Source: an uncultured Gemmatimonadaceae bacterium (lineage in GTDB: Bacteria > Gemmatimonadota > Gemmatimonadetes > Gemmatimonadales > Gemmatimonadaceae). From it: a DNA stretch of 64,000 nucleotides. Position 1 is the stretch's first letter. The number at the start of each line of letters is the position of its first letter. The notes under the pieces were generated by a model. That model did no database searches and had not been told where the DNA came from. It saw only the letters and a program-made list of their open reading frames with translations. Shown one piece after another: positions 1 through 64,000 of this stretch. The stretch spans positions 384,001 through 448,000 of the forward strand of contig CAWBOC010000006.1 of NCBI GenBank assembly GCA_963790305.1, written 5' to 3'. The translations under genes and the position numbers were made by a program.

Positions 1-409
1 TTTCCTCCAGCACCACCCGCCGCTCGAGCTTGAGGTCTTCGGCGCGCAAGAGCGGGCGAAACATCAGGTCGGCAATGACGTCCGCCGCATGTTCGAGGTG
101 CTCGTCCAGCACCCGGGCCTGGTAGGAGGTGTGTTCGCGCGCGGTGTACGCGTCAAGCGCCCCACCGAGGGTCTCGAGCGACAGGGCAATGTCCTTGGCG
201 CTGCGCGTGGGCGTGCCCTTGAACACCATGTGCTCGAGGAGATGTGACACCCCCATGCGATCACGCGGCTCGTGGACCGAGGCCGCGCGGACCCAGGCGC
301 CGAATGCGATCGACCGTACTCCCGGCATGTGCTCGGAGAGTACGGTCAACCCGTTAGGCAGGACCGTCCGGTGAAGCGCGCCCTCCGCGTCGAAGGGCTC
401 GCGGCTCAC
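1..409 (-). CDS. M16 (pitrilysin) family zinc peptidase, 5' part (runs off window)
   Basis: Manual translation from GTG at 409 (GTGA overlap with the pnp stop): LHRTVLPNGLTVLSEHMPG...VSHLLEHMVFKGT (HXXEH inverzincin motif)...LDAYTAREHTSY. Usual position downstream of pnp. Not in the ORF track. Confidence 0.92.
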   Translation of the reverse strand, partial: MSREPFDAEGALHRTVLPNGLTVLSEHMPGVRSIAFGAWVRAASVHEPRDRMGVSHLLEHMVFKGTPTRSAKDIALSLETLGGALDAYTAREHTSYQARVLDEHLEHAADVIADLMFRPLLRAEDLKLERRVVLEE

Positions 410-2715
410 CGCCGCGTGCGGCCGCGCGACGAGCGCCGCGGACCGCGCTCGGCCGGTTCGACACCGGGGCTTCCGTCGCCCTCCGGCTCGCCTTCACCGC
501 CACGCGCCGCGCGCGGCTCGGCCGCCTCACGGCGATGCTCATCGGTCCGACGCGGACGCTCCCCTCCTCGCTCGCCACCGCCCCCCCGGCCGCCACGTCC
601 GCCACCGTTCCCTTCGTCCTCGGCCACGCCTTCCGGCTTGGGCAACAAGGCCTTCATCGAAAGCCGGAGACGTCCGCGCTCATCACGATCGAGGAGCTTC
701 ACCTTCACGCGATCGCCCTTCTTGACGACGTCTTCCGTCTTCTCCGTGCGGCCGTGCTTGAGCTCCGAGATGTGCACGAGCCCCTCGGTGCCTGGCATGA
801 TCTCGACGAAGGCGCCGAAGGCGGTCGTGCTCTTCACGGTGCCTTCGTAGATCTCGCCGATCACTGGCTCCGCCGTGAGCGCCTTGATCATCGCCTTGGC
901 GCGCTCGAGTGCCTCCCCACCAACGGCCGCGATCGTGACGCGCCCCGTATCATCGACGGTGATCTCCGCGCCCGTCTCCTCTTGAATGCCGCGGATCGTC
1001 TTCCCCTTCGGTCCAATGAGGTCGCCGATCTTCTCGGGGCTGATCTGTACGGTGACGATGCGCGGAGCGTACGGCGAGAGATCCGCGCGCGGCTCCGGCA
1101 GCGCCTTGCTCATCTCGCGAAGGATGTGCAGTCGCCCGTCCTTCGCCTGCGCCAGCGCTTCGCGCATGATCTTGAGGTCGAGCCCCTCGACCTTGATGTC
1201 CATCTGGATCGAGGTAATGCCGTTCTCGGTCCCGGCGACCTTGAAGTCCATGTCGCCGAGGTGATCCTCCGTGCCCAGGATATCGGTGAGGATCGCGTAC
1301 TTGCCGCCTTCCGTAATGAGACCCATCGCGACGCCGGCGCATGCACCACGCATGGGGACGCCGGCATCGAACAGCGCCAGCGAGCCACCGCATACGGACG
1401 CCATGGACGAGGAGCCATTCGACTCGAGGATGTCCGACACGATGCGAATCGTGTACGGGAATTCCTCGTACGCTGGCAGGAGCGCCTGCAGTGCCCGCTC
1501 GGCGAGGTTGCCGTGGCCGATCTCGCGGCGGCTCGTGCCGCGGACGGGGCGAACCTCGCCGGTGGAGAACGGCGGGAAGTTGTAATGCAGCATGAACGAC
1601 TTGGTGGACTCGTCAGGCATGTCGATCGAGTCGAGCCGCTGGACGTCCTGCTCGGTACCGAGCGTCGCCGCCACGAGCGCTTGCGTCTGGCCGCGCGTGA
1701 AGAGCGCGGAGCCGTGCGCGCGTGGAAGGATCGGGGCCTGGACCGTGATCGGACGGACCTCGGTCGGCTTGCGACCATCGACCCGTTCGCCGCGCTCGAT
1801 CACCTGCGAGCGGAGCTGGTGGTACTCAACCTCGCCGACCAGATCGGCGACGTCCTTCGTGTTGTCCGGGAAATCGGCGGTGAGCAGCTCGATGACCTGG
1901 CGCTTCACCATCTCGACGGCGTCGACGCGGGCATGCTTCTCCGGCGTGTTGATCGCCTCGCCGATCTTGCCCTGCGCGAGCTCCTTCACGCGCGCCACCA
2001 GATTCTCCGGGTGCGTCACCTTCGTCCACTTCATCTTCTCGACGCGCGTGTTCTTCAGCAGCTCTTCCTGAATCCCGATCAGCTCACGGATGCCTTTCTG
2101 CGCAATCGTGAGCCCCTCGATGACGTCTTCCTCGCTGACCTCGAGCGCGCCACCCTCGACCATCACGATCGAGTCGCGCGATCCGGCGATCACCATGTCG
2201 ATGTCGCTGAACTCGAGCTGCTGGAACGTCGGGTTGATCACCCACTTGTCCTGCAGGCGGCCGAGGCGGACGCCGGCAATCGGGCTGAGGAACGGGATGC
2301 GGGAGGCATTCAGCGCGAACGACACCGCCATCAGGGCCAGGACATCGGCGTCGTTCTCCTGATCGGCGGAGATGACGTAGACGAAGACCTGTACCTCGTT
2401 CTTGAACCCTTCGGGGAAGAGCGGGCGGATCGAGCGATCGATGATGCGCGCCGAGAGGATTTCCTCATCGTGCGGGCGCCCCTCGCGCTTGATGAATCCC
2501 CCCGGAATCTTGCCCGCCGCGTATGACTTCTCCTTGTACTCGACCGTCAAAGGGAAGAACGGAAGCGGGCTCAGGTTCTCGCTGACGGTGACGGCCGCGA
2601 GGACCATGGTATCGCCGTACTGGACGACCGCCGACCCTGCGGCCTGCTTGGCCATGCGTCCGGTCTCGATCGTGAGCTTGCGTCCGGCGAAGACGCGTTC
2701 AATGCGTTGCATCAT
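406..2715 (-). CDS. pnp: Polyribonucleotide nucleotidyltransferase (PNPase)
   Basis: Two RNase PH domains (RSIRPLFP, SRREIGHG, ESNGSSSMAS, GDMDFKVAG) plus KH and S1 domains. Start placed at MMQRIER (2715 or 2712). Confidence 0.98.
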   Translation of the reverse strand: MMQRIERVFAGRKLTIETGRMAKQAAGSAVVQYGDTMVLAAVTVSENLSPLPFFPLTVEYKEKSYAAGKIPGGFIKREGRPHDEEILSARIIDRSIRPLFPEGFKNEVQVFVYVISADQENDADVLALMAVSFALNASRIPFLSPIAGVRLGRLQDKWVINPTFQQLEFSDIDMVIAGSRDSIVMVEGGALEVSEEDVIEGLTIAQKGIRELIGIQEELLKNTRVEKMKWTKVTHPENLVARVKELAQGKIGEAINTPEKHARVDAVEMVKRQVIELLTADFPDNTKDVADLVGEVEYHQLRSQVIERGERVDGRKPTEVRPITVQAPILPRAHGSALFTRGQTQALVAATLGTEQDVQRLDSIDMPDESTKSFMLHYNFPPFSTGEVRPVRGTSRREIGHGNLAERALQALLPAYEEFPYTIRIVSDILESNGSSSMASVCGGSLALFDAGVPMRGACAGVAMGLITEGGKYAILTDILGTEDHLGDMDFKVAGTENGITSIQMDIKVEGLDLKIMREALAQAKDGRLHILREMSKALPEPRADLSPYAPRIVTVQISPEKIGDLIGPKGKTIRGIQEETGAEITVDDTGRVTIAAVGGEALERAKAMIKALTAEPVIGEIYEGTVKSTTAFGAFVEIMPGTEGLVHISELKHGRTEKTEDVVKKGDRVKVKLLDRDERGRLRLSMKALLPKPEGVAEDEGNGGGRGGRGGGGERGGERPRRTDEHRREAAEPRAARGGEGEPEGDGSPGVEPAERGPRRSSRGRTRR

Positions 2716-2733
2716 GAATGGATCAGGTAGGAG

Positions 2734-2774
2734 AAAACACAAAACGCGCGGGGGCCATGTTGGGCGCCCGCGCG
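2734..2774 (-). terminator. Hairpin with U-rich tail between rpsO and pnp
   Basis: CGCGCGGG...CCCGCGCG stem followed on the minus strand by TTTTGTGTTTT. Confidence 0.6.
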
Positions 2775-2793
2775 AATGTGAAAGACCGCGAAA

Positions 2794-3054
2794 TTAGTGC
2801 CGGAGACCAAGATCCTGAATGAGCTGCCGATAGGTCTCCAGTTCGGTCCGCTTCATGTACTCCAGAAGCCGGCGTCGCTTGCCGACCATCTTCAGCAGAC
2901 CCTGCCGCGAGTGGTGGTCCTTCTGATGAGTACGGAAGTGGTCCGTGAGGTAGTTGATGCGCTCGGTGAGCAGAGCAACCTGCACCTTGGAGGATCCGGT
3001 GTCCGAGGCGTGGGCCTTGTATTTCTGGATCGTCGATGCTTTTTCGAAAGCCAT
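2794..3054 (-). CDS. rpsO: 30S ribosomal protein S15
   Basis: [13 protein letters not shown]...[22 protein letters not shown] signature; upstream of pnp. Confidence 0.99.
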
Positions 3055-3111
3055 GCTATATATTCTCCGATACCACCAGGCGCTGAGCGCCGGAATTCGT
3101 TGAAGCAGAGT

Positions 3112-3140
3112 AATTTACCCGTCGCTCACCCCCTTGTAAA
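3112..3140 (-). promoter_or_regulatory. Sigma70-type promoter of rpsO
   Basis: TTTACA-N17-TAAATT on the minus strand. Confidence 0.55.
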
Positions 3141-3151
3141 GGCACCCTGCA

Positions 3152-4723
3152 TTGCCTGAGCGCTATATCGGCCGCTACCTGGGCCGTTTCCGCATTGACG
3201 CGCTCGTCGGGTCTGGCGGATTCGCCTGGGTCTACAAGGGATACGACCCTGAGCTCGACGTTCCGGTCGCGCTCAAGGTCTTGAAGCCGCAGTTCGCCGG
3301 CGACGAGATGTTCGAGACTCGCTTCCGGCGCGAGGCCTCCACAGCGGCCAAGCTGCGTCACCCGAACATCATCAAGATCCTGGCGGTCGGCCGCGAGGGC
3401 GAGGCGGTCTATTTCGTCATGGACTACCTGTCGCAGGGCCTGGTCGACCGGCTGCGTGTGATGGGGACTCTGCCCGAGCACATGCTGGTCCGGGTTGGCT
3501 TCGACGTCGCCAGCGCCCTGGGATTCGCCCACCGCCAGGGCGTCATCCACCGCGACGTGAAGGTCGACAACATCATGTTCGATGACCACGGAAACGCCGT
3601 CGTCACCGACTTCGGTATCGCTCGCGCCGTCAGCAAGTACGCCGAGCAGACCGGTACCAACATGGTCGTGGGGACGCCGCAGTATTTCTCGCCCGAGCAG
3701 GCGCGCGGTCTCCCGCTCGATGGTCGCGCGGACCTCTACTCGCTTGGCGTCACGCTCTTCAAGTCGGCTACCGGCGTGCTGCCGTTCCAGGGCGACGACT
3801 GGTACGAGATCGCCCGCCAGCACGTCGAGGACGAGCCCCCGCGCCCGCGCGATCTCAACCCGTCGCTGTCCAAGGGCCTCGAGCGCATCATCCTCCGATG
3901 CCTCGAGAAAGAGCCTGACGAGCGCTTCGCCAACGGCGAAGCGTTGTGCACGGAGCTGTCGCACCTGCTGCCGGATCGCGGTGAGGTGACGTCGGCCCGG
4001 ACGCTGATGATTCCCGCGACCGACACGCTGGAGCGGACCACCGGCCGTCACCCGATACGTCGTGCGGTACGTCGGATTCGACGCAGAGGGGTCGTGCTCG
4101 CGGCCGTCGGCGCTGTCGCGGCTGTGGGCGTCCTCTCAGCGACCCTCCGCTCTCGGCGATCCGACTCGGAGGCTGTCGCCGCACCGTTCACCGTCAACAA
4201 TAGCCCGCCACCGGATTCAGCGCCCCGCGGTGCCGTCGCGCCGCCACCGCGTCCCGTGGTCGAGATCGTCGCGCCGGGCGAGGCAACGGTGTCGGTAAAT
4301 GGAATGGATGTTGGACGGGGACGCTGGCGCGCCGACACGCTCAAGCCCGGCCAATACGTGCTCGCGGCGAGCGTGCGGTCCCTCACCCGCTGCGCGAGCG
4401 CGCGCCACGTCGATACGATCTACCTGCGCGAGACGGGCGACACCAGCGTTACGCTTCGGCCGCGGCCCTGCGGCTTCCTGGCCGTCGCCTCCACGCCGGA
4501 GGTCGCCGAGTTCTCGGTGATGACGGCCAACGGGTCGAGCGTAAAGACCGGGTTTCTTCCCGATCCCGACTCGCTACTGCTTCCCGTCGGCCAATACAAG
4601 CTTCGCGTGCGCGCGCGGTATTGCTCTACCTTCGAGGACTCCGTCCGCATCGAGTCGGGCAAGACGAACCGGCAGCAGATTCCAATGATTTGCGTGGATT
4701 CGACGCAGGCCAAGACGGGATAG
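3152..4723 (+). CDS. Hanks-type Ser/Thr protein kinase with TM segment and extracellular PEGA-like beta domains
   Basis: GSGGFAWVY, VALKVL, HRDVKVDN, DFG and GTPQYFSPE motifs; hydrophobic stretch VVLAAVGAVAAVGVLS; TTG start. Confidence 0.93.
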   Translation: MPERYIGRYLGRFRIDALVGSGGFAWVYKGYDPELDVPVALKVLKPQFAGDEMFETRFRREASTAAKLRHPNIIKILAVGREGEAVYFVMDYLSQGLVDRLRVMGTLPEHMLVRVGFDVASALGFAHRQGVIHRDVKVDNIMFDDHGNAVVTDFGIARAVSKYAEQTGTNMVVGTPQYFSPEQARGLPLDGRADLYSLGVTLFKSATGVLPFQGDDWYEIARQHVEDEPPRPRDLNPSLSKGLERIILRCLEKEPDERFANGEALCTELSHLLPDRGEVTSARTLMIPATDTLERTTGRHPIRRAVRRIRRRGVVLAAVGAVAAVGVLSATLRSRRSDSEAVAAPFTVNNSPPPDSAPRGAVAPPPRPVVEIVAPGEATVSVNGMDVGRGRWRADTLKPGQYVLAASVRSLTRCASARHVDTIYLRETGDTSVTLRPRPCGFLAVASTPEVAEFSVMTANGSSVKTGFLPDPDSLLLPVGQYKLRVRARYCSTFEDSVRIESGKTNRQQIPMICVDSTQAKTG

Positions 4724-4726
4724 CAC

Positions 4727-5146
4727 CTAACGACCAGCGGCCCCCAGCCCGAACCCCGCCGCAACTCCGAACAGCACCCCGAGCCAGAACGACCGCCGCC
4801 TGTGCCATGGCGGCGCCGGGGGCGGCGGCTGGTCCAGGAGCGCGACGTGGTCGGTCGTGACCCGCGTCGTCATGCCGGTAATCAGCCCCATCGCGTTCGC
4901 GGAGTCGGCAGCAATGATCTGAAAGCGCGCGATCAGCACGTCGCGCTGCCGCGGATCGACGACGATCCCGTACTGGCCGGGACGCACCCAGGGATGCCTC
5001 CCGACCACGAGTGTGAACGTGCTGTCGCCCGCGCTGGCGATCTCGAACCGTGCCGAGGTCTCCTGCGCGCGCCCCTCGTCAGGCGCGGCGGACGCGACCG
5101 CGGCCAGGAGAAGCGCGGTGCGCACCCATCGCACTAGCGAATCCAT
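4727..5146 (-). CDS. Hypothetical exported protein with C-terminal membrane anchor
   Basis: N-terminal signal-like segment and C-terminal FWLGVLFGVAAGFGLG; overlaps the rseP stop. Confidence 0.7.
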   Translation of the reverse strand: MDSLVRWVRTALLLAAVASAAPDEGRAQETSARFEIASAGDSTFTLVVGRHPWVRPGQYGIVVDPRQRDVLIARFQIIAADSANAMGLITGMTTRVTTDHVALLDQPPPPAPPWHRRRSFWLGVLFGVAAGFGLGAAGR

Positions 5147-6621
5147 CGCGCGAGATCACCAGCGACACGACGAAGGTCGTTGAACATCGCCAGGGCGAAA
5201 ATGAGCGCGATCATTGCCAGCCCGAAGCGCATCATGTACTCGCGCGAACGCAGACTGAACGGCGATCCCTTGACCGCCTGCAAGAGGTTGATGAGGATCT
5301 GCCCGCCATCGAGAATGGGAATGGGAAGCAGGTTGAAGATGGCGACGTTGATGCTCAGGAACGCCGTCAGCTGAAGCAGCTGCGCGAATCCACCGGCGGC
5401 AGCCTCGCCGGACGCTCGTGCAATAGCGATCGGTCCACCCAGCTGATCGGTCGACAGGCGCCGGGTCACGAGACGATGGAGAACGTCGACGACCGAGCCC
5501 GCCATGTCCCACGTCGCTTCCCATCCCGACCCAATCGCCTCGCCCAGAGAGACCGGCTCACGTCGATTCTCGACACGATTGCCGACCCCAATCCGTCCGG
5601 TCAGGACCTCTCGGCCGTTGTCGTCGCGCTGACGAGCCGAGTCGGGAACCACCGTGACCGTGACGCGCTCCCCTCCCCGCATCACCTCGACCGGGAGTGG
5701 TCGGCCCGGCGACTGCCGAATCTGCTCGACGGCGGCGGACCAGCCGTCCACGGACTGCCCCCCAACGGCGACGAGGCTGTCTCCTGCACGTATGCCGGCC
5801 CGCGCCGCCGGTGAGCCTGCCTCCACGCGGTCGATCACCGCTGGAAGCTGCGGCGTCAGCATTGTGACGAGGTCGCGCCGCGCGACGGCGCTGTCACCAT
5901 CGAGGGGCAGCGCGACAATCCCCCGCGACGTGCGGATCACCGCCGAGTCCCCGTCCGCGCGCGCGAGACCCTCGAGAATGTCCCCCCACGTCTCGATCGC
6001 ACGATCGTCGACCGCTATGACCGTATCCCCACGCTGGAACCGGCTGGCGTAGGGACGTGCCCAGTCGGCGTCGGTCACCGCACCGATTACGCGAGTGGGA
6101 ATGATCGGGCGGCCATAGTATGCCGCGAGCGCACTGAGCACGAGGAAGCCCAGCACAATGTTCATGCTGACGCCCGCGACCATGATGAAGAGTCGCGCCA
6201 GAAGGCTCTTCGATTCGAAGAGACGATGCTCCGGCACCGGGATCGGCCCAAAGGGAGCGAGCGCGTTTGGATCCCAGTCGGCGGGGCGCTTCTCCTCCTC
6301 GATCACCCGTGCTCCGCTCCCGCCCACCGTCTCGGGAGCGACCGCGGGTTTCTCACCGCCCCCTTCGAGCGCCGCCATGGTCTCGTCTTCCTTCGAGGCC
6401 ATGCGAACGTACCCGCCTAACGGGATCGCGGCGAGGATGTATTCCGTCTCGCCCCAGCGCCGGCGCCACAGCGCTTTCCCGAACCCGATCGAGAATCGCG
6501 GCGCGTACACGCCCGTCAGCTTCGCGGCGATGAAGTGGCCGAGCTCGTGGACGAAGACGACGACCCCGAGCACGAACACGAACGCCAGGATTGTCCGGAA
6601 TGGATCGAACCAGTCTAGCAT
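5134..6621 (-). CDS. rseP: RIP metalloprotease RseP (M50, two PDZ domains)
   Basis: HELGH, PLGGYVRM and NLLPIPILDGG motifs; follows dxr. Confidence 0.96.
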   Translation of the reverse strand: MLDWFDPFRTILAFVFVLGVVVFVHELGHFIAAKLTGVYAPRFSIGFGKALWRRRWGETEYILAAIPLGGYVRMASKEDETMAALEGGGEKPAVAPETVGGSGARVIEEEKRPADWDPNALAPFGPIPVPEHRLFESKSLLARLFIMVAGVSMNIVLGFLVLSALAAYYGRPIIPTRVIGAVTDADWARPYASRFQRGDTVIAVDDRAIETWGDILEGLARADGDSAVIRTSRGIVALPLDGDSAVARRDLVTMLTPQLPAVIDRVEAGSPAARAGIRAGDSLVAVGGQSVDGWSAAVEQIRQSPGRPLPVEVMRGGERVTVTVVPDSARQRDDNGREVLTGRIGVGNRVENRREPVSLGEAIGSGWEATWDMAGSVVDVLHRLVTRRLSTDQLGGPIAIARASGEAAAGGFAQLLQLTAFLSINVAIFNLLPIPILDGGQILINLLQAVKGSPFSLRSREYMMRFGLAMIALIFALAMFNDLRRVAGDLARWIR

Positions 6622-7749
6622 GCGAACAGCTCTCTCACGTGACGTCGTGCAGCCGCATCGGCCTCCAGCAACGCGTCGCGAGAGTGCGACGCCGCCGTCC
6701 CTTCTGCCGCGAGCGCCGACTCGATCGCGCGCGGTATCTCTCCGAACTGTATACGTCCCTCCAGGAACAGCGACACTGCCTGCTCGTTGGCGGCATTGAA
6801 GACCGCTGGCGCTGCCCCGCCCGCTCGACCCGCCTGCACACCCATTCGAAGCGCCGGGAAATCCTCGTGCCGCACCCGCTCGAACGTGAGCGGCGAGAGC
6901 TCCACCGGATCGAACGGTGGTACACCGGTATCGGCGATTCGTCCCGGATGCGTCAAGGCGTAGAGCACCGGGAGCTCCATACTCGGAACCCCGAGCTGCG
7001 CCAGAACGCTCCCATCGACGAACTCCACGAACGAGTGCACTACACTCTGCGGATGTACCACCACCTCGATCCGATCATACGGGAGCCCAAACAGGAAGTG
7101 TGCCTCGATCACCTCGAGCGCCTTGTTGGCCAACGTCGCGCTATCAATGGTGATCTTCCGCCCCATGCGCCACGTCGGGTGGCGCAGCGCATCGGCCACT
7201 GTCGCGCGCTCGAGACGCTCGCGCGACCACCCGCGAAACGGACCGCCCGATGCCGTCAGCACCAGACGGCGAACGTCCGTACCAACGCGCCCGGTGAGAC
7301 ATTGCAAGAATGGCACTGTGCTCGCTGTCGACGGGGACGATTTCTCCCCCACCCCGCTGACAGGCGTCGGCAACGAGCGCACCAGCCATGACCAGCGTCT
7401 CCTTGTTCGCCAACGCCACACGCTTCCCGGCGGATAACGCCGCCAACGTCGCATCCAGCCCCGCCGCTCCGACCACGGCATTCAGCACGATCGAGGCGTC
7501 CTCGTGCATGGCCGCCTCGACGAGGCAGGACGGGCCATGACGCCATTCACGATGGTCCTCGGCGCCGTTCTGTACGATGCCCACGAACGATGGTCCAAAC
7601 TCGCGGGCCTGCTCCTGCAGCAGCGCCGCGTTGGAATGGGCCGTGAGCGCGGCGACGTAAAACGCGTCGGCGTGTCGGCCGAGGACGCGAAGCGCCGTCG
7701 TGCCGATCGAGCCAGTCGACCCAAGGACGGCCACGCCGCGGCGTGTCAC
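6615..7749 (-). CDS. dxr: 1-deoxy-D-xylulose-5-phosphate reductoisomerase, split by a +1 indel near 7306-7311
   Basis: GSTGSIG, LANKE and PVDSEHSAI in one frame; LQCL..LTASGGPFR..HPTWRMGRKITIDSATLANKALE in the next. GTG start overlaps the cdsA stop. Confidence 0.93.
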
Positions 7750-8666
7750 TGCGGCGCCGGGATCAGCCATACGTTCAGGAGCCAGTAGGCCACGGGCAAC
7801 GCGAATAGCATCCCATCAATGCGGTCCAGGACACCGCCGTGACCGGGAATGATGTGCGAGCTGTCCTTCACCCCTGCCTGTCGCTTGATAAGGGACTCCG
7901 CGAGATCGCCGAGCTGCACGGCGGTGCTCACGGCGATGCCGAAGAGTACAGCGTGGACCGGACGAAGACCGAGCTGTGCCTGGGGAATCAGTACGAATCG
8001 CACCAGGGCCCAGCTCGCGATCGCGGTGGCGAGAAGAGCGCCCACTGCGCCCGCGACGGTCTTCCCGGGACTCACCGAGGGAATGAGCTTGCGCCTCCCC
8101 ATCGTCTTTCCGACGACGTAGGCGCCGGTGTCGGAGATCCAGACGAGCACGAGCGGCAGCATCAGCAACGCGGTTCCTGCGGCTCTCCCGATCGCGTACT
8201 GGTGATATCGCAACACATACGCGAACGAGAGCAGGGCTCCGGTATACAGGATACCGAACACCGTGAGCGACACGGATTCGAGCGCGCGTCCGTTCACGCC
8301 GCGAACGAATATCGCGGCGCTGAACAATCCAACGACGAGCACTGCACCCAGCAATGGCGAAACGACGGCGTCGACCTGAAGGCCGAGATATCGCGCGTGG
8401 ACCGCCAGTGGAAGCACGGCCGCGATCGCGATTCCCGCCCGCGCCATGGGACGCGTGCCAAGCTTCTCCGCGATGCGGTAGAATTCCCAAGCAGCGAGCG
8501 CACTCGCGATCGCGAGGATACTCGCGAGCGCCCAATCGCCGAACCACACCGCCGCCAGAACCATCGGAATCGCGACGAGCGCGAACAGCGTCCGCTGCGC
8601 GAGATTCGAGAGGCCGCCCTGCGCAGAGGGGACCCTCTCGCGCGGCGGTGTGCTGGCGTCAGTCAT
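7746..8666 (-). CDS. cdsA: Phosphatidate cytidylyltransferase
   Basis: Multi-TM protein with SPGKTVAG and GDLAESLIKRQAGVKDSSHIIPGHGGVLDRIDG motifs. Confidence 0.96.
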   Translation of the reverse strand: MTDASTPPRERVPSAQGGLSNLAQRTLFALVAIPMVLAAVWFGDWALASILAIASALAAWEFYRIAEKLGTRPMARAGIAIAAVLPLAVHARYLGLQVDAVVSPLLGAVLVVGLFSAAIFVRGVNGRALESVSLTVFGILYTGALLSFAYVLRYHQYAIGRAAGTALLMLPLVLVWISDTGAYVVGKTMGRRKLIPSVSPGKTVAGAVGALLATAIASWALVRFVLIPQAQLGLRPVHAVLFGIAVSTAVQLGDLAESLIKRQAGVKDSSHIIPGHGGVLDRIDGMLFALPVAYWLLNVWLIPAPQ

Positions 8667-8682
8667 GATGGGCAACCGCCGG

Positions 8683-9426
8683 TCAGGCGGTGACCTTTCC
8701 GAAGCGCCGCTCGCGGCTTTGATACTCCAGGATCGCGGCGTACAGATCGCGGCGCGTGAAGTCGGGCCACATCACGGGAATGATGTGCAGCTCCGTGTAC
8801 GCGAGCTGCCAGAGCATGAAGTTCGAGATGCGCTGCTCGCCGGAGGTGCGAATCAGCAGGTCCGGGTCGGGGCTTCCATTGGTGTAGAGATGCGCGCGGA
8901 ACGCGTTCTCATCGATGTCGGCCGGGTCCAGACTGCCCTCGGCAGCTGCTTCGGCCAGTCGGCGTGCGGCGCGAACCAGCTCGGCGCGCGCGCCGTACGA
9001 AATGAAGAGCTGCACGGTGAGTCGATCGTTATGGGCGGTGGCATCCATCACGCCGTCGACTGCCTGACGAGCGCCGGCGGCCAACCGCTCCAGATCGCCC
9101 AGAACACGCACGCGAACGCCGTTGGCAATGAGCTCGGCCTTCTCCCGCTCGACGTACTCCTCGAGCAGCGACATGAGCGCGGTGACCTCGGTAGGCGGCC
9201 GCTGCCAATTCTCCTGCGAGAACGCAAACAGCGAGAGCACCTCGAGCCCCGCCTGGATGGAGCCCTCGACGGCCTCGCGCACCGACTTCATGCCGTTGCG
9301 GTGACCCAGCGCCCGCGGCAAGTGACGCTCGCGTGCCCAACGGCCGTTGCCATCCATGATGATGGCGACGTGGCGGGGAACGGCGCCGTTCAGACGAATG
9401 CGCGCGAGGAGCTCATCGGAGGTCAT
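8683..9426 (-). CDS. uppS: Undecaprenyl diphosphate synthase (isoprenyl transferase)
   Basis: HVAIIMDGNGRWA, FSQENWQRP and DLLIRTSGEQRISNFMLWQ motifs. Confidence 0.98.
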   Translation of the reverse strand: MTSDELLARIRLNGAVPRHVAIIMDGNGRWARERHLPRALGHRNGMKSVREAVEGSIQAGLEVLSLFAFSQENWQRPPTEVTALMSLLEEYVEREKAELIANGVRVRVLGDLERLAAGARQAVDGVMDATAHNDRLTVQLFISYGARAELVRAARRLAEAAAEGSLDPADIDENAFRAHLYTNGSPDPDLLIRTSGEQRISNFMLWQLAYTELHIIPVMWPDFTRRDLYAAILEYQSRERRFGKVTA

Positions 9427-9433
9427 TCCTTGC

Positions 9434-9988
9434 TCACACCTCCATGATCTCAGCCTCTTTCGCTTTCAGCAGCTCGTCGATCTTGTGGATGAAATCGTCG
9501 TGCAGCTTCTGCAAATCCTTCTCGGCGTGCTTCTTGTCGTCCTCTGAGACCTTGTCGAGCTTTTTGATCGCCTCGCGCCCATGCGTGCGAGCATGACGGA
9601 CCGCAATGCGCCCTTCCTCCGCCAGCTTGTGCACGATCTTCACCAGATCGCGGCGACGCTCCTCGTTGAGCGCTGGCAGCGGGACGCGGATGACGTTGCC
9701 CGCCGTCGCGGGATTGAGCCCGAGGTCCGAATCCCGAATCGCCTTTTCGATCGCGTGTGCGAGTCCCTTGTCCCACGGCGTCACCGTCAGAAGCCTCGGC
9801 TCCGGCGCAGCGACCGCGGCCACCTGGTTCAGCGACATGTGCTGGCCGTAGGCTTCCACACGTATCGTGTCGAGCAGATTCGGTGACGCCTTTCCGCTAC
9901 GAATGGATCCGAATTCCCGGCGCGAGCTCTCGAGCGCCTTTTCCATCGCGGTGCGCGTGTCCTTCAGAATCTGGGGTATGGTGCTCAT
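9434..9988 (-). CDS. frr: Ribosome recycling factor
   Basis: [14 protein letters not shown] and [13 protein letters not shown]; tsf-pyrH-frr-uppS synteny. Confidence 0.98.
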
Positions 9989-10698
9989 TGGACGAGAGTG
10001 CCGACGCGCTCGCCCGATACCGCGCTCGCGACGGCGCCGTTCTTGTGGATGTTGAGCACGATGAGCGGAAGCTTGTTTTCCGCACAGAGCGTGATCGCGG
10101 TCTGATCCATCACGCGGAGCTCCTGGAGCATCACATCCCGGTAGCTGATCGTTTCGTAGAAGCGCGCGGCCGGATCGGTCTTGGGATCGGCCGAGTAGAC
10201 GCCATCCACGCTCGTCGCCTTGATGATCACCTCGGCCTTCATCTGGATGGCACGCAGCACTGCGGCGGTGTCGGTCGAAAAGTACGGGTTCCCCGTACCA
10301 GCCGCAAAGATCACGGTGCGCCCTTTCTCGAAATGACGCAACGCCCGGCGTCTGATGTACGGCTCGGCCACCTCCTCCATGCGGATGGCGGTCATCACAC
10401 GGGTGACGACTCCTTTGCGCTCCAGCACATCCTGCAGCGCAAGCGCATTGATGACGGTCCCGAGCATTCCCATGTAGTCGGAGCCGACGCGGTCCATCCC
10501 CATCTTGGCGAGCTGGGACCCGCGGACAATGTTGCCGCCGCCGACCACCAGGCCGACGGCGACACCCATATCGGAAACGCGCTTCACCTCATCGGCGAGC
10601 CGTCCGACCGTCCCGAAGTCGAAGCCGAACCCTTTGTCGCCGGCCAACGCCTCACCGGACAGCTTGAGGAGAATCCGGCGATAGCGCAGCTCCGTCAC
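9985..10698 (-). CDS. pyrH: UMP kinase
   Basis: [26 protein letters not shown] and [11 protein letters not shown] start at 10698. Confidence 0.98.
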
Positions 10699-10705
10699 GC
10701 GAGAG

Positions 10706-11311
10706 TCACTCCTCGCCCATCTGGAATCGAACGAAGCGGCGCACCTGCACGTTCTCGCCGAGCCGCGACGAGGCTTCCTTGACGAGGTCGCCGATCGTCT
10801 TCTTGTCCTCGCGGATCCACGGCTGCGAGAGCAGCGCCACCTGCTTGTAGTACGACTCCAGCTTCCCGTCGACGATCTTGGCAACGAGATGGTCGGGCTT
10901 GCCGCTGGCACGCACCTGCTCTTCGGCGATGCGGCGCTCACGATCCACCGCGTCGGCGGGGACGCCTTCCTTGTCGACGGAGAGCGGCGCGGCGCTCGCA
11001 ATGTGCATCGCGATTTCCCGCGCCAGCGTCTTGAAGTCGTCGGTTCGCGCGACGAAGTCCGTCTCGCAGTTGAGCTCGACCAGCACGCCGATCTTTCCCG
11101 GCGGATGGATGTAGCTCGTGATCACGCCCTCCGACGTCGTGCGGCCAGCGCGCTTCTCGGCCTTGGCGATTCCCTTCTTGCGGAGATATTCGACCGCCTT
11201 CTCCATGTCGCCGGCCGTCTCCTCCAGCGCCTTCTTGCACTCCATCATCCCCGCGCCGGTGCGGCGGCGGAGCTCCTGAACATCCTTCGCGGTAAATGTC
11301 ACAGTCGTCAT
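10706..11311 (-). CDS. tsf: Translation elongation factor Ts (short form, about 201 aa)
   Basis: [16 protein letters not shown] and [10 protein letters not shown]; start at MTTVTF. Confidence 0.98.
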
Positions 11312-11409
11312 CGTTATGTCTCCCTGGTACGTCAACGCCGCCGGCGAGTCACACCGGCGGCGCTGTAGTCTACTTCCAACGCGCGGGTGACACTACCCCG
11401 CCGCGCACG

Positions 11410-12303
11410 TCACTGCTCGGTGCTGTCTCCGCCGTCTGTCGGTGCCTCGCTCTCCGCCGCGTCACCGCCAGTCTTGAGACGGGCCGCGATGGCCTCGGGC
11501 TTCGCGCGACGGCGGCGCGGACGCCGACGGCGCTTCTTGTCGGCATCGTCTGCCGGCTCCACACCACGGTCGGAGCTGTATGTCGTCTGCTCGCCTTCAT
11601 CCTCATCGGAGCGCACCGGGGCCGCGAGGCGCGCTTCGGCGATCGAATCGGCGATGGCCTTCGTGATCAGTTCGACCGAGCGGATCGCATCATCATTGCC
11701 CGCGATGGGCACGGTGATCAGATCGGGATCGGCATTCGTGTCGACAATGCCGACGATCGGAATGCCGAGCTTGTTCGCCTCGTTGACGGCGATCTTTTCC
11801 TTCTTCGAGTCGATGACGAAGAGGAGGCCCGGGAGGCGCGACATGTTTCTGATGCCGGAGAGGTTCTTCTCCAGCTTCTCGCGCTCACGTGAGAGGAGCA
11901 GCTGCTCCTTCTTCGTATAGTTCTCGAACTCACCGCCTTCCTCGCCGCCCTTCTGCAGCTCCTTCATGCGACGGATCTGCTTCTTCACGGTCTGGAAGTT
12001 CGTGAGCAGGCCGCCGAGCCAGCGCTCGGTGACGTGCATCGCGTTGCAGCGGTCGGCCTGCTCCTGCACGATCGCCTTCAGCTGTCGCTTCGTGCAGACG
12101 AAGAGGACGTTGTCACCCCGCATGACGACGTCGCGCACGAGCTTCTGCGCCAGCTCGAGCTGACGCAGCGTCTTCTGCAGGTCGATGATGTAAATGCCGT
12201 TGCGCTCGGCGAAAATGAACCGGCGCATCTTGGGGTTCCACCGGCGCGTCTGATGGCCGAAGTGAACACCCGCTTCGAGGAGCTGCTCCAACGATGGTTG
12301 CAT
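11410..12303 (-). CDS. rpsB: 30S ribosomal protein S2
   Basis: [28 protein letters not shown] and [11 protein letters not shown]. Confidence 0.99.
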
Positions 12304-12321
12304 GCGAATCGATGTCCTTCT

Positions 12322-12399
12322 CGGGTTAGTCCGCCGCTTCCGTCATCATCGCTTGCGACCGGTTGCCCGGCACCCGCAGCGACTCGGGAGGCGTGTGAA
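12322..12399 (-). ncRNA. rpsB leader (S2-binding, t44-like) RNA
   Basis: Minus strand reads CACACG...GGGTGCC-GGGCAACC-GGTCG...GGACTAACCC. This matches the order of conserved blocks of the rpsB/t44 leader and lies directly 5' of rpsB. Confidence 0.75.
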
Positions 12400-12408
12400 G
12401 TTAAAACA

Positions 12409-12494
12409 GGGCGCTAGGGGCGCTCAAGGGCGCTACGAGCGCTAAGGGGCAAGCAGTTCAGCGCTCGTAGCGCCTCTAGCGCCCTTGAGCGCCT
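12409..12494. repeat. Tandem-unit inverted repeat (9-10-bp GCGCT-core units)
   Basis: gcgctaggg gcgctcaagg gcgctacga gcgctaagg ... agcgctcgt agcgcctct agcgcccttg agcgcc. Confidence 0.85.
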
Positions 12495-12502
12495 TTGTTT
12501 CT

Positions 12503-12898
12503 CTATCTCTTGGAGAACTGGAACCGCTTTCTCGCCTTGGGCCGCCCCGGCTTCTTGCGCTCGACCGCGCGCGCATCGCGCGTGAGCAGGCCGAGGTCGC
12601 GCAGCTTCCGCCGATGCACGTCGTCGAGCTTCACCAGTGCGCGGGCAACAGCGAGACGAAGCGCCCCTGCCTGTCCGCTCACGCCACCGCCCTCAATGCG
12701 CGCGCGTACGTCGAAGCGCCCAAGCGTGTCAGTGGCTGTGAACGGCTGCTGGATCGCCGAGACGAGCGTCGGACGCGGGAAGTAGTCACCGAGCGTGCGC
12801 CCGTTGACGTCCCACTTTCCGGAACCCGGCTTCAGATACACCCGGCAGACGCTCTCCTTGCGCCGGCCAATGGCGTGATTGTTCGTCGCTTCCGCCAT
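12503..12898 (-). CDS. rpsI: 30S ribosomal protein S9
   Basis: GRRKES, GGGVSGQAGA and ERKKPGRPKARKRFQFSKR. Confidence 0.99.
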   Translation of the reverse strand: MAEATNNHAIGRRKESVCRVYLKPGSGKWDVNGRTLGDYFPRPTLVSAIQQPFTATDTLGRFDVRARIEGGGVSGQAGALRLAVARALVKLDDVHRRKLRDLGLLTRDARAVERKKPGRPKARKRFQFSKR

Positions 12899-13347
12899 TA
12901 CTCCTTCTCGCTCTTCTTGAGGTTGACCACGGTCGGCTGCTGCGCGGTGTGCGGATGCTGCTCGCCCGCGTACACCTTGAGCTTGAGCCGAAGCTTCTGC
13001 CGACCGAGCGTCGACTTCGGCAACATGCCGAACACGGCCTTCTCGATGACGCGCTCGGGGTGCTTCTCGATCATTGTGGCAAACGGCGTAAAACGCTCGT
13101 GTCCCATGTAGCCGGTGTGCCTGAAATACTCTTTCTGTTCGGCCTTCCGACCGGTGACGCGCACCTTCGACGCATTGATCACGATGACGTGATCCCCCGT
13201 GTCCATGTGCGGGGTGAACGTCGGCTTGTGCTTGCCGCGGATGATCTTGGCGACTTCGGACGCGAGGCGGCCGAGCACCATCCCATCCGCGTCGACCAGG
13301 AACCAGCGGCGCTCGATGTCTTTCGGCGTTGCGCTGAACGTTTTCAT
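12898..13347 (-). CDS. rplM: 50S ribosomal protein L13
   Basis: WFLVDA, LGRLAS, GKHKPTFTPHMDTGD and GMLPK. Confidence 0.99.
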   Translation of the reverse strand: MKTFSATPKDIERRWFLVDADGMVLGRLASEVAKIIRGKHKPTFTPHMDTGDHVIVINASKVRVTGRKAEQKEYFRHTGYMGHERFTPFATMIEKHPERVIEKAVFGMLPKSTLGRQKLRLKLKVYAGEQHPHTAQQPTVVNLKKSEKE

Positions 13348-13433
13348 GATTTTCGGATTGGAACCCTACGCCGTCCGCGAGCCGGTGGCTCGCAGACCAG
13401 CCTCAAGTCAGGCGCTATTTTTGACAGACTCGA

Positions 13434-13462
13434 AAGCTAGGCAAGCACTTACGACGTGTCAA
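13434..13462 (-). promoter_or_regulatory. Sigma70-type promoter of rplM-rpsI
   Basis: TTGACA-N17-TAGCTT on the minus strand. Confidence 0.75.
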
Positions 13463-13468
13463 CGGTCG

Positions 13469-15184
13469 TTAAGGGCTGCCCCGCCCAGCCGCCACGTCGC
13501 GCCGCGTCACCGGCGATCCGATCGCCTCGATTTTCTGCTCGGCGCCAGGTCTGGTCCCGCGCGTCGCGCGGATGGTGAGCTGAGTGTCTCGCGGGATGCC
13601 GCACAGCTGGTAATAGCCTGTCGCATCGGTCTCGACCTCGAGCGCGGCTTGCCGTACCCCGACGGTCGGCCCCCGAGCAATGAGCGCGCGCCACGTAACA
13701 GTCACCGTCGCATTCGGGACCACGGCGGGCGATGACCCCTCGCGAACGTATCCGTAAAGCAACGTGGGGGGTTGGCTCGCGGCGCCGCCCGACTGCCGTT
13801 CGCAGACGGAGCGCGCCACCTGCTCGTCGGTCGGCATCGTCAGCTGATGCTCGGTCGCACTGGTCACGTGAACCTCGACCACCGGCCCAACCACTCCGAC
13901 GGTGTCGAAACGCGGATGGGTAAACGAGAGCCGGTAACGCCCAGGGGTCACGTCCAGCATGGCGAATAGTCCGTCACGGTCGGTAACGGACGAATGGCCG
14001 GTTCCCGACAGGAATGCGCGAGCTCCCGGCACGGGCACGCCGTCAGCGGTGCGCACCGACCCTTGCACCGCATACGTCACGGTGGGCGGTGGTGCGGCAC
14101 GGGGACGTTCCGTGTCGAGACTCACGATCCGGCCGCCTTCCTCGTGCGTCCCAATGAGCTCGGTGACACGCTCGGAGGGAAGCTCGCCGGCGACGGGCAC
14201 TCCCGATCCGTATACGGATGCGGGTGGAGGCCGTCCCACCAGCGGCAGCCGTAACAGCCAGCGGTCGACGACCCAGGCCCCGCGCGGAAGGCGCCGAAAC
14301 TCGACCCATCCCTCGGCCCCATCACGCGGCACGGTCGGCGGTAGGTTGACGTACACGAAGTCGAGCCGTCGCAGCTCACCGCTCGCGGCGTCGAGCCACA
14401 ACGTTCCCTTGATGTCCGGCAGCAGCCGCCGGGGAATGGGCTCGATATCGAGGCCGACGCGGCCACGCTCCGTGCGTTCGTCGCGGACGCGAAAGCAATG
14501 CGTGCGCAGGAACTCCTCCGCAATGAGCGTTCTCGCTTCCGGCGCGTAGAACGTCACCGAGTCGCGGTTTTGGACGATGAACCCTTCTGTTTCGAGAACG
14601 CTCGCCGCGATCGCGACGAATGGCGCGGTGGTGGCGCCGGTTTGCGTCCACTTCCGTTCTTTTGTGACGAGCTTTCGGCGGTAGTCATAGTCCCGCTCAT
14701 GTCGTTCGATCGTTACGTACGGGTACCAACCCGTCTCGCCCGCCACTGCCGACGCCAGGACTCCGCGCACCGCGGACCAAACGCGGGCAGTTACAGTATC
14801 GGCTTCGGGGAGAACACGGCAGCGCGGACGGTCGGTAACGACGATGCGCTCGAGGCTCACCGACACGGCGGCGGCGCGAATCGGCTTCGTCTCCGTTTCA
14901 CCTTCGTCGAGGGTGAACCGGTCGGTGGTCATCGGGCGGAAGCCGAGCCGCTCGAAGCGCAGGCGATACGCTCCCGGCGAAGGCGCGCGTAAGCCGAACT
15001 CCCCGAGCGAGTCTGTGAGCACGGCGCGAATCACGGCGCCCCCAGCGTCGAGGAGCGTGATGACACCCGACTCGATCGCCCGCCCCGACTCCGCTTCACG
15101 CGCCGTGCCGCGTACGATCTGTCCGTGCGCCTTGGGCGCAAGGACGATCAGAAGGGCGAGGAAAATGACCAAGTGGATGGGCAT
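13469..15184 (-). CDS. Secreted protein with several carboxypeptidase-regulatory-like (beta-sandwich) domains
   Basis: Signal peptide; repeated GxV...G.PV.GA.V...TD..G.F/Y modules at the N- and C-termini. Confidence 0.75.
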   Translation of the reverse strand: MPIHLVIFLALLIVLAPKAHGQIVRGTAREAESGRAIESGVITLLDAGGAVIRAVLTDSLGEFGLRAPSPGAYRLRFERLGFRPMTTDRFTLDEGETETKPIRAAAVSVSLERIVVTDRPRCRVLPEADTVTARVWSAVRGVLASAVAGETGWYPYVTIERHERDYDYRRKLVTKERKWTQTGATTAPFVAIAASVLETEGFIVQNRDSVTFYAPEARTLIAEEFLRTHCFRVRDERTERGRVGLDIEPIPRRLLPDIKGTLWLDAASGELRRLDFVYVNLPPTVPRDGAEGWVEFRRLPRGAWVVDRWLLRLPLVGRPPPASVYGSGVPVAGELPSERVTELIGTHEEGGRIVSLDTERPRAAPPPTVTYAVQGSVRTADGVPVPGARAFLSGTGHSSVTDRDGLFAMLDVTPGRYRLSFTHPRFDTVGVVGPVVEVHVTSATEHQLTMPTDEQVARSVCERQSGGAASQPPTLLYGYVREGSSPAVVPNATVTVTWRALIARGPTVGVRQAALEVETDATGYYQLCGIPRDTQLTIRATRGTRPGAEQKIEAIGSPVTRRDVAAGRGSP

Positions 15185-15223
15185 GCGGGCGCTCCCTGCG
15201 GGTCCTGCGGAACAATATGCGCC

Positions 15224-15724
15224 TTACGACAGCTCCACCAGAACCGCCCCCTTCTCCACCGCGGCTCCTGCCTGAACTCGTACCGCGCTCACCGTCCCCG
15301 CGCTCTGGGCCCGCAGCTCGTTTTCCATCTTCATCGCTTCCATCACGACGATAGGTGCTCCGGGCTGGACGGCATCGCCGACCTGCACGTTGACCCGCAC
15401 GATCATGCCCGGCATTGGGGCGACGAGGGGCGCCGGCCCGGCCGGCCGGGCACCATCGCTGGACAGATCCCGAATTGCGCGCGTGCGCTCATCGAGCGCT
15501 TCCACCTCATAGCGATGACCGTCGATCCACAGGGCATACTCGCCGCGACGTGTCCCGCGCTTCATAACGATGCGATGCACCTCGGTGCCGATCGTCAACA
15601 CCTGTACCGGGGTGCCCTCGACGTCGGCCAGGTGCGCGCGCGAGATTTTCTCACCGACGCGAATGCCCTCGTCTCCGGTGGTGACGTCCATGCGCTCCCC
15701 ATTGACCGTCACGACGTATTTCAC
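15224..15724 (-). CDS. Biotin carboxyl carrier protein of acyl-CoA carboxylase
   Basis: APMPG...VMEAMKMENE biotinylation motif; GTG start (VKYVVTVNG) overlaps the upstream stop. Confidence 0.95.
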   Translation of the reverse strand: MKYVVTVNGERMDVTTGDEGIRVGEKISRAHLADVEGTPVQVLTIGTEVHRIVMKRGTRRGEYALWIDGHRYEVEALDERTRAIRDLSSDGARPAGPAPLVAPMPGMIVRVNVQVGDAVQPGAPIVVMEAMKMENELRAQSAGTVSAVRVQAGAAVEKGAVLVELS

Positions 15725-16956
15725 GCCGCCTCCGGGACCAGCTCGCAGACGGTCTCGACATGTGCTGTTTGCGGAAACATGTCGAAGCTCTCGAGGGACG
15801 CGATGCGGTAGCTCGGGAGGCGTCCGACGTCGCGAGCGAGCGTCGCGGGATCGCAGCTGACATACACGATGGCGGCAGGCGTTGGGCGCACCGCTTCCAG
15901 GATCTCCGTGACACGCTTGTCGATGCCAGCGCGGGGGGGATTCAGGATTACGACGTCGGCGGGGAGCCCGTCTTCCAGGAGCTGCTCCACGCGTCCAGCG
16001 AGCACGCGGGACCCGGCAGGTAGCTGCGCGGCACTCCACGCCACGGCGTCGCGGTCGAGCTCGATCGCCGTCACGCGAACTCCCTGCGTCGCCAGCTCTC
16101 GCGCGGTGTGGCCCAGTCCCGCATACGCATCGATGGCGCTCAATGGATTGCGCGCCATCGCCAGCGCGATCACTCGCCGCCTCAACAGGACTGCGACAGC
16201 GGGATTGACCTGCGCGAAAGAGGCACCGGGCGCGCTCGCTGCCTGACGGGCGTGCACCCGTCGGCGCTCCTGTGCTTCCGGGATCCACCAGAGTGTGCCC
16301 AGACGCGGCACGGCGTCGAAGAATGCTCGGCTCGCCGGCCAATCGCGTCCACCTTCGATGGTCAGCGCGGCGGTGTTCTCATCGTCGAGGCGCAGCGCGC
16401 CGCGTAGCGCTTGCACCCGCGGCAGGTGCTCCGCCGCAGCAAGGACATCGCGCCATATGTCGAGCACGTCCTGATGCGTGATCGGACAATCCTGCAGGCG
16501 GAACACGCTGCGCGCATCGTCGAAGGGGTGCAGGCCGGCAATCCACTCCGCCCCACGACGACGCATCGCCAGGGTGAGCTTCCGCCGATAGCGCCACGGA
16601 GTCGGACTGGCCTGGACGACGGGGAGCTCGACCTCGCGCTGTCCGATGCGCTGCAGTGCGTCGCGCACGATCCGCGATTTTGCCTGGAGCTGCGCATCGT
16701 AGCCGAGATGCTGCAGCTGGCATCCGCCGCAGCGATCCATGACGAAATGCGCACACGACGGTTGAACCCGCTGGGACGAAGGCGTGCGCAGCTCGCGAAA
16801 CTCCGCGCGCGCGAATCGCCCTTTGTCCGGCATCTCCACCACACCGACGTCGCCGGGCGCGGAGCGCGGAACGAACACGACGCGTCCGTCAGCCCGGCCG
16901 ACACCGTCACCGCCGGCGGCAATGGAGTCGATCATCACCTCGGCTCGCACGATCAC
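15721..16956 (-). CDS. rlmD: TRAM-domain RNA m5U methyltransferase (RlmD/TrmA family)
   Basis: GGDGVG TRAM start, C..F...CGGC Fe-S motif, FAQVN, NPPRAG, YVSCDPATLARD and DMFPQTAHVE. Confidence 0.88.
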   Translation of the reverse strand: MIVRAEVMIDSIAAGGDGVGRADGRVVFVPRSAPGDVGVVEMPDKGRFARAEFRELRTPSSQRVQPSCAHFVMDRCGGCQLQHLGYDAQLQAKSRIVRDALQRIGQREVELPVVQASPTPWRYRRKLTLAMRRRGAEWIAGLHPFDDARSVFRLQDCPITHQDVLDIWRDVLAAAEHLPRVQALRGALRLDDENTAALTIEGGRDWPASRAFFDAVPRLGTLWWIPEAQERRRVHARQAASAPGASFAQVNPAVAVLLRRRVIALAMARNPLSAIDAYAGLGHTARELATQGVRVTAIELDRDAVAWSAAQLPAGSRVLAGRVEQLLEDGLPADVVILNPPRAGIDKRVTEILEAVRPTPAAIVYVSCDPATLARDVGRLPSYRIASLESFDMFPQTAHVETVCELVPEAA

Positions 16957-18488
16957 CGCCTCCGCAAGCCGTCTCGGCGCGCCGCGCGTAGCCACGCGTC
17001 CTCGTGAGGTATTGCGGATTGGGTGGGTGAGCCACCTGAGGGCGTGACCTTCAACATCGCCGGCGCTGCTCGGTCTCGCTCGGCAAGAAGCACCGCGGCG
17101 ATGGCGGCGATGACCGGTCCACCGGCCGGCGGCTGGGTTCGCGTGAGCGACTCGAGGCGTCGCTCCAGCCATTGAATCTCAATGTCGCCCCGGCGGAACT
17201 CCGCGTCCTCCATGACGCGAAGATGGAAATCCCTCGACGTCGCCACGCCATCGATGGTCAGCTCGAGCAGCGCACGGTGCATCCGCGCAATGGCCGCATC
17301 GCGCGTGGGGGCCCACACGATGAGCTTCGCGAGCATTGCATCGTAATGAAGCCCGATCTCGCTCCCGACGCCGATGCCTCCGTCCCATCGCACACCGGGG
17401 CCCCCTGGGACACGGAGGTACCCGATGCGACCGATCGAGGGGAGAAAGCCGTTGGCCGGATCTTCGCTCGTTATGCGACATTCGATGGCCCAGCCCTTCG
17501 GAACGATGTCCTCCTGACGAAAGGGCAGTCGCTCCCCGGCCGCGATTCGCAGCTGCCACTGCACGAGGTCGATTCCGGTGACGAGCTCGGTAACCGGGTG
17601 CTCCACCTGCAAGCGGGTGTTCATCTCGAGAAAGTAGAACTGACCCTCACGATCGAGCAAAAACTCGCACGTCCCGGCGTTCACGTAGCCGGCCGCGCTT
17701 GCGGCCGCGACCGCCGTCTCTCCCATGCGTCGCCGCAAATCTGGGGAAACGGCCACGCTCGGTGCTTCCTCCACCATTTTCTGATGACGACGCTGAATGG
17801 AGCACTCGCGCTCGCCGAGCGACAGCACCGTCCCGTGCTGGTCGGCGAGAATCTGAATCTCCACGTGTCGAGGGCCGGCAATGTACTTCTCGATGTACAC
17901 CGCGTCGTCGCCAAATGCGTTGCGCGCTTCGCGACGCGCCGCCTCGAGTGCCGAGGCGAGGTCGGCCTCGCGAGCGACGACGCGCATTCCCTTGCCTCCA
18001 CCGCCCGCCGACGCCTTCACCAGCACGGGATATCCGAGTGAGGACGCAACGCCAATCGCTTCGGCGGCGTCTCGTACCGCGTCCTTCGTCCCCGGAACGA
18101 TCGGGACCCCCGCCGCCGTCGCCAGTCGGCGTGCCGAGGTCTTGCTGCCCATGGCCGCGATCGCCTCCGCCGGCGGCCCCACGAAGACGATCCCCGCGTC
18201 GCGCACGGCGCGCGCGAACCACTCGCGTTCGGAAAGAAACCCGTAGCCAGGATGAATCGCTTCGGCGCCAGTCTGCCGGGCAGCGTCGATGATTCGCTCA
18301 CCGCGCAGGTAGCTCTCCGCGGACGGCGCCGGCCCGATGTGGACGGCCTCGTCGGCTTCTCGCACATGCGGCGCCATTGCGTCCGCATCACTGTAGACGG
18401 CAACGGTGGCGACGCCGAGCTCACGACAGGCGCGAATGACCCGGAGCGCGATCTCGCCGCGGTTCGCGATCAGGACTTTACTGAACAT
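16953..18488 (-). CDS. accC: Biotin carboxylase subunit of acetyl/propionyl-CoA carboxylase (AccC/PccA-like)
   Basis: KVLIANRGEIA, HPGYGFLSE, GGGGKGMR, RECSIQRRHQK and FLEMNTRLQVEHPVTE. Confidence 0.95.
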   Translation of the reverse strand: MFSKVLIANRGEIALRVIRACRELGVATVAVYSDADAMAPHVREADEAVHIGPAPSAESYLRGERIIDAARQTGAEAIHPGYGFLSEREWFARAVRDAGIVFVGPPAEAIAAMGSKTSARRLATAAGVPIVPGTKDAVRDAAEAIGVASSLGYPVLVKASAGGGGKGMRVVAREADLASALEAARREARNAFGDDAVYIEKYIAGPRHVEIQILADQHGTVLSLGERECSIQRRHQKMVEEAPSVAVSPDLRRRMGETAVAAASAAGYVNAGTCEFLLDREGQFYFLEMNTRLQVEHPVTELVTGIDLVQWQLRIAAGERLPFRQEDIVPKGWAIECRITSEDPANGFLPSIGRIGYLRVPGGPGVRWDGGIGVGSEIGLHYDAMLAKLIVWAPTRDAAIARMHRALLELTIDGVATSRDFHLRVMEDAEFRRGDIEIQWLERRLESLTRTQPPAGGPVIAAIAAVLLAERDRAAPAMLKVTPSGGSPTQSAIPHEDAWLRAARRDGLRRR

Positions 18489-18514
18489 GCATACTGAGGA
18501 GGGGTCGGGAGAGC

Positions 18515-18547
18515 GCAATGCGGAATGCGGAATGCGGAAGGGAATGC
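18515..18547. repeat. Heptamer tandem repeat (GGAATGC)n, single arm
   Basis: gcaatgc ggaatgc ggaatgc ggaag ggaatgc. Confidence 0.8.
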
Positions 18548-18557
18548 ACTCTCCTCA

Positions 18558-19055
18558 TCATCGCCTATCAACGGCGCCCAGGATCGTCTCCAGATCCGCG
18601 CGCTCGAATTGATTCGAGCCGACGAACATGAAGCGGATAGCACGCGTGAGGCCGTCGATCAGAAATGACGCGGGCCGCGCCATGTTCACGGCGTCGATGC
18701 CGATCGGATGCCAGACACCATAGCGCTTGATCACGGCGCGATCCTCATCACAGAGGATGGGAAACGGCAGCTGTGCGGAGCTCTTCGCCATACCCGCCGC
18801 AATGCCGGCGCACCGCTGCCCGAGAATCATTGCGACCGCGATGTCGCGCTCCCGAAGCTTGTCGTGACCTCCTCGCAGCTCACCGAGCTGCCCTCGACAG
18901 TTGGGTCACCACATCCCGCGATGAAAGACCAACAGAAGGCCACGTCGGTCTCGCAGCAGATCGGTGAGTGAGCGAGACTCGCCGGTCGCGGCATCGCGAA
19001 GCTGAAATTCAGGAGCGGCGTCGCCGAGGTGCAGCGTCGTACTCGGACGCGACAT
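18558..19055 (-). CDS. AhpC/TSA (peroxiredoxin-like) selenoprotein, 165 aa, in-frame UGA at codon 50
   Basis: ATG at 19055 (TGATG overlap with the pccB stop) reads [21 protein letters not shown]...LLLVFHRGMW-TGA-PNCRGQLGEL... and continues in frame into the tracked 18558..18830 ORF (LPFPILCDEDRAVIKRYGV...RPASFLID). Confidence 0.88.
18875..18891 (-). promoter_or_regulatory. Candidate bacterial SECIS hairpin
   Basis: 14 nt 3' of the UGA: GCAGCUC-GGU-GAGCUGC, a perfect 7-bp stem with a G/U apical loop. Confidence 0.7.
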
Positions 19056-20606
19056 CAGAGCGGGATGTTGCCGTGCTTTTTGGGCGGATTCTGATCGCGC
19101 TTCGCCCTGAGCGTGTCCAGCGCGTCGATGAGGCGCGGGCGCGTCTCGCGTGGATCGATGATGTCGTCGACGAATCCCCGGCCCGCCGCAATGTACGGGT
19201 GCGCGAACTTCGCGCGGTACTCTTCCATTCTCCGCTCCGTCTCACCCTCGGGATTGCTGCTCCCGGCGATCTCCTTTCGGTTCAGAATCTCCACCGCGCC
19301 CTTGGGGCCCATGACGGCAATCTCCGCCGTTGGCCACGCCACGTTGTAATCGCCTCGAATGTGCCTCGAGGACATGACGTCGTACGCCCCGCCGTAGGCC
19401 TTACGGGTAATGACCGTCAGCTTGGGAACGGTCGCCTCGCAATACGCGTAGAGCAGCTTGGCTCCATGTTTGATGATCCCGCCATGTTCCTGTGTCACAC
19501 CGGGGAGGAATCCCGGCACGTCCTCGAAGGTGAGCAGCGGGATGTTGAACGCGTCGCAGAAGCGAATGAATCGCGCGCCCTTGAGCGATGCGCTGATGTC
19601 GAGCACGCCGGCGAGCACCGCCGGCTGGTTGGCGACGATCCCGATGCTGTACCCTCCGAGGTGCGCGAATCCGCACAGGATGTTCTGCGCGTAGTCGCGA
19701 TGCACTTCGTAGAACTCGCCATCGTCGACGACGCGCCGAATGACCTCATGCATGTCATACGGCTTGTTCGCATGATCGGGAACGACGTCGAGCAACGTTT
19801 CGTCCCGTCGGTCGCGCGGATCGGTCCCGCGTCCGCGGGGCGGGTCGCTGAGGTTGTTCGACGGGACGAAGCGGAACAGGTCGCGGATCGCGGCGAGACA
19901 CGCCACCTCGGAATCATGAACGAAATGCGCGACACCGGAGACGCTGGCATGCGTATCGGCACCGCCGAGCTGCTCCATGGTGACGTCTTCATGCGTCACG
20001 GTCTTCACCACGTTCGGCCCGGTGACGAACATGTAGGACGTGCCGCGCACCATGTAGATGAAGTCGGTGATCGCGGGGGAATAGACCGCGCCCCCCGCGC
20101 ACGGGCCGAGGACCGCCGAGATCTGCGGGATGACCCCGGAGAACAGCGTGTTGCGCAGGAAGATGTCGGCGTAGCCGCCCAGGGACACTACCCCTTCCTG
20201 AATGCGCGCTCCACCGGAATCGTTGAGCCCGATGATCGGCGCACCATTTCGCGCCGCGAGATCCATCACTTTGCAGATCTTCTCGGCGTGGGTCTCGGAG
20301 AGCGACCCTCCAAAGACGGTGAAATCCTGAGAGAAAACGTAGACGAGGCGTCCGTCGATGCGGCCGTGGCCGGTGACGACGCCGTCGCCGTAGATGGGGC
20401 CTTCGTCCCCGTTGCGCACTGTCGGACCGCGACACCGCGAAGCGGTCGAGCTCGGTGAAGCTGCCTTCATCGAGGAGCACGTCGAGACGCTCACGCGCGG
20501 AGAGCTTCCCTTTCGCATGCTGCGCCTTGAGGCGTTCGGCGCCCCCGCCCAGCTCGGCTGCCGCGCGCCGGCGCTCGAGCAGCTCCAGCTTCTCTCGCAT
20601 CGTCAT
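19055..20606 (-). CDS. pccB: Acyl-CoA carboxylase carboxyltransferase beta subunit (PccB-like), indel near 20410-20430
   Basis: [13 protein letters not shown] in the first frame; [38 protein letters not shown] and RKAYGGAY in the second. Confidence 0.93.
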
Positions 20607-20660
20607 GGAGGGCGAAAGCTAGCGTGGCCAATTCGAGTTTGTGAGTAGCAGAGCGCTTTT

Positions 20661-20782
20661 GCGGGGGCCACGGAGAGCCTGAACCGCCGGATGACCCGAA
20701 TGACACGAATGGCTCCCCGAGCACAGGGAGCCATTCGTGTCATTCGTGTTACGCGGCAGTTCGGGCGGTCCGTGGCCCCTGC
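20661..20782. repeat. Long (about 122 bp) inverted repeat with internal 9-bp GAATGACAC units
   Basis: Arms of about 57 bp, an inner perfect 21-bp stem (cgaatgacacgaatggctccc / gggagccattcgtgtcattcg) and an 8-nt loop. Confidence 0.85.
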
Positions 20783-20791
20783 CACCCGGAA

Positions 20792-21577
20792 CTATCTGTT
20801 GAGTGTGTTATCCAGGAACGGCCGGTTGGTCGCCGTCGTCGACTTGACTGTGGTGTCCCCGCGGGCGCTGATCGAGTAGACGCTTCCGTCGAGAAGAGAC
20901 ATCGGCTCTCGTGACGGCGCTCGTCGTCAATCCGGCATAGCGCGCGCTCAGGTCATACACGCCCGTTCGGTACAGCCGTGAATGCACCTGCGCTCTTGTA
21001 GGCAACCACCCCGCCAATCGCGATCTCAGGCCCGGTCGTTCCCACGCGCACATACAGTGTCATCGGCCGCGAGTTCGAGATCGCGTTGACGAATCGGACG
21101 TGGGCGACGGCGTAGTCGAATTGCGGCGGGGAACGGATCTTCGACGATGAACGCCTCGACGGTCTTCGTGGTGGAGTTGTAGAATCCGCTCTGGTAGAAG
21201 GAGTAGTTCTTGCCGGCCTCGATCGTCGTCTGAACGCTCGAGATCGCGAGATCCTTGTCGGTGGTGGCCGAGATCTTGCCGGAGAACGTGTACTGGCCGG
21301 GTGCGACGGTCGCAGTACAGTCCGCCGGACCCAACGTTCGCCGTACGTCACTCCCGTCGTCGATTCCACGCCCGTGGCGGAGGTGATCGCCGTCATCTTC
21401 GTGTTGTCGGCGTAGAAATTCACTCCCGGTGCATTCACGCCGAAGTTGAAGAACTTGATACGCGCCTCGGGAGTCAAGCCCGTGATGCTCCTGAACGGCG
21501 TTCTTGTCGCACGAGGAGAGCGCGGCCGCACAGAGCAGCCCCGCGAGCACTCGATATCGCATCATGTCGGGATTCAT
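20792..21577 (-). CDS. DUF4397-like lipoprotein (frameshifted in this assembly)
   Basis: Lipobox LSSC; IKFFNFGVNAPGVNFYA and VRFVNAISNS beta-sandwich repeats spread across frames; ends ...NRPFLDNTLNR*. Confidence 0.7.
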
Positions 21578-23166
21578 GGCTCAGTGATCCAGAGCGGCAT
21601 GGTGTGATAGTCCAGCGCCAGTCCGCCGATCACCTCCAGGGCCGGGCGATTCCACACGTATTCCGAGTTGAATCTCGGCCTGATGCGCTGCACGACCTTG
21701 CCGCCGTTGTCAGGATAGAGATTCGTCGGAGGGGCGAAACCTGGGAAGACCTGCAGTGCCACTCGCCGGATCGATGTCGGTGTAGTGATACCGGCGCATG
21801 TCCATCCACAGCTCGTTGTGCCCCCACGCCCACTGCGCGATGTACTTCTGGGACATGATGTGGGTCAATGTCAGGGCCGACGCTGCCGGAACGATCGCGG
21901 GGTTGGCGAGGAAGGCCGCCTTTTCCGCGGCGGTGATCTGCGTCGGCGTCTGGCCAGTCGTCGCCGTTCCTCGCGTTCACGAAATCGATATGGGAGGAGA
22001 TCCCGTTCGTATACGCGGTCAGGGCAGTGCGCGGTCCCCAGCGAGGTACGCCGCTTCGGCCTTGATGAACTGCAGCTGCGAGTAAGTCATGGCCGGCAGC
22101 TTCGCCTTGTCGTCGAACAGATAGCGACCAGGGAGCTGAACCCCGCCGGTACCGATATACCCGTGAGGATTGTTGGGCCGCTGGAGCGAGTCGAGCGCGC
22201 CGAAGCCAATGACGTTGATGTTGAGGCCGCGGTACTGACCGTCGGGCGACGGCGACAACATCCGAGTCATGCGTGGGTCGACGACGCCGCCGAACGCGGT
22301 TCCGTTCATGAGGCCAACGACGAACTGCGTCTGCCGATAGCTCGGGAAGTTCGCTCTGGTACGGCCGAGGAAATTGATGTCGTCGTTCTGCGTGTTCGGA
22401 TAGGTCAGCAGCGCATCGTCCGCGTTGCTCGCGAACGAGTTGTTGACGGCCTCGATCACCGCATCCGGATCGTAGGATGACTTGTTCGTGTAGTGGTTCA
22501 GGTTGATGGCGAGCAATCCGTACGCGAACTTCAACCACTTCGTGCGATCCCCGTTGTAGATCTTGTCGCCTCGCGCGAGGAACGGCATGTCGACCGCGCC
22601 ATCGGTGCGCTGGAGCAGCACGATCGCGCTGTCCAGGAGGCGCCGGACCTCTTCGTACGCGAACTCCTGCGTCGTCGTAGTTGAAGGCGAACTTCGATGG
22701 GTCGATGGCCTCCTTCACGATGATCTCGCCATGAAGGTCGGTGAGATTCTGCCAGCCCCAGGCTTTGAGGATGTAGCCGACGCCGAGGAGGTCCCAGCGC
22801 TCCTCTGCCCGGGCGATGTTCATCATGTCGACCAGGTTCTGCCCGAACGACCAGTACACATCGCGCCACTGTTGCCCGCCGTTGTCGCTCGACGGATCGT
22901 AGCCCATCCGATCCCAGGTGCCGAGGACGGTCCCGGTCAACGTCAGCTGCTGCGTATAGCGCACGACGAAGCGGCCGTCGAACTGCGGCCCCGTCACCAG
23001 CCAGTGCAGCATCGGCGGCAGGTACAGGTTTGCCGCGACGGTCTCCGGGGCGTTCGGGTTCGTATTGACGTCGAGGAAATCGCTCGCAGCCAGCCGCCAC
23101 GCTCACCAGGCCGGCGACGGCTACAGCTCTCGCAAGTCTCATTGGGGTTCCGCGGAATGTTCTCAT
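21574..23166 (-). CDS. SusD/RagB family nutrient-binding lipoprotein (frameshifted in this assembly)
   Basis: Lipoprotein signal (AAGC), DVNTNPNAP, LTDLHGEI, IYNGDRTKWLKFAY, QFIKAEA, IMSQKYIA and ELWMDMRR fragments; directly after the SusC-like gene. Confidence 0.82.
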
Positions 23167-23168
23167 CG

Positions 23169-26100
23169 TCAGAATCCCACCCGGAGGCCGAAGTTGAAGC
23201 CGCGCGGCATGGGGAAGTTGCCGAAGTCGATCCCGGCGCCCCCCGATCCTCCGACGGCGGCGCTATTGCCGTTCACGATCGGATCGAGCCCGGAGTAGTT
23301 GGTGATCAGCAAGAGATCCGTTGCCGGTGAGGAACACGCTCGCGTTCCTGCAGCAAGCGCTCTGGCAGGGCGTAGTTCACCGTCACGTCGCGAAGGCGGA
23401 ACCAGTTGATGTCCTTCTCGATGAAGAGCTCCTCGCTGATGGGCGTGTAGTAGTCGTCTGAACCGCCGGGAGTGACCACGATGTTGTTGCGGGTCGGGGT
23501 GGCGCTGTTCTCCTTCCCGTCGCGCAGGACGCCCTCGATCACGCGCGGCTCGTTGCGATCGAGCGTGCGCATGGTGAGACCGCTGGCGGTGAGGAAGTGC
23601 TCGGTGGCGTTGAAGACATCGCCGCCCTTCCGGAGGTCGATCAGGAAGCTGAGGGAAGCCCGTTTGTACCTGAGCGTATTCGTGACGCCCATGGTGAAGT
23701 CGGGCTGCCGATCGTAGCCCGCGTCGATGAACACGGTCGAGCGGAGCGGAAGGCCCGATGTCGGATCGATGAGGAGCTTCCCCTCGTTGTTGCGCAGGTA
23801 GAAAAGGCCGGTGAGCGAGCGCGTCGAAAGACCCGGTGCGGTGCCGTTGCGCACGTTGCCGAAAAGCCACGTATCGGAGACGTAGGACTCCGGCAATGCA
23901 TTGGGCAGCGCCAGGACTTTCCCGCGCGACCGGTCGAAGTTGGCCAACACATCCCACGAGAAGCTGCCGCGCAGTGACCGGCGTCCCGCGCAGCGTGATT
24001 TCCAGACCCTCGTTTCTCGTGACGGCGCCGTTGAGGTTGAAGAGGATGAAGCCGGTCGCGTAGCTGCCGCGGATGTCGTTGACGATCTGGTCCTTGGTCT
24101 GCTTGCGGTACACGGTCGCGTCGATGCCGAGCCGGTCGTTCAGGAAGCCGAGCTCGGTGCCGAACTCGTACGATCTGCGCGAACTCCGGCTTGAGGCCGA
24201 GGTTCGGTCCCGTGAAGCCGTAGCCATAGCCGCCAAAGGCGGTCGACTTGAACTCGAGCGACGGTCGGTAGGCATAGGGACGCGCGTCCTTGCCGACCTC
24301 GGCGTAGGCGGCCCTGAGCTTGCCGGTCATGAATCGACCGATACTGCGGAAACGCGTCGGAGAAGATGAAGCTCGTCGAGACGCGACGGATAGAAGAACG
24401 AGTTGCGCGCCGATCGGGAATCGTCGAGGTCCAGTCGTTCCGGCCGGTGACGGTCACGTACAGGTACTTGCTTGTAAGTCGACGCGTCGCGCTGCCGAAG
24501 AGGCTGAGCGAGGCGCCGTTGCTGAGATGGTCGTCCGATTCGAACCGCAGGTTCGTGTTGTTGACCGAGACGAAGTTCGGCTCGAGGAAGTCCTGCCCCT
24601 TGAGCGCATCCGTCGTCGACTTGATGTCGGAGATCGCGTTGCCGACAAGGCCGCTGACCGGCAATGTCGCTCGTGAGTGCGCGGCTGTTGATGTTGAGCA
24701 GCGTCTGTGCGTTGATGTTGCGCGTGATGTCGTTCGCCACGTCGAGAATGCCGTTGACGGCGATTCCCAGCGCGCTCTCCGGGCTGCGCAGGATCTGGTT
24801 CTGGTTCGTGTAGCGTCGGTGCCAATGTTGGTCTTGATGCTGCCCCACGAGAACGGCGTCAACGTGAGGCCGAGGTTCGTCATGATCCGGTTGTTCTGCG
24901 AGTTGACTGGTTCTTCTCGACGTTGAAGTACGGGTTGTCGACTTCGGAGGCCGCGGCCAGAGTCGTGAGGCGGCGCCTGGTGCCTGCCGGCGTCAGGTAG
25001 TCCTTCGCGTTGTCGGTCTGCTGGCCACACCAGCAGCCCGAGCAGCGGACCGCCCGCGCCCTTGTACGGTTGATCGTTGTCGGCGTAGGTGTAGCCCATC
25101 GACAGGTCGGCGTTCAGCCAGTTGGTTGACCTGCGCCTGCGAAGCTCCCGTCAGGTTGATCCGGTCGTAGTTCGAGTTCGGAATGACCCCTTCCTGATTG
25201 GTGAGCGAGGTGGCCAGGCGGTAGTTGATCCGGTTGTCGGCGGCGGCACCGCTGAACGAGAGGTTGTGCTTCTGCGTCAACGCCGTCTGGAAGAAGCCAT
25301 CGATGTTATCGTAGAAACTGCGTGCCCGGTGCGTACGGCGCGCCGAAGTAGAGGAACGTGGTGCTGCCGACCGCAGCGTCGGTCCGTAGACCCGCTGGAT
25401 CTCCGGCCGGGCATTGGTCCTCTCGAGCCGGAAGCTGTTGCTGTACTCGAGCCCGCCCACCCCCGACTTGCCGCGCTTGGTCGTGATGACGATGGCGCCG
25501 TTCGCGGCATCGATTCCGTACAGGGCAGACGCCTCGGGGCCCTTCAGCACCGACGAGACTCTCGATGTCTTCGGGGTTGATGTCGGCGGCGCGATTCGTG
25601 AAGTCGACGCCGCGATTGCTGAACGCCGTCGCCGACCCGGCGCGTCCGAGGCAAGGACGCCGGTGTTGAGCGTCTTGTTGTCCATCGGCAGCCCGTCGAT
25701 GATCATCAGCGGCTGGTTGCTGCTGCTGATCGAGCTGATGCCTCTGATGGTGATCGACGACGACGCGCCGGGAACGCCCGAGCTGCTCGTCACCTCGACG
25801 CCGGCGACTCGCCCCTGCAGCGCGTTGACGAAGTTCTCTCGCTGCGTCTGAGCGATATCGGAGCCTTGCACCGTCTGCTGAGCGGTTCCCAAGCGCCCGT
25901 TGCTCCATGGTCTGGCCTAACGCCGTGACCACGACCTCGTCGAGCTGCGGTCGCGACCCGGCGAAGCGCAACGTTGATCACGTCGTCCGCCCCGACCGTG
26001 CGCTCCTCGGGCGCGTTGCCGATGAGCCGGAACTGGAGCACCTGGCCCTGAGCGACGCGAAGCGAATAGTTGCCTTCGTTGTTGCTCGCCGTACCGGTGA

Positions 26101-26245
26101 TGGTTCCCTTGATGACGACCGATACTCCGGCCAGAGGATCCCCCTGCTCGCTGGTGACCCTGCCGGTGACTGTCTTGACCTGTGCAACCGCTTGAGCGGT
26201 CAACAGGAACAGTCCCATGAGCACCATGACGAATTTTGTTTTCAT
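23169..26245 (-). CDS. SusC/RagA family TonB-linked outer membrane protein (many frameshifts in this assembly)
   Basis: Signal peptide, VTGRVTS..G.PL.GVSV domain, DEVVVTALG, LQGRVAGV, ITIRG, PLMIIDG, DINPEDIES, VLKGP..ALYG..AANGAIVITTK; C-terminal FPMPRGFNFGLRVGF. Confidence 0.9.
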
Positions 26246-26452
26246 AACGAGGTGTACCGGGTGTTGGAGGACAGCGAGGAGAGCTCCGGGCGCATGCACG
26301 CCAAGCGCACACGACGAGTGCACGCGTTTCGATATCCGAGGGCGAGCGCGGGGCCCAGCGGACACAGGGGACGACCGCGATTAGTGACTGCGGTCACCAA
26401 GTTGTGAAGCCGCGCTATATTAGCGCTCGGACCCCGAGATGCAAGGGTTTTG

Positions 26453-28079
26453 TCAGCGCCCCCGAGCGCTGTCGGAGCGCAGCGTGGGATACGTGATGCC
26501 GAGCTGCTCCAGATACGTGCGATGACGTGCCGGGTCGTAGTAGAACCGGCGCATCGCCGGGCGGAAGCGCGCCATCGTCGCCTCGTTCATCTCTATCGGT
26601 GCCTTATCGGTGGGGCGAATGACGGGCGCATACTTCACCTCCTTCGTCTGCACGTCGCGAAAATACGCCCATGCGCTGTCGGTAAGCGCAGGCGACGCGA
26701 TGAGATCGAGGACGGTCATCGCCATCGCCTTCGCCCCGGCGGTCGCGCCCTTGTGCGCAATCGGCGTGGCCATCGCGATCGCATTCGACCAGTGATGTCC
26801 GGGAAGGCCGGGAATGTTCGACGGATACCGCAGCGTGATCGTCGGCACGACCCAGGAGACGTCGCCAATGTCGTCCGAGCCGCCGCCGGGATTGTTATCC
26901 GGATTCACTCCGGTTCCGATCGCGGTGACCGCCGTGTCGAGTCCTCTCTGCCGTCCGCCGACCTCGCGCTGCACCGCCCGAGCGAGAGTGAGGTCCGGCG
27001 CACTCCACGTCGGCATCCCGACGCGCCGAATGTTCGCATGCATCGCTTCGGCGAGCGGCCGGTTGAAGTGACGCGGCCAGGCTGCACCGAGGACTCGCGA
27101 CTCCACCAGCCTCGTCCCTGACATCATCGCCGCCGCGCGGGCCAGGGTGTCGCCGGCCGCGAACAGCGCGGTGATATGGGGATGATCGGTCTCGCGAAGA
27201 AAATACCAGACGCTGGCGCGGCGGGGCACCACGTTAGGCTGGTCGCCCCCGTTGCGGATGACGTAATGCACCCAATGCTGCGGTCGCAGGTGCTCCCGGC
27301 GGTAGTTCCAGGCGGTGTTGAGCAGCTCGACCGCGTCGAGTGCACTGCGCCCCCGCCACGGCGCGCCGGCGGCATGCGCGGTTTCCCCCTCGAAGGTGTA
27401 TTCGACGCTCACCAGGCCCGTGCCGGTCGGCGCGCCGTACGAGGTCGAGAAATCGCTGTCGACGTGGCTGAAGAGGACGGCATCGACATCCTTGAACAAA
27501 CCGTCCCGAACGAACCAGGCTTTCGAACCCAGCAGCTCCTCGGCGACGCCAGGCCACAGGATGATGGTCCCCGGCAGCTTGTCCCGCTGCATGATGCGCT
27601 TGAGCACGATGGCCGCGGTGATGTTGACCGCCTGCCCGGAGTTGTGCCCCTCTCCATGCCCCGGTGCGCCCTCGACGAGGGGCGCGTGGTACGCGACGCC
27701 CGGCTTCTGGGATGCCTGCGGAATCGCATCGAATGTCCGACCCGAGCGCGATGACCGGCTTGCCGCTTCCCCAGGTCGCCACCCACCCCGTCGGCAGCCC
27801 GTAGACGTTCTGCCTCACGGTGAATCCCTGCTTCCTCAGGATGTCGGTGAGGTAGCGCGACGTCTCGACTTCCTGAAAGCCGAGCTCACCGAAGCTGAAG
27901 ACCATGTCGACCATCTGCTGCGTGAGGGTCGCCTCGGCTTCGATCGCCCGGTTGACTTCACCTTTGAGTGAGTCGAGCCGGGCCGGCCCAATCCGTGGCG
28001 TCGCCTGCGCATGGAGCGCCGGCGGGATGAGGAGGACGAGAAGACTCGTCAGGCAAAATCGAAGGCGCATGGGAGACAT
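26453..28079 (-). CDS. Secreted M20 family amidohydrolase (AbgB-like), +1 indel near 27732
   Basis: Signal peptide; FGELGFQEVETS, GSDID, GHGEGHNSG, AEE, AHAAGAPWRGRSALDA and GGSDDIGDVSW. Confidence 0.85.
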
Positions 28080-28175
28080 CAGTCGTAGGTCGTCGATGAG
28101 GAGTCTCGGCGCAAGCAGCCGAGGCCGGACTGGCCGCGGCGATAATAGCGCGAGCACCAATCCAGTGGGAGAGGC

Positions 28176-28215
28176 AAAAGAAAACGGGCGGGCTTCCATG
28201 GGAAGCCCGCCCGTT
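28176..28215 (-). terminator. Rho-independent terminator of rpsA
   Basis: 15-bp perfect stem aacgggcgggcttcc / ggaagcccgcccgtt followed by TTCTTTT on the minus strand. Confidence 0.9.
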
Positions 28216-28232
28216 GTCATCCATGCTGCCGC

Positions 28233-29987
28233 CTACTCTTCGCCCGCGTGCACCTTCGACGGCGTCTCCGGCCGCGGGGGCTGCTCCTCCGGAACGTTGG
28301 TCACCGCGAGCACAATGCGTCGGTGAATCGGATCCACCTCGAGCACCCGCACGTCGAGATTCATCGTCTCGTACACCGCCTCGGTGACGTCATGAACCGG
28401 CTTGCCCTGCGGCGACAGTTGGCTGATCGGGATGAATCCTTCGATGTCGTTGCCGATGTCGACGACCACACCCTTCTCCATCAGGCGCACGACCTTGCCG
28501 CGCATCTCCGTACCGACGGGGTATGTCTCGCCAATGCGGAGCCACGGATCTTCCTCGGCCTGCTTGAGGCCGAGGCTGATGCGCTTGTTCTCGGCATCGA
28601 TGTTCAGGATGACGACATCGACCGCATCGCCCTTCTTCACCACTTCTGATGGATGCTGGACGCGTTTGGTCCAGGACATATCCGAGATATGGATCAGGCC
28701 ATCGATGCCCGGCTCGATCTCGACGAACGCGCCGAAGCTGGTGAGGTTACGCACCTTGCCGTTGATGCGCGTGCCGACCGGATAGCGGAGCGGCAGCACC
28801 ATCCACGGATCCTGTTCCGTCTGCTTCATGCCGAGCGAGATCTTCTCCTCGTTCGGGTCGACCTTGAGCACGACCGCCTCGATCACCTCGCCAATGGACA
28901 CCAGCTTCGACGGGTGCCTAACGTTGCGCGTCCAGCTCATCTCGCTGATGTGCACGAGGCCTTCGATCCCCGGTTCCAGCTCGACGAACGCGCCGTAGTT
29001 GGTGATCGAGACGACCTTCCCCTGGACGCGAGTGCCGACGGGATACTTGGCGGCGACGTCCTTCCACGGATACGCCTGAAGCTGCTTGAGGCCGAGCGAG
29101 ATACGCTCGCGCTCCCAGTCGATGTCGAGGATCTTCACATCGAGCTCCTGCCCGATGTGCACGAGCTCCGACGGGTGCGAGATGCGGCCCCACGACATGT
29201 CGGTGATGTGGAGCAGGCCGTCGACGCCACCGAGATCGATGAATGCGCCGAAGTCGGTGATGTTCTTGACGACGCCCTTCCGCACCTGATCCTTCTGGAG
29301 CTCCTTCATCAGCTTCTCGCGCTTGCCGGCCCGCTCGACCTCGAGGATCACGCGGCGCGAGACGACGATGTTGCGGCGGCGCTTGTTGAGCTTGATAATC
29401 TTGAACTCGTATTTCTGACCGAGCAGCTCATCGATGTTCGGCACGCGCCGCAGCGCGATCTGCGAGCCGGGGAGGAACGCGTCGACGCCCATGAGGTCGA
29501 CGACGACACCACCCTTGATCTTCTTGACGAGCGTGCCTTCCACCGGCTGGTCGTTCTCGTAGGCGAGACGAATGCGCTCCCACACGCGCATGAAGTCCGC
29601 CTTCTTCTTCGACAGAACGACTGAGCCTTCCTGGTCTTCCAAATGCTCGAGAAGGACCTCGACCTCATCGCCGGGCTTGAGGTCTGGGAGGTCCTTGAAT
29701 TCTTCACGCGGAACGGTGCCCTCGGATTTGAAGCCGATGTCGAGGACGACCATGTTGTCACGGATTTCGAGTACACGGCTCTTGACGATCTCGCCCTCTT
29801 CGATCGAGGCGAGCGTGCCGTTGTACATCTCCATCATGCGCTCGTATTCCTCGGAGGAGTACTCTTCTTCCTCCCAGAGGTCGGCGCGGCGGGCGAGCGG
29901 GCGCAGCTGGTTGTGCTGAGCCACTTTGTTCTTGCGTTCCTTCTCGGTCAATTCGGGTGTAGTCGTCTTGGTGTCGAGCTGGGGCAT
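28233..29987 (-). CDS. rpsA: 30S ribosomal protein S1
   Basis: Six S1 repeats (DIGFKSEG, AFLPGSQI, DFGAFIDLGGVDGLLHITDMSW and others); GAAGGAG before MPQLDTK. Confidence 0.98.
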   Translation of the reverse strand: MPQLDTKTTTPELTEKERKNKVAQHNQLRPLARRADLWEEEEYSSEEYERMMEMYNGTLASIEEGEIVKSRVLEIRDNMVVLDIGFKSEGTVPREEFKDLPDLKPGDEVEVLLEHLEDQEGSVVLSKKKADFMRVWERIRLAYENDQPVEGTLVKKIKGGVVVDLMGVDAFLPGSQIALRRVPNIDELLGQKYEFKIIKLNKRRRNIVVSRRVILEVERAGKREKLMKELQKDQVRKGVVKNITDFGAFIDLGGVDGLLHITDMSWGRISHPSELVHIGQELDVKILDIDWERERISLGLKQLQAYPWKDVAAKYPVGTRVQGKVVSITNYGAFVELEPGIEGLVHISEMSWTRNVRHPSKLVSIGEVIEAVVLKVDPNEEKISLGMKQTEQDPWMVLPLRYPVGTRINGKVRNLTSFGAFVEIEPGIDGLIHISDMSWTKRVQHPSEVVKKGDAVDVVILNIDAENKRISLGLKQAEEDPWLRIGETYPVGTEMRGKVVRLMEKGVVVDIGNDIEGFIPISQLSPQGKPVHDVTEAVYETMNLDVRVLEVDPIHRRIVLAVTNVPEEQPPRPETPSKVHAGEE

Positions 29988-30114
29988 ACCGACGCGGCGC
30001 TCTCCTTCGTAGACGCGGAGTTTAGGCTCGCCGCGACGAGTCATGGGTCGATGAATGTCCCGCGTTGCGCATCCCTGATGCGAGGATACGCCAGGCGCGG
30101 AACGGGAACCGTTA

Positions 30115-30143
30115 AATGTAGATATGGCAGAGGATTGAGGCAA
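30115..30143 (-). promoter_or_regulatory. Promoter of rpsA
   Basis: TTGCCT-N17-TACATT. Confidence 0.55.
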
Positions 30144-30147
30144 GAGT

Positions 30148-30203
30148 CGAATACGGAATGCGGAAGGAGGATAAGGCCCTCCGGATTCCGCATTCCGCAT
30201 TCG
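30148..30203. repeat. Heptamer tandem-unit inverted repeat (GGAATGC / GCATTCC)
   Basis: cgaatac ggaatgc ggaaggagg ... cctccggattcc gcattcc gcattcg. Confidence 0.85.
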
Positions 30204-30205
30204 TC

Positions 30206-30919
30206 CTAGCTGCTGCGCTTCAACACGACTCGCGCGAGGGTGACGATCCGCTCGACCTGCTCTTCCTGCGTCAGGTACGTGGTGTCGATGAGCACCGCAT
30301 CGGACGCTTGAACGGTTTGTGTGGCGTCGCGGGAGTCCCGCTGGACGAGGCGCTCCGTCTCCTCGGCAATCTCGTCGTCAGTCGGCGCCCGCTCGAACCG
30401 CTGGGTCAGCCGACGACGGGCGCGCTCCCAGGGATCGGCCACCAGAAAAACCTTGAGGTCGGCGTCCGGAAACACCACGGTTCCGATGTCCCGCCCATCG
30501 ACGACGACGTCGCACCCCTTCGCCGTTCGGCGCACCATCTCGTTCACCCATTCGCGCACGCGCGGCATCTTCGCCACCAGGGACACGAACTGGGTCACCC
30601 CTGCGTCGCGAATCTCCGCGTCGATGGCATCGTCGCCGATCGCGGCAATGAACGACGTACGGTTCGGGAGGAGCCTAACGCCGGTGGCAGCCGCGAGGAC
30701 GAAATCCTCCGTCCAGTTGCCCCCAGGCTGACCACGCATGGCGGCGGCCGTCGCAGCCCGGTACAGCGCCCCGGAGTCGATGTGACGGAAGTCCAAACGC
30801 TCAGCGACCCAATGGGCGGTCGAGGATTTCCCCGACGCGGCCGGGCCGTCGATGGCGATGATCGCGGTTTCTCCGGGCCGGCGAACGCGAGGCGTGAACG
30901 GTGGCGTCCCAGATCTCAT
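30206..30919 (-). CDS. cmk: Cytidylate kinase
   Basis: IAIDGPAASGKSS, DSGALYRA and VDGRDIGTVVFPDA. Confidence 0.97.
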   Translation of the reverse strand: MRSGTPPFTPRVRRPGETAIIAIDGPAASGKSSTAHWVAERLDFRHIDSGALYRAATAAAMRGQPGGNWTEDFVLAAATGVRLLPNRTSFIAAIGDDAIDAEIRDAGVTQFVSLVAKMPRVREWVNEMVRRTAKGCDVVVDGRDIGTVVFPDADLKVFLVADPWERARRRLTQRFERAPTDDEIAEETERLVQRDSRDATQTVQASDAVLIDTTYLTQEEQVERIVTLARVVLKRSS

Positions 30920-32172
30920 CGCGTGACACGCCGCAGGTCATCCCAAAACCCCGGGTACGATACGGCAACGCACGACGGATCATCGATGTGAATCTCGTTG
31001 CCCGGAAGGCTGGCGAGCACGCCGAACGCCATGGCGACGCGGTGATCGCCATGCGTGCGCACCGCGCCGCTCAATGGCATGGTCGAACCGTGCACGATGA
31101 AGCCATCCGGCGTTTCCTCCGCTCGAGCGCCAATCGCCTGAAGATTCTGCACCACGGTGGCAATCCGGTCACTCTCCTTGACTCGGAGCTCCTGGGCGCC
31201 TCGCACCGTCGTGACGCCCTCGGCCCGTGCCGCGAGACAGCCGAGTAGCACCAGCTCGTCGATCATCGCCGGGACCTCTGCCCCCTCGATCGTCGTTCCG
31301 CGAAGCCTGGACGACTTCGCGCGAATCGTGCCGACCGGTTCGCCAGCAGAGTCGCGTTGAACCTCGGAAGACACCAGCCCGCCCATCCGGCGCGCCACGC
31401 CGACAAAGCCAACCCTTCGCGCGTTGAGCGCAACCCCGGGGAGCTCGACCTCGCCGTCGTCAGCGAGTAACGCCAACGCCACGAAGAACGCCGCGGATGA
31501 TGGATCCCCAGGCACGGTGAAATCGAGGGGCGCCAGACGAGCAATCGGCTCGAGCACCACGCGACCGTCGTGCGTCGCGACATGAGCGCCCATGGCGCCG
31601 AGCAATCGCTCGGTGTGATCGCGTGTCGGCGCGGGCTCGGTCACTTCGGCGCGAACGCCGGCGACCAGCGCGCCGAGGAGAATCGCGCTTTTCGTTTGCG
31701 CGCTGGCGACAGGGGTCTGCCACACGAGAGCGTGCAGGTCCGCCCCGCGAACCAGCATCGGCAACCCATCGCCACGCTCGAGCTCGACGGTGGCACCCAT
31801 GGCCTCCAGCGGCTGCTTGATGCGCTTCATGGGGCGGCGAGACAGGCTGTCATCGCCGACGAAGCGGGCGCTGAACGGATGCCCTGCGACGACCCCGGCC
31901 AGGAGACGCGCCGTCGTACCACTGTTCCCGCAGTCGAGCGCGCGCTCAGGGGCGTGCAGGCCGCGCCGTCCTCGCCCGTCGACGCGCGTCTCGGCGTCGC
32001 GCCACTCGATGGCCGTGCCTAACGCCGACAGCGCGGCAGCGGTCGAACGCACATCGTTCGAATCGAGCAGTCCGCGAACACGCGACCGGCCGTCGCCAAG
32101 CGCGGCGAGAATCAGCGCTCGGTGCGAGAGGGATTTGTCACCAGGAACGCGGACTGTTCCCGACACCCTCAT
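30916..32172 (-). CDS. aroA: 3-phosphoshikimate 1-carboxyvinyltransferase (EPSP synthase)
   Basis: PGDKSLSHRA, DCGNSGTTARL, SAQTKSA, RDHTE, ELRVKESDRI and DHRVAM. Confidence 0.97.
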   Translation of the reverse strand: MRVSGTVRVPGDKSLSHRALILAALGDGRSRVRGLLDSNDVRSTAAALSALGTAIEWRDAETRVDGRGRRGLHAPERALDCGNSGTTARLLAGVVAGHPFSARFVGDDSLSRRPMKRIKQPLEAMGATVELERGDGLPMLVRGADLHALVWQTPVASAQTKSAILLGALVAGVRAEVTEPAPTRDHTERLLGAMGAHVATHDGRVVLEPIARLAPLDFTVPGDPSSAAFFVALALLADDGEVELPGVALNARRVGFVGVARRMGGLVSSEVQRDSAGEPVGTIRAKSSRLRGTTIEGAEVPAMIDELVLLGCLAARAEGVTTVRGAQELRVKESDRIATVVQNLQAIGARAEETPDGFIVHGSTMPLSGAVRTHGDHRVAMAFGVLASLPGNEIHIDDPSCVAVSYPGFWDDLRRVTR

Positions 32173-33008
32173 GCAGGGTCCTCCGCGGCCATCCTCCACG
32201 AGCGCGCCCTCTGCCAGGTCCCCGCCAATGCCGCACCGTCGCGAGCCTCGAGGGCATCGCCCAGATCCTGAAGCGCACTCGTCAGGCGACGCACGGCAGC
32301 GACGGTCTCGCGTGGTGCCCGGTCGAGTATCGCTTCCCACATGGCGAGGTCACTCGCTGCCAGACGGGTCGTGTCGCGCGCCCCGCGACCCAGATCGTGA
32401 GGATTGATCCCCTCGTCCGCGAGCGCGGCTGCGAGCGCCGTCGCAGTGAGCTGAGAAAGATGGCTGATCCACGACATCAGCGCATCGTGCGCTTCCGCCT
32501 TCTCCCATATGACACGCGTCGCCCCGGCGCCCCGCCACAAGCTTTCGATACGGTCGCGAACAGCGTCGGGTGCGCGGGCTTCGCCGCGGACGGTCGCGCC
32601 GCGAAACATCCCGGGATCCGCGGCCCCGAAGCCAGAGCGCTCGGACCCCGCGATCGGATGCGTGCCGAGCACCCGACGGAACTCGATCTCGCTCAGACCG
32701 AGCGTGTCACGACTCTGCAGGCTGGACGCGTGCAGGAGGAGGCACTCGTCAGGCAGGTGGGGCAGCAGCGCGCGGACGACGTCGGCGACCTCAGCCAACG
32801 GGACCGCAAGCATGACCACCGTGGATGCGGCCATCCCGTGCATCCAGCCAGATCCGTCGGCCCCGCACACGGCGATCCCAACGGCGCGCGCCGCGTCGCG
32901 GTCCCTTGCATTTCGTGACCAGGCGAGGGTCTGTGCGGCGCCACGCCAGGCCAGGGCAAGCGAGCCTCCGATGGCGCCTAGGCCCACGATTCCTATGCGC
33001 TCGAGCAT
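32169..33008 (-). CDS. tyrA: Prephenate/arogenate dehydrogenase
   Basis: IVGLGAIGGSLA Rossmann motif, HPIAGSERSG, HDALMSWISHL and RDTTRLA. Confidence 0.9.
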   Translation of the reverse strand: MLERIGIVGLGAIGGSLALAWRGAAQTLAWSRNARDRDAARAVGIAVCGADGSGWMHGMAASTVVMLAVPLAEVADVVRALLPHLPDECLLLHASSLQSRDTLGLSEIEFRRVLGTHPIAGSERSGFGAADPGMFRGATVRGEARAPDAVRDRIESLWRGAGATRVIWEKAEAHDALMSWISHLSQLTATALAAALADEGINPHDLGRGARDTTRLAASDLAMWEAILDRAPRETVAAVRRLTSALQDLGDALEARDGAALAGTWQRARSWRMAAEDPA

Positions 33009-33016
33009 GAGCCAAA

Positions 33017-33098
33017 GGTGGTCGAGGACGTCCAGGTCGTCGAGGTGACCGATGTGAATTCCCTCGATCACCTCGACGACGTGGCCGTCCTCGACCAC
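33017..33098. repeat. 9-bp tandem-unit inverted repeat (GTCGAGGTN family)
   Basis: gtcgaggac gtccaggtc gtcgaggtg accgatgtg aattc cctcgatca cctcgacga cgtggccgt cctcgacca; 20 bp identical to 62665-62684. Confidence 0.85.
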
Positions 33099-33155
33099 AG
33101 GATAAGCCGTTGAGGGGGAATCGTTTACAGGAGCCGATCTCCAACCGGATTTCGG

Positions 33156-33184
33156 TTGACAGGTGCAATGAAGAGCATTATGAT
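33156..33184 (+). promoter_or_regulatory. Near-consensus sigma70 promoter of the Rad52-like cassette
   Basis: TTGACA (33156-33161), N17, TATGAT (33179-33184). Confidence 0.85.
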
Positions 33185-33191
33185 TCGACAC

Positions 33192-33220
33192 CCGAACAAG
33201 TACCGAAATGGCCATTTCGG
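33192..33220. promoter_or_regulatory. Candidate repressor operator
   Basis: Perfect 18-bp palindrome CCGAAATGGCCATTTCGG (33203-33220), preceded by a CCGAA-N6-CCGAA direct repeat, just after the predicted +1. Confidence 0.6.
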
Positions 33221-33264
33221 AAGTCGACACAACGCTCACTCAGGAGGCGCGCTCACGACGACTC

Positions 33265-33498
33265 ATGCGCATTCGCGAACTCGATCCCCAGAAGCGGTGC
33301 GGCACAGGGACGACGGTGACTCAGCTCTACCTCGTCGACCGGCTGCCCAACGATCCGGGGGTCCAGCACCTGGTGTTCTTCGACCGGCATGGATGGTACT
33401 GCCTCCATGGCCGGGACTGTCCCGCCGTGAAAGCCGCGCAACAGTGCGACAGGAAAAACGGACGGACGACGACTCAACGGACCATACGAACTCGATAG
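33265..33498 (+). CDS. Small Cys/His-rich hypothetical protein (putative Zn-binding), 77 aa (96 aa if started at 33208)
   Basis: MRIRELDPQKRCG...HLVFFDRHGWYCLHGRDCPAV; AGGAGG upstream; 12 bp before the next gene. Confidence 0.7.
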   Translation: MRIRELDPQKRCGTGTTVTQLYLVDRLPNDPGVQHLVFFDRHGWYCLHGRDCPAVKAAQQCDRKNGRTTTQRTIRTR

Positions 33499-33510
33499 GG
33501 TGGATGAGAG

Positions 33511-34254
33511 ATGATCGCACGACATGAGACCCAGACGGAGCCCACGCTCGATATTTGGCGTCGCCTTGCGGCGCCGGTCGATCCCCAGGCCATCGCCTGG
33601 CGGCAGGATGGGCGACCTATTGCACGGGACGGGAAGCTCTTTGCGCGCTTCGTCGCGTACATTGAAGCCAACACCGTTCGCGAACGGCTGGACGCCGTAG
33701 TCCCGGGTGAGTGGAACCTGACCCTCGAGCTCCTTCCGACCGCGAGCGGGGGTGACGACGCAGGCGACTCGGCTCCCTTCGCCTTCAAGGCCCGGCTGCA
33801 AATCCTTGGCGTCGTGCGCGAGGACGTCGGCACGGGGAAGGATTACAAACAAGCCTCGACCGACGCGTTCAAGCGCGCGGCAGTGCGGTTCGGCATCGGC
33901 AACGAGCTCTATTCCTTCGGGCAGACCTGGGTCCCGATGGATGGGGACGGGAAATACGCCAAGCCGGTCGAAGATCCGCGCACGGTGTACGAGCGCCGAG
34001 AGGAGAAGAGTGGGACGCCCTCCCTTCCCTTCACCCGCGGGCTGATCGCGACCGACATTCCTCCATGCCCCAAGTGCGGCGGACGGATGTGGGACAACCG
34101 AATCGGGAAGCGGAATCCGCGGGCACCGGACTTCAAGTGCCGGGATCGGAGCTGTGATGGCGTGGTGTGGCCACCGCGTCCTGCCGCGGGCGAGACGCCC
34201 ACTGAGACGCAGCCCGTCTCCGCGACGGGTACCACCGATCAGATTCCATTCTGA
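33511..34254 (+). CDS. Rad52/Rad22 family single-strand annealing protein (DdrA/Sak-like) with C-terminal zinc ribbon
   Basis: L.AP....I.WR, AYIEANTVRERLD.V..GEW, REDVG and K.A.TDAFKRAAVRFGIG.ELY motifs; CPKC...FKCRDRSC ribbon; ends DQIPF. Confidence 0.85.
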   Translation: MIARHETQTEPTLDIWRRLAAPVDPQAIAWRQDGRPIARDGKLFARFVAYIEANTVRERLDAVVPGEWNLTLELLPTASGGDDAGDSAPFAFKARLQILGVVREDVGTGKDYKQASTDAFKRAAVRFGIGNELYSFGQTWVPMDGDGKYAKPVEDPRTVYERREEKSGTPSLPFTRGLIATDIPPCPKCGGRMWDNRIGKRNPRAPDFKCRDRSCDGVVWPPRPAAGETPTETQPVSATGTTDQIPF

Positions 34255-34273
34255 TTCGGAGGCCCGGAGACAC

Positions 34274-34312
34274 AAACGCCGCTCGGCGCTGAGGCGCAGG
34301 GCGGCGTTTCTT
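34274..34312 (+). terminator. Terminator after the Rad52-like gene
   Basis: aaacgccgc...gcggcgttt stem followed by ctt; lies between convergent genes. Confidence 0.7.
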
Positions 34313-34328
34313 CATCCCGTCGCACGAG

Positions 34329-34886
34329 CTAGACTCTGGGACCCTCGCGCTCGACGGGGGCCACGAGCGCGGTCCCGTGGTAGACGTCGACGATTACCAC
34401 CGAGTCCCACCGATCCGGCTCACTCACCCCGACCACTGGTCGGGCGTTGAACGCCACTGTGCGCTCGCCGCGGCGAATCATGACGCGTCCGAGAGCTCGT
34501 GCGGAGGGAGGGGCGACGAACTTCCCCGTCAGCCCGACGAGACCTTCCTCGTCCTCGGCTGGGTCGGTGAGACCAGCGGGCGACGGCGTCGCCCTGTTCG
34601 TCGCGACGACCGGACGAGGTGTGAGCACCAGGACCAGCACTGCGGCGGCAGTTCCAGCGGCGGCGGCGAGACGCGGGGCCAATCCCTCCATCGACGGCAC
34701 CGCCAGCACAAGGACGAGGCCGATCCCTCCGAACGCCACGAGGCACGCGCACGCAGCGCGCGTCACCGACAGCGGCGACAGCGCCCCGATGATGGAGTCA
34801 TGTGCGCGTGCATCGCTCTCCATGCGGTGCGAGAGCAGCAGCAACCCGCCGCCGAGGAGGCCGGAAAGGAGGAAGAGAGTCGTCAT
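34329..34886 (-). CDS. Membrane protein with NfeD-like C-terminal OB fold
   Basis: Three hydrophobic segments, then LVGLTGKFV...GRVMI...VVIVDVYHGTALVAPV. Confidence 0.6.
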   Translation of the reverse strand: MTTLFLLSGLLGGGLLLLSHRMESDARAHDSIIGALSPLSVTRAACACLVAFGGIGLVLVLAVPSMEGLAPRLAAAAGTAAAVLVLVLTPRPVVATNRATPSPAGLTDPAEDEEGLVGLTGKFVAPPSARALGRVMIRRGERTVAFNARPVVGVSEPDRWDSVVIVDVYHGTALVAPVEREGPRV

Positions 34887-34956
34887 GGCTTCGGACCGTC
34901 CATTCTGTATGCGCACCCTCCGAAATGCAATCGTCCGTTTCCAGGTTAGCCCGATC

Positions 34957-35472
34957 TCATTCGACGGCGGCCGGCACCTGGGCGACCCCAGCTGGCACCG
35001 GCGACAGACGCCACCGCACCGAGGCCCGAGCGACGACATCACCGCTCGCGTCGCGAATCTCGGGATGCAGATCGATCTCGAGGGGCGTGTAGACTGCCGG
35101 CACATCACACCGACACTCGGCGACGAGATCGCCACGGGCCTTTTTCACGAAATCGATCGCGAATCGAACGGGAATCCCGCGCACGTTGTCGGGGAGGCCC
35201 ACGATCATTGCGACACCACTCGCGACCTCGGCGAGGTTCGCGAGGGCAATGGCGTGCACGGATTGGAGATGATTACGCACGGCTCGGCGATCGCGCATCG
35301 CCACGCGCGCTACGCCAGGTGCAATCTCGAGAAATCGCGGGCGGATGGTGCCGGTGTACGGAACCAGTCGCGACAGCAGGCGTCCAAAGAGCCACCGGCC
35401 GCCGGGGAGAGGCGCGAGTCGCGACCACGCGTTTCGCAGTGCGCTCCCGGGAGAGCGTGATCGCTGAGTCAT
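34957..35472 (-). CDS. Hotdog-fold (PaaI/DUF4442-like) thioesterase family protein
   Basis: [24 protein letters not shown] and IDFVKKARG. Confidence 0.8.
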
Positions 35473-35607
35473 GCGATGCCGTAGCGAAGAGGGATCGCCA
35501 ATTTGTGAGCAGGGGGAACGAACGACAAGCGTGCTGGCGCGATGCCCCCGGTCGAATCATCTTCTCGCGTCGCATTGCCGCTGGTCACCCGAACCAAGAG
35601 GTGGCGC

Positions 35608-38600
35608 ATGAGCCGTCGCGTTTGCTGGTCTCTTCTGCTCGTCCTCAGTGCGGCAGTCGCGGCACTCGGCCTGCGGGCAGCTCCCCTGGCGGCACAGGCG
35701 CAAGCCACCACGGGGATCGTGCGCGGGTTGGTGGTGGATTCCGCGGGTGCGGGAGTCGTCGGCGCGGTGGTTTCGCTTCGGAACGTGGCGACGAACTTCG
35801 AGCGGACACTGCAGACGAGTGATCGCGGGAGCTTTGTCGCGACCCTGCTTCCGCTCGGTGTCTACACGTTGACGGTGCGCGCGCTCGGGTACGCCGAAGG
35901 CCAGCGGCCAGGAATCGTCGTTCGGTTAGGCGAGAGCGTCGACCTGCGCATGACGCTGCAACCGCGCGCCGTGGAGCTGGCGACCGTTTCGGTGACGGGA
36001 GAGGCGCCCATCGTCGACGTGACGCAGACCGAAGCGGCCACGCGCATCTCGCGCGAGGCAATCGAGGGGCTGCCTAACAACGGCCGCAACTACCTCAACC
36101 TCACGCTGCTGACCCCCAACGTCGCCATCGTCCAGGGGCCGGACGGGGACGAATTGAGCGTCGGCGGCCAGCGCGGCATTCACAACAATGTCTCGGTGGA
36201 TGGCGCGGACTTCAACAACCCGTTCTTCGGCGAGCAGCGTGGCGGGCAGCGGCCGGCGTTCACCTTCAATCTCGACGCCGTCCAGGAGATGGTGGTGATC
36301 TCCAACGGCGCCAACGCGGAGTTCGGGCGATCCAGCGGCGGCTTCGTCAATGTCATCACGAAGTCCGGGACCAACGAGCTCGGCGGGTCGGTGCACTACT
36401 ACGGAAAATCCGATGCGCTGTCCTCCGACTTCGCGCGCGGCGGCGGTAATCCCGATTTCCGCCAGCACCAGTTCGGGTTCACGCTCGGCGGCCCCATCCA
36501 GCGAGACCGACTGTTCTTCTTCGTCGCATACGATCAACAGGTGTTCGATCAGACCAAGCAGACCAATTCGCTCCGGTTCGGTGATGCGCGGCTTCGAGCG
36601 TGGATGGACAGCGCCTTTGGAGGCGGACTACGCGGCGACTACGGCGCGATCGCACGCACCAACGATGCGAACGCGCTCATGGCCAAGCTCGACTGGCGCG
36701 TGAACGCGCAGCACCAGGTGTCACTCAAGTACAACTACGCCAATTCAGAGCAGGTAAACGGCACGTTCGACGTCGACACGTGGGGCCGGAGCGCCAATGC
36801 CGTCGAGAAGGATTACTCCCACGCCGTCAATGGCTTCCTCGGGTCGCAGTTCGGGAATTCGGTGTCGAACGAGTTCCGGTTCCAGCTTGCGCGAGAAGAC
36901 CGGCCACGTCCGTACGGTGGACCGCGGATGTCGAGCGGTCGCCCGTTCCCCGACACCGGGATGGACTTTGCGGCGGGCTATCGGTTCGGCATGCCGTTCT
37001 TCATTCCAGTCGAGGCCTACGACACGCGCATTCAAATCCTCGACAACATCTCGTGGTCGCGCGGCAACCACCTGTTCAAGGCCGGCGCCGAATGGAATCG
37101 TACCGAAGAGACGCAGACCTTCATCGGCTTCGCGAATGGGCGCTTCATCTTCAATAGCGTAGACGGATTCATCGAGTACCTCCGGAATCCCGCCTTCGTA
37201 CAGTGCACCGATCCCGATGGCAACATCGTCTCCTCGGGAGTCGCAATCACGTGCCCTACAGGGTCGGAGATTGGAGGCCCGTTGCTCCTCTACCTCCAGT
37301 TCGCTCCCGTGCCGCCGTACACGACGGCCGAGCAGGCTGGAACGCAGAAGATCCCGCAGCACGAGCTCGCGGTATTTCTGCAGGATACGTGGAAGCCACA
37401 GCCGAACCTAACGGTGAACTACGGCGTGCGGTGGGAGGCGCAGATCGAGCCCGATCCGATCACGCCACCGTCGGAGGTGTTCTACGCTCCGTTCATCGGG
37501 CGCACGAAGGCCGGCCAGACCTTCTCGTCGGACGGGACGATTCCGTCCGACTGGACGATGTTCCAGCCACGGCTCGGCATCGCATGGGACATGGACGGCG
37601 ACGGACGCAAGGTGATGCGAGGCAGCGCCGGACTCTACTACGCACGCGTTCCAAGCCTCATTCTCGCCAGCACGCGTACGAGCAACGGCTCGGTTGGGCA
37701 GACCATCTTCCGTGCCAGCTTCTTCAATGGCTTCGGCGTTCGTCCCCCCCGCTACGATTCGCTGCTCAACACCACCGGGGTCCGACCCGACCATCCAGGT
37801 ATCACCATCACCGACAAGGATTTTCGCAATCCGCGCACATTCGCGGCGAGCGCAGGCTACGAGTTCGAGATCGCGGAGGGGTGGGCACCATCGATCACGT
37901 ACAACTACACTCGAACCGATTTCCTCAACCGCTTCATCAACCGCAATGACGCGGTGTTCGGCGCGCCGTGGCGCACGGGCCTGCCGGCCATTGCGGGCGC
38001 CCCAGCCAATCCTGCTGACACGGCGAATGGCATCGACGTCCTGACCGTCCTCGAGAGCTCGGCCAAATCGCGGTATCACGGAGTGACCGCAGGTTTGAAA
38101 GGCCGCGTCGGCACGCGCTTCGACATGCAGGTGAACTACACGCTCTCGTGGGACCGCTCCGACGACGATAACGAACGCGACCCTTTCACCTTCCGCTACG
38201 CGCGCGCGGACGCGCTCAATGCGGAGTGGGGCTACTCTGATCGAGACCAGCGACATCGCGTCAACGCATGGTTGCTCGCCCGGGCACCATGGGAGCTCAT
38301 CTTCAACAACCGCGTGAGCTACTACTCCGCGCAGCCGGTCTCGGAGCGCTGCGTGGGCAACCAGCCGTCGGGTCAGACGGCGGCGGCTCCCACCGACCGC
38401 ATTTGCGCGAACGGGACGGTTCTGCAGCGCAACACGCTGCGCAAGGACAACGAGTTCTTCTCGTGGGATGTGCGCATCTCACGGCCGTTCAAGGTGGGAA
38501 CGGGCGCGCTCGAGGCGATCGTGGAGGTGTTCAACGTGACGAACACCGACAACTTCCGCGACCCGGCGCCGACGTCGCTGTTGTTCAACTTCGACGGCAC

Positions 38601-38661
38601 GATCCGGAGCGGCCTTGGGGATCCGAGGCAAGTGCAGGCCGGATTGAGGTGGGTGTTCTAA
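35608..38661 (+). CDS. TonB-dependent receptor (Oar-like, N-terminal carboxypeptidase-regulatory-like domain)
   Basis: Signal peptide, LPNNGRNYLNL, VDGAD, AEFGRSSGGFVNVITKSGTN, QFGFTLGGPI and FQPRLG.AWD; C-terminal PRQVQAGLRWVF. Confidence 0.92.
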   Translation: MSRRVCWSLLLVLSAAVAALGLRAAPLAAQAQATTGIVRGLVVDSAGAGVVGAVVSLRNVATNFERTLQTSDRGSFVATLLPLGVYTLTVRALGYAEGQRPGIVVRLGESVDLRMTLQPRAVELATVSVTGEAPIVDVTQTEAATRISREAIEGLPNNGRNYLNLTLLTPNVAIVQGPDGDELSVGGQRGIHNNVSVDGADFNNPFFGEQRGGQRPAFTFNLDAVQEMVVISNGANAEFGRSSGGFVNVITKSGTNELGGSVHYYGKSDALSSDFARGGGNPDFRQHQFGFTLGGPIQRDRLFFFVAYDQQVFDQTKQTNSLRFGDARLRAWMDSAFGGGLRGDYGAIARTNDANALMAKLDWRVNAQHQVSLKYNYANSEQVNGTFDVDTWGRSANAVEKDYSHAVNGFLGSQFGNSVSNEFRFQLAREDRPRPYGGPRMSSGRPFPDTGMDFAAGYRFGMPFFIPVEAYDTRIQILDNISWSRGNHLFKAGAEWNRTEETQTFIGFANGRFIFNSVDGFIEYLRNPAFVQCTDPDGNIVSSGVAITCPTGSEIGGPLLLYLQFAPVPPYTTAEQAGTQKIPQHELAVFLQDTWKPQPNLTVNYGVRWEAQIEPDPITPPSEVFYAPFIGRTKAGQTFSSDGTIPSDWTMFQPRLGIAWDMDGDGRKVMRGSAGLYYARVPSLILASTRTSNGSVGQTIFRASFFNGFGVRPPRYDSLLNTTGVRPDHPGITITDKDFRNPRTFAASAGYEFEIAEGWAPSITYNYTRTDFLNRFINRNDAVFGAPWRTGLPAIAGAPANPADTANGIDVLTVLESSAKSRYHGVTAGLKGRVGTRFDMQVNYTLSWDRSDDDNERDPFTFRYARADALNAEWGYSDRDQRHRVNAWLLARAPWELIFNNRVSYYSAQPVSERCVGNQPSGQTAAAPTDRICANGTVLQRNTLRKDNEFFSWDVRISRPFKVGTGALEAIVEVFNVTNTDNFRDPAPTSLLFNFDGTIRSGLGDPRQVQAGLRWVF

Positions 38662-38664
38662 GAC

Positions 38665-38746
38665 GGGGGCGCTGGGATAGCGCTGGAATAGCGCTGGAAG
38701 AGCGCTGGAAGAGCGCTTCCCCAGCGCTTCTCCAGCGCCCCAGCAC
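38665..38746. repeat. 11-bp tandem-unit inverted repeat (GCGCTGGAANA)
   Basis: gcgctgggata gcgctggaata gcgctggaaga gcgctggaaga gcgcttcccca gcgcttctcca gcgccccagc. Confidence 0.88.
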
Positions 38747-38876
38747 GTCGGCTTTTATTCGCGTTGCGGCTCGCCCCATCAGCCCGTCCTACCAGTGGTG
38801 CGAGGCGGAGCGACCGACCCCGCGGTCATGCTGTCCCCTCCACCGCAAGCCGTACCTGCAGCGAAGGAGTACCCCC

Positions 38877-39551
38877 ATGCGGTCGAGACTCGCTTGCGCA
38901 TCGCTCATTCTGTTGAGCGCCGCGTGTCACCCGCGCGCCATCACCCGCCTCAATGTGACGGCGCCCTGCCTCGAAGCCGAGGCCGGAAAGGCTGGACGGA
39001 ACGCGTGTCGCGATGCGATCGCGGACAACCCCGGTGAACCCAAGCTGCACACGCGGCTCGCGGCGTCGCACGTAGCCCTCGGCCAGGATGCCGAGGCGCT
39101 CGCCGAGCTGGAGCATGCGATCCGGCTGGATCCGGGCAACTTCGAGGCGCACTACGGCGCCGGCATGGTGCTGGCGCGGATGAAGCGGAGTGCCGATGCG
39201 CTGATGCATTTCCGTGATGCGCGCGCGATTGACGCGTCCGATCCGTCGGTAACGTGGCACATCGCGAATGCCCTTCGGACGCTCGGTGAGCGCGACCAGG
39301 CTTTTGCCGAGTTCCGTGCGCTCGTGGAGCGAGATCCGAACAACTCGTCGGCGTGGAGCTGGATGGCGATCAGCGCCGCGGAAATGGGCCGGCACGCGGA
39401 AGCGGTGGCGTACTGGCAGCGCACGCTGGAGCTCAACGTCCGGCACTTCGATCTGATGCAGGCGACCGAGAAGGCGATGTTCGAGGAGAGCCTTCGCATC
39501 GCCGGGCCGCAGCCGTCGGCGCGGATCGAGCCCGCGACGAAGAAGCCGTAA
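38877..39551 (+). CDS. Tetratricopeptide repeat lipoprotein
   Basis: AAGGAG RBS; signal with SAAC lipobox-like Cys; about four TPRs (AIRLDPGN, AIDASD, VERDPNN). Confidence 0.82.
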   Translation: MRSRLACASLILLSAACHPRAITRLNVTAPCLEAEAGKAGRNACRDAIADNPGEPKLHTRLAASHVALGQDAEALAELEHAIRLDPGNFEAHYGAGMVLARMKRSADALMHFRDARAIDASDPSVTWHIANALRTLGERDQAFAEFRALVERDPNNSSAWSWMAISAAEMGRHAEAVAYWQRTLELNVRHFDLMQATEKAMFEESLRIAGPQPSARIEPATKKP

Positions 39552-39570
39552 CGTCAGCGGTCTGGCGTAA

Positions 39571-39605
39571 ACGAGGGGCGGCGCCAACTTGGCGCCGCCC
39601 CTCGT
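39571..39605. terminator. Hairpin between convergent genes (probable bidirectional terminator)
   Basis: acgaggggcggcgcca / tggcgccgcccctcgt, a 16-bp stem. Confidence 0.75.
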
Positions 39606-39636
39606 CTGCATGCTGAAGCTACCTATCTCGGCGTCG

Positions 39637-40125
39637 TCAGGGCTTCTTGCACTCCGCCACGACCTGAAGGTCGTTCACGACGACGTTGCCGGCGTTGTCC
39701 TGACGGTACTGCCACTTCACCGTCGTGATGAAGTCGTTTCCGGGTCCCGGACCCATGACCCGCAACTTCTCGTGGGCGTGAGCGACGTACTGCTGGGTAC
39801 CGCCGAACTCATAGGAGCGCTGCGTGCCCTGCAACCATTGCACTCGGTACTCTGTTCCGGACGTAACCCCGACAGCGCGGACGTCGGTGAGGCGAACGCG
39901 TGTCACGTTGTGCACCCGGCCGCCCACCGCTCCGCCGGCCTTGATCGTGGTGACGAGGTTGCCCGTCACGTGAACCTGTTCGGTGCATCCGGTGAAGTTC
40001 TGATCGATCGCTGTCGTGAACGTCGTGTCGACGCGCTCACGGTCTGACGGATTCTGCGCGCGCGCCGCATTCGGGACTATCGCGAGCAGAGCGAGCGCAA
40101 GGCCGACCATGGACATCTTCTTCAT
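39637..40125 (-). CDS. Secreted hypothetical protein (beta-rich, two Cys)
   Basis: AGGAGG RBS and classic signal peptide MKKMSMVGLALALLAIVPNAARA. Confidence 0.75.
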   Translation of the reverse strand: MKKMSMVGLALALLAIVPNAARAQNPSDRERVDTTFTTAIDQNFTGCTEQVHVTGNLVTTIKAGGAVGGRVHNVTRVRLTDVRAVGVTSGTEYRVQWLQGTQRSYEFGGTQQYVAHAHEKLRVMGPGPGNDFITTVKWQYRQDNAGNVVVNDLQVVAECKKP

Positions 40126-40397
40126 GCTGCCCCTCCTAAGACTGAAAAGCTTTTCGTGATGGCTGAGGTGCCGCCCCGGGGGCCTAAATCACCGGCCGGG
40201 GGAGTGACGGGTTGCCACGCAAACATCGGTTTTGCAACTCGTGGACCGTCCCCCGCCGCACGTGCCGGTTGCCGGCTCACCCACGGCTAAGGCGCGCTCG
40301 GGGGCTTCAAGGCGTTAGGCCTTGGTACGGGGGCATACGCGCGCAGAGGGTCCGCCCGCGTCACAAGGACGTGGGAAAGGATCTGTTGGACGGGGAG

Positions 40398-40481
40398 TGC
40401 CCGGGGCCGGACTCGAACCGACATGGGGTTGCCCCCAGGGGATTTTAAGTCCCCCGCGTCTACCGGTTTCGCCACCCGGGC
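40398..40481 (-). tRNA. tRNA-Leu(TAA)
   Basis: GCCCGGG acceptor stem, GGGGA-CTTAAAA-TCCCC anticodon arm, long variable arm and GTTCGAGT T-loop; CCA not encoded. Confidence 0.96.
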
Positions 40482-40492
40482 AGTCGAGAAAC

Positions 40493-40558
40493 AATGAGGA
40501 ATGAGGAGAGAGCATTGAGGAAATCGATTTTCCTCACGCCTCATTCCTCATTCCTCAT
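40493..40558. repeat. Heptamer tandem-unit inverted repeat (GGAATGA / TCATTCC) in the tRNA spacer
   Basis: aatgagg aatgagg agagagcattgaggaaa tcgat tttcctca cgcctca ttcctca ttcctca. Confidence 0.85.
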
Positions 40559-40568
40559 CTGGTTCCAG

Positions 40569-40641
40569 AGCGGGAAACGGGACTCGAACCCGCGACCCCA
40601 ACCTTGGCAAGGTTGTGCTCTACCAACTGAGCTATTCCCGC
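40569..40641 (-). tRNA. tRNA-Gly(GCC)
   Basis: GCGGGAATAGCTCAGTTGGTAGAGCACAACCTTGCCAAGGTTGGGGTCGCGGGTTCGAGTCCCGTTTCCCGCT. Confidence 0.98.
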
Positions 40642-40651
40642 GACGGCTCGA

Positions 40652-40680
40652 AAGTTAGCGCTCACCTCCACACGCGACAA
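40652..40680 (-). promoter_or_regulatory. Promoter of the tRNA pair
   Basis: TTGTCG-N17-TAACTT just upstream of tRNA-Gly. Confidence 0.6.
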
Positions 40681-40692
40681 GCACGGGCACGC

Positions 40693-42468
40693 TCATGGCC
40701 GCAGTCCAAGTGCATGCACGGCGTACCAGACCGACCATGCGAGTAATCCCGACAGCGTGGCGTCGCCGCCATTGGCCGTGGCCCGACCCTCGGCGTCCAC
40801 GAATTCCGCGCCAAGACCATGGTCGAGCGGTGCCCGCCGAAGCCATCGCAGCACGTCAGCGGCGTCCGGCCCGATGAGGCGCGCACATTGATGAGCAAGA
40901 TGCTCCGGCACAGATGCCACCCCGCGCACCGTGCGACGGTAGAGCGAGTCATCGCGCTGGAGCGCATCATAGAGGGGCAGCCAGTACGCTGACGCGATCG
41001 GGTCGTCGCCATCGGTGGTGTGGCCGTCGAGGTCGATCGCACTCGCGAGCGCAGGCTTCCCCGCTTTGTCCATGACGAAGTGTCGCATGAGCGCGGCGCG
41101 CACCGCGTCCGGCTCCTCGAGGCGATTGGCGGTTTCTTCATCGAGGGTCCTGCGCAGCACGTCGAGCATCTGCGCAACCACGGCGTTGCCGTGCAGCGTG
41201 TATGGCAGCGGCGCGGTAACTCCGGATGGAAGAATCTCCGTCGAGTAGAGCGGCACATCGGCATCACGCCGCCGCGCGAGATCTTCGGAGGAGACGTACA
41301 GCGTCTCGGCGAGAATCGGCTCCTCGACGATCTGGTCGTCGTTCGTCGCGCGGATGTAGCGGTCCGTGGCCAGCGCGTAGGCAGCGAGCCCCTCGAGCGT
41401 AAAGCCCGGCTCGAACATCGTTCCGTCGAAGTAGTGCAGCCCTTCACCGGGGACGTATCCGAGCACCTCACACGCGCGCAACAGAAGCTCGCGCGCCAGC
41501 GGTCCATCGGCGAGCTGAACCGCCGGCAGGGTCCACGACAGCGCCTCCCAGTCGCGCACCGTCACACCGCGCCCGTTCCACGGCGCTCGTGAGCGGACCA
41601 GATAGAGGTGGCCATCGTCGATCGCGCGTCCTACGCCGTAGAAATACGCGAACAACAAGTTGCTGTTCACGATTCTGTCGATGCCTTCGTGTCCCACCGT
41701 CTGCTCGAGCGCGCGCAGGGCATCGCGCGTCGTGGCGAGCAACTCGCTCCAACCGCGGCGCCGCATGACGGCGACCGTCGCGCACGCGCCGTCTCGCTCC
41801 GGCCCCACGGCCAGGTACACGGCGGCGTGCGCGCGCGCCGCCGGGGCAATAGTGATGTCCTGTCGTATCGTGAAACGCCCGCCCGCCGCGCTGATCTCGG
41901 CGTCACCTCCAGCGGCAATCGCAACGGCCGCCAGTCCGGGGAGTGCGGCGCCTTCGAGAAGGACGACGCCGTCGGGCGCCGTCGAGACGACGTGCGCGTC
42001 ATCCGCTGGCCGTGGCGTCCGCACGCGGATTTGTCGGTGCCCGAGCGCCCCCTCGAACGTCACTTCGAGCCGAGCCGGCGCCGAGCCGCGGTTGTCGATC
42101 GCCAAAGCGTACACGGCGCCGGCGACGTCGGCATCACGCCCGTGCGGGGCGAACAGTGTCCCGCGGACGAGAAGCGATTCGACCGTCGCGGTGAAGGTGG
42201 GGATCCATTCCAGGGCACGCTCCCACGCGAGACCCACGGCGCCTAACGGCTTGTCCACGCCATCGAGGCGCAACGTCGGGCGCAGCAGCGGCGCGCCCTC
42301 GCCCCGCAGAAAGTCCGACGCGCCGGCGATCTCGACGGCCGCGCGGGCGCCGCGGTGCAGAACGCCGAGCGCGCGCAACGACCCATCGCTCGGATCGATG
42401 CACGGCAGGGCAAGCCAGTGGTTGCCAGTGAGCTGCCAGGCGACGTCGGGCGCAGGTAGGCGTGACAT
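40693..42468 (-). CDS. Putative six-hairpin glycosidase-like protein (GH125-like)
   Basis: Beta-rich N-terminal half and helical C-terminal half with RDWEA..W.LPA...D..LARELL, Y.DG...EPGF.L and GL.AE..D...G patterns. Family assignment is uncertain. Confidence 0.55.
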   Translation of the reverse strand: MSRLPAPDVAWQLTGNHWLALPCIDPSDGSLRALGVLHRGARAAVEIAGASDFLRGEGAPLLRPTLRLDGVDKPLGAVGLAWERALEWIPTFTATVESLLVRGTLFAPHGRDADVAGAVYALAIDNRGSAPARLEVTFEGALGHRQIRVRTPRPADDAHVVSTAPDGVVLLEGAALPGLAAVAIAAGGDAEISAAGGRFTIRQDITIAPAARAHAAVYLAVGPERDGACATVAVMRRRGWSELLATTRDALRALEQTVGHEGIDRIVNSNLLFAYFYGVGRAIDDGHLYLVRSRAPWNGRGVTVRDWEALSWTLPAVQLADGPLARELLLRACEVLGYVPGEGLHYFDGTMFEPGFTLEGLAAYALATDRYIRATNDDQIVEEPILAETLYVSSEDLARRRDADVPLYSTEILPSGVTAPLPYTLHGNAVVAQMLDVLRRTLDEETANRLEEPDAVRAALMRHFVMDKAGKPALASAIDLDGHTTDGDDPIASAYWLPLYDALQRDDSLYRRTVRGVASVPEHLAHQCARLIGPDAADVLRWLRRAPLDHGLGAEFVDAEGRATANGGDATLSGLLAWSVWYAVHALGLRP

Positions 42469-42586
42469 TGGTGACGTTCGAGTTGACAACGGAGTGCGAA
42501 GGATGGTAGCCTCCCCGGCGATCCGTCAACGGCGGCTCGTGTTGTTTCATCTTGCGTGGTAACGACTTACATCCCTTCGCCAATCC

Positions 42587-44203
42587 GTGTCCGCCGTTCA
42601 CCGATTTCTGTCGGCCGCGCTCGCGGTCTCACTGCTCGCGAGCAGCGCCGGAGCTCAGGGTAGCCCCTGGTTCGGCGAGGACGCGCTCGTCCTCTCGCGC
42701 GGCATGGTGCGCCTCGGAATTGCGCCGACATGGACGCGCTTCGACCAGCGCTATCGGGCCGACGGCGAGACCGAGCCGCTCGCCACCGACCTGTCGACAG
42801 AGTCACTGGACGCGACGCGCCTCTCGATACTCGGGCCGCTCAGGGAACGCCTGGAGGGGCTGGGACCGACTCCCGACATCCCTGTCACGCTCGGCCGGCT
42901 GCGCGTGGACCACGACGCCAGCATCCTCAGCGTGCCGGTGTCGGCGGAGATCGGGATCGGTGCGCGGCTCTCGTTAGGAATCATGGTGCCGATCGTGCGT
43001 ACGCTCTCCGCGGTGCTGTTCAGCCCCAATCCGTCGGTGAACGAAGGCAACGTCGGCATCAACCCGGCGCTCGACAGCGACGACGCGCGCGAGCAGAACG
43101 AAGCACTGCTCGCCCAGTTCGCGAGTGCGATCGGCGCGCTTCAGGCGCTCATCGACGCCTGTGCCGATCCGGGCAACCCCGACCCGCGCTGTCCCCAGGC
43201 GCGCACGCCAGAAGCCCAGGAGCTCGCGGACAACGCGAGCGCCTTCGCGACCGGTATCGACGACCTCTACTCGCAAGCCGGATCGGTGTTCGTTCCGGTG
43301 AGCAACAGTCCCTTCGACGTCACCATTCGGAACCGCATTGGCTCCTTCGCGCAGTCCTTCGGCGGGTTCGACATCAACGACATCACGTCGACCGGGCCCG
43401 CCGGCGCGACCATCGCCGGCTCTGCCGATATGGTGCGGATCCTCACCGACTCGGCGTTCGGGTTGCGTGCGCAGCCACTCGCGACTCGCACGACGACCAG
43501 CATCGGGGACATCGAGGTCGGCGCAATGCTTCAGCTGCTGAACACCGTGAAGCGGGATTCGCTTCAGCGGTACGGCTCCGGCGTCCGCGCAGCAGTCGGG
43601 GCCTCATTCCGGTTAGGCACCGGCAAGGCTGACGACCCTGACGACTTCGTCGACGTCCCCAGCGGCGACGGGCAGAATGACGTCGAGTTGCGGACGCAGT
43701 GGGATCTTCTGCTCGGTTCCGGGTTCGCGCTCGGGTTTGGCGGACGCTACGTCGTGCAGCTTCCCGATCGGGAAATCGTTCGCATCACCGAGCCGCACCA
43801 GCCGTTCGCGGCGTACTGGCGACGCCATGAGGTCGACCGAGACCTTGGCGACGTCGTCGATATCCAGGTTACGCCGCGCATCGCGTTCGGGAGCTTCTTC
43901 TCGCTCATGGCGCAGTACCGAGCACGGCGGAAGGCGGAGGACCAGCACACTGGCCGGTTCGACGCCACCAATGACCTTGGCGAGCCCGTTACGCTCGAGG
44001 CGGCGATCCTCGATGCGGAGACCGAGCAGCGCGAGGATCGCGTCTCGATCGGCCTCGGCTACTCGACGCTCACGTCGGTGGCACGAAAGCGCGCGCGCAT
44101 TCCACTCGAGATCTTTCTGCAATACGGCGAGTCGATCCGCGGAAGCGGCGGGAAGACGCCGAAGCTCGGCGTCGGCGTCATGCAGGTGCGGGTGTACTTC
44201 TAG
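42587..44203 (+). CDS. Secreted, probable outer-membrane beta-barrel hypothetical protein
   Basis: Signal peptide, amphipathic strands, GDIEVG and RLGTG motifs, C-terminal QVRVYF. Confidence 0.65.
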   Translation: MSAVHRFLSAALAVSLLASSAGAQGSPWFGEDALVLSRGMVRLGIAPTWTRFDQRYRADGETEPLATDLSTESLDATRLSILGPLRERLEGLGPTPDIPVTLGRLRVDHDASILSVPVSAEIGIGARLSLGIMVPIVRTLSAVLFSPNPSVNEGNVGINPALDSDDAREQNEALLAQFASAIGALQALIDACADPGNPDPRCPQARTPEAQELADNASAFATGIDDLYSQAGSVFVPVSNSPFDVTIRNRIGSFAQSFGGFDINDITSTGPAGATIAGSADMVRILTDSAFGLRAQPLATRTTTSIGDIEVGAMLQLLNTVKRDSLQRYGSGVRAAVGASFRLGTGKADDPDDFVDVPSGDGQNDVELRTQWDLLLGSGFALGFGGRYVVQLPDREIVRITEPHQPFAAYWRRHEVDRDLGDVVDIQVTPRIAFGSFFSLMAQYRARRKAEDQHTGRFDATNDLGEPVTLEAAILDAETEQREDRVSIGLGYSTLTSVARKRARIPLEIFLQYGESIRGSGGKTPKLGVGVMQVRVYF

Positions 44204-44204
44204 G

Positions 44205-44301
44205 GGCGGTCGAGGCTATCGAGGTCGTCAAGGTGATCGAGGAATTTCCTCCTCCCGCGCACCTTGACTGCCTCGACGACCTTGACGGCCTTGCCCACCT
44301 T
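44205..44301. repeat. 9-bp tandem-unit inverted repeat (GTCGAGGTN family) overlapping the recN 3' end
   Basis: gtcgaggct atcgaggtc gtcaaggtg atcgaggaattt ... ccttgactg cctcgacga ccttgacgg ccttgccca. Confidence 0.82.
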
Positions 44302-45955
44302 TTCCAAGCAGCTCCCTCGCATGCGCGCGGGAAATGTCGCTCTCGGCATCGCCTCCGAGCATGCGGGCAATCTCGCTGATGCGCGGGGTGCCGTCGACGA
44401 CGCTCACGTCGGCCGCCGTGACGCCCTCGCGCGCGCCCTTCGTGACCACGATGTGGTGATGCGCGCGAGCAGCGATCTGCGGGAGGTGCGTGATCGCGAA
44501 CACCTGGTGATGCTGCGCGACACCGCGCAGCGTGTCTCCGACCTGAAGTCCAACGCGCCCACCGATGCCTGCGTCGACCTCATCGAAGACGAGGGTTGGA
44601 ACGCGATCGAGCCGAGCCAGGATGGTCTTGAGTGCGAGCATGATCCGCGAGAGCTCGCCGCCTGACGCCACTTTCGCCAGCGGGCGGGTGTCGTGCCCGA
44701 CGTTGAGCGTCACGCGATACTCGACGTCCTCGGCCCCTGTCGCCTGTATGGGATCTCGCGGACGAAGGCTGACCGTGAAATGCCCTTCCGGCATTCCGAG
44801 CCCGGGAAGCACCTCGTCGACGGCACGCGACAAGCGCTCTGCCGCGGTGCTTCGAAGCGTCGTGAGGCGCCTGGCGTCCTCAACGAGACGCGCACGCGCT
44901 TCGTCACGGCGACCCTCGAGTGTCTTCAGGTCGAACCCGGCACCATCGACGAGGCTCAGCTCCTCCCGCGCCTCACGAGCGACGCGCAACGCATCGACGA
45001 TCGTCGGCCCGTACTTCTTCGTCAGGCGAAAGAGCAGCTCGCGCCGCCGCTGGACCTCGACGAGGCGCGCCGGATCGAGGTCGATCGACTCCTCGTACTC
45101 GGAGAGCTGTCGCGAGAGCTCCTCCAGAGCGTAGAACGCGCTGTCGAACAGCTCCTGAAGCCGGCTCGCCGTTGGGTCGAGCTTTTGCACGTGCGCGAGG
45201 GAACGCTGCACGCTGGCGAGCGCGTGGAGCACCGCCTCGTCGCTTCCCTCGAGCGCCGACACCATGCCGGCTGCGGAGGAACGAAGCTCCTCGGCGTTCT
45301 CGAGACGCCTGGCCTCTTCCTCGAGCGTGACCTCCTCGCCTTCCCGTAATCGTGCTTCGTCGATCTCTTTCACGACGTGTCGCAGGTAGTCGGCCCGGCG
45401 CTCCGCATCGGCTCGGCGTGACGCCAGCGTCTCGATCTCCCGGGTGATTTCGCCCAGCGCTCGATGCGACGCGGCGACCTTCGCTGCGTGGTCCGTCGCG
45501 CCACCGAACGCATCGAGGATGCGGCGCTGCGATTCCTCATCGAGCAGCGTTTGCGCTTCGTGCTGGCCGTGCAGGTTGACGAGGCCGCGCCCGATCTCGG
45601 CCAGCGCCGCGGCTGTCGTCGTCGTATCGTTGATCCATGCGCGCGTGCGCCCCGCCACGGCAACTTCGCGACGAAGGACGACACGCCCTTCCTCGAGCTC
45701 GATCCCACGCTCGTCGAGCATGCGCTCGATCTCGAGCTTGTCGGCGACGTCGAACACGCCCTCGACGATCGCCTTGTCGGCACCGGTACGGATGAGCTCG
45801 GCACTCGCCCGTTCGCCAAGCAGAAGTCCGAGCGCACCCACGATGATCGACTTGCCCGCGCCCGTTTCGCCAGTGAGCACGTTGAAGCCGGGCGCCAGCG
45901 GCAGCGTCAGCGACTCGATGATGGCGAAATTGCGAATGCGCAGCTCGGTGAGCAC
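44228..45955 (-). CDS. recN: DNA repair protein RecN
   Basis: LTGETGAGKSI, HGQH, ASGGELSR, FDEVDAGIGG and ITHLPQIAA. Confidence 0.98.
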   Translation of the reverse strand: MLTELRIRNFAIIESLTLPLAPGFNVLTGETGAGKSIIVGALGLLLGERASAELIRTGADKAIVEGVFDVADKLEIERMLDERGIELEEGRVVLRREVAVAGRTRAWINDTTTTAAALAEIGRGLVNLHGQHEAQTLLDEESQRRILDAFGGATDHAAKVAASHRALGEITREIETLASRRADAERRADYLRHVVKEIDEARLREGEEVTLEEEARRLENAEELRSSAAGMVSALEGSDEAVLHALASVQRSLAHVQKLDPTASRLQELFDSAFYALEELSRQLSEYEESIDLDPARLVEVQRRRELLFRLTKKYGPTIVDALRVAREAREELSLVDGAGFDLKTLEGRRDEARARLVEDARRLTTLRSTAAERLSRAVDEVLPGLGMPEGHFTVSLRPRDPIQATGAEDVEYRVTLNVGHDTRPLAKVASGGELSRIMLALKTILARLDRVPTLVFDEVDAGIGGRVGLQVGDTLRGVAQHHQVFAITHLPQIAARAHHHIVVTKGAREGVTAADVSVVDGTPRISEIARMLGGDAESDISRAHARELLGKGGQGRQGRRGSQGAREEEIPRSP

Positions 45956-46824
45956 TACTCGCCCTCGTCGCGCTCGCGCAGCCCGCCCCAGCCGAGCTTG
46001 CGGCGGAGCACGGAGAAAAACGTGGTTTCGGAGAAGCGCACCACGACGACCGAAGCCGCAGCACGCCGGACCACCAGGGAATCTCCAGGCGCGAACATTG
46101 TTCCCACCTGTCCGTCGATCGTCACCAGAAGCTCCTCCGGCCCATCTTCCGCACGCACCATGACCTCGGAGTCGGCGGGAACGACGAGCGGGCGAATGGC
46201 GAGCGTATGAGGTGAGATCGGGGTCGTGATAATGAGGTGCTGCGTCGGGAGCACCACCGGGCCGCCTGCCGACAGATTGTAGGCGGTGGATCCGGTGGGC
46301 GTCGAGATAATGACCCCATCGGCGGCGTAGACGCCGACGTCCTCCCCATCGACCAGCACGCGAAGCTTTACCACACGCGCGAAGCCGCCCTTGTGCAGCA
46401 CGACGTCGTTGAGCGCCAGCCAGCTGCGACGTTCCTCGCCGCGACTGGTCTGCGAGTGCGCCTCCAGCTGCATGCGGATCTCGGCGAGATAGTCCCCGCG
46501 CGCGAACCGCTCGAGCGCGTCATCGAGCTGGTCCTGTCCACAGGACGTCAGGAATCCGAGTCGTCCGAGGTTGACGCCAAGGATGGGCACTTCGCGACCG
46601 CCAAGGAGCCGGGCGCCGCGCAGCATCGTCCCATCGCCCCCCAGTGTGATCAGCCCGTCGACCGCACTCCCGTCCTCGATGATCTCCCCTTCCCCGGCGA
46701 CCTCCGCGAGCCCGCGCTCGAACGCGACCGTTAGGCCCAGCTCGGGCGCGCGCTTCGCAATGCGACGCAGAATCTCGGGAAGGCCGTCATACCGCCGGTT
46801 GCCGACGACGCCGAGTCGTGTCAC
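45955..46824 (-). CDS. nadK: NAD(+) kinase
   Basis: LGGDGTML, GVNLGRLGFL, ALNDVV and DGVIISTPTGSTAYNLSAGGP. Confidence 0.97.
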   Translation of the reverse strand: MTRLGVVGNRRYDGLPEILRRIAKRAPELGLTVAFERGLAEVAGEGEIIEDGSAVDGLITLGGDGTMLRGARLLGGREVPILGVNLGRLGFLTSCGQDQLDDALERFARGDYLAEIRMQLEAHSQTSRGEERRSWLALNDVVLHKGGFARVVKLRVLVDGEDVGVYAADGVIISTPTGSTAYNLSAGGPVVLPTQHLIITTPISPHTLAIRPLVVPADSEVMVRAEDGPEELLVTIDGQVGTMFAPGDSLVVRRAAASVVVVRFSETTFFSVLRRKLGWGGLRERDEGE

Positions 46825-48710
46825 CCGGCGAGGGCCTCGCTCTCGAGTTGCGCACGGACGCGTCGCGCGATGCCAGCGGCGTCCAGACCGACGGCGGCCA
46901 GCTGCGACTTCCGCGGCGCCTGCTCGATGAAGCAGTCCGGCACGCCGTGCGTGCCGACACGAACGGTGTGATCGAGCTGCTGGATCACGCGCGCCATCAG
47001 AGCGCCAAAGCCGTTGACGATCGTGCCTTCTTCGACGACGAGCACCTGCTTGTGATCGGCGATGATCCCGGCGAGCGTGAGGGCATCGTACGGCTTCAGA
47101 AAGCGACAGTTCACGACCGTCACGTCGATGCCGGACGGTGCCAGTGTGTTGGCTGCTTCGACGCAAGGCAGGACCATCGTACCCGCGGCGAGAATGGCGA
47201 GGTCGCTTCCCTTTCGCACGACGTCCCACGTTCCGTACGGCACGGCCTCGATCTCGGACATCGCGGGAACGCTGTCGGGGGTCGCGTCACGCGGATATCG
47301 CAGGGCGAAGGGGCCATCGTGCGCGACCGCTGTCCGCAACAGGCCGAGCATCTCGCGTCCATTCATCGGAGCGGCCACCGTCATGCCAGGCACTGCAAGC
47401 ATGTAGGCGATGTCGTAGAGGCCCATGTGCGTGGGGCCATCCTCGCCGACGAGCCCCGCGCGGTCCATGCAGAAAACGACCGGCAGGTGCTGAATGGCCA
47501 CGTCGTGAATGATGTTGTCGTACGCGCGCTGAAGAAACGTGGAGTAGATGGCGACGACCGGACGGACTCCGCGCGTGGCGAGGCCGGCCGCGAACGTCAC
47601 CGCGTGCCCCTCGGCGATGCCGACGTCGAAGAATCGATCGGGGTGCGTACGCGCAAAGATGCTGGTGCCGGTTCCGGTCGGCATCGCGGCCGTGATCGCG
47701 ACGACGTCGTGGTGCTCCGTCGCAAGCTCCGTCAGTCCTTTGCCGAAGACGACGGTGTAGGCGGGGTTTGCGGACGATTGCTTGAGCTGTTTGCCGGTCG
47801 CGGGATCGTGCCCGGGCGGGAGTGCGTGCCACTTCTCGTCGTGCGCGCCAGCCGGGAAGCCTTTCCCCTTCTGTGTGATCACGTGCACGAGCCGCGGCGT
47901 CTCGAGGTCGCGCACCGCGGCAAGGGTGTCGACGAGCGCGTCGATGTCATGGCCGTCAATGGGCCCGAAGTAGCGAAAGCCAAGCTCCTCGAACAGCACA
48001 CCCGGCGTGAGGAACGTCTTGACCGACTCCTCCCACTTGCGAACGAGCGAGCCGACCGCCGAAAGCGGGCCCGGGAGATCGTCGACGATGTTACCGATGG
48101 CGCTGCGCACGCGGTTGTAGATCGGGTTGCGCTGTACCGATCCGAGGTATCGCGAGATGGCGCCGACGTTAGGCGCGATCGACATCTCGTTGTCGTTGAG
48201 CACGACCAGGATGTCGCGATCCGACGCCCCGGCGTTGTTCAATCCTTCGTACGACAATCCGCAGGTGAGTGCGCCGTCACCGACGACGGCGACAACCTTG
48301 AACGTCTCTCTGCGGATGTCGCGTGCCGCAGCCATTCCCAATGCGGCCGAGATGGCCGTCGCCGCGTGCCCGGCGCCAAAGGTGTCGTACTCGCTCTCGG
48401 CTCGCTTGAGAAAGCCGGAGATTCCGCCCTCCTGACGAAGAGTCTCCATGCGATCGCGCCGCCCGGTGAGGAGCTTGTGCGGGTAGCCCTGGTGTCCGAC
48501 GTCCCAAACGAGCTGGTCGAACGGAGTATCGAACACATGGTGCAGCGCGACTGCCAGCTCGACGACGCCGAGTCCAGCACCAATGTGTCCACCGGTGCGT
48601 GAGCAGGTGTCGATGAGCTCGTCCCGAATCTCGGCGGCGAGCGTTCGCAGCTCGTCGCGCGAGAGCGACTTGAGGGCGGCGGGTGACTCTAGGCGAGCGA
48701 GGATCGACAT
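46821..48710 (-). CDS. dxs: 1-deoxy-D-xylulose-5-phosphate synthase
   Basis: GGHIGAGLG, WDVGHQGYPHK, GDGA...LNDNEMSI, DVGIAE, YSTFLQRAYD and DRAGLVGEDGPTH. Confidence 0.98.
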   Translation of the reverse strand: MSILARLESPAALKSLSRDELRTLAAEIRDELIDTCSRTGGHIGAGLGVVELAVALHHVFDTPFDQLVWDVGHQGYPHKLLTGRRDRMETLRQEGGISGFLKRAESEYDTFGAGHAATAISAALGMAAARDIRRETFKVVAVVGDGALTCGLSYEGLNNAGASDRDILVVLNDNEMSIAPNVGAISRYLGSVQRNPIYNRVRSAIGNIVDDLPGPLSAVGSLVRKWEESVKTFLTPGVLFEELGFRYFGPIDGHDIDALVDTLAAVRDLETPRLVHVITQKGKGFPAGAHDEKWHALPPGHDPATGKQLKQSSANPAYTVVFGKGLTELATEHHDVVAITAAMPTGTGTSIFARTHPDRFFDVGIAEGHAVTFAAGLATRGVRPVVAIYSTFLQRAYDNIIHDVAIQHLPVVFCMDRAGLVGEDGPTHMGLYDIAYMLAVPGMTVAAPMNGREMLGLLRTAVAHDGPFALRYPRDATPDSVPAMSEIEAVPYGTWDVVRKGSDLAILAAGTMVLPCVEAANTLAPSGIDVTVVNCRFLKPYDALTLAGIIADHKQVLVVEEGTIVNGFGALMARVIQQLDHTVRVGTHGVPDCFIEQAPRKSQLAAVGLDAAGIARRVRAQLESEALAG

Positions 48711-48800
48711 GGCGGACGTCGCGTCTGGAAGCGTGCTTGAAATCTAGTGTCTAACCCTTGGAACCGCAGAAAGCCGTAGAAACTACGGGCGGCGCGCAGG

Positions 48801-49700
48801 TCAACTACGCCGTGATACCGAAAACCGAGCGAGATGCTCCAGCTCGGGCGTCAACAAGTTCACGGGCTCCAGCGCCCGACAGGCGTCGTTGGCTAGCTCG
48901 CTCGCCCGGGCGATGGCGCCGTCGACCCCGAGCACGGCTGGATACGTGACTTTCCCGAGCGCGGCGTCGCGGCCGGCGGTCTTGCCAAGCTGCTCCGAGG
49001 TCGCGGTCGCATCGAGCACGTCGTCGGCGATCTGGAAGGCCAGGCCGACCGATTCACCATAGCGGTCGAGGGCCCTCGCGTGGGCGCCGGTCGCGCTGGC
49101 CGCTGTCGCCCCAATGCGCACCGAGGCGGCGATCAGGGCACCGGTCTTCGCGCGGTGAATGCGCTCGAGATCGGCAAGCGATAGCGCCTTCCCCTCCCCT
49201 TCGAGATCCAGTAGCTGGCCACCCACCATCCCTCCGGCGCCCGAAGCTCGCATCAACTGCCGAACAATGCTGCCGCACGCCTCCAGAGGCAACCCGAGTG
49301 CTTGCGCACCTTCGAGTGCCGTACGAGCCGCGAATGGAACCATCGTGACACCGGCAATGGTGGCGACCGTCACCCCGAAGACACGGTGAAGTGTAGGACG
49401 ACCGCGCCGCACGCTGTCGTTGTCCATGCAGGGAAGGTCATCGTGGACAAGGGAGTATGCGTGGACGATCTCCACAGACGCGGCGAGAAGGCTGGCGTCT
49501 CCCGTCCCACCGGCGGCGCGATAGACGGCGAGAACCAGCTGCGGCCGCAGGCGCTTGCCGCCTCCGAGCATGCTGTAGCGGACTGCGTCACCGATCGGCG
49601 CAGGAACGCCGACGAGGCCTCGATCGCACACGTGAACGAGCGCATCCTCGATCGCGCGCTGCGCTGTCGCGAGCAATGCGGGAACGTCGTCAGCCGCCAA
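48801..49700 (-). CDS. ispA: Farnesyl diphosphate synthase (polyprenyl synthetase)
   Basis: GGKRLRP, SLVHDDLPCMDND..RRG.PT, GMVGGQ..D, KTGAL and FQIADD. Confidence 0.95.
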   Translation of the reverse strand: MAADDVPALLATAQRAIEDALVHVCDRGLVGVPAPIGDAVRYSMLGGGKRLRPQLVLAVYRAAGGTGDASLLAASVEIVHAYSLVHDDLPCMDNDSVRRGRPTLHRVFGVTVATIAGVTMVPFAARTALEGAQALGLPLEACGSIVRQLMRASGAGGMVGGQLLDLEGEGKALSLADLERIHRAKTGALIAASVRIGATAASATGAHARALDRYGESVGLAFQIADDVLDATATSEQLGKTAGRDAALGKVTYPAVLGVDGAIARASELANDACRALEPVNLLTPELEHLARFSVSRRS

Positions 49701-49902
49701 GCGGATCTAGTCGGAACGTTCCGTCCGGCCGCTCGAGCAGCTGCTGCACCTGCGTCTCTGCCTGTGAGAGCTGATCGGAGGCGCTGCGCACGCGGGCAAC
49801 GCCCTCCTCGAACAGCTCGAGCGCGCGATCCAGAGGGACGTCGTTGTGCTCGAGCTCGGAAACGATGGCTTCGAGACGTGTGAGGTCGGAGTCGAAGGTC
49901 AT
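49690..49902 (-). CDS. xseB: Exodeoxyribonuclease VII small subunit
   Basis: F...L..LE.IV..LE....PLD.AL..FEEG; between xseA and ispA. Confidence 0.95.
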   Translation of the reverse strand: MTFDSDLTRLEAIVSELEHNDVPLDRALELFEEGVARVRSASDQLSQAETQVQQLLERPDGTFRLDPLGG

Positions 49903-49928
49903 GGGTGCTCAGGGGTGCTCAGGGATGC
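49903..49928. repeat. Short GGGTGCTCA(G) tandem repeat at the xseA/xseB junction
   Basis: gggtgctcag gggtgctcag ggatgc; same unit as 63409-63484. Confidence 0.65.
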
Positions 49929-51189
49929 GCCGAACGGAGCTCTCAGTGCGAGCGCCGACTTCACCGTCGCGCACCAGAAGCGTGAATCGTTCGCCTGCTT
50001 GGAATTCATCCACCGACGATAGCGTGTTGCCTTCCAAGTCGCGCGCGACGGCATAGCCGCGGGCGAGCGTCGAGAGTGGGCTGAGTGCGTCGAGTCGCGC
50101 AGTCACGAGCTCGAGCTGCGCACGGCGGCGCTCGACGGAGATCTGCGCGGTTCGCGCTACATCGCGCGCGACGCGTGCGAGCCGAGCGTGCGCGTCGAGC
50201 AACGAGCGCTCGAGGGCGCCGCGCAGCGCCAATGTCGCGCTCTCAAGTGCGGCGCGCATGTCCTGGAGCACGGGCACGGCTGCTTCGGCGGCGGCCAATG
50301 GCGTCGCCGCGCGAAGGTCGGCGACGAGGTCGCACAACGTGATGTCTACTTCGTGTCCGACGGCCGAGATCGTCGGCATCGGACACGCGGCGAGCGCGCG
50401 AGCGACCCGCTCGTCGTTGAACGCCCACAGATCATCGCGCGCGCCACCCCCCCTTCCGATGATCAGCGTGTCGCAGCCCTTCCAGCGCGAGGCGCGCTCA
50501 ATGGCGGCGACGAGCTCCTCGACGGCGCCATCGCCCTGAACCCTGGCCGGAACCACGACGAGCTCGACGAAGGCGCAGCGCCGCCTTGCCACGGCAATGA
50601 TGTCTCGCAACGCGGCGCCGTCAGGGCTGGTGACGATCGCCACGCGTCGCGGATAGCGCGCGAGCGTTCGCTTTCGCTCGGAGGCCAGCAGCCCCTCGGC
50701 CTGAAGACGCGCGATGGCGACGTCGAGCGCTTTCCGCCACAGCCCATCGCCCTCGGCCGCTATTTTCGAGACGACGAACCGCATGTCGCCGCGCGACGGG
50801 TAGACGGTGAGGCGTCCGAAGGCGAGCACCTGCATTCCCTCGTCAGGCGGCGCCGGGATGCGGTGCTGCTGCGTGCTCCACACCACGCATCGCACCTGTG
50901 CACCGGCGTCGCGCAGACAGAAGTACCAGTGCCCACTGCAATGTGCCTTGAAATCCGTGACCTCCCCGCGGATCCAGAGGGGGACAAACGCGCCCTCGAC
51001 GATCTCACGCGCTAGGTTGGTCAGCGTGCTGACGCTGATCGCGAGGTGCTCGACGTCCTCGTGCAGGCGGCCGGGCCCACGCCGCTTGCGGGCCGGCGAA
51101 CGCGAACCTGGAGGCGTCACGTCGCCGAAGAGCGACGGCTCCAGGGGCTCGGAGACGCGTGCGGCCACACGCCGAGGGCGCGGCTTCAC
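49909..51189 (-). CDS. xseA: Exodeoxyribonuclease VII large subunit
   Basis: [43 protein letters not shown] and [11 protein letters not shown]. Confidence 0.97.
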
Positions 51190-52070
51190 GCGTGCACCCG
51201 CTCAGCGGCGCGAAGGGTATTCGACAGCAGCATCGCGATCGTCATTGGCCCCACCCCGCCCGGCACTGGCGTGATCTTCGACGCGACCTTCCGCACGCCT
51301 TCGAAGTCGACGTCCCCAACCAGCGAGTAGCCCTTTTTTGCCGACCGATCGTCGACGCGGTTGACGCCCACGTCGATGACCACGGCGCCCGGCTTCACCA
51401 TGTCGGCCGTCACCATGCGCGGGCGCCCAATAGCGACAATGAGGATGTCGGCACGCTTCGCGTGCTCGGCCAGGTCGCGCGTGTGGGAGTGGCACACCGT
51501 GACGGTCGCATTCCCGCCGGGCCCGTTCTGTACCAGAAGCGAGGCCATCGGCTTTCCGACGATGTTGCTGCGCCCGATGATGACGCAGTGTTTGCCGGCC
51601 GTGTCGACCGAGCTGCGCAGGAGCAGCTGCTGCACTCCCACAGGGGTCGCCGGGGAAAACCCATCCCGCTCCCCGATGAACACCTTGCCCACGTTGATCG
51701 GATGAAACCCATCGACGTCCTTCTCGGGACGAATGCGACGGACGACGGCCTCGGCGTCGATCTGCTTCGGCACCGGCATCTGCACCAGGATACCATGAAT
51801 GCGTGGATCCGCATTGAGCGCGTCGATCTCGGCCAGCAGCTCGTCCTGCGACGTTGACGCATCGAGTCGCATGGTGACGGAATGCATCCCCGCCTCCTCG
51901 CACGCCTTCCCCTTCATGCGAACGTACACCTGACTGGCAGGGTCGTCTCCGACGAGGATGACCGCCAGTCCCGGCCGCACGCCCCGCGTGCCTAACGCCT
52001 TCACCTTCCGGGCCACCTCGGCACGGATGGAGGCGGCGATCGCTGCGCCGTCGATGACCTCAGCGGGCAA
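51186..52070 (-). CDS. folD: Methylenetetrahydrofolate dehydrogenase/cyclohydrolase
   Basis: [22 protein letters not shown] and [15 protein letters not shown] start. Confidence 0.97.
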
Positions 52071-53646
52071 AGTCCACCGCCCGCGTCTCGCGGATGACCA
52101 CGACCTTGATCTGCCCCGGATACTGAAGCTCCGATTCAATGCGCCGAGCGATCTCCTCCGAGAGGGAGGTCATGCGGACGTCGTCGACCTCGTCCGGCCG
52201 CACGACGACGCGAACTTCACGTCCGGCCTGAATGGCGAAGACCTTTTCGACACCGCGGTAGCTGCCAGCGATCTTCTCGATTCCCTCGAGACGTTTCACA
52301 TACGTCTCGAACGCCTCGCGACGCGCGCCCGGACGCGAGCCCGAGATGGCGTCGGCGGCCTGTACGAGCACGGAGATCTCCGTCTCGTGCGGCACATCGT
52401 CATGGTGCGCGGCAATGCAGTTCACGACCAGCGGGTTCTCGCCGTACTTCGTCGCTACTTCGACGCCGAGCTGCACATGGGTTCCCTCGTGCTCGTGAGT
52501 GAGAACCTTGCCGATGTCGTGCAAGAGCGCGCCGCGACGCGCCATGACCGCGTCGAGCGCCAGCTCCTGCGCCATGATGCCGGCGAGGTGCGCAACTTCC
52601 TTGGAGTGCAGCAGGATGTTCTGGCCGTAGCTGGTACGATAGTGCATGCGTCCGACGAGCTTCACGAGCTCCGGGTGCAATCCGTTGACCCCCGATTCGT
52701 ACGCAGCCTGCTCGCCCATCTCCTGAATGGACTGCTCCACTTCCTTGCGCGACTTCGCGACGACCTCCTCGATACGACCAGGGTGAATCCGGCCATCCGC
52801 GACAAGCTTCTGAAGCGACAGGCGGGCGATCTCGCGGCGCACGGGATCGAAGCCGGACACGACGACCGTGTCCGGCGTGTCGTCGATGATGACGTCGACG
52901 CCGGTCGCGAGCTCGAATGCCCGGATGTTGCGGCCTTCGCGGCCGATGATGCGACCCTTCATCTCGTCGTTCGGGAGCGCGACGGATGACACGGTGATCT
53001 CCGCCGTGTGATCAGCCGCGACTCGCTGCACCGCCAGGGCGACGATCTTCTTGGCCTCGCGGTCCGCGTTCCGGCGCGCACTCTCGCGAATTTCGCGCAG
53101 GCTGTTCGCGGCGTCGGCGCGTGCCTGCTCCTCCATGCGCCCAATCAGCTCGGCCTTGGCCTGGTCGGCCGACATCCCGGCCAGCGCTTCGAGCCGGCGG
53201 CGCTCCTCCGACAGCATGCGATCCAGCTCGGCGTCGCGCTCCGAAACCGTCTTCTCCTTTCGCCCGAGCTCGCTGGCGCGACGTCCGATTTCCTTGTCGC
53301 GCTGCTCGAGGATGTCGAATTTCCGGTCGAGCGCTGTCTCCCGCTCCTGCACGCGCTTCTCGCCCCTTTCGATTTCTTCGCGCCGGCGTGAGGCCTCGCC
53401 TTCCCAGGATTCGCGAAGCTTGATCGTCTCCTCTTTCCCCGCCAGCACCGCCGATTTGCGCAGCGTATCGGCTTCCCGCTGAGCCTCGTCGAGGATCCGC
53501 TTCGCCGTCTCCTCTGCCCCAGCCCGGGCCGCCGCCGCCGCCTTGCGCTCCGCCGTCCGTCCCGCCGCTCTGCCGATAAAGAAAAAGGCCGCGGAGGCGA
53601 GAATAACGAGCACGCCCAACGCGGCATAGATCGCGATTTCGTTCAT
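52060..53646 (-). CDS. rny: Ribonuclease Y
   Basis: N-terminal TM, coiled coil, KH domain ([13 protein letters not shown]) and HD domain ([19 protein letters not shown]). Confidence 0.98.
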
Positions 53647-53688
53647 GTATTTATGCTCCAACGCGGCGGTTGTCCGCCGCGGAGTCAG

Positions 53689-53814
53689 GAAGAACACCGT
53701 TGGGCCGACCCGTCCCTCGGAAGTGCGCCGCTCGGTCGAGCGCCGGCGAAGGGCGCGTGACGGAACGGGCTAACTACAAAGGGCGCTTGGGTCTACGCCA
53801 AACGCGGTGACTTC
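53689..53814 (-). ncRNA. Candidate compact 6S-like RNA (or structured rny leader)
   Basis: Own promoter (TTGCCT-N17-TAGTTT, 53819-53847). Rod-like fold: 5' GAAG/CACCG pairs with 3' CGGTG/CTTC, then an asymmetric bubble, then a GCCCGTTCC/GGGACGGGT stem. zapA-adjacent position is typical of ssrS. Confidence 0.45.
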
Positions 53815-53853
53815 GGAGAAACTACGTCCGGGCGGAGCAAAAGGCAACGCGCG

Positions 53854-54168
53854 TCATCGTTCCGCGGTTTCCCCGCTTACGCGCTTCGCCGGCGGGAGCC
53901 GGCGCCTGATCTCCGAGCTGAGCTGCTGCATCCCCTCGGCGATCTCTTCCGACTGGGCCCGCGCCTGAAAAAGGTCGTCGGTGATCTGCAGCGCGGCGAG
54001 GATGGCTGCCTTGCGGGTTTCGGCAACGGCTCCGCTGTTCATGATCTCGCGGATGGCCCGGTCCACATGTTCGGCCACGGCGCGGGTGTGCTCGGGCGAA
54101 GCATCGCTCCGAATCGTGTACTCCTCACCGACGATCGTCACGCGGACGCTGCTCTTCCGACCATTCAT
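53854..54168 (-). CDS. zapA: Cell division protein ZapA
   Basis: VRVTIVGEEYTIR...VAEHVD...AILAALQITDDL; downstream of pheT. Confidence 0.9.
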   Translation of the reverse strand: MNGRKSSVRVTIVGEEYTIRSDASPEHTRAVAEHVDRAIREIMNSGAVAETRKAAILAALQITDDLFQARAQSEEIAEGMQQLSSEIRRRLPPAKRVSGETAER

Positions 54169-54458
54169 CGCGTGGCCCCCTTCTCTCCCTGCTGCCGAAG
54201 GAACCGGGTCCGGTCGAGGAGGTGCTGTACGCGGTCGCGGGCCGCATCGAGACGGGCGCGCAGCTCGGCGTTCTCCTTCTCGAGCGATGCAGCGTGTCTC
54301 GATCCCTTCGTCTGCGGCGTCGCAGACTCGAGCTCCTTCACGCGCGCTTCCGCAGTCTGTGCGCGGCGGCGCCATCCCGCCATCTCTTCGCCGAGCTGCC
54401 CGATGAGATGAGCCAGCTCGCGAAATGCGACCAGATCAGGCCGTTCGCTGTCGGACAC
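54165..54458 (-). CDS. Small coiled-coil protein (ZapB-like position)
   Basis: Heptad-rich LEKENAELRARL segment; between pheT and zapA. Confidence 0.7.
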   Translation of the reverse strand: MSDSERPDLVAFRELAHLIGQLGEEMAGWRRRAQTAEARVKELESATPQTKGSRHAASLEKENAELRARLDAARDRVQHLLDRTRFLRQQGEKGATR

Positions 54459-57063
54459 CGAGCTCCTCCTCGAGCGCGCGCAGCAGCTTCTCCCTGCGAC
54501 CGGAGACTTCCTTGTCGCGAAGGGTGCGCTCCGGATGGCGGAACGTCAACCGCCACGCCACGCTGCGCACGCCGGATGGAAGGCCGGCCCCGCGGAATTC
54601 GTCGAAGAGCGCAAGCCGTTCGAGCAGCTCTCCCGCATGCGTTCGAATGACCTGCTCCACCTTCGACGCAGGCATGTCGTTCGGGACGAGCACGGCGAGG
54701 TCGAACTCCGCCGCCGGCGTCACGGGGAGCGCGCGGAACGGCGTCACGGGCGCGGGGCCGCGTCGCTCGGCCTCGCGGGCGTGCGCCGACCCGCCGACAG
54801 GCGCAACATCAGCCGAGGCGACCGTCTCGAGCGCGATCTCAATGCCGAACGCTGGTGATGCCCATATCGGTGCGTCGAGCCGCACACGAGTGACCGCGCC
54901 GACACGACCTCCGTCGACGCTCACTTCCCACAGCGTATCGCCGCTGCCCGGGACGAGCGAGACCGAACGCCCGCGGAACGCCGTCTCGCCAATGAGCTCC
55001 GCCACTGCCTTCGCGTCCCACTCGTCGAACGCGGGGGGCTTGGGCTCGGTAAAATGTGGAGGCCGTCGGGCGCCCATGATCAACGCGCCGACGCGGACCT
55101 CCTCGTGAGGCAGGCGTTCGGCCGAGGGCGTGAAGACGTTGCCGATCTCGAACAGACGAACGTTGCCTTGCATGTGCGACAGGTTGTGCTCGGCGCGCTT
55201 GGCCAGCGACTCCATGATCGCTCGCCGCAGAAAAGCCTCGTTCTCCGCCAGTGGGTTGCGTACGCGGACGTATCCCTCGCCGCCGCTGACGAACGGCATC
55301 GGTCGCACCTCGAATAGCCCGGAGTTGGCGAGCACGGTGCGTAACCGACTCGCGAGTAGCTCGATCGGCGCATCGGGGACAGTGCCAATGCGGAACGGGC
55401 GCAGCTCGCTCGAGAACGCGTCGTAGCCGTGGAGCCGAGCGACCTCCTCGATGAGATCGACCTCATGCGCGATGTCGACGCGCCATGAGGGCGCGACCAC
55501 CTGGAGCTCCTGTTCTCCATGGAGCATCTCGGTGCCAGGCTCCCAGTTGACAATGAACCCGATCGAGCGAAGCAGCCCGATCGTCTTCTTCGCGCTGATC
55601 GGTGCACCCAGGAGCCGTGCAATACGAGCCACGCGCAGTCGCAGCGGCGCGGTAACGCGCGGCTCGGGATAGAGGTCGACGTGATCCTCAGCGGTTCCGC
55701 CGGCGAGGCTCGTGATCAGGGCGACAGCGTGAGCGAGCCAGAACGGAGTCCACTCAATGTCGACGCCGCGCTCGAAGCGGTAGCTCGCGTCAGTCGACAT
55801 TGCAAGTGCGCGACGTGCAGCACGAGTGGCGCGTGGATCGAAGTTGGCGACCTCGAGAAAGATGTCGGTCGTCCCCTCCGTCACTTCGCTGTCACGTCCG
55901 CCCATGATTCCGGCGAGCGCCTGTGCCCGTTCGGCGTCGGCGATCACGGTGATCGACGGATTGAGCGTGCGCTCCACGCCATCCAGCGTCACGATGCGCT
56001 CGCCCGCCCTCGCGCGCCTGACGATGACCGCGCTCCCCGCCAGCTTCGCAACGTCGAAGGCGTGCATCGGCTGTCCGAACCCATGCAGCATGAAGTTGGT
56101 CGCGTCCACGACGTTGTTGATCGGACGCCCACCGACGGCGGTGATGCGGTCGACGAGCCACTGCGGGCTGGGCGCGATCTTCACACCGCGGATGACCACA
56201 CCGCAGTAGCGCGGCGATCCCTGCGCATCCTCGAGAACGACGCGCACGTCCCCCGTCTGTCCCTCGGTCACCCCGTGATGGCGCGGCCGATCGGGCATGG
56301 TCCGCACGGCATCGATGAGTGAGCTCGCGGCTTCGCTCTCGCCGCCGAGCACGGTCGTGACTGCCTCCGCGATCGCCGTCGCATCCAGCCGCTCACCGGC
56401 GAGCGCCGTGGGGAGCTCATCGAGCAGACGGCGGGTCATCGCTTGCTGCTCCGCCGTCGGCGCGCCGAGGAAGTCGTGGGTGCCGGTCCACACCAGCTCC
56501 TGAATGTCCTTGCCGAACGCCGCCGCGATTTCGCGCGCGACACCGAGGTGTGACAGCAGGTCCGGCCGACTGGGCGATACGTCGAGCACCAGACGTGTGT
56601 CGCCGACGGGATACGCATCGAGAAAGCGCGTACCAGGCTCGGCGTCGATGTCGAGCTCCATGATGCCTTGGTGCTCGTCTCCAAGCCCGAGCTCCCGCGC
56701 CGAGCAGAGCATACCGGCGCTCACTGCACCGCGAATCTTCCGTCGCTCGATCTTCATCCCGTTCGGCATGGTCGTACCAACCGGCGCGAAGGGATAGATC
56801 TTTCCCGCTCGGACGTTTGGCGCGCCGCACACGACATCGAGCAGCTCGCCGGTACCGGCGTCGACCTTGGTCACGCTCAAGTGATCGGAATCAGGATGCC
56901 GAGCGCACTCGACCACACGCCCGATGACGATCGGCGCGAGATCGGGCCGCAGCGGCAGCACTTCGTCGACCGTGACGACGCGCTGCGTGAGCAGGTCGCG
57001 CAGCTCGGTTGGCTCGAGATCGAAATCGACGAAGGTCTTGAGCCAGGCGTACGAGACGTTCAT
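54436..57063 (-). CDS. pheT: Phenylalanine--tRNA ligase beta subunit
   Basis: VVCGAPNV, SAGMLCSARELG, RPDLLS..GVARE, GQPMHAFD, DASYRFERG, DLIEEVAR and a C-terminal FDX-ACB domain. Confidence 0.98.
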   Translation of the reverse strand: MNVSYAWLKTFVDFDLEPTELRDLLTQRVVTVDEVLPLRPDLAPIVIGRVVECARHPDSDHLSVTKVDAGTGELLDVVCGAPNVRAGKIYPFAPVGTTMPNGMKIERRKIRGAVSAGMLCSARELGLGDEHQGIMELDIDAEPGTRFLDAYPVGDTRLVLDVSPSRPDLLSHLGVAREIAAAFGKDIQELVWTGTHDFLGAPTAEQQAMTRRLLDELPTALAGERLDATAIAEAVTTVLGGESEAASSLIDAVRTMPDRPRHHGVTEGQTGDVRVVLEDAQGSPRYCGVVIRGVKIAPSPQWLVDRITAVGGRPINNVVDATNFMLHGFGQPMHAFDVAKLAGSAVIVRRARAGERIVTLDGVERTLNPSITVIADAERAQALAGIMGGRDSEVTEGTTDIFLEVANFDPRATRAARRALAMSTDASYRFERGVDIEWTPFWLAHAVALITSLAGGTAEDHVDLYPEPRVTAPLRLRVARIARLLGAPISAKKTIGLLRSIGFIVNWEPGTEMLHGEQELQVVAPSWRVDIAHEVDLIEEVARLHGYDAFSSELRPFRIGTVPDAPIELLASRLRTVLANSGLFEVRPMPFVSGGEGYVRVRNPLAENEAFLRRAIMESLAKRAEHNLSHMQGNVRLFEIGNVFTPSAERLPHEEVRVGALIMGARRPPHFTEPKPPAFDEWDAKAVAELIGETAFRGRSVSLVPGSGDTLWEVSVDGGRVGAVTRVRLDAPIWASPAFGIEIALETVASADVAPVGGSAHAREAERRGPAPVTPFRALPVTPAAEFDLAVLVPNDMPASKVEQVIRTHAGELLERLALFDEFRGAGLPSGVRSVAWRLTFRHPERTLRDKEVSGRREKLLRALEEELGVRQRTA

Positions 57064-58088
57064 TGCGCCAGCTGCTCCAGAAAGCGGACGTCCGAGTCGT
57101 ACAGCAGCCGAATATCCGGGATGCCCCAGCGACTGAGCGCGACGCGCGCCGGCCCCATGCCGAACGCCCACCCGGTGTATTTCTCGCTGTCCACGCCGCA
57201 CGCGTCGAGCACCGCCGGATGCACCATGCCGGAGCCGAGGATCTCGACCCATCCCGTCTGTTTGCAGGTGGGGCAGCCGGTACCGCCGCACACCCCGCAT
57301 TGCACGTCGAGCTCCGCCGATGGCTCGGTGAACGGGAAATAGCTGGGACGAAAGCGCGTCGGGCGCTTTCCGAAGAACCGATTCGCGAAGTTGACGAGAG
57401 TCGCCTTGAGATCGACGAAGCCAATGCCCTCGTCCACGGCGAGTCCCTCGATCTGCGAGAACATCGGGGCGTGCGACGGATCGAAGAAATCGCGCCGGTA
57501 CACATTCCCGGGAGCGATGATGCGCACGGGCGGCGGATACGATTGCAGCGTGCGCGCCTGGACGGGCGACGTATGCGTACGCAGCAGCGTGTCGTCGCTC
57601 AGGTAGAGGGTGTCGTGCATATCCATCGCCGGATGGTCGGCGGGAAAATTCAGCGCGCCGAAGTTGTACCAATCCGTCTCGGCCTCCGGGCCCACGGCAA
57701 CCGTGAAGCCGAGCTCGCGGAAGATGTCGCGGATCTCATCGATGACGACCGTGACTGGGTGCACCGCGCCGCGCCACGTCCGGCGGGCGGGCATGGTGAG
57801 ATCGAGTCGCGGCTCGGTCGGCGCGCCGATGCGCAGCTCCGCCTCACGAGCCTCGAGCGCAGCGTCGATGGCCTCCTTGGCGCGGTTGACGGCGGCGCCC
57901 GCCTCACGACGCGCGTCGGGGGGGAGCGCGGGGAGCGACTTCATGAGCTCGGTGAGCCGACCGCTCTTGCGTCCGACCAGCGTGGTGCGGGCCGAGGCCA
58001 ACTCGTCGGCCGACGACGCGCGCGCGACGAGATCGCGGCCGTCGCGCTCGAGTGAACGGGCTGCCTCCACCAATTCGTCCAGCGTCAC
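57060..58088 (-). CDS. pheS: Phenylalanine--tRNA ligase alpha subunit
   Basis: HPAMDMHDT, LRTHTSPVQ, FRPSYFPFTEPS and GWAFGMG. Confidence 0.98.
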   Translation of the reverse strand: MTLDELVEAARSLERDGRDLVARASSADELASARTTLVGRKSGRLTELMKSLPALPPDARREAGAAVNRAKEAIDAALEAREAELRIGAPTEPRLDLTMPARRTWRGAVHPVTVVIDEIRDIFRELGFTVAVGPEAETDWYNFGALNFPADHPAMDMHDTLYLSDDTLLRTHTSPVQARTLQSYPPPVRIIAPGNVYRRDFFDPSHAPMFSQIEGLAVDEGIGFVDLKATLVNFANRFFGKRPTRFRPSYFPFTEPSAELDVQCGVCGGTGCPTCKQTGWVEILGSGMVHPAVLDACGVDSEKYTGWAFGMGPARVALSRWGIPDIRLLYDSDVRFLEQLAQ

Positions 58089-58191
58089 GTGCGAGTGGGT
58101 GTGTGAGTGAAACACAGCGGGCGACGGCGGCGCCTTCCGAGGAGTGCGCGGCCGTCGCCCGTGTCGAGCATCGCCCCGATGGGGCGGCGAC

Positions 58192-58554
58192 TCAAGCCGC
58201 GTTCAGCGCGGACCGCGCCTTGTCGGCGAGCTCGCCAAACGCCTGCGGATCGCGCACGGCGAGGTCGGCCAGAATCTTCCGGTCCACCTCGATGCCCGCC
58301 TTCCGCAGTCCACTGATCAGCGCGTTGTAGCTCATCTCGTGCTGCCGGGCCGCGGCGTTGATGCGGATGATCCACAGCCGGCGGAAATCGCGCTTCTTGT
58401 TCTTGCGGTCGCGGTAGGCGTAGCGCCATCCGCGCTCGACAGTCTCCTTGGCCGCCTTCCACAGCTTGCTGCGGCCACCAAAGGCGCCGCGAGCGGCCTT
58501 CATCACCTGCTTCTTGCGCTTCAGGCGCGCGACGTTCGATCTGACGCGAGGCAT
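58192..58554 (-). CDS. rplT: 50S ribosomal protein L20
   Basis: [24 protein letters not shown] and DRKILADLA. Confidence 0.99.
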
Positions 58555-58566
58555 GGGACGATCTCC

Positions 58567-58764
58567 TTACGCCGAAAGCAGGCGCTTGATGTTCTTCGCT
58601 TCGCCACGGGTGTTGATCAGACCGGGACGACGCAGGCGGCGCTTCCGCTTCGCGCTCTTCTTGGTGAGGATGTGACTCTTGTTGGCTTTATACCGCTTCA
58701 CCTTGCCGGAGCCGGTGACCTTGAAGCGCTTCACGGCGCCGCGGTGGGTTTTCATCTTCGGCAT
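58567..58764 (-). CDS. rpmI: 50S ribosomal protein L35
   Basis: [21 protein letters not shown]. Confidence 0.99.
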
Positions 58765-58791
58765 GCGATTACACTCGTTATGGTCGAGCCG

Positions 58792-59307
58792 TTATTTCGG
58801 CGCGAGGATCATGGTCATGTTCTTCCCTTCCAGCTTCGCGTCCGTCTCGATCTTGCCGATGTCGGCAAGCTCGGTCGCCACGCGGTCGAGCACTTCCTTG
58901 CCGAGCTCGGGGTGCGCCACCTGCCGGCCACGGAACATCATCGTGACCTTCACCTTGTTGCCCTCTTCAATGAACCGCCGAGCGTGGCGCGTCTTGGTAT
59001 CGAAGTCGTGATCGTCGATCCCCGGGCGATACTTCACTTCCTTGAGCAGAATGACGTGCTGCTTTTTCTTCGCTTGTCGCGCCTGCTTTGCCTGCTCGAA
59101 CTTGAACTTCCCGTAATCCATGATGCGAACGACGGGCGGGCGCGCCGTGGGGGCCACTTCGACGAGATCCAAGCCCTCTTCCTGAGCCCTGGCGAGCGCG
59201 ACATCCACTTCGAGAATGCCGAGCTGCGAGCCATCTGGAGCGATCACGCGCACCGGGCTAATGCGAATTTGCCGATTGACGCGGACTCGCTTGGTACTGT
59301 CCTGAAT
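58792..59307 (-). CDS. infC: Translation initiation factor IF-3 (ATT start)
   Basis: GGAGG followed by ATT CAG (IQDSTKRVRVN); LDLVEVAP.ARPPV..IMDYGKFKFE and KVKVTMMFRGR. Confidence 0.97.
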   Translation of the reverse strand: MQDSTKRVRVNRQIRISPVRVIAPDGSQLGILEVDVALARAQEEGLDLVEVAPTARPPVVRIMDYGKFKFEQAKQARQAKKKQHVILLKEVKYRPGIDDHDFDTKTRHARRFIEEGNKVKVTMMFRGRQVAHPELGKEVLDRVATELADIGKIETDAKLEGKNMTMILAPK

Positions 59308-59329
59308 GGTTGGTGCTCCTCCGAGAAGG

Positions 59330-59470
59330 AAACGAAAATCGCGGACCCCTTCTGGAGTCCGCGATGGGAACACGCGCCCATACTCGTGGGCTCGTGTCTC
59401 TCTCAGGAACTCCTACAGCACGCCCGCGCGAGCGGGGCCGAAGGGTGAGGGCAGCTTCGCCCTACTTAGC
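59330..59470 (-). ncRNA. L20 leader-like RNA with attenuator terminator upstream of infC-rpmI-rplT
   Basis: AAGTAG-GGCG/TGCC-CTCACC core; ATCGCGGACTCC/GGGGTCCGCGAT hairpin followed by TTTCGTTT before the RBS. Confidence 0.65.
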
Positions 59471-59485
59471 AGGTTGTCGGAGCGA

Positions 59486-59514
59486 AAGTTAGCGGCTCCA
59501 GGGTTGAGCGTCAA
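59486..59514 (-). promoter_or_regulatory. Promoter of the infC operon
   Basis: TTGACG-N17-TAACTT. Confidence 0.7.
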
Positions 59515-59540
59515 CCGTATGAACAAGGTGCTCGAGCACC

Positions 59541-60422
59541 TCAACGATCGCTCGCCAACGAGTAGGACTTGCCGTCGTGCACGACCCGCCCCCACGGCAC
59601 CGCCGCATCGTGCTCGAAGACGAGAAGCCAACCCTCATCGGCGGCGAGGCGGAGGTATTTGCGCTTCGTCTCGAGAGTGACGAGCGGCTCCACGTCGTAG
59701 CCCATGATCCACGGCAGCGGGAGGTGTGCCGCCGTTGGCACGAGGTCTCCCAGAAAGAACGCCAGCTCGCCGCGCGACTCGATGAGCACACTCTGGTGGT
59801 GTGGCGTGTGGCCGGGGGTGTGCACGACGCGGATCCCAGGCACGATCTCGCGGTCACCGTCCGCGAAGTCGAGCAGCCCCGCCTCCCTAATCGGCTCGAA
59901 GTTAGGCGGAAAATAGCTCGCCGCGGTGCGCTCGTTCACGTGCGTCGCCCATTCATATTCACCACGCTGCACGACGTAGCGCGCGTTGGGAAACGTCGGC
60001 AAAACTCGTCCCTCGCCGTCGCGATACGTGTTGCCGCCCGCATGATCGAAGTGGAGATGCGTGTCGATCATGAGCGTCACATCCTCCGGCCGATGCCCCA
60101 GCGAACGAAGGCCATCCTCGAGCAGCGTACGCCCGTCGGCGCCGGCGTTGTCGATTCCGTAAATGTCGAGGAACTTCGCGGTTTCCTTGTTGCCGGCGCC
60201 GTTGTCGATCAACACCAGGCCAAGATCGTGCTCCACGAGCAGACACCGCATGCCGAGCGGGATGCGGTTGCGCGCGTCGGCGGGAATGCGGCGCTCCCAG
60301 AGTGGCTTGGGAACGACGCCAAACATCGCGCCACCGTCGAGAGCCTGCCCGCCAGCCTGAATCGCGTGCACCGTCCAGGCGCCAAGCGTTCGTGTTTCGA
60401 CGAGCGGGTGTGGAACGGTCAC
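59541..60422 (-). CDS. MBL-fold metallo-hydrolase (YtnP-like)
   Basis: LDGGAMFGVVPKPLW, THLHFDHAGG, TPGHT, GDL.P, MGYD and FEHD. Confidence 0.92.
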   Translation of the reverse strand: MTVPHPLVETRTLGAWTVHAIQAGGQALDGGAMFGVVPKPLWERRIPADARNRIPLGMRCLLVEHDLGLVLIDNGAGNKETAKFLDIYGIDNAGADGRTLLEDGLRSLGHRPEDVTLMIDTHLHFDHAGGNTYRDGEGRVLPTFPNARYVVQRGEYEWATHVNERTAASYFPPNFEPIREAGLLDFADGDREIVPGIRVVHTPGHTPHHQSVLIESRGELAFFLGDLVPTAAHLPLPWIMGYDVEPLVTLETKRKYLRLAADEGWLLVFEHDAAVPWGRVVHDGKSYSLASDR

Positions 60423-61363
60423 GCCGTCGTATCTCGATCGACGGGACGCGGCATGGCGCTTCGGCGACGCGTTCGCGACCGCACGATCATGCGGCCGAGG
60501 AGCGCCTCGAGATCCGGCCAGCAATGGCACTCCCGGGACCTCGCATCGCGCAACAGTCGGACGAGGATCTCCGCCGTCGCGACCGCGTCGCCGCCGGCTC
60601 GGTGGCGCGCCGTAATGTTGACGCCGTAGTGCATCGCGAGATAGTCGAGACGACGGGAGCGCAATTGAGGGAGCAGCTTGCGCGCGAGACGAACGGTGCA
60701 CAGACGACGCCCGGCGAGCTGGCGACCCGTCGCGCGCTCCACTTCCGTGGTGACGAATCGCCAATCGAACTGCGCGTTATGCGCCACGAAGATCGCTCCA
60801 TCCATTGCGCGCACGACGTCATCGCAGACGTCCCGGAAGCGCGGGGCGTCCTTCACCATGTCCCACGAAATATTGGTGAGCCGGCTGACCCAGGGCGGGA
60901 TGGGACGCTCGGGATTCACGAGCGTCTCGAACGTTTCGGCGACGGCACCCCCGCGGACGGCGACGACGGCGATCTCGGTGATGCGATCGCCTGCCCAACA
61001 GCGCGTGCCGGTCGTCTCGACATCCACCACGGCATAGTCGAGCGACAGGAGATCCGGATGGGGAACGATGGGCGGCTCATATCGCGGAGCAACGCCGACG
61101 GCGTACGGCGCGGCGGCACGCTCCGCCAGTCTCCAGCGGCCGTCGAGGTCACGCACGAACTCCGAACGCTCGCCGAGCAGTGCGTGCGCCATGTGCTCCG
61201 CGACGCGACGAGGTGCGCCCGGGATCTGACACACGTGCTCGATGAGCGGCACGACGTCGGCTGGACCCGCGGCAAGGAAATCCCGCGCCCGCGACGCGAG
61301 AAACGTTTCGGCTGGCCGAAGCACAACGCCGCCATCTCTCCGAAATGAGGCGGGAGCGGTCAC
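60419..61363 (-). CDS. DEDDh 3'-5' exonuclease (DnaQ/epsilon-like) with N-terminal extension
   Basis: VVDVETTG, FVAHNAQFD, CTVRLAR and HRAGGDA. Confidence 0.9.
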   Translation of the reverse strand: MTAPASFRRDGGVVLRPAETFLASRARDFLAAGPADVVPLIEHVCQIPGAPRRVAEHMAHALLGERSEFVRDLDGRWRLAERAAAPYAVGVAPRYEPPIVPHPDLLSLDYAVVDVETTGTRCWAGDRITEIAVVAVRGGAVAETFETLVNPERPIPPWVSRLTNISWDMVKDAPRFRDVCDDVVRAMDGAIFVAHNAQFDWRFVTTEVERATGRQLAGRRLCTVRLARKLLPQLRSRRLDYLAMHYGVNITARHRAGGDAVATAEILVRLLRDARSRECHCWPDLEALLGRMIVRSRTRRRSAMPRPVDRDTTA

Positions 61364-61367
61364 GTCA

Positions 61368-62603
61368 TCAGCTCCACGGATCGTCCCGCGAAATCGGGAG
61401 CGTCATACAGCGCGGGCCGCCGCCGCCGCGCACAAGCTCACCGCCCTCGAAGGTGATCGCTGCGCGCTCGCCTTCGCGCACCGGCGTGTCACCCGCCAGA
61501 AAGTCGTTCGCCGAAATGATTCGAAACCCCATCTTGTCCAACTCCCGAAGCGTTGCCTCGTTGCGGCCGTAGGACGTGACGACTCCCGGCCGCATCGCAC
61601 AGAAATTACAGCCCGACGACCACTGCTCGCGCTCCTGGTAGACCCGCCGTTCCCCACCGCAGAAGATCGGCTCGAGCGGGAGGTTCACCGCCTGCAGAGC
61701 CGCGAACACGTTCGGCATCTCGCGCATTTGCGACTGCCCTTTGCGCCAATGCAGCACAGCCAGTCGCTCCGGGCCGACGAAATGCGGCGGGTACACGACG
61801 CACAGCTCGTGATCGACCTGGGTGAAGATCATGTCGAGGTGGATCGCCGTGTTCTCCTTCGGCATGACGACGATGATGACGTCCTCGATCGCCGTATGCT
61901 CGAAGAGGAGCGCCGTGAGGTGGTCGATCGCGGCCGGGCTCGATCGCTCGCTGAAGCCGATCATGATCAGGTCGCGACGGAGGGGATGCACGTCGCCGCC
62001 CTCGAGTGTGTAGTTGAGCCGCCGCTCGACCGACCCGTCGTACAGCAGCCCCTGGTTGGCCAGCTGGGGATGGTGGAGGAAGAGCGCCTTCATGATGAGC
62101 TCCTCCGACCACCGCGCGCCGTAACGCATCGAGCCGATCATCACGTGTTGCCCGATCGCCATGGCGACGTCGCGCGTGAAGTAGAGATTGGGCAGCGGCG
62201 GCAGCTCGTAGCCCCACTCGTTGAGCGTCAGCGCGAGGGGGCCTTGGTGTTCCTCCTTTCCCTCGATGAGCATCCGGACGATGGTCTCCGGCGGCTCCTC
62301 TCCAAGGCTCCGTGCCAGGGGGGTGGAGGGGACGACGTCCATCGTCTCCTGGATCAGGAGCTTCCGGACGGCGTCGCTCTGCACGACTTCGCCAAGCAGG
62401 TCGCGGACGTAGTGGACCTGGGCGAAGCGCTCGAGGATGGCGACAAAGCGCCGGTGCTCCCGCTGCGCGATCTCGACGTCGATGATGTCGTCGTAGAGGT
62501 AGTCCTCGCGCGTGGAAGGCGTTACGGCGAGAAGCTCGGGTCCGGGCGTGTGCACCAGAACGGAGCGCAGCCGGCCGATTTCAGAGGTGACGTTGACCGG
62601 CAT
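61368..62603 (-). CDS. arcA: Arginine deiminase
   Basis: SEIGRLRSVLVHTPG.E, PNLYFTRD, LEGGD, HLD and ELVRGGGGPRCMT catalytic residues. Confidence 0.92.
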   Translation of the reverse strand: MPVNVTSEIGRLRSVLVHTPGPELLAVTPSTREDYLYDDIIDVEIAQREHRRFVAILERFAQVHYVRDLLGEVVQSDAVRKLLIQETMDVVPSTPLARSLGEEPPETIVRMLIEGKEEHQGPLALTLNEWGYELPPLPNLYFTRDVAMAIGQHVMIGSMRYGARWSEELIMKALFLHHPQLANQGLLYDGSVERRLNYTLEGGDVHPLRRDLIMIGFSERSSPAAIDHLTALLFEHTAIEDVIIVVMPKENTAIHLDMIFTQVDHELCVVYPPHFVGPERLAVLHWRKGQSQMREMPNVFAALQAVNLPLEPIFCGGERRVYQEREQWSSGCNFCAMRPGVVTSYGRNEATLRELDKMGFRIISANDFLAGDTPVREGERAAITFEGGELVRGGGGPRCMTLPISRDDPWS

Positions 62604-62612
62604 ATTCCCGAA

Positions 62613-62705
62613 AGGTGATCGAGGTGGTCGAGGTTGTCGAGGTCTTCGAGGGGTCAAGGTAACCCCCTCGATCACCTCGACGACCTCGATGACCTTGATC
62701 GCCTC
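62613..62705. repeat. 9-bp tandem-unit inverted repeat (GTCGAGGTN family)
   Basis: atcgaggtg gtcgaggtt gtcgaggtc ttcgaggg gtcaaggt aacc ccctcgatca cctcgacga cctcgatga ccttgatcg cctc. Confidence 0.88.
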
Positions 62706-62742
62706 TGGCGCCGCTTCGCGGCGGGCCCTCTCCCCATTAGCA

Positions 62743-62760
62743 TTGTGAAGGAATTCACAA
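62743..62760. promoter_or_regulatory. Rex operator
   Basis: Perfect TTGTGAA-GGAA-TTCACAA, 13 bp before the rex start. Confidence 0.9.
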
Positions 62761-62773
62761 GCCAGCCCGTCCC

Positions 62774-63409
62774 GTGAAACGGATCGCTGAATCCACCGTC
62801 CGCCGTCTCTCGCTCTACCTCCGCTTCCTCGAGGATTTCGAGGAGCGCGGACTCGCCACCATCTCGAGCGATGAGCTCGCCGCGCGCGGAGGCACGACCT
62901 CCGCGCAGGTGCGAAAAGACCTCTCGTTCTTCGGCTCGTTCGGCAAGCGCGGCCTCGGCTACGCCGTTCCGGAGCTTGCCGCGCGGCTGCGCGACATCCT
63001 CGGCCTGGGCCGAGAATGGCGCGTGATCATCATCGGCGCGGGAAAAATCGGGAGTGCGCTCGCGCAGTATCGCGGGTTCACGCAGCGGGGCTTTCACGTC
63101 GTCGGCGTGTATGACAGCGATCCGACAAAGGTCGGGAAACGCATCGACGGCTTCACCATTCGCGACCTCGCCACGCTGGAGAAAGATGTCGCGCGCGAGG
63201 AGGTCGACATCGCCGTTCTCACCGTGCCCGCCGACGCGGCGCAGCAGGTCGTGACCCGGGTGGTGAAATCCGGGATCGGCGCGGTGATGAACTTCGCTCC
63301 GGTGCAGCTTCAGGTGCCCGACCACGTCGCCCTCAAGAATGTGAACATGGCGATGGAGCTCGAAGGGCTGTCGTTCGCGTTGGCCAACCGGACGGGACTG
63401 GATGAATAA
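62774..63409 (+). CDS. rex: Redox-sensing transcriptional repressor Rex
   Basis: TVRRLSLYLR, ISSDEL, QVRKDLSFFGSFGKRGLGY, GAGKIG and NFAP. Confidence 0.98.
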   Translation: MKRIAESTVRRLSLYLRFLEDFEERGLATISSDELAARGGTTSAQVRKDLSFFGSFGKRGLGYAVPELAARLRDILGLGREWRVIIIGAGKIGSALAQYRGFTQRGFHVVGVYDSDPTKVGKRIDGFTIRDLATLEKDVAREEVDIAVLTVPADAAQQVVTRVVKSGIGAVMNFAPVQLQVPDHVALKNVNMAMELEGLSFALANRTGLDE

Positions 63410-63484
63410 GGGTGCTCAGGGTGCTCAGGGGAGGTGCTGTTAACCCTGAGCACCCTGAGCACCCTGAGCACCCTGAGCAGCCCT
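63409..63484. repeat. 9-bp tandem-unit inverted repeat (AGGGTGCTC / CCCTGAGCA) at the rex/rsmA convergence
   Basis: agggtgctc agggtgctc aggggaggtgct gttaa ccctgagca x4. Confidence 0.9.
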
Positions 63485-64000
63485 TAATAGCGCCGCAAAC
63501 TGCCCCGCGCTCAAAGTCTCCGGCCTCGCCTCCGGCTCGATGCCCGCCGCCGCCAACAGCTCCTCTGCGCGCCCGGCGGACACCGAAAGCACCGACCGGA
63601 CCACACGCCGCATCTGCTTCCGTCGCATCCCAAAGGCCTGCTGGACAAGGGCCCGGAAGGGCTCCTCCTCGTCAGGCGCGACGGCCGGCTCGAGACGTGG
63701 CGTGATGCGCACGACCGCGGAATCGACCGACGGTGGCGGCGAGAATGCGCCAGGAGACACGCGAAAAAGCGTTTCCGCTGAGGCAAGCGCGCTGACGTTC
63801 ACCGTCAACGCGCCGTAGGCCTTGGTGCCTGGTGACGCCGACAACCGATCGGCCACCTCCCTCTGTACGAGGTACACCGCCCGCGTCGGTCTGGGCGGCC
63901 GCAGGGCGTGAAAGAGGATAGGCGTGGTGATGTAGTACGGTACGTTGCCAACAAGCGCGAAGTCGTCGCCGGCGAGGGCGCCCAGGTTCGTCTCGAGGAC
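63440..64000 (-). CDS. rsmA: 16S rRNA adenine dimethyltransferase, 3' part
   Basis: LVGNVPYYITTPIL (63918-63959), VQREVADRL, YGALTV, F.PPP.VDSAVV, AF..RRK and RPETLS. Confidence 0.95.
   Translation of the reverse strand, partial: VLETNLGALAGDDFALVGNVPYYITTPILFHALRPPRPTRAVYLVQREVADRLSASPGTKAYGALTVNVSALASAETLFRVSPGAFSPPPSVDSAVVRITPRLEPAVAPDEEEPFRALVQQAFGMRRKQMRRVVRSVLSVSAGRAEELLAAAGIEPEARPETLSAGQFAALLRAAQGAQGAQGAQG

Follow-up and report, generated by a model that had tools for sequence, protein, structure and literature searches.

Prx-like thiol:disulfide oxidoreductases with a UxxC motif (PF00578) are a described class of selenoproteins. One source gives them as 'predicted with high confidence' (PMC13188914), and the Sargasso Sea selenoproteome paper also treats them (PMC1088965). 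They combine an AhpC/TSA domain with a thioredoxin-like UxxC in place of TxxU, have Cys homologues, and carry just past the UGA a stem-loop with a G in its small apical loop. In the bacterial SECIS (bSECIS) model, as given in PMC13188914, the apical loop is 3–9 nt, the upper stem is 4–16 bp, G is found in the first two loop positions, the UGA-to-loop distance is 16–37 nt and the minimum free energy is −7.5 kcal/mol or lower. In Sec-peroxiredoxins, selenocysteine (Sec) is the peroxidatic residue of a PxxxTxxU motif, whilst SelL-type proteins, described in a Prx-like 2 context, have UxxU. TlpA/ResA/CcmG-type oxidoreductases are exported or membrane-anchored and have an export signal. Small proteins linked to carboxylases have also been described, namely the epsilon subunits of actinobacterial acyl-CoA carboxylases, which are encoded just downstream of the beta-subunit gene and are not redox proteins. 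Redox control of a biotin-dependent carboxylase is known from plants: the carboxyltransferase of the pea plastid ACCase is activated by thioredoxin via an inter-subunit disulfide, where a general thioredoxin acts in trans and no carboxylase-linked redoxin gene is described (PMC8375268).

In the window (the whole 64-kb stretch of DNA that was analysed), the frame 19055..18558 is very probably one gene for a 165-residue cytoplasmic selenoprotein in which UGA-50 is decoded as selenocysteine. A sequence-only reading had proposed just such a Sec-encoding UxxC Prx-like gene within a carboxylase operon, and this core proposal is supported by Sec/Cys pairing, a TGA-specific hairpin, coding evolution and synteny. 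The features of the locus are as follows.

19055..20606, minus strand: pccB, carboxyltransferase (beta) subunit of a propionyl-/acyl-CoA carboxylase (Pfam Carboxyl_trans, 598 bits)
18558..19055, minus strand: probable prx-like selenoprotein gene, 165 codons plus TGA stop at 18560-18558, with ATG at 19055-19053
18906..18908, minus strand: in-frame TGA, codon 50, first position of the U-P-N-C redox motif (from translation and orthologue alignment)
18875..18891, minus strand: SECIS-like hairpin GCAGCUC-GGU-GAGCUGC (from its fold, the published bSECIS model and conservation)
18489..18557, minus strand: prx-accC spacer of 69 nt with a short CATTCCG tandem and inverted repeat
16953..18488, minus strand: accC, biotin carboxylase subunit of 511 aa (NCBIfam TIGR00514, 636.2 bits, above the cut-off of 626.5)

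The sole internal stop of the frame is the TGA at 18908-18906, which lies between VFHRGMW and PNC in the translation, and an internal stop that is read as selenocysteine would explain why the standard ORF list gives just the 90-aa tail (18558..18830). The coordinates proposed for the tail, for the full frame with its single TGA and for the ATG at 19055, which overlaps the pccB stop as TGATG and shares its A with that stop (19057-19055), all hold. The proposed AhpC/TSA fold is likewise intact across the TGA, both in a predicted structure with a Prx fold and in the Pfam AhpC-TSA domain, which covers residues 11–134 (E=2.4e-20, 73.2 bits against a cut-off of 26); the Redoxin domain is also matched (E=4.6e-12). 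All 43 database matches with at least 71% identity are C-terminal pieces of 90–106 aa, and one 49-aa database fragment (P0116) ends exactly in FHRGMW. The ten close full-length homologues (160–168 aa) are merely 53–63% identical and have Cys (9/10) or Ser (1/10) at codon 50. Short tails alongside full-length homologues with Cys or Ser make a pattern that is typical of unannotated selenoproteins. The codon has not been globally reassigned, since both pccB and prx, in the same operon, end in TGA. A mechanical scan of the window for other read-through ORFs gave 365 candidates, a number too large to be informative given a GC-rich genome with TGA as the common stop.

Within the single sequence, the domain match across the TGA exceeds chance but the hairpin does not; comparison with other genomes is what gives this frame its significance. 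A contig search yielded 55 related loci with prx-like orthologues, in which the aligned codon 50 is TGA in 37 and TGC or TGT in 18; the TGA forms include many that are closely related, and these counts therefore do not represent independent events. The homologue alignment that had been proposed as a check thus has Cys or TGA at this position, and the pairing with Cys homologues also bears out the claim that the TGA occupies the first Cys position of the redox motif. The TGA is retained across three phyla. In 31 TGA forms, codon positions 1/2/3 diverge by 0.27/0.21/0.51 ahead of the TGA, with no stops, and by 0.41/0.37/0.54 after it, with no other stops. By these values, the stretch of 49 codons before the TGA behaves in evolution like coding sequence, and both halves of the gene are under purifying selection in the 31 genomes. 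Across 51 family members, residues F44, R46, G47, C/U50 and C53 do not vary. In a tree rooted by midpoint only, Sec is found in the outgroup and in most Gemmatimonadaceae, and the Cys forms make up a nested, well-supported clade of 15 rows, plus L010. On this topology Sec looks ancestral in the subfamily, and Cys looks to have replaced it once or twice within Gemmatimonadota.

The hairpin is separated from the TGA by 14 nt (18905-18892) and consists of the arm GCAGCTC (18891-18885), the loop GGT (18884-18882) and the arm GAGCTGC (18881-18875), so that the coordinates originally given for a perfect 7-bp stem with a GGU loop are confirmed. Its 7-bp stem, its 3-nt GGU apical loop starting 21 nt past the UGA and its energy of −10.1 kcal/mol agree with four of four constraints of the bSECIS model (PMC13188914). 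As a bacterial SECIS it would bring SelB with Sec-tRNA(Sec) to the ribosome. Of the TGA forms, 36/37 have the perfect stem of 7 bp, closed by a GGN loop and in an unchanged register, versus 0/17 of the Cys forms. Four of the seven core pairs have changes on both sides, with compensatory examples such as C:G replaced by U:A in Acidobacteriota and G:C by C:G in L021 and L024; 92.7% of cells are paired, and the covariation score was reached by none of 500 shuffles. For Leu in the 3′ arm, 36 of 37 TGA forms use CTG, but 15 of 17 Cys forms use CTC. Third-position divergence in the TGA forms is 0.19 over the hairpin versus 0.51–0.54 in the flanks, whereas in the Cys forms it is 0.395 versus 0.385–0.405; by this measure, synonymous sites over the hairpin are seen to be suppressed in the TGA forms only. 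Taken by itself the hairpin is weak evidence, since a loose bacterial SECIS definition applies after 145 of the 1611 TGA triplets of the window (9%), and the fold of the single sequence (62 nt) is no better than chance when compared with shuffles (z-score −0.17). The complementarity of the arms follows in part from the codons for Q-L-x-E-L, and a 5-bp remnant is kept in the Cys forms. The hairpin matches no Rfam family at the gathering threshold, and a search of 18780-18960 at E values up to 10 gave three chance-level matches, with no general bacterial SECIS family among them.

Were the TGA a true stop, the frame would either yield a 49-aa peptide plus a C-terminal protein of 90 aa re-initiated from an internal ATG, or represent a pseudogene in decay. 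Gene callers do annotate such pieces, both the 90-aa tail and the 49-aa head P0116, and Sec machinery is absent from the 64-kb window: an NCBIfam scan of 51 window ORFs found no selA, selB or selD, and ARAGORN found no tRNA-Sec in the window or in the 55 fetched loci. A 92-nt 'tRNA-Val' at 7200-7291 lies inside dxr and was discarded as a false positive. A true stop is nevertheless very unlikely, as neither piece is a complete fold and both the Pfam domain and a confident model span the TGA; selection on both halves with no other stop in 31 genomes, Cys at codon 50 in 18 orthologues, retention of the TGA in three phyla and a hairpin that co-occurs with TGA only all argue in the same direction. 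A base-call error, or selenium-free read-through in which a standard tRNA (Trp, Cys or Gly) decodes the UGA, is likewise very unlikely. Several assembly errors do occur in the window, but those seen are indels and not substitutions, and the identical TGA stands in 37 independent assemblies; read-through by an ordinary tRNA is at odds with the use of TGA to end both pccB and prx, and neither account fits a SECIS-model hairpin conserved beside TGA only.

With UGA-50 read as selenocysteine, the protein class is a known one, and it is the Gemmatimonadaceae lineage and the pccB-prx-accC position that look new. Set against the class description, the lineage, the FHRGMW-U-PNC motif and the fixed place between pccB and accC are the differences from published Prx-like UxxC proteins. 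A literature search turned up no selenoproteins reported from the phylum Gemmatimonadota. The sole Gemmatimonadetes genome in a 2016 survey, that of G. aurantiaca T-27, received a negative score for SelD and the Sec trait (PMC5029168); this counts against the selenoprotein reading, and if that reading is right the known taxonomic range of Sec decoding would widen. The public records of the gene and its close relatives are fragments, as the 43 tail-length matches indicate, which means that the proteins of an entire clade of soil Gemmatimonadaceae are mis-annotated and their probable selenocysteine use has gone unseen. The reasons why some lineages retain Sec and others exchange it for Cys could be studied in the two sister clades, which form a natural experiment.

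The AlphaFold model of the protein (pLDDT 93.9) has a Prx fold and is structurally closest to PrxQ/BCP and AhpE (TM-scores 0.76–0.85). U50-P-N-C53 directly precedes the helix 51–69, with Sec50 at the helix N-terminus in the model. As in TlpA, ResA and CcmG, a W-[C/U]-x-x-C centre thus stands where the first long helix begins, and ResA is among the sequence matches, although matches of this type are weak (E 1e-4 to 1e-6). The fold and the Pfam family are those of the Sec-peroxiredoxins, and in alignments Cys53 falls on the residue that is the peroxidatic Cys in true peroxiredoxins; in the window protein, however, Sec lies three residues earlier, so that in comparison with BCP it is U50 that occupies the Thr/Ser position and R46 the Pro position, and PxxxT/SxxC is absent. 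The best NCBIfam match is the SelL-related redox protein NF040769, with which, as with selenoprotein L, a Prx-like fold and a dithiol/diselenol-type motif are shared; with UxxC in place of the UxxU of that group, and with a score of 47.5 bits against a cut-off of 120 over residues 13–113 only, the window protein is no member of it. From these alignments it is better called a thioredoxin-like CxxC/UxxC oxidoreductase built on a Prx fold than a true peroxiredoxin, and UxxC in place of PxxxTxxC is what fits it to the 'Prx-like thiol:disulfide oxidoreductase' selenoprotein class. The product pairs a peroxiredoxin fold with a thioredoxin/TlpA-type W-U-x-x-C centre, in which Sec50 would probably be the attacking nucleophile and Cys53 would resolve it through a selenenylsulfide; such chemistry would make the protein a thiol-disulfide (or sulfenate/peroxide) reductase that is recycled by a cellular thiol system. 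The protein begins directly with the fold and has no N-terminal extension, in which it differs from the TlpA/ResA/CcmG type.

The prx-like gene is flanked on the same strand by genes for a carboxyltransferase and a biotin carboxylase. The best solved-structure match of PccB is a propionyl-CoA carboxylase (PCC) beta chain (7e-184). An apparent 1-nt insertion near 20416, seen by comparison with L001 and L002, splits the pccB frame, and the window assembly contains several indel-type errors. AccC has a 68-aa C-terminal tail with no Pfam match, and no biotinyl (BCCP) domain was found in the carboxylase genes of the operon, AccC included. Conservation of the gene order, which had been put forward as a check, was found in 47 of 50 Gemmatimonadota-type loci, where pccB and accC both adjoin prx; in the other three the contig stops short. 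An ATG stands exactly 49 codons 5′ of the Sec/Cys codon, within T(G/A)ATG, in 48 of the 48 loci that could be evaluated, an arrangement which suggests that translation of prx may be coupled to that of pccB. The spacer between prx and accC varies from −19 to +226 nt among the relatives. The prx stop overlaps accC by 11 nt in 14/17 Cys forms and 5/31 TGA forms, and a sixth overlapping TGA form, the frameshifted L047, has a 19-nt overlap; the idea that spacer length marks an uncoupling of accC in the Sec forms was set aside as suggestive at most, as the two groups are also clades. The fold of the spacer (18489..18557) is not significant (z=−0.31). A scan of 16800-21000 gave no promoter-like sites and six terminator-like sites, against 2.0 expected, none of them in the spacer.

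Two further readings concern what the selenoprotein does. As a genuine thiol peroxidase, a Sec-peroxiredoxin acting on H2O2 or organic hydroperoxides and not a disulfide reductase, it would account for the best structural and sequence matches, which are to PrxQ/BCP, AhpE and AhpC, as well as for Cys53 at the peroxidatic position and Arg127, which aligns with the catalytic Arg of peroxiredoxins. This is unlikely, given that the PxxxT/SxxC signature is missing (Arg46 for Pro and Sec50 for Thr), that known Sec-peroxiredoxins have TxxU and not UxxC (PMC1088965; PMC13188914), and that, where the motif was found, His takes the place of the catalytic Arg in 22 of 30 TGA forms and 16 of 16 Cys forms, with 8 further rows unmatched. 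No association was found between Arg or His at this position and Sec or Cys. Somewhat less doubtful, though still rather unlikely, is the reading in which the selenoprotein serves as a redox accessory subunit or regulator of the carboxylase, reducing a regulatory disulfide in PccB or AccC or protecting the enzyme; in that case propionyl-CoA carboxylation would be adjusted by selenium supply or redox state, and this would extend the selenoprotein explanation without replacing it. The sequence-only reading had likewise suggested that the gene may tie selenium or redox state to carboxylation, and that a failure of read-through could have a polar effect on accC. The gene lies between pccB and accC wherever contigs allow, its start overlaps the pccB stop in every evaluable locus and its end overlaps accC in some. 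That some 50 genomes fix a redox gene between the genes for the two catalytic subunits of a propionyl-CoA carboxylase, apparently with coupled translation, is an unusual hint, open to test, that a bacterial biotin carboxylase may be under thiol/selenol redox control, as the plant plastid ACCase is. Two invariant Cys of Gemmatimonadota PccB, each in an 11-residue segment, are not present in the three best solved PCC beta chains, and the pea plastid enzyme (PMC8375268) provides a precedent in kind. Gene neighbourhood is nevertheless the whole basis for this reading, and the Sec homologues in Acidobacteriota and Rokuibacteriota lie elsewhere.

The likeness to the plant system, a thioredoxin-fold dithiol protein on a biotin-dependent carboxylase (PMC8375268), is an analogy only, for a possible function. 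The likeness to the actinobacterial epsilon subunits is positional, that of a small gene after, and coupled to, a carboxyltransferase gene, with no relation in sequence or fold. Taken furthest, and with little probability, the protein might be a built-in redox module of the Gemmatimonadota propionyl-CoA carboxylase, coupled to PccB, reducing or guarding its lineage-specific Cys and gated by selenium through UGA decoding. If so, the efficiency of UGA decoding, and hence selenium supply, would set the level of the active module and perhaps that of the downstream AccC, giving a selenium-gated acyl-CoA carboxylase as well as the first documented use of selenocysteine in the phylum. Of the Sec homologues of Acidobacteriota and Rokuibacteriota, which have other locations, those in two loci follow moeA, so that the protein family as such is not tied to carboxylases; the carboxylase synteny belongs to Gemmatimonadota alone and does not characterise the family.

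Between pccB and accC lies a minus-strand frame that is predicted to be a genuine, wrongly annotated selenoprotein gene from an already known class, the Prx-like UxxC oxidoreductases. The features of the locus are as follows:

Upstream of prx, minus strand: pccB, propionyl-CoA carboxylase beta-type carboxyltransferase (Carboxyl_trans 598 bits; PCC beta chains 7e-184)
19055 (ATG) to TGA stop 18560-18558, minus strand: prx, predicted Prx-like selenoprotein gene, 165 codons
18891-18875, minus strand: hairpin GCAGCUC-GGU-GAGCUGC, beginning 14 nt past the internal TGA
Downstream of prx, past a 69-nt spacer: accC, biotin carboxylase (TIGR00514 636.2 bits, cut-off 626.5)

The sole internal stop is a TGA at 18908-18906 (codon 50; context ...LLLVFHRGMW-*-PNCRGQLGEL...), the ATG overlaps the pccB stop by one A (TGATG), and a plain ORF list holds just a 90-aa tail at 18558..18830; all of these had been claimed by the sequence-only reading and all are present, as is the 7-bp, GGU-loop hairpin. 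The intact AhpC/TSA fold that it had proposed was recovered when the TGA was read through, with Pfam AhpC-TSA matching residues 11-134 (E=2.4e-20) and Redoxin residues 11-158 (E=4.6e-12).

A word-indexed search with the Prx-like protein gave 74 matches, amongst which the 43 of at least 71% identity were each 90-106 aa in length and covered the C-terminal half alone; the 10 close full-length matches (160-168 aa, 53-63% identity) carry Cys at codon 50 in nine cases and Ser in one. An exhaustive HMMER search returned 2183 proteins at E <=1e-3 (148 at E <=1e-10), including many C-terminal pieces of ~100 aa and one 49-aa piece (P0116) whose last residues are exactly FHRGMW; the motif F-x-R-G-x-W-C-P-x-C is common to the wider protein family. 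This pattern of heads, tails and full-length Cys forms is the gene-caller output expected from selenoprotein genes. One scan of a species-representative genome collection yielded 55 related loci, labelled Gemmatimonad* (49), Acidobacteriota (4), Rokuibacteriota (1) and Melainabacteria (1). The last of these, L054 (Candidatus Melainabacteria), has the Gemmatimonadota pccB-prx-accC arrangement, several frameshifts and a PccB 76-83% identical to that of the window, and its bin label may be wrong. The nearest relative is L001, a Gemmatimonadaceae MAG with 88% identity in Prx and 96% in PccB, which assigns the window to a Gemmatimonadaceae bacterium. Motif search found the aligned codon to be TGA in 36 loci, TGC in 11 and TGT in six, and two further loci that escaped this search have TGA (L055) and TGT (L053); the homologue alignment proposed by the sequence-only reading therefore gives TGA in 37/55 loci and a Cys codon in 18/55.

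The 49 codons upstream of the TGA show position 1/2/3 divergence of 0.27/0.21/0.51 and zero stops across 31 Gemmatimonadota TGA forms, and the frame is coding on either side of the TGA. Since pccB and the Prx-like gene itself terminate with TGA, this codon has not been reassigned. The TGA could have been a base-call error or the mark of a pseudogene; given the coding halves, the non-reassigned TGA and its occurrence in 37 independent assemblies, both are therefore excluded. The same three observations speak against two products from the locus, a reading that is very unlikely.

In the window sequence alone, the hairpin is not above chance: its 62-nt fold scores z=-0.17 relative to shuffled sequences, and a loose bacterial SECIS definition finds a hairpin with 7 bp or more after 145 of the 1611 TGA triplets (9%) in the GC-rich window. 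The case for a selenoprotein is carried by the comparative data and by a domain match that spans the stop, not by the lone hairpin. The comparison set comprised 37 TGA forms (the window and 36 loci, with L055 handled apart) and 17 Cys forms. A perfect 7-bp stem that keeps the register and closes on a GGN loop (GGG in 22, GGU in 12, GGC in two) was found in 36/37 TGA forms and 0/17 Cys forms, and mean hairpin energy was -9.7 kcal/mol in TGA forms vs -4.1 kcal/mol in Cys forms. The one TGA form that lacks this stem, L051 from Rokuibacteriota, carries a separate hairpin (CCCGG-GUGG-CCGGG) at 27 nt past the UGA, and L055 has a different, weak predicted stem-loop. In the 37-row hairpin alignment, 92.7% of cells were paired (slid controls 24-57%) and both-sided changes were observed at 4/9 tested pairs, all four within the 7-bp core, including G:C to C:G (in L021, in L024 and in Acidobacteriota) and C:G to U:A (in Acidobacteriota); the covariation score was attained by 0/500 shuffles, and RNAalifold recovered the same helix. 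The complementarity is partly due to Q-L-x-E-L codons, and a 5-bp remnant is kept in Cys forms. Two synonymous-site signals nonetheless separate the two forms: the Leu codon of the 3' arm is CTG in 36/37 TGA forms vs CTC in 15/17 Cys forms, and third-position divergence falls to 0.19 in the hairpin of TGA forms (flanks 0.51-0.54), a drop confined to these (Cys forms: hairpin 0.395, flanks 0.385-0.405). According to a published figure legend, the bacterial SECIS model asks for a loop of 3-9 nt that has G in its first two positions, a 4-16-bp stem, and a UGA-loop distance of 16-37 nt with MFE <=-7.5 (PMC13188914 Fig. 2). The window hairpin lies within all four constraints (3-nt loop with GG, 7-bp stem, 21 nt from UGA to loop, -10.1 kcal/mol).

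A confident AlphaFold model from a 51-sequence alignment (pLDDT 93.9, pTM 0.90) places residue 50 directly ahead of a helix at 51-69. Its top structural matches are PrxQ/BCP, Bcp4 and AhpE (TM-scores 0.76-0.85), and the top solved relatives by sequence are BCP (1.5e-6), AhpC and ResA. Cys53 aligns with the peroxidatic Cys of peroxiredoxins, and in their PxxxT/SxxC motif Sec50 stands at the Thr/Ser position and Arg46 at the Pro position; the peroxiredoxin Arg is Arg127 in the window protein but His in most orthologues. On these grounds the protein combines a Prx fold with a thioredoxin/TlpA-like W-U-x-x-C centre and would not be a canonical peroxidase. Among NCBIfam families, SelL-related redox protein came closest and was rejected at 47.5 bits, far under its cut-off of 120. 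In Table 1 of a recent review, the 'Prx-like thiol:disulfide oxidoreductase' (PF00578, UxxC) is among the high-confidence predicted selenoprotein families (PMC13188914), and the window protein matches it in both respects; the Prx-like UxxC family is described in an earlier study as abundant in GOS data (PMC2398784).

A 51-row maximum-likelihood tree was built without the partial L046 and the frameshifted L047 and L054, and with L053 and L055 outside the set. In it, Sec carriers comprise an Acidobacteriota/Rokuibacteriota group and most Gemmatimonadaceae, and Cys forms one nested, well-supported clade of 15 plus L010. One or two changes suffice to explain this pattern. That Sec is ancestral and Cys derived is the simplest reading, not proof, because the root is midpoint only.

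The suggested synteny was borne out: pccB-prx-accC order is seen in all 50 Gemmatimonadota-type loci as far as contigs extend, with both neighbours flanking in 47 and a contig end cutting three, and in 0/5 Acidobacteriota/Rokuibacteriota loci. In two Acidobacteriota loci, L048 (5264-6450) and L052 (120-2225), the Sec-bearing homologue lies directly 3' of moeA (molybdopterin molybdenumtransferase), with carboxylase genes absent nearby. In 48/48 evaluable loci an ATG overlaps the pccB stop in T(G/A)ATG and stands exactly 49 codons ahead of the Sec/Cys codon. Gene neighbourhood suggests a possible functional link between the Prx-like protein and the carboxylase, for which there are two leads. Gemmatimonadota PccB (19055-20404; PccB protein alignment) has two invariant Cys, one in each of two 11-letter segments, at positions that are Val/Thr and Ala/Gly in the best-matching PCC beta chains of solved structure, and these are a possible redox pair; the plant plastid ACCase carboxyltransferase is reported to be under thioredoxin regulation (PMC8375268). 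Less translation beyond the UGA is plausible, because Sec recoding in E. coli is given as 30-40% efficient in PMC4513850.

Neither selA, selB, selD nor tRNA-Sec was found within the 64-kb window, nor tRNA-Sec in the 55 loci. An ARAGORN call of tRNA-Val(GAC) (92 nt, 7200-7291, minus) lies inside the dxr frame with Rfam silent, and is very likely a false positive, not tRNA-Sec. The supplement of a 2016 survey scores Gemmatimonas aurantiaca T-27 negative both for SelD and for the Sec trait (PMC5029168). Literature searches found no paper on selenoproteins in Gemmatimonadetes/Gemmatimonadota, and both 'Gemmatimon' and 'carboxylase' are absent from the 2026 review (PMC13188914); the lineage and conserved operon position of this gene appear to be unreported.

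Compared with its counterparts in L001 and L002, pccB contains a single additional base near 20416 (20400-20430, minus), because of which its first ~64 codons (from ATG 20606) are out of frame with the remainder; this is probably an assembly indel, not a pseudogene. A SusC/RagA-type receptor gene (23169-26365, minus) broken into at least three ORFs, a dxr (6615-7481, minus) missing its first ~154 profile positions and a tsf (10706-11335, minus) covering its profile in part point to several indel errors in the window assembly. No biotinyl domain was found in AccC, whose C-terminal tail of ~68 aa (16953-17160, accC 3' end) has no Pfam match; the gene for the biotin carrier protein must lie elsewhere. 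An ORF for an rlmD-like methyltransferase (15721-17172) comes next and, as called, extends over this tail. The window prx-accC spacer (18489-18557) contains CATTCCG three to four times and a short inverted repeat, and those of the nearest relatives (L001-L005) are 114-226 nt long and packed with direct and inverted repeats resembling GAGGAAC. Junction lengths across TGA forms lie between -19 and +226 nt, with overlap in 6/31; in most Cys-form genomes the spacer is absent and an 11-nt prx/accC overlap (14/17) takes its place.
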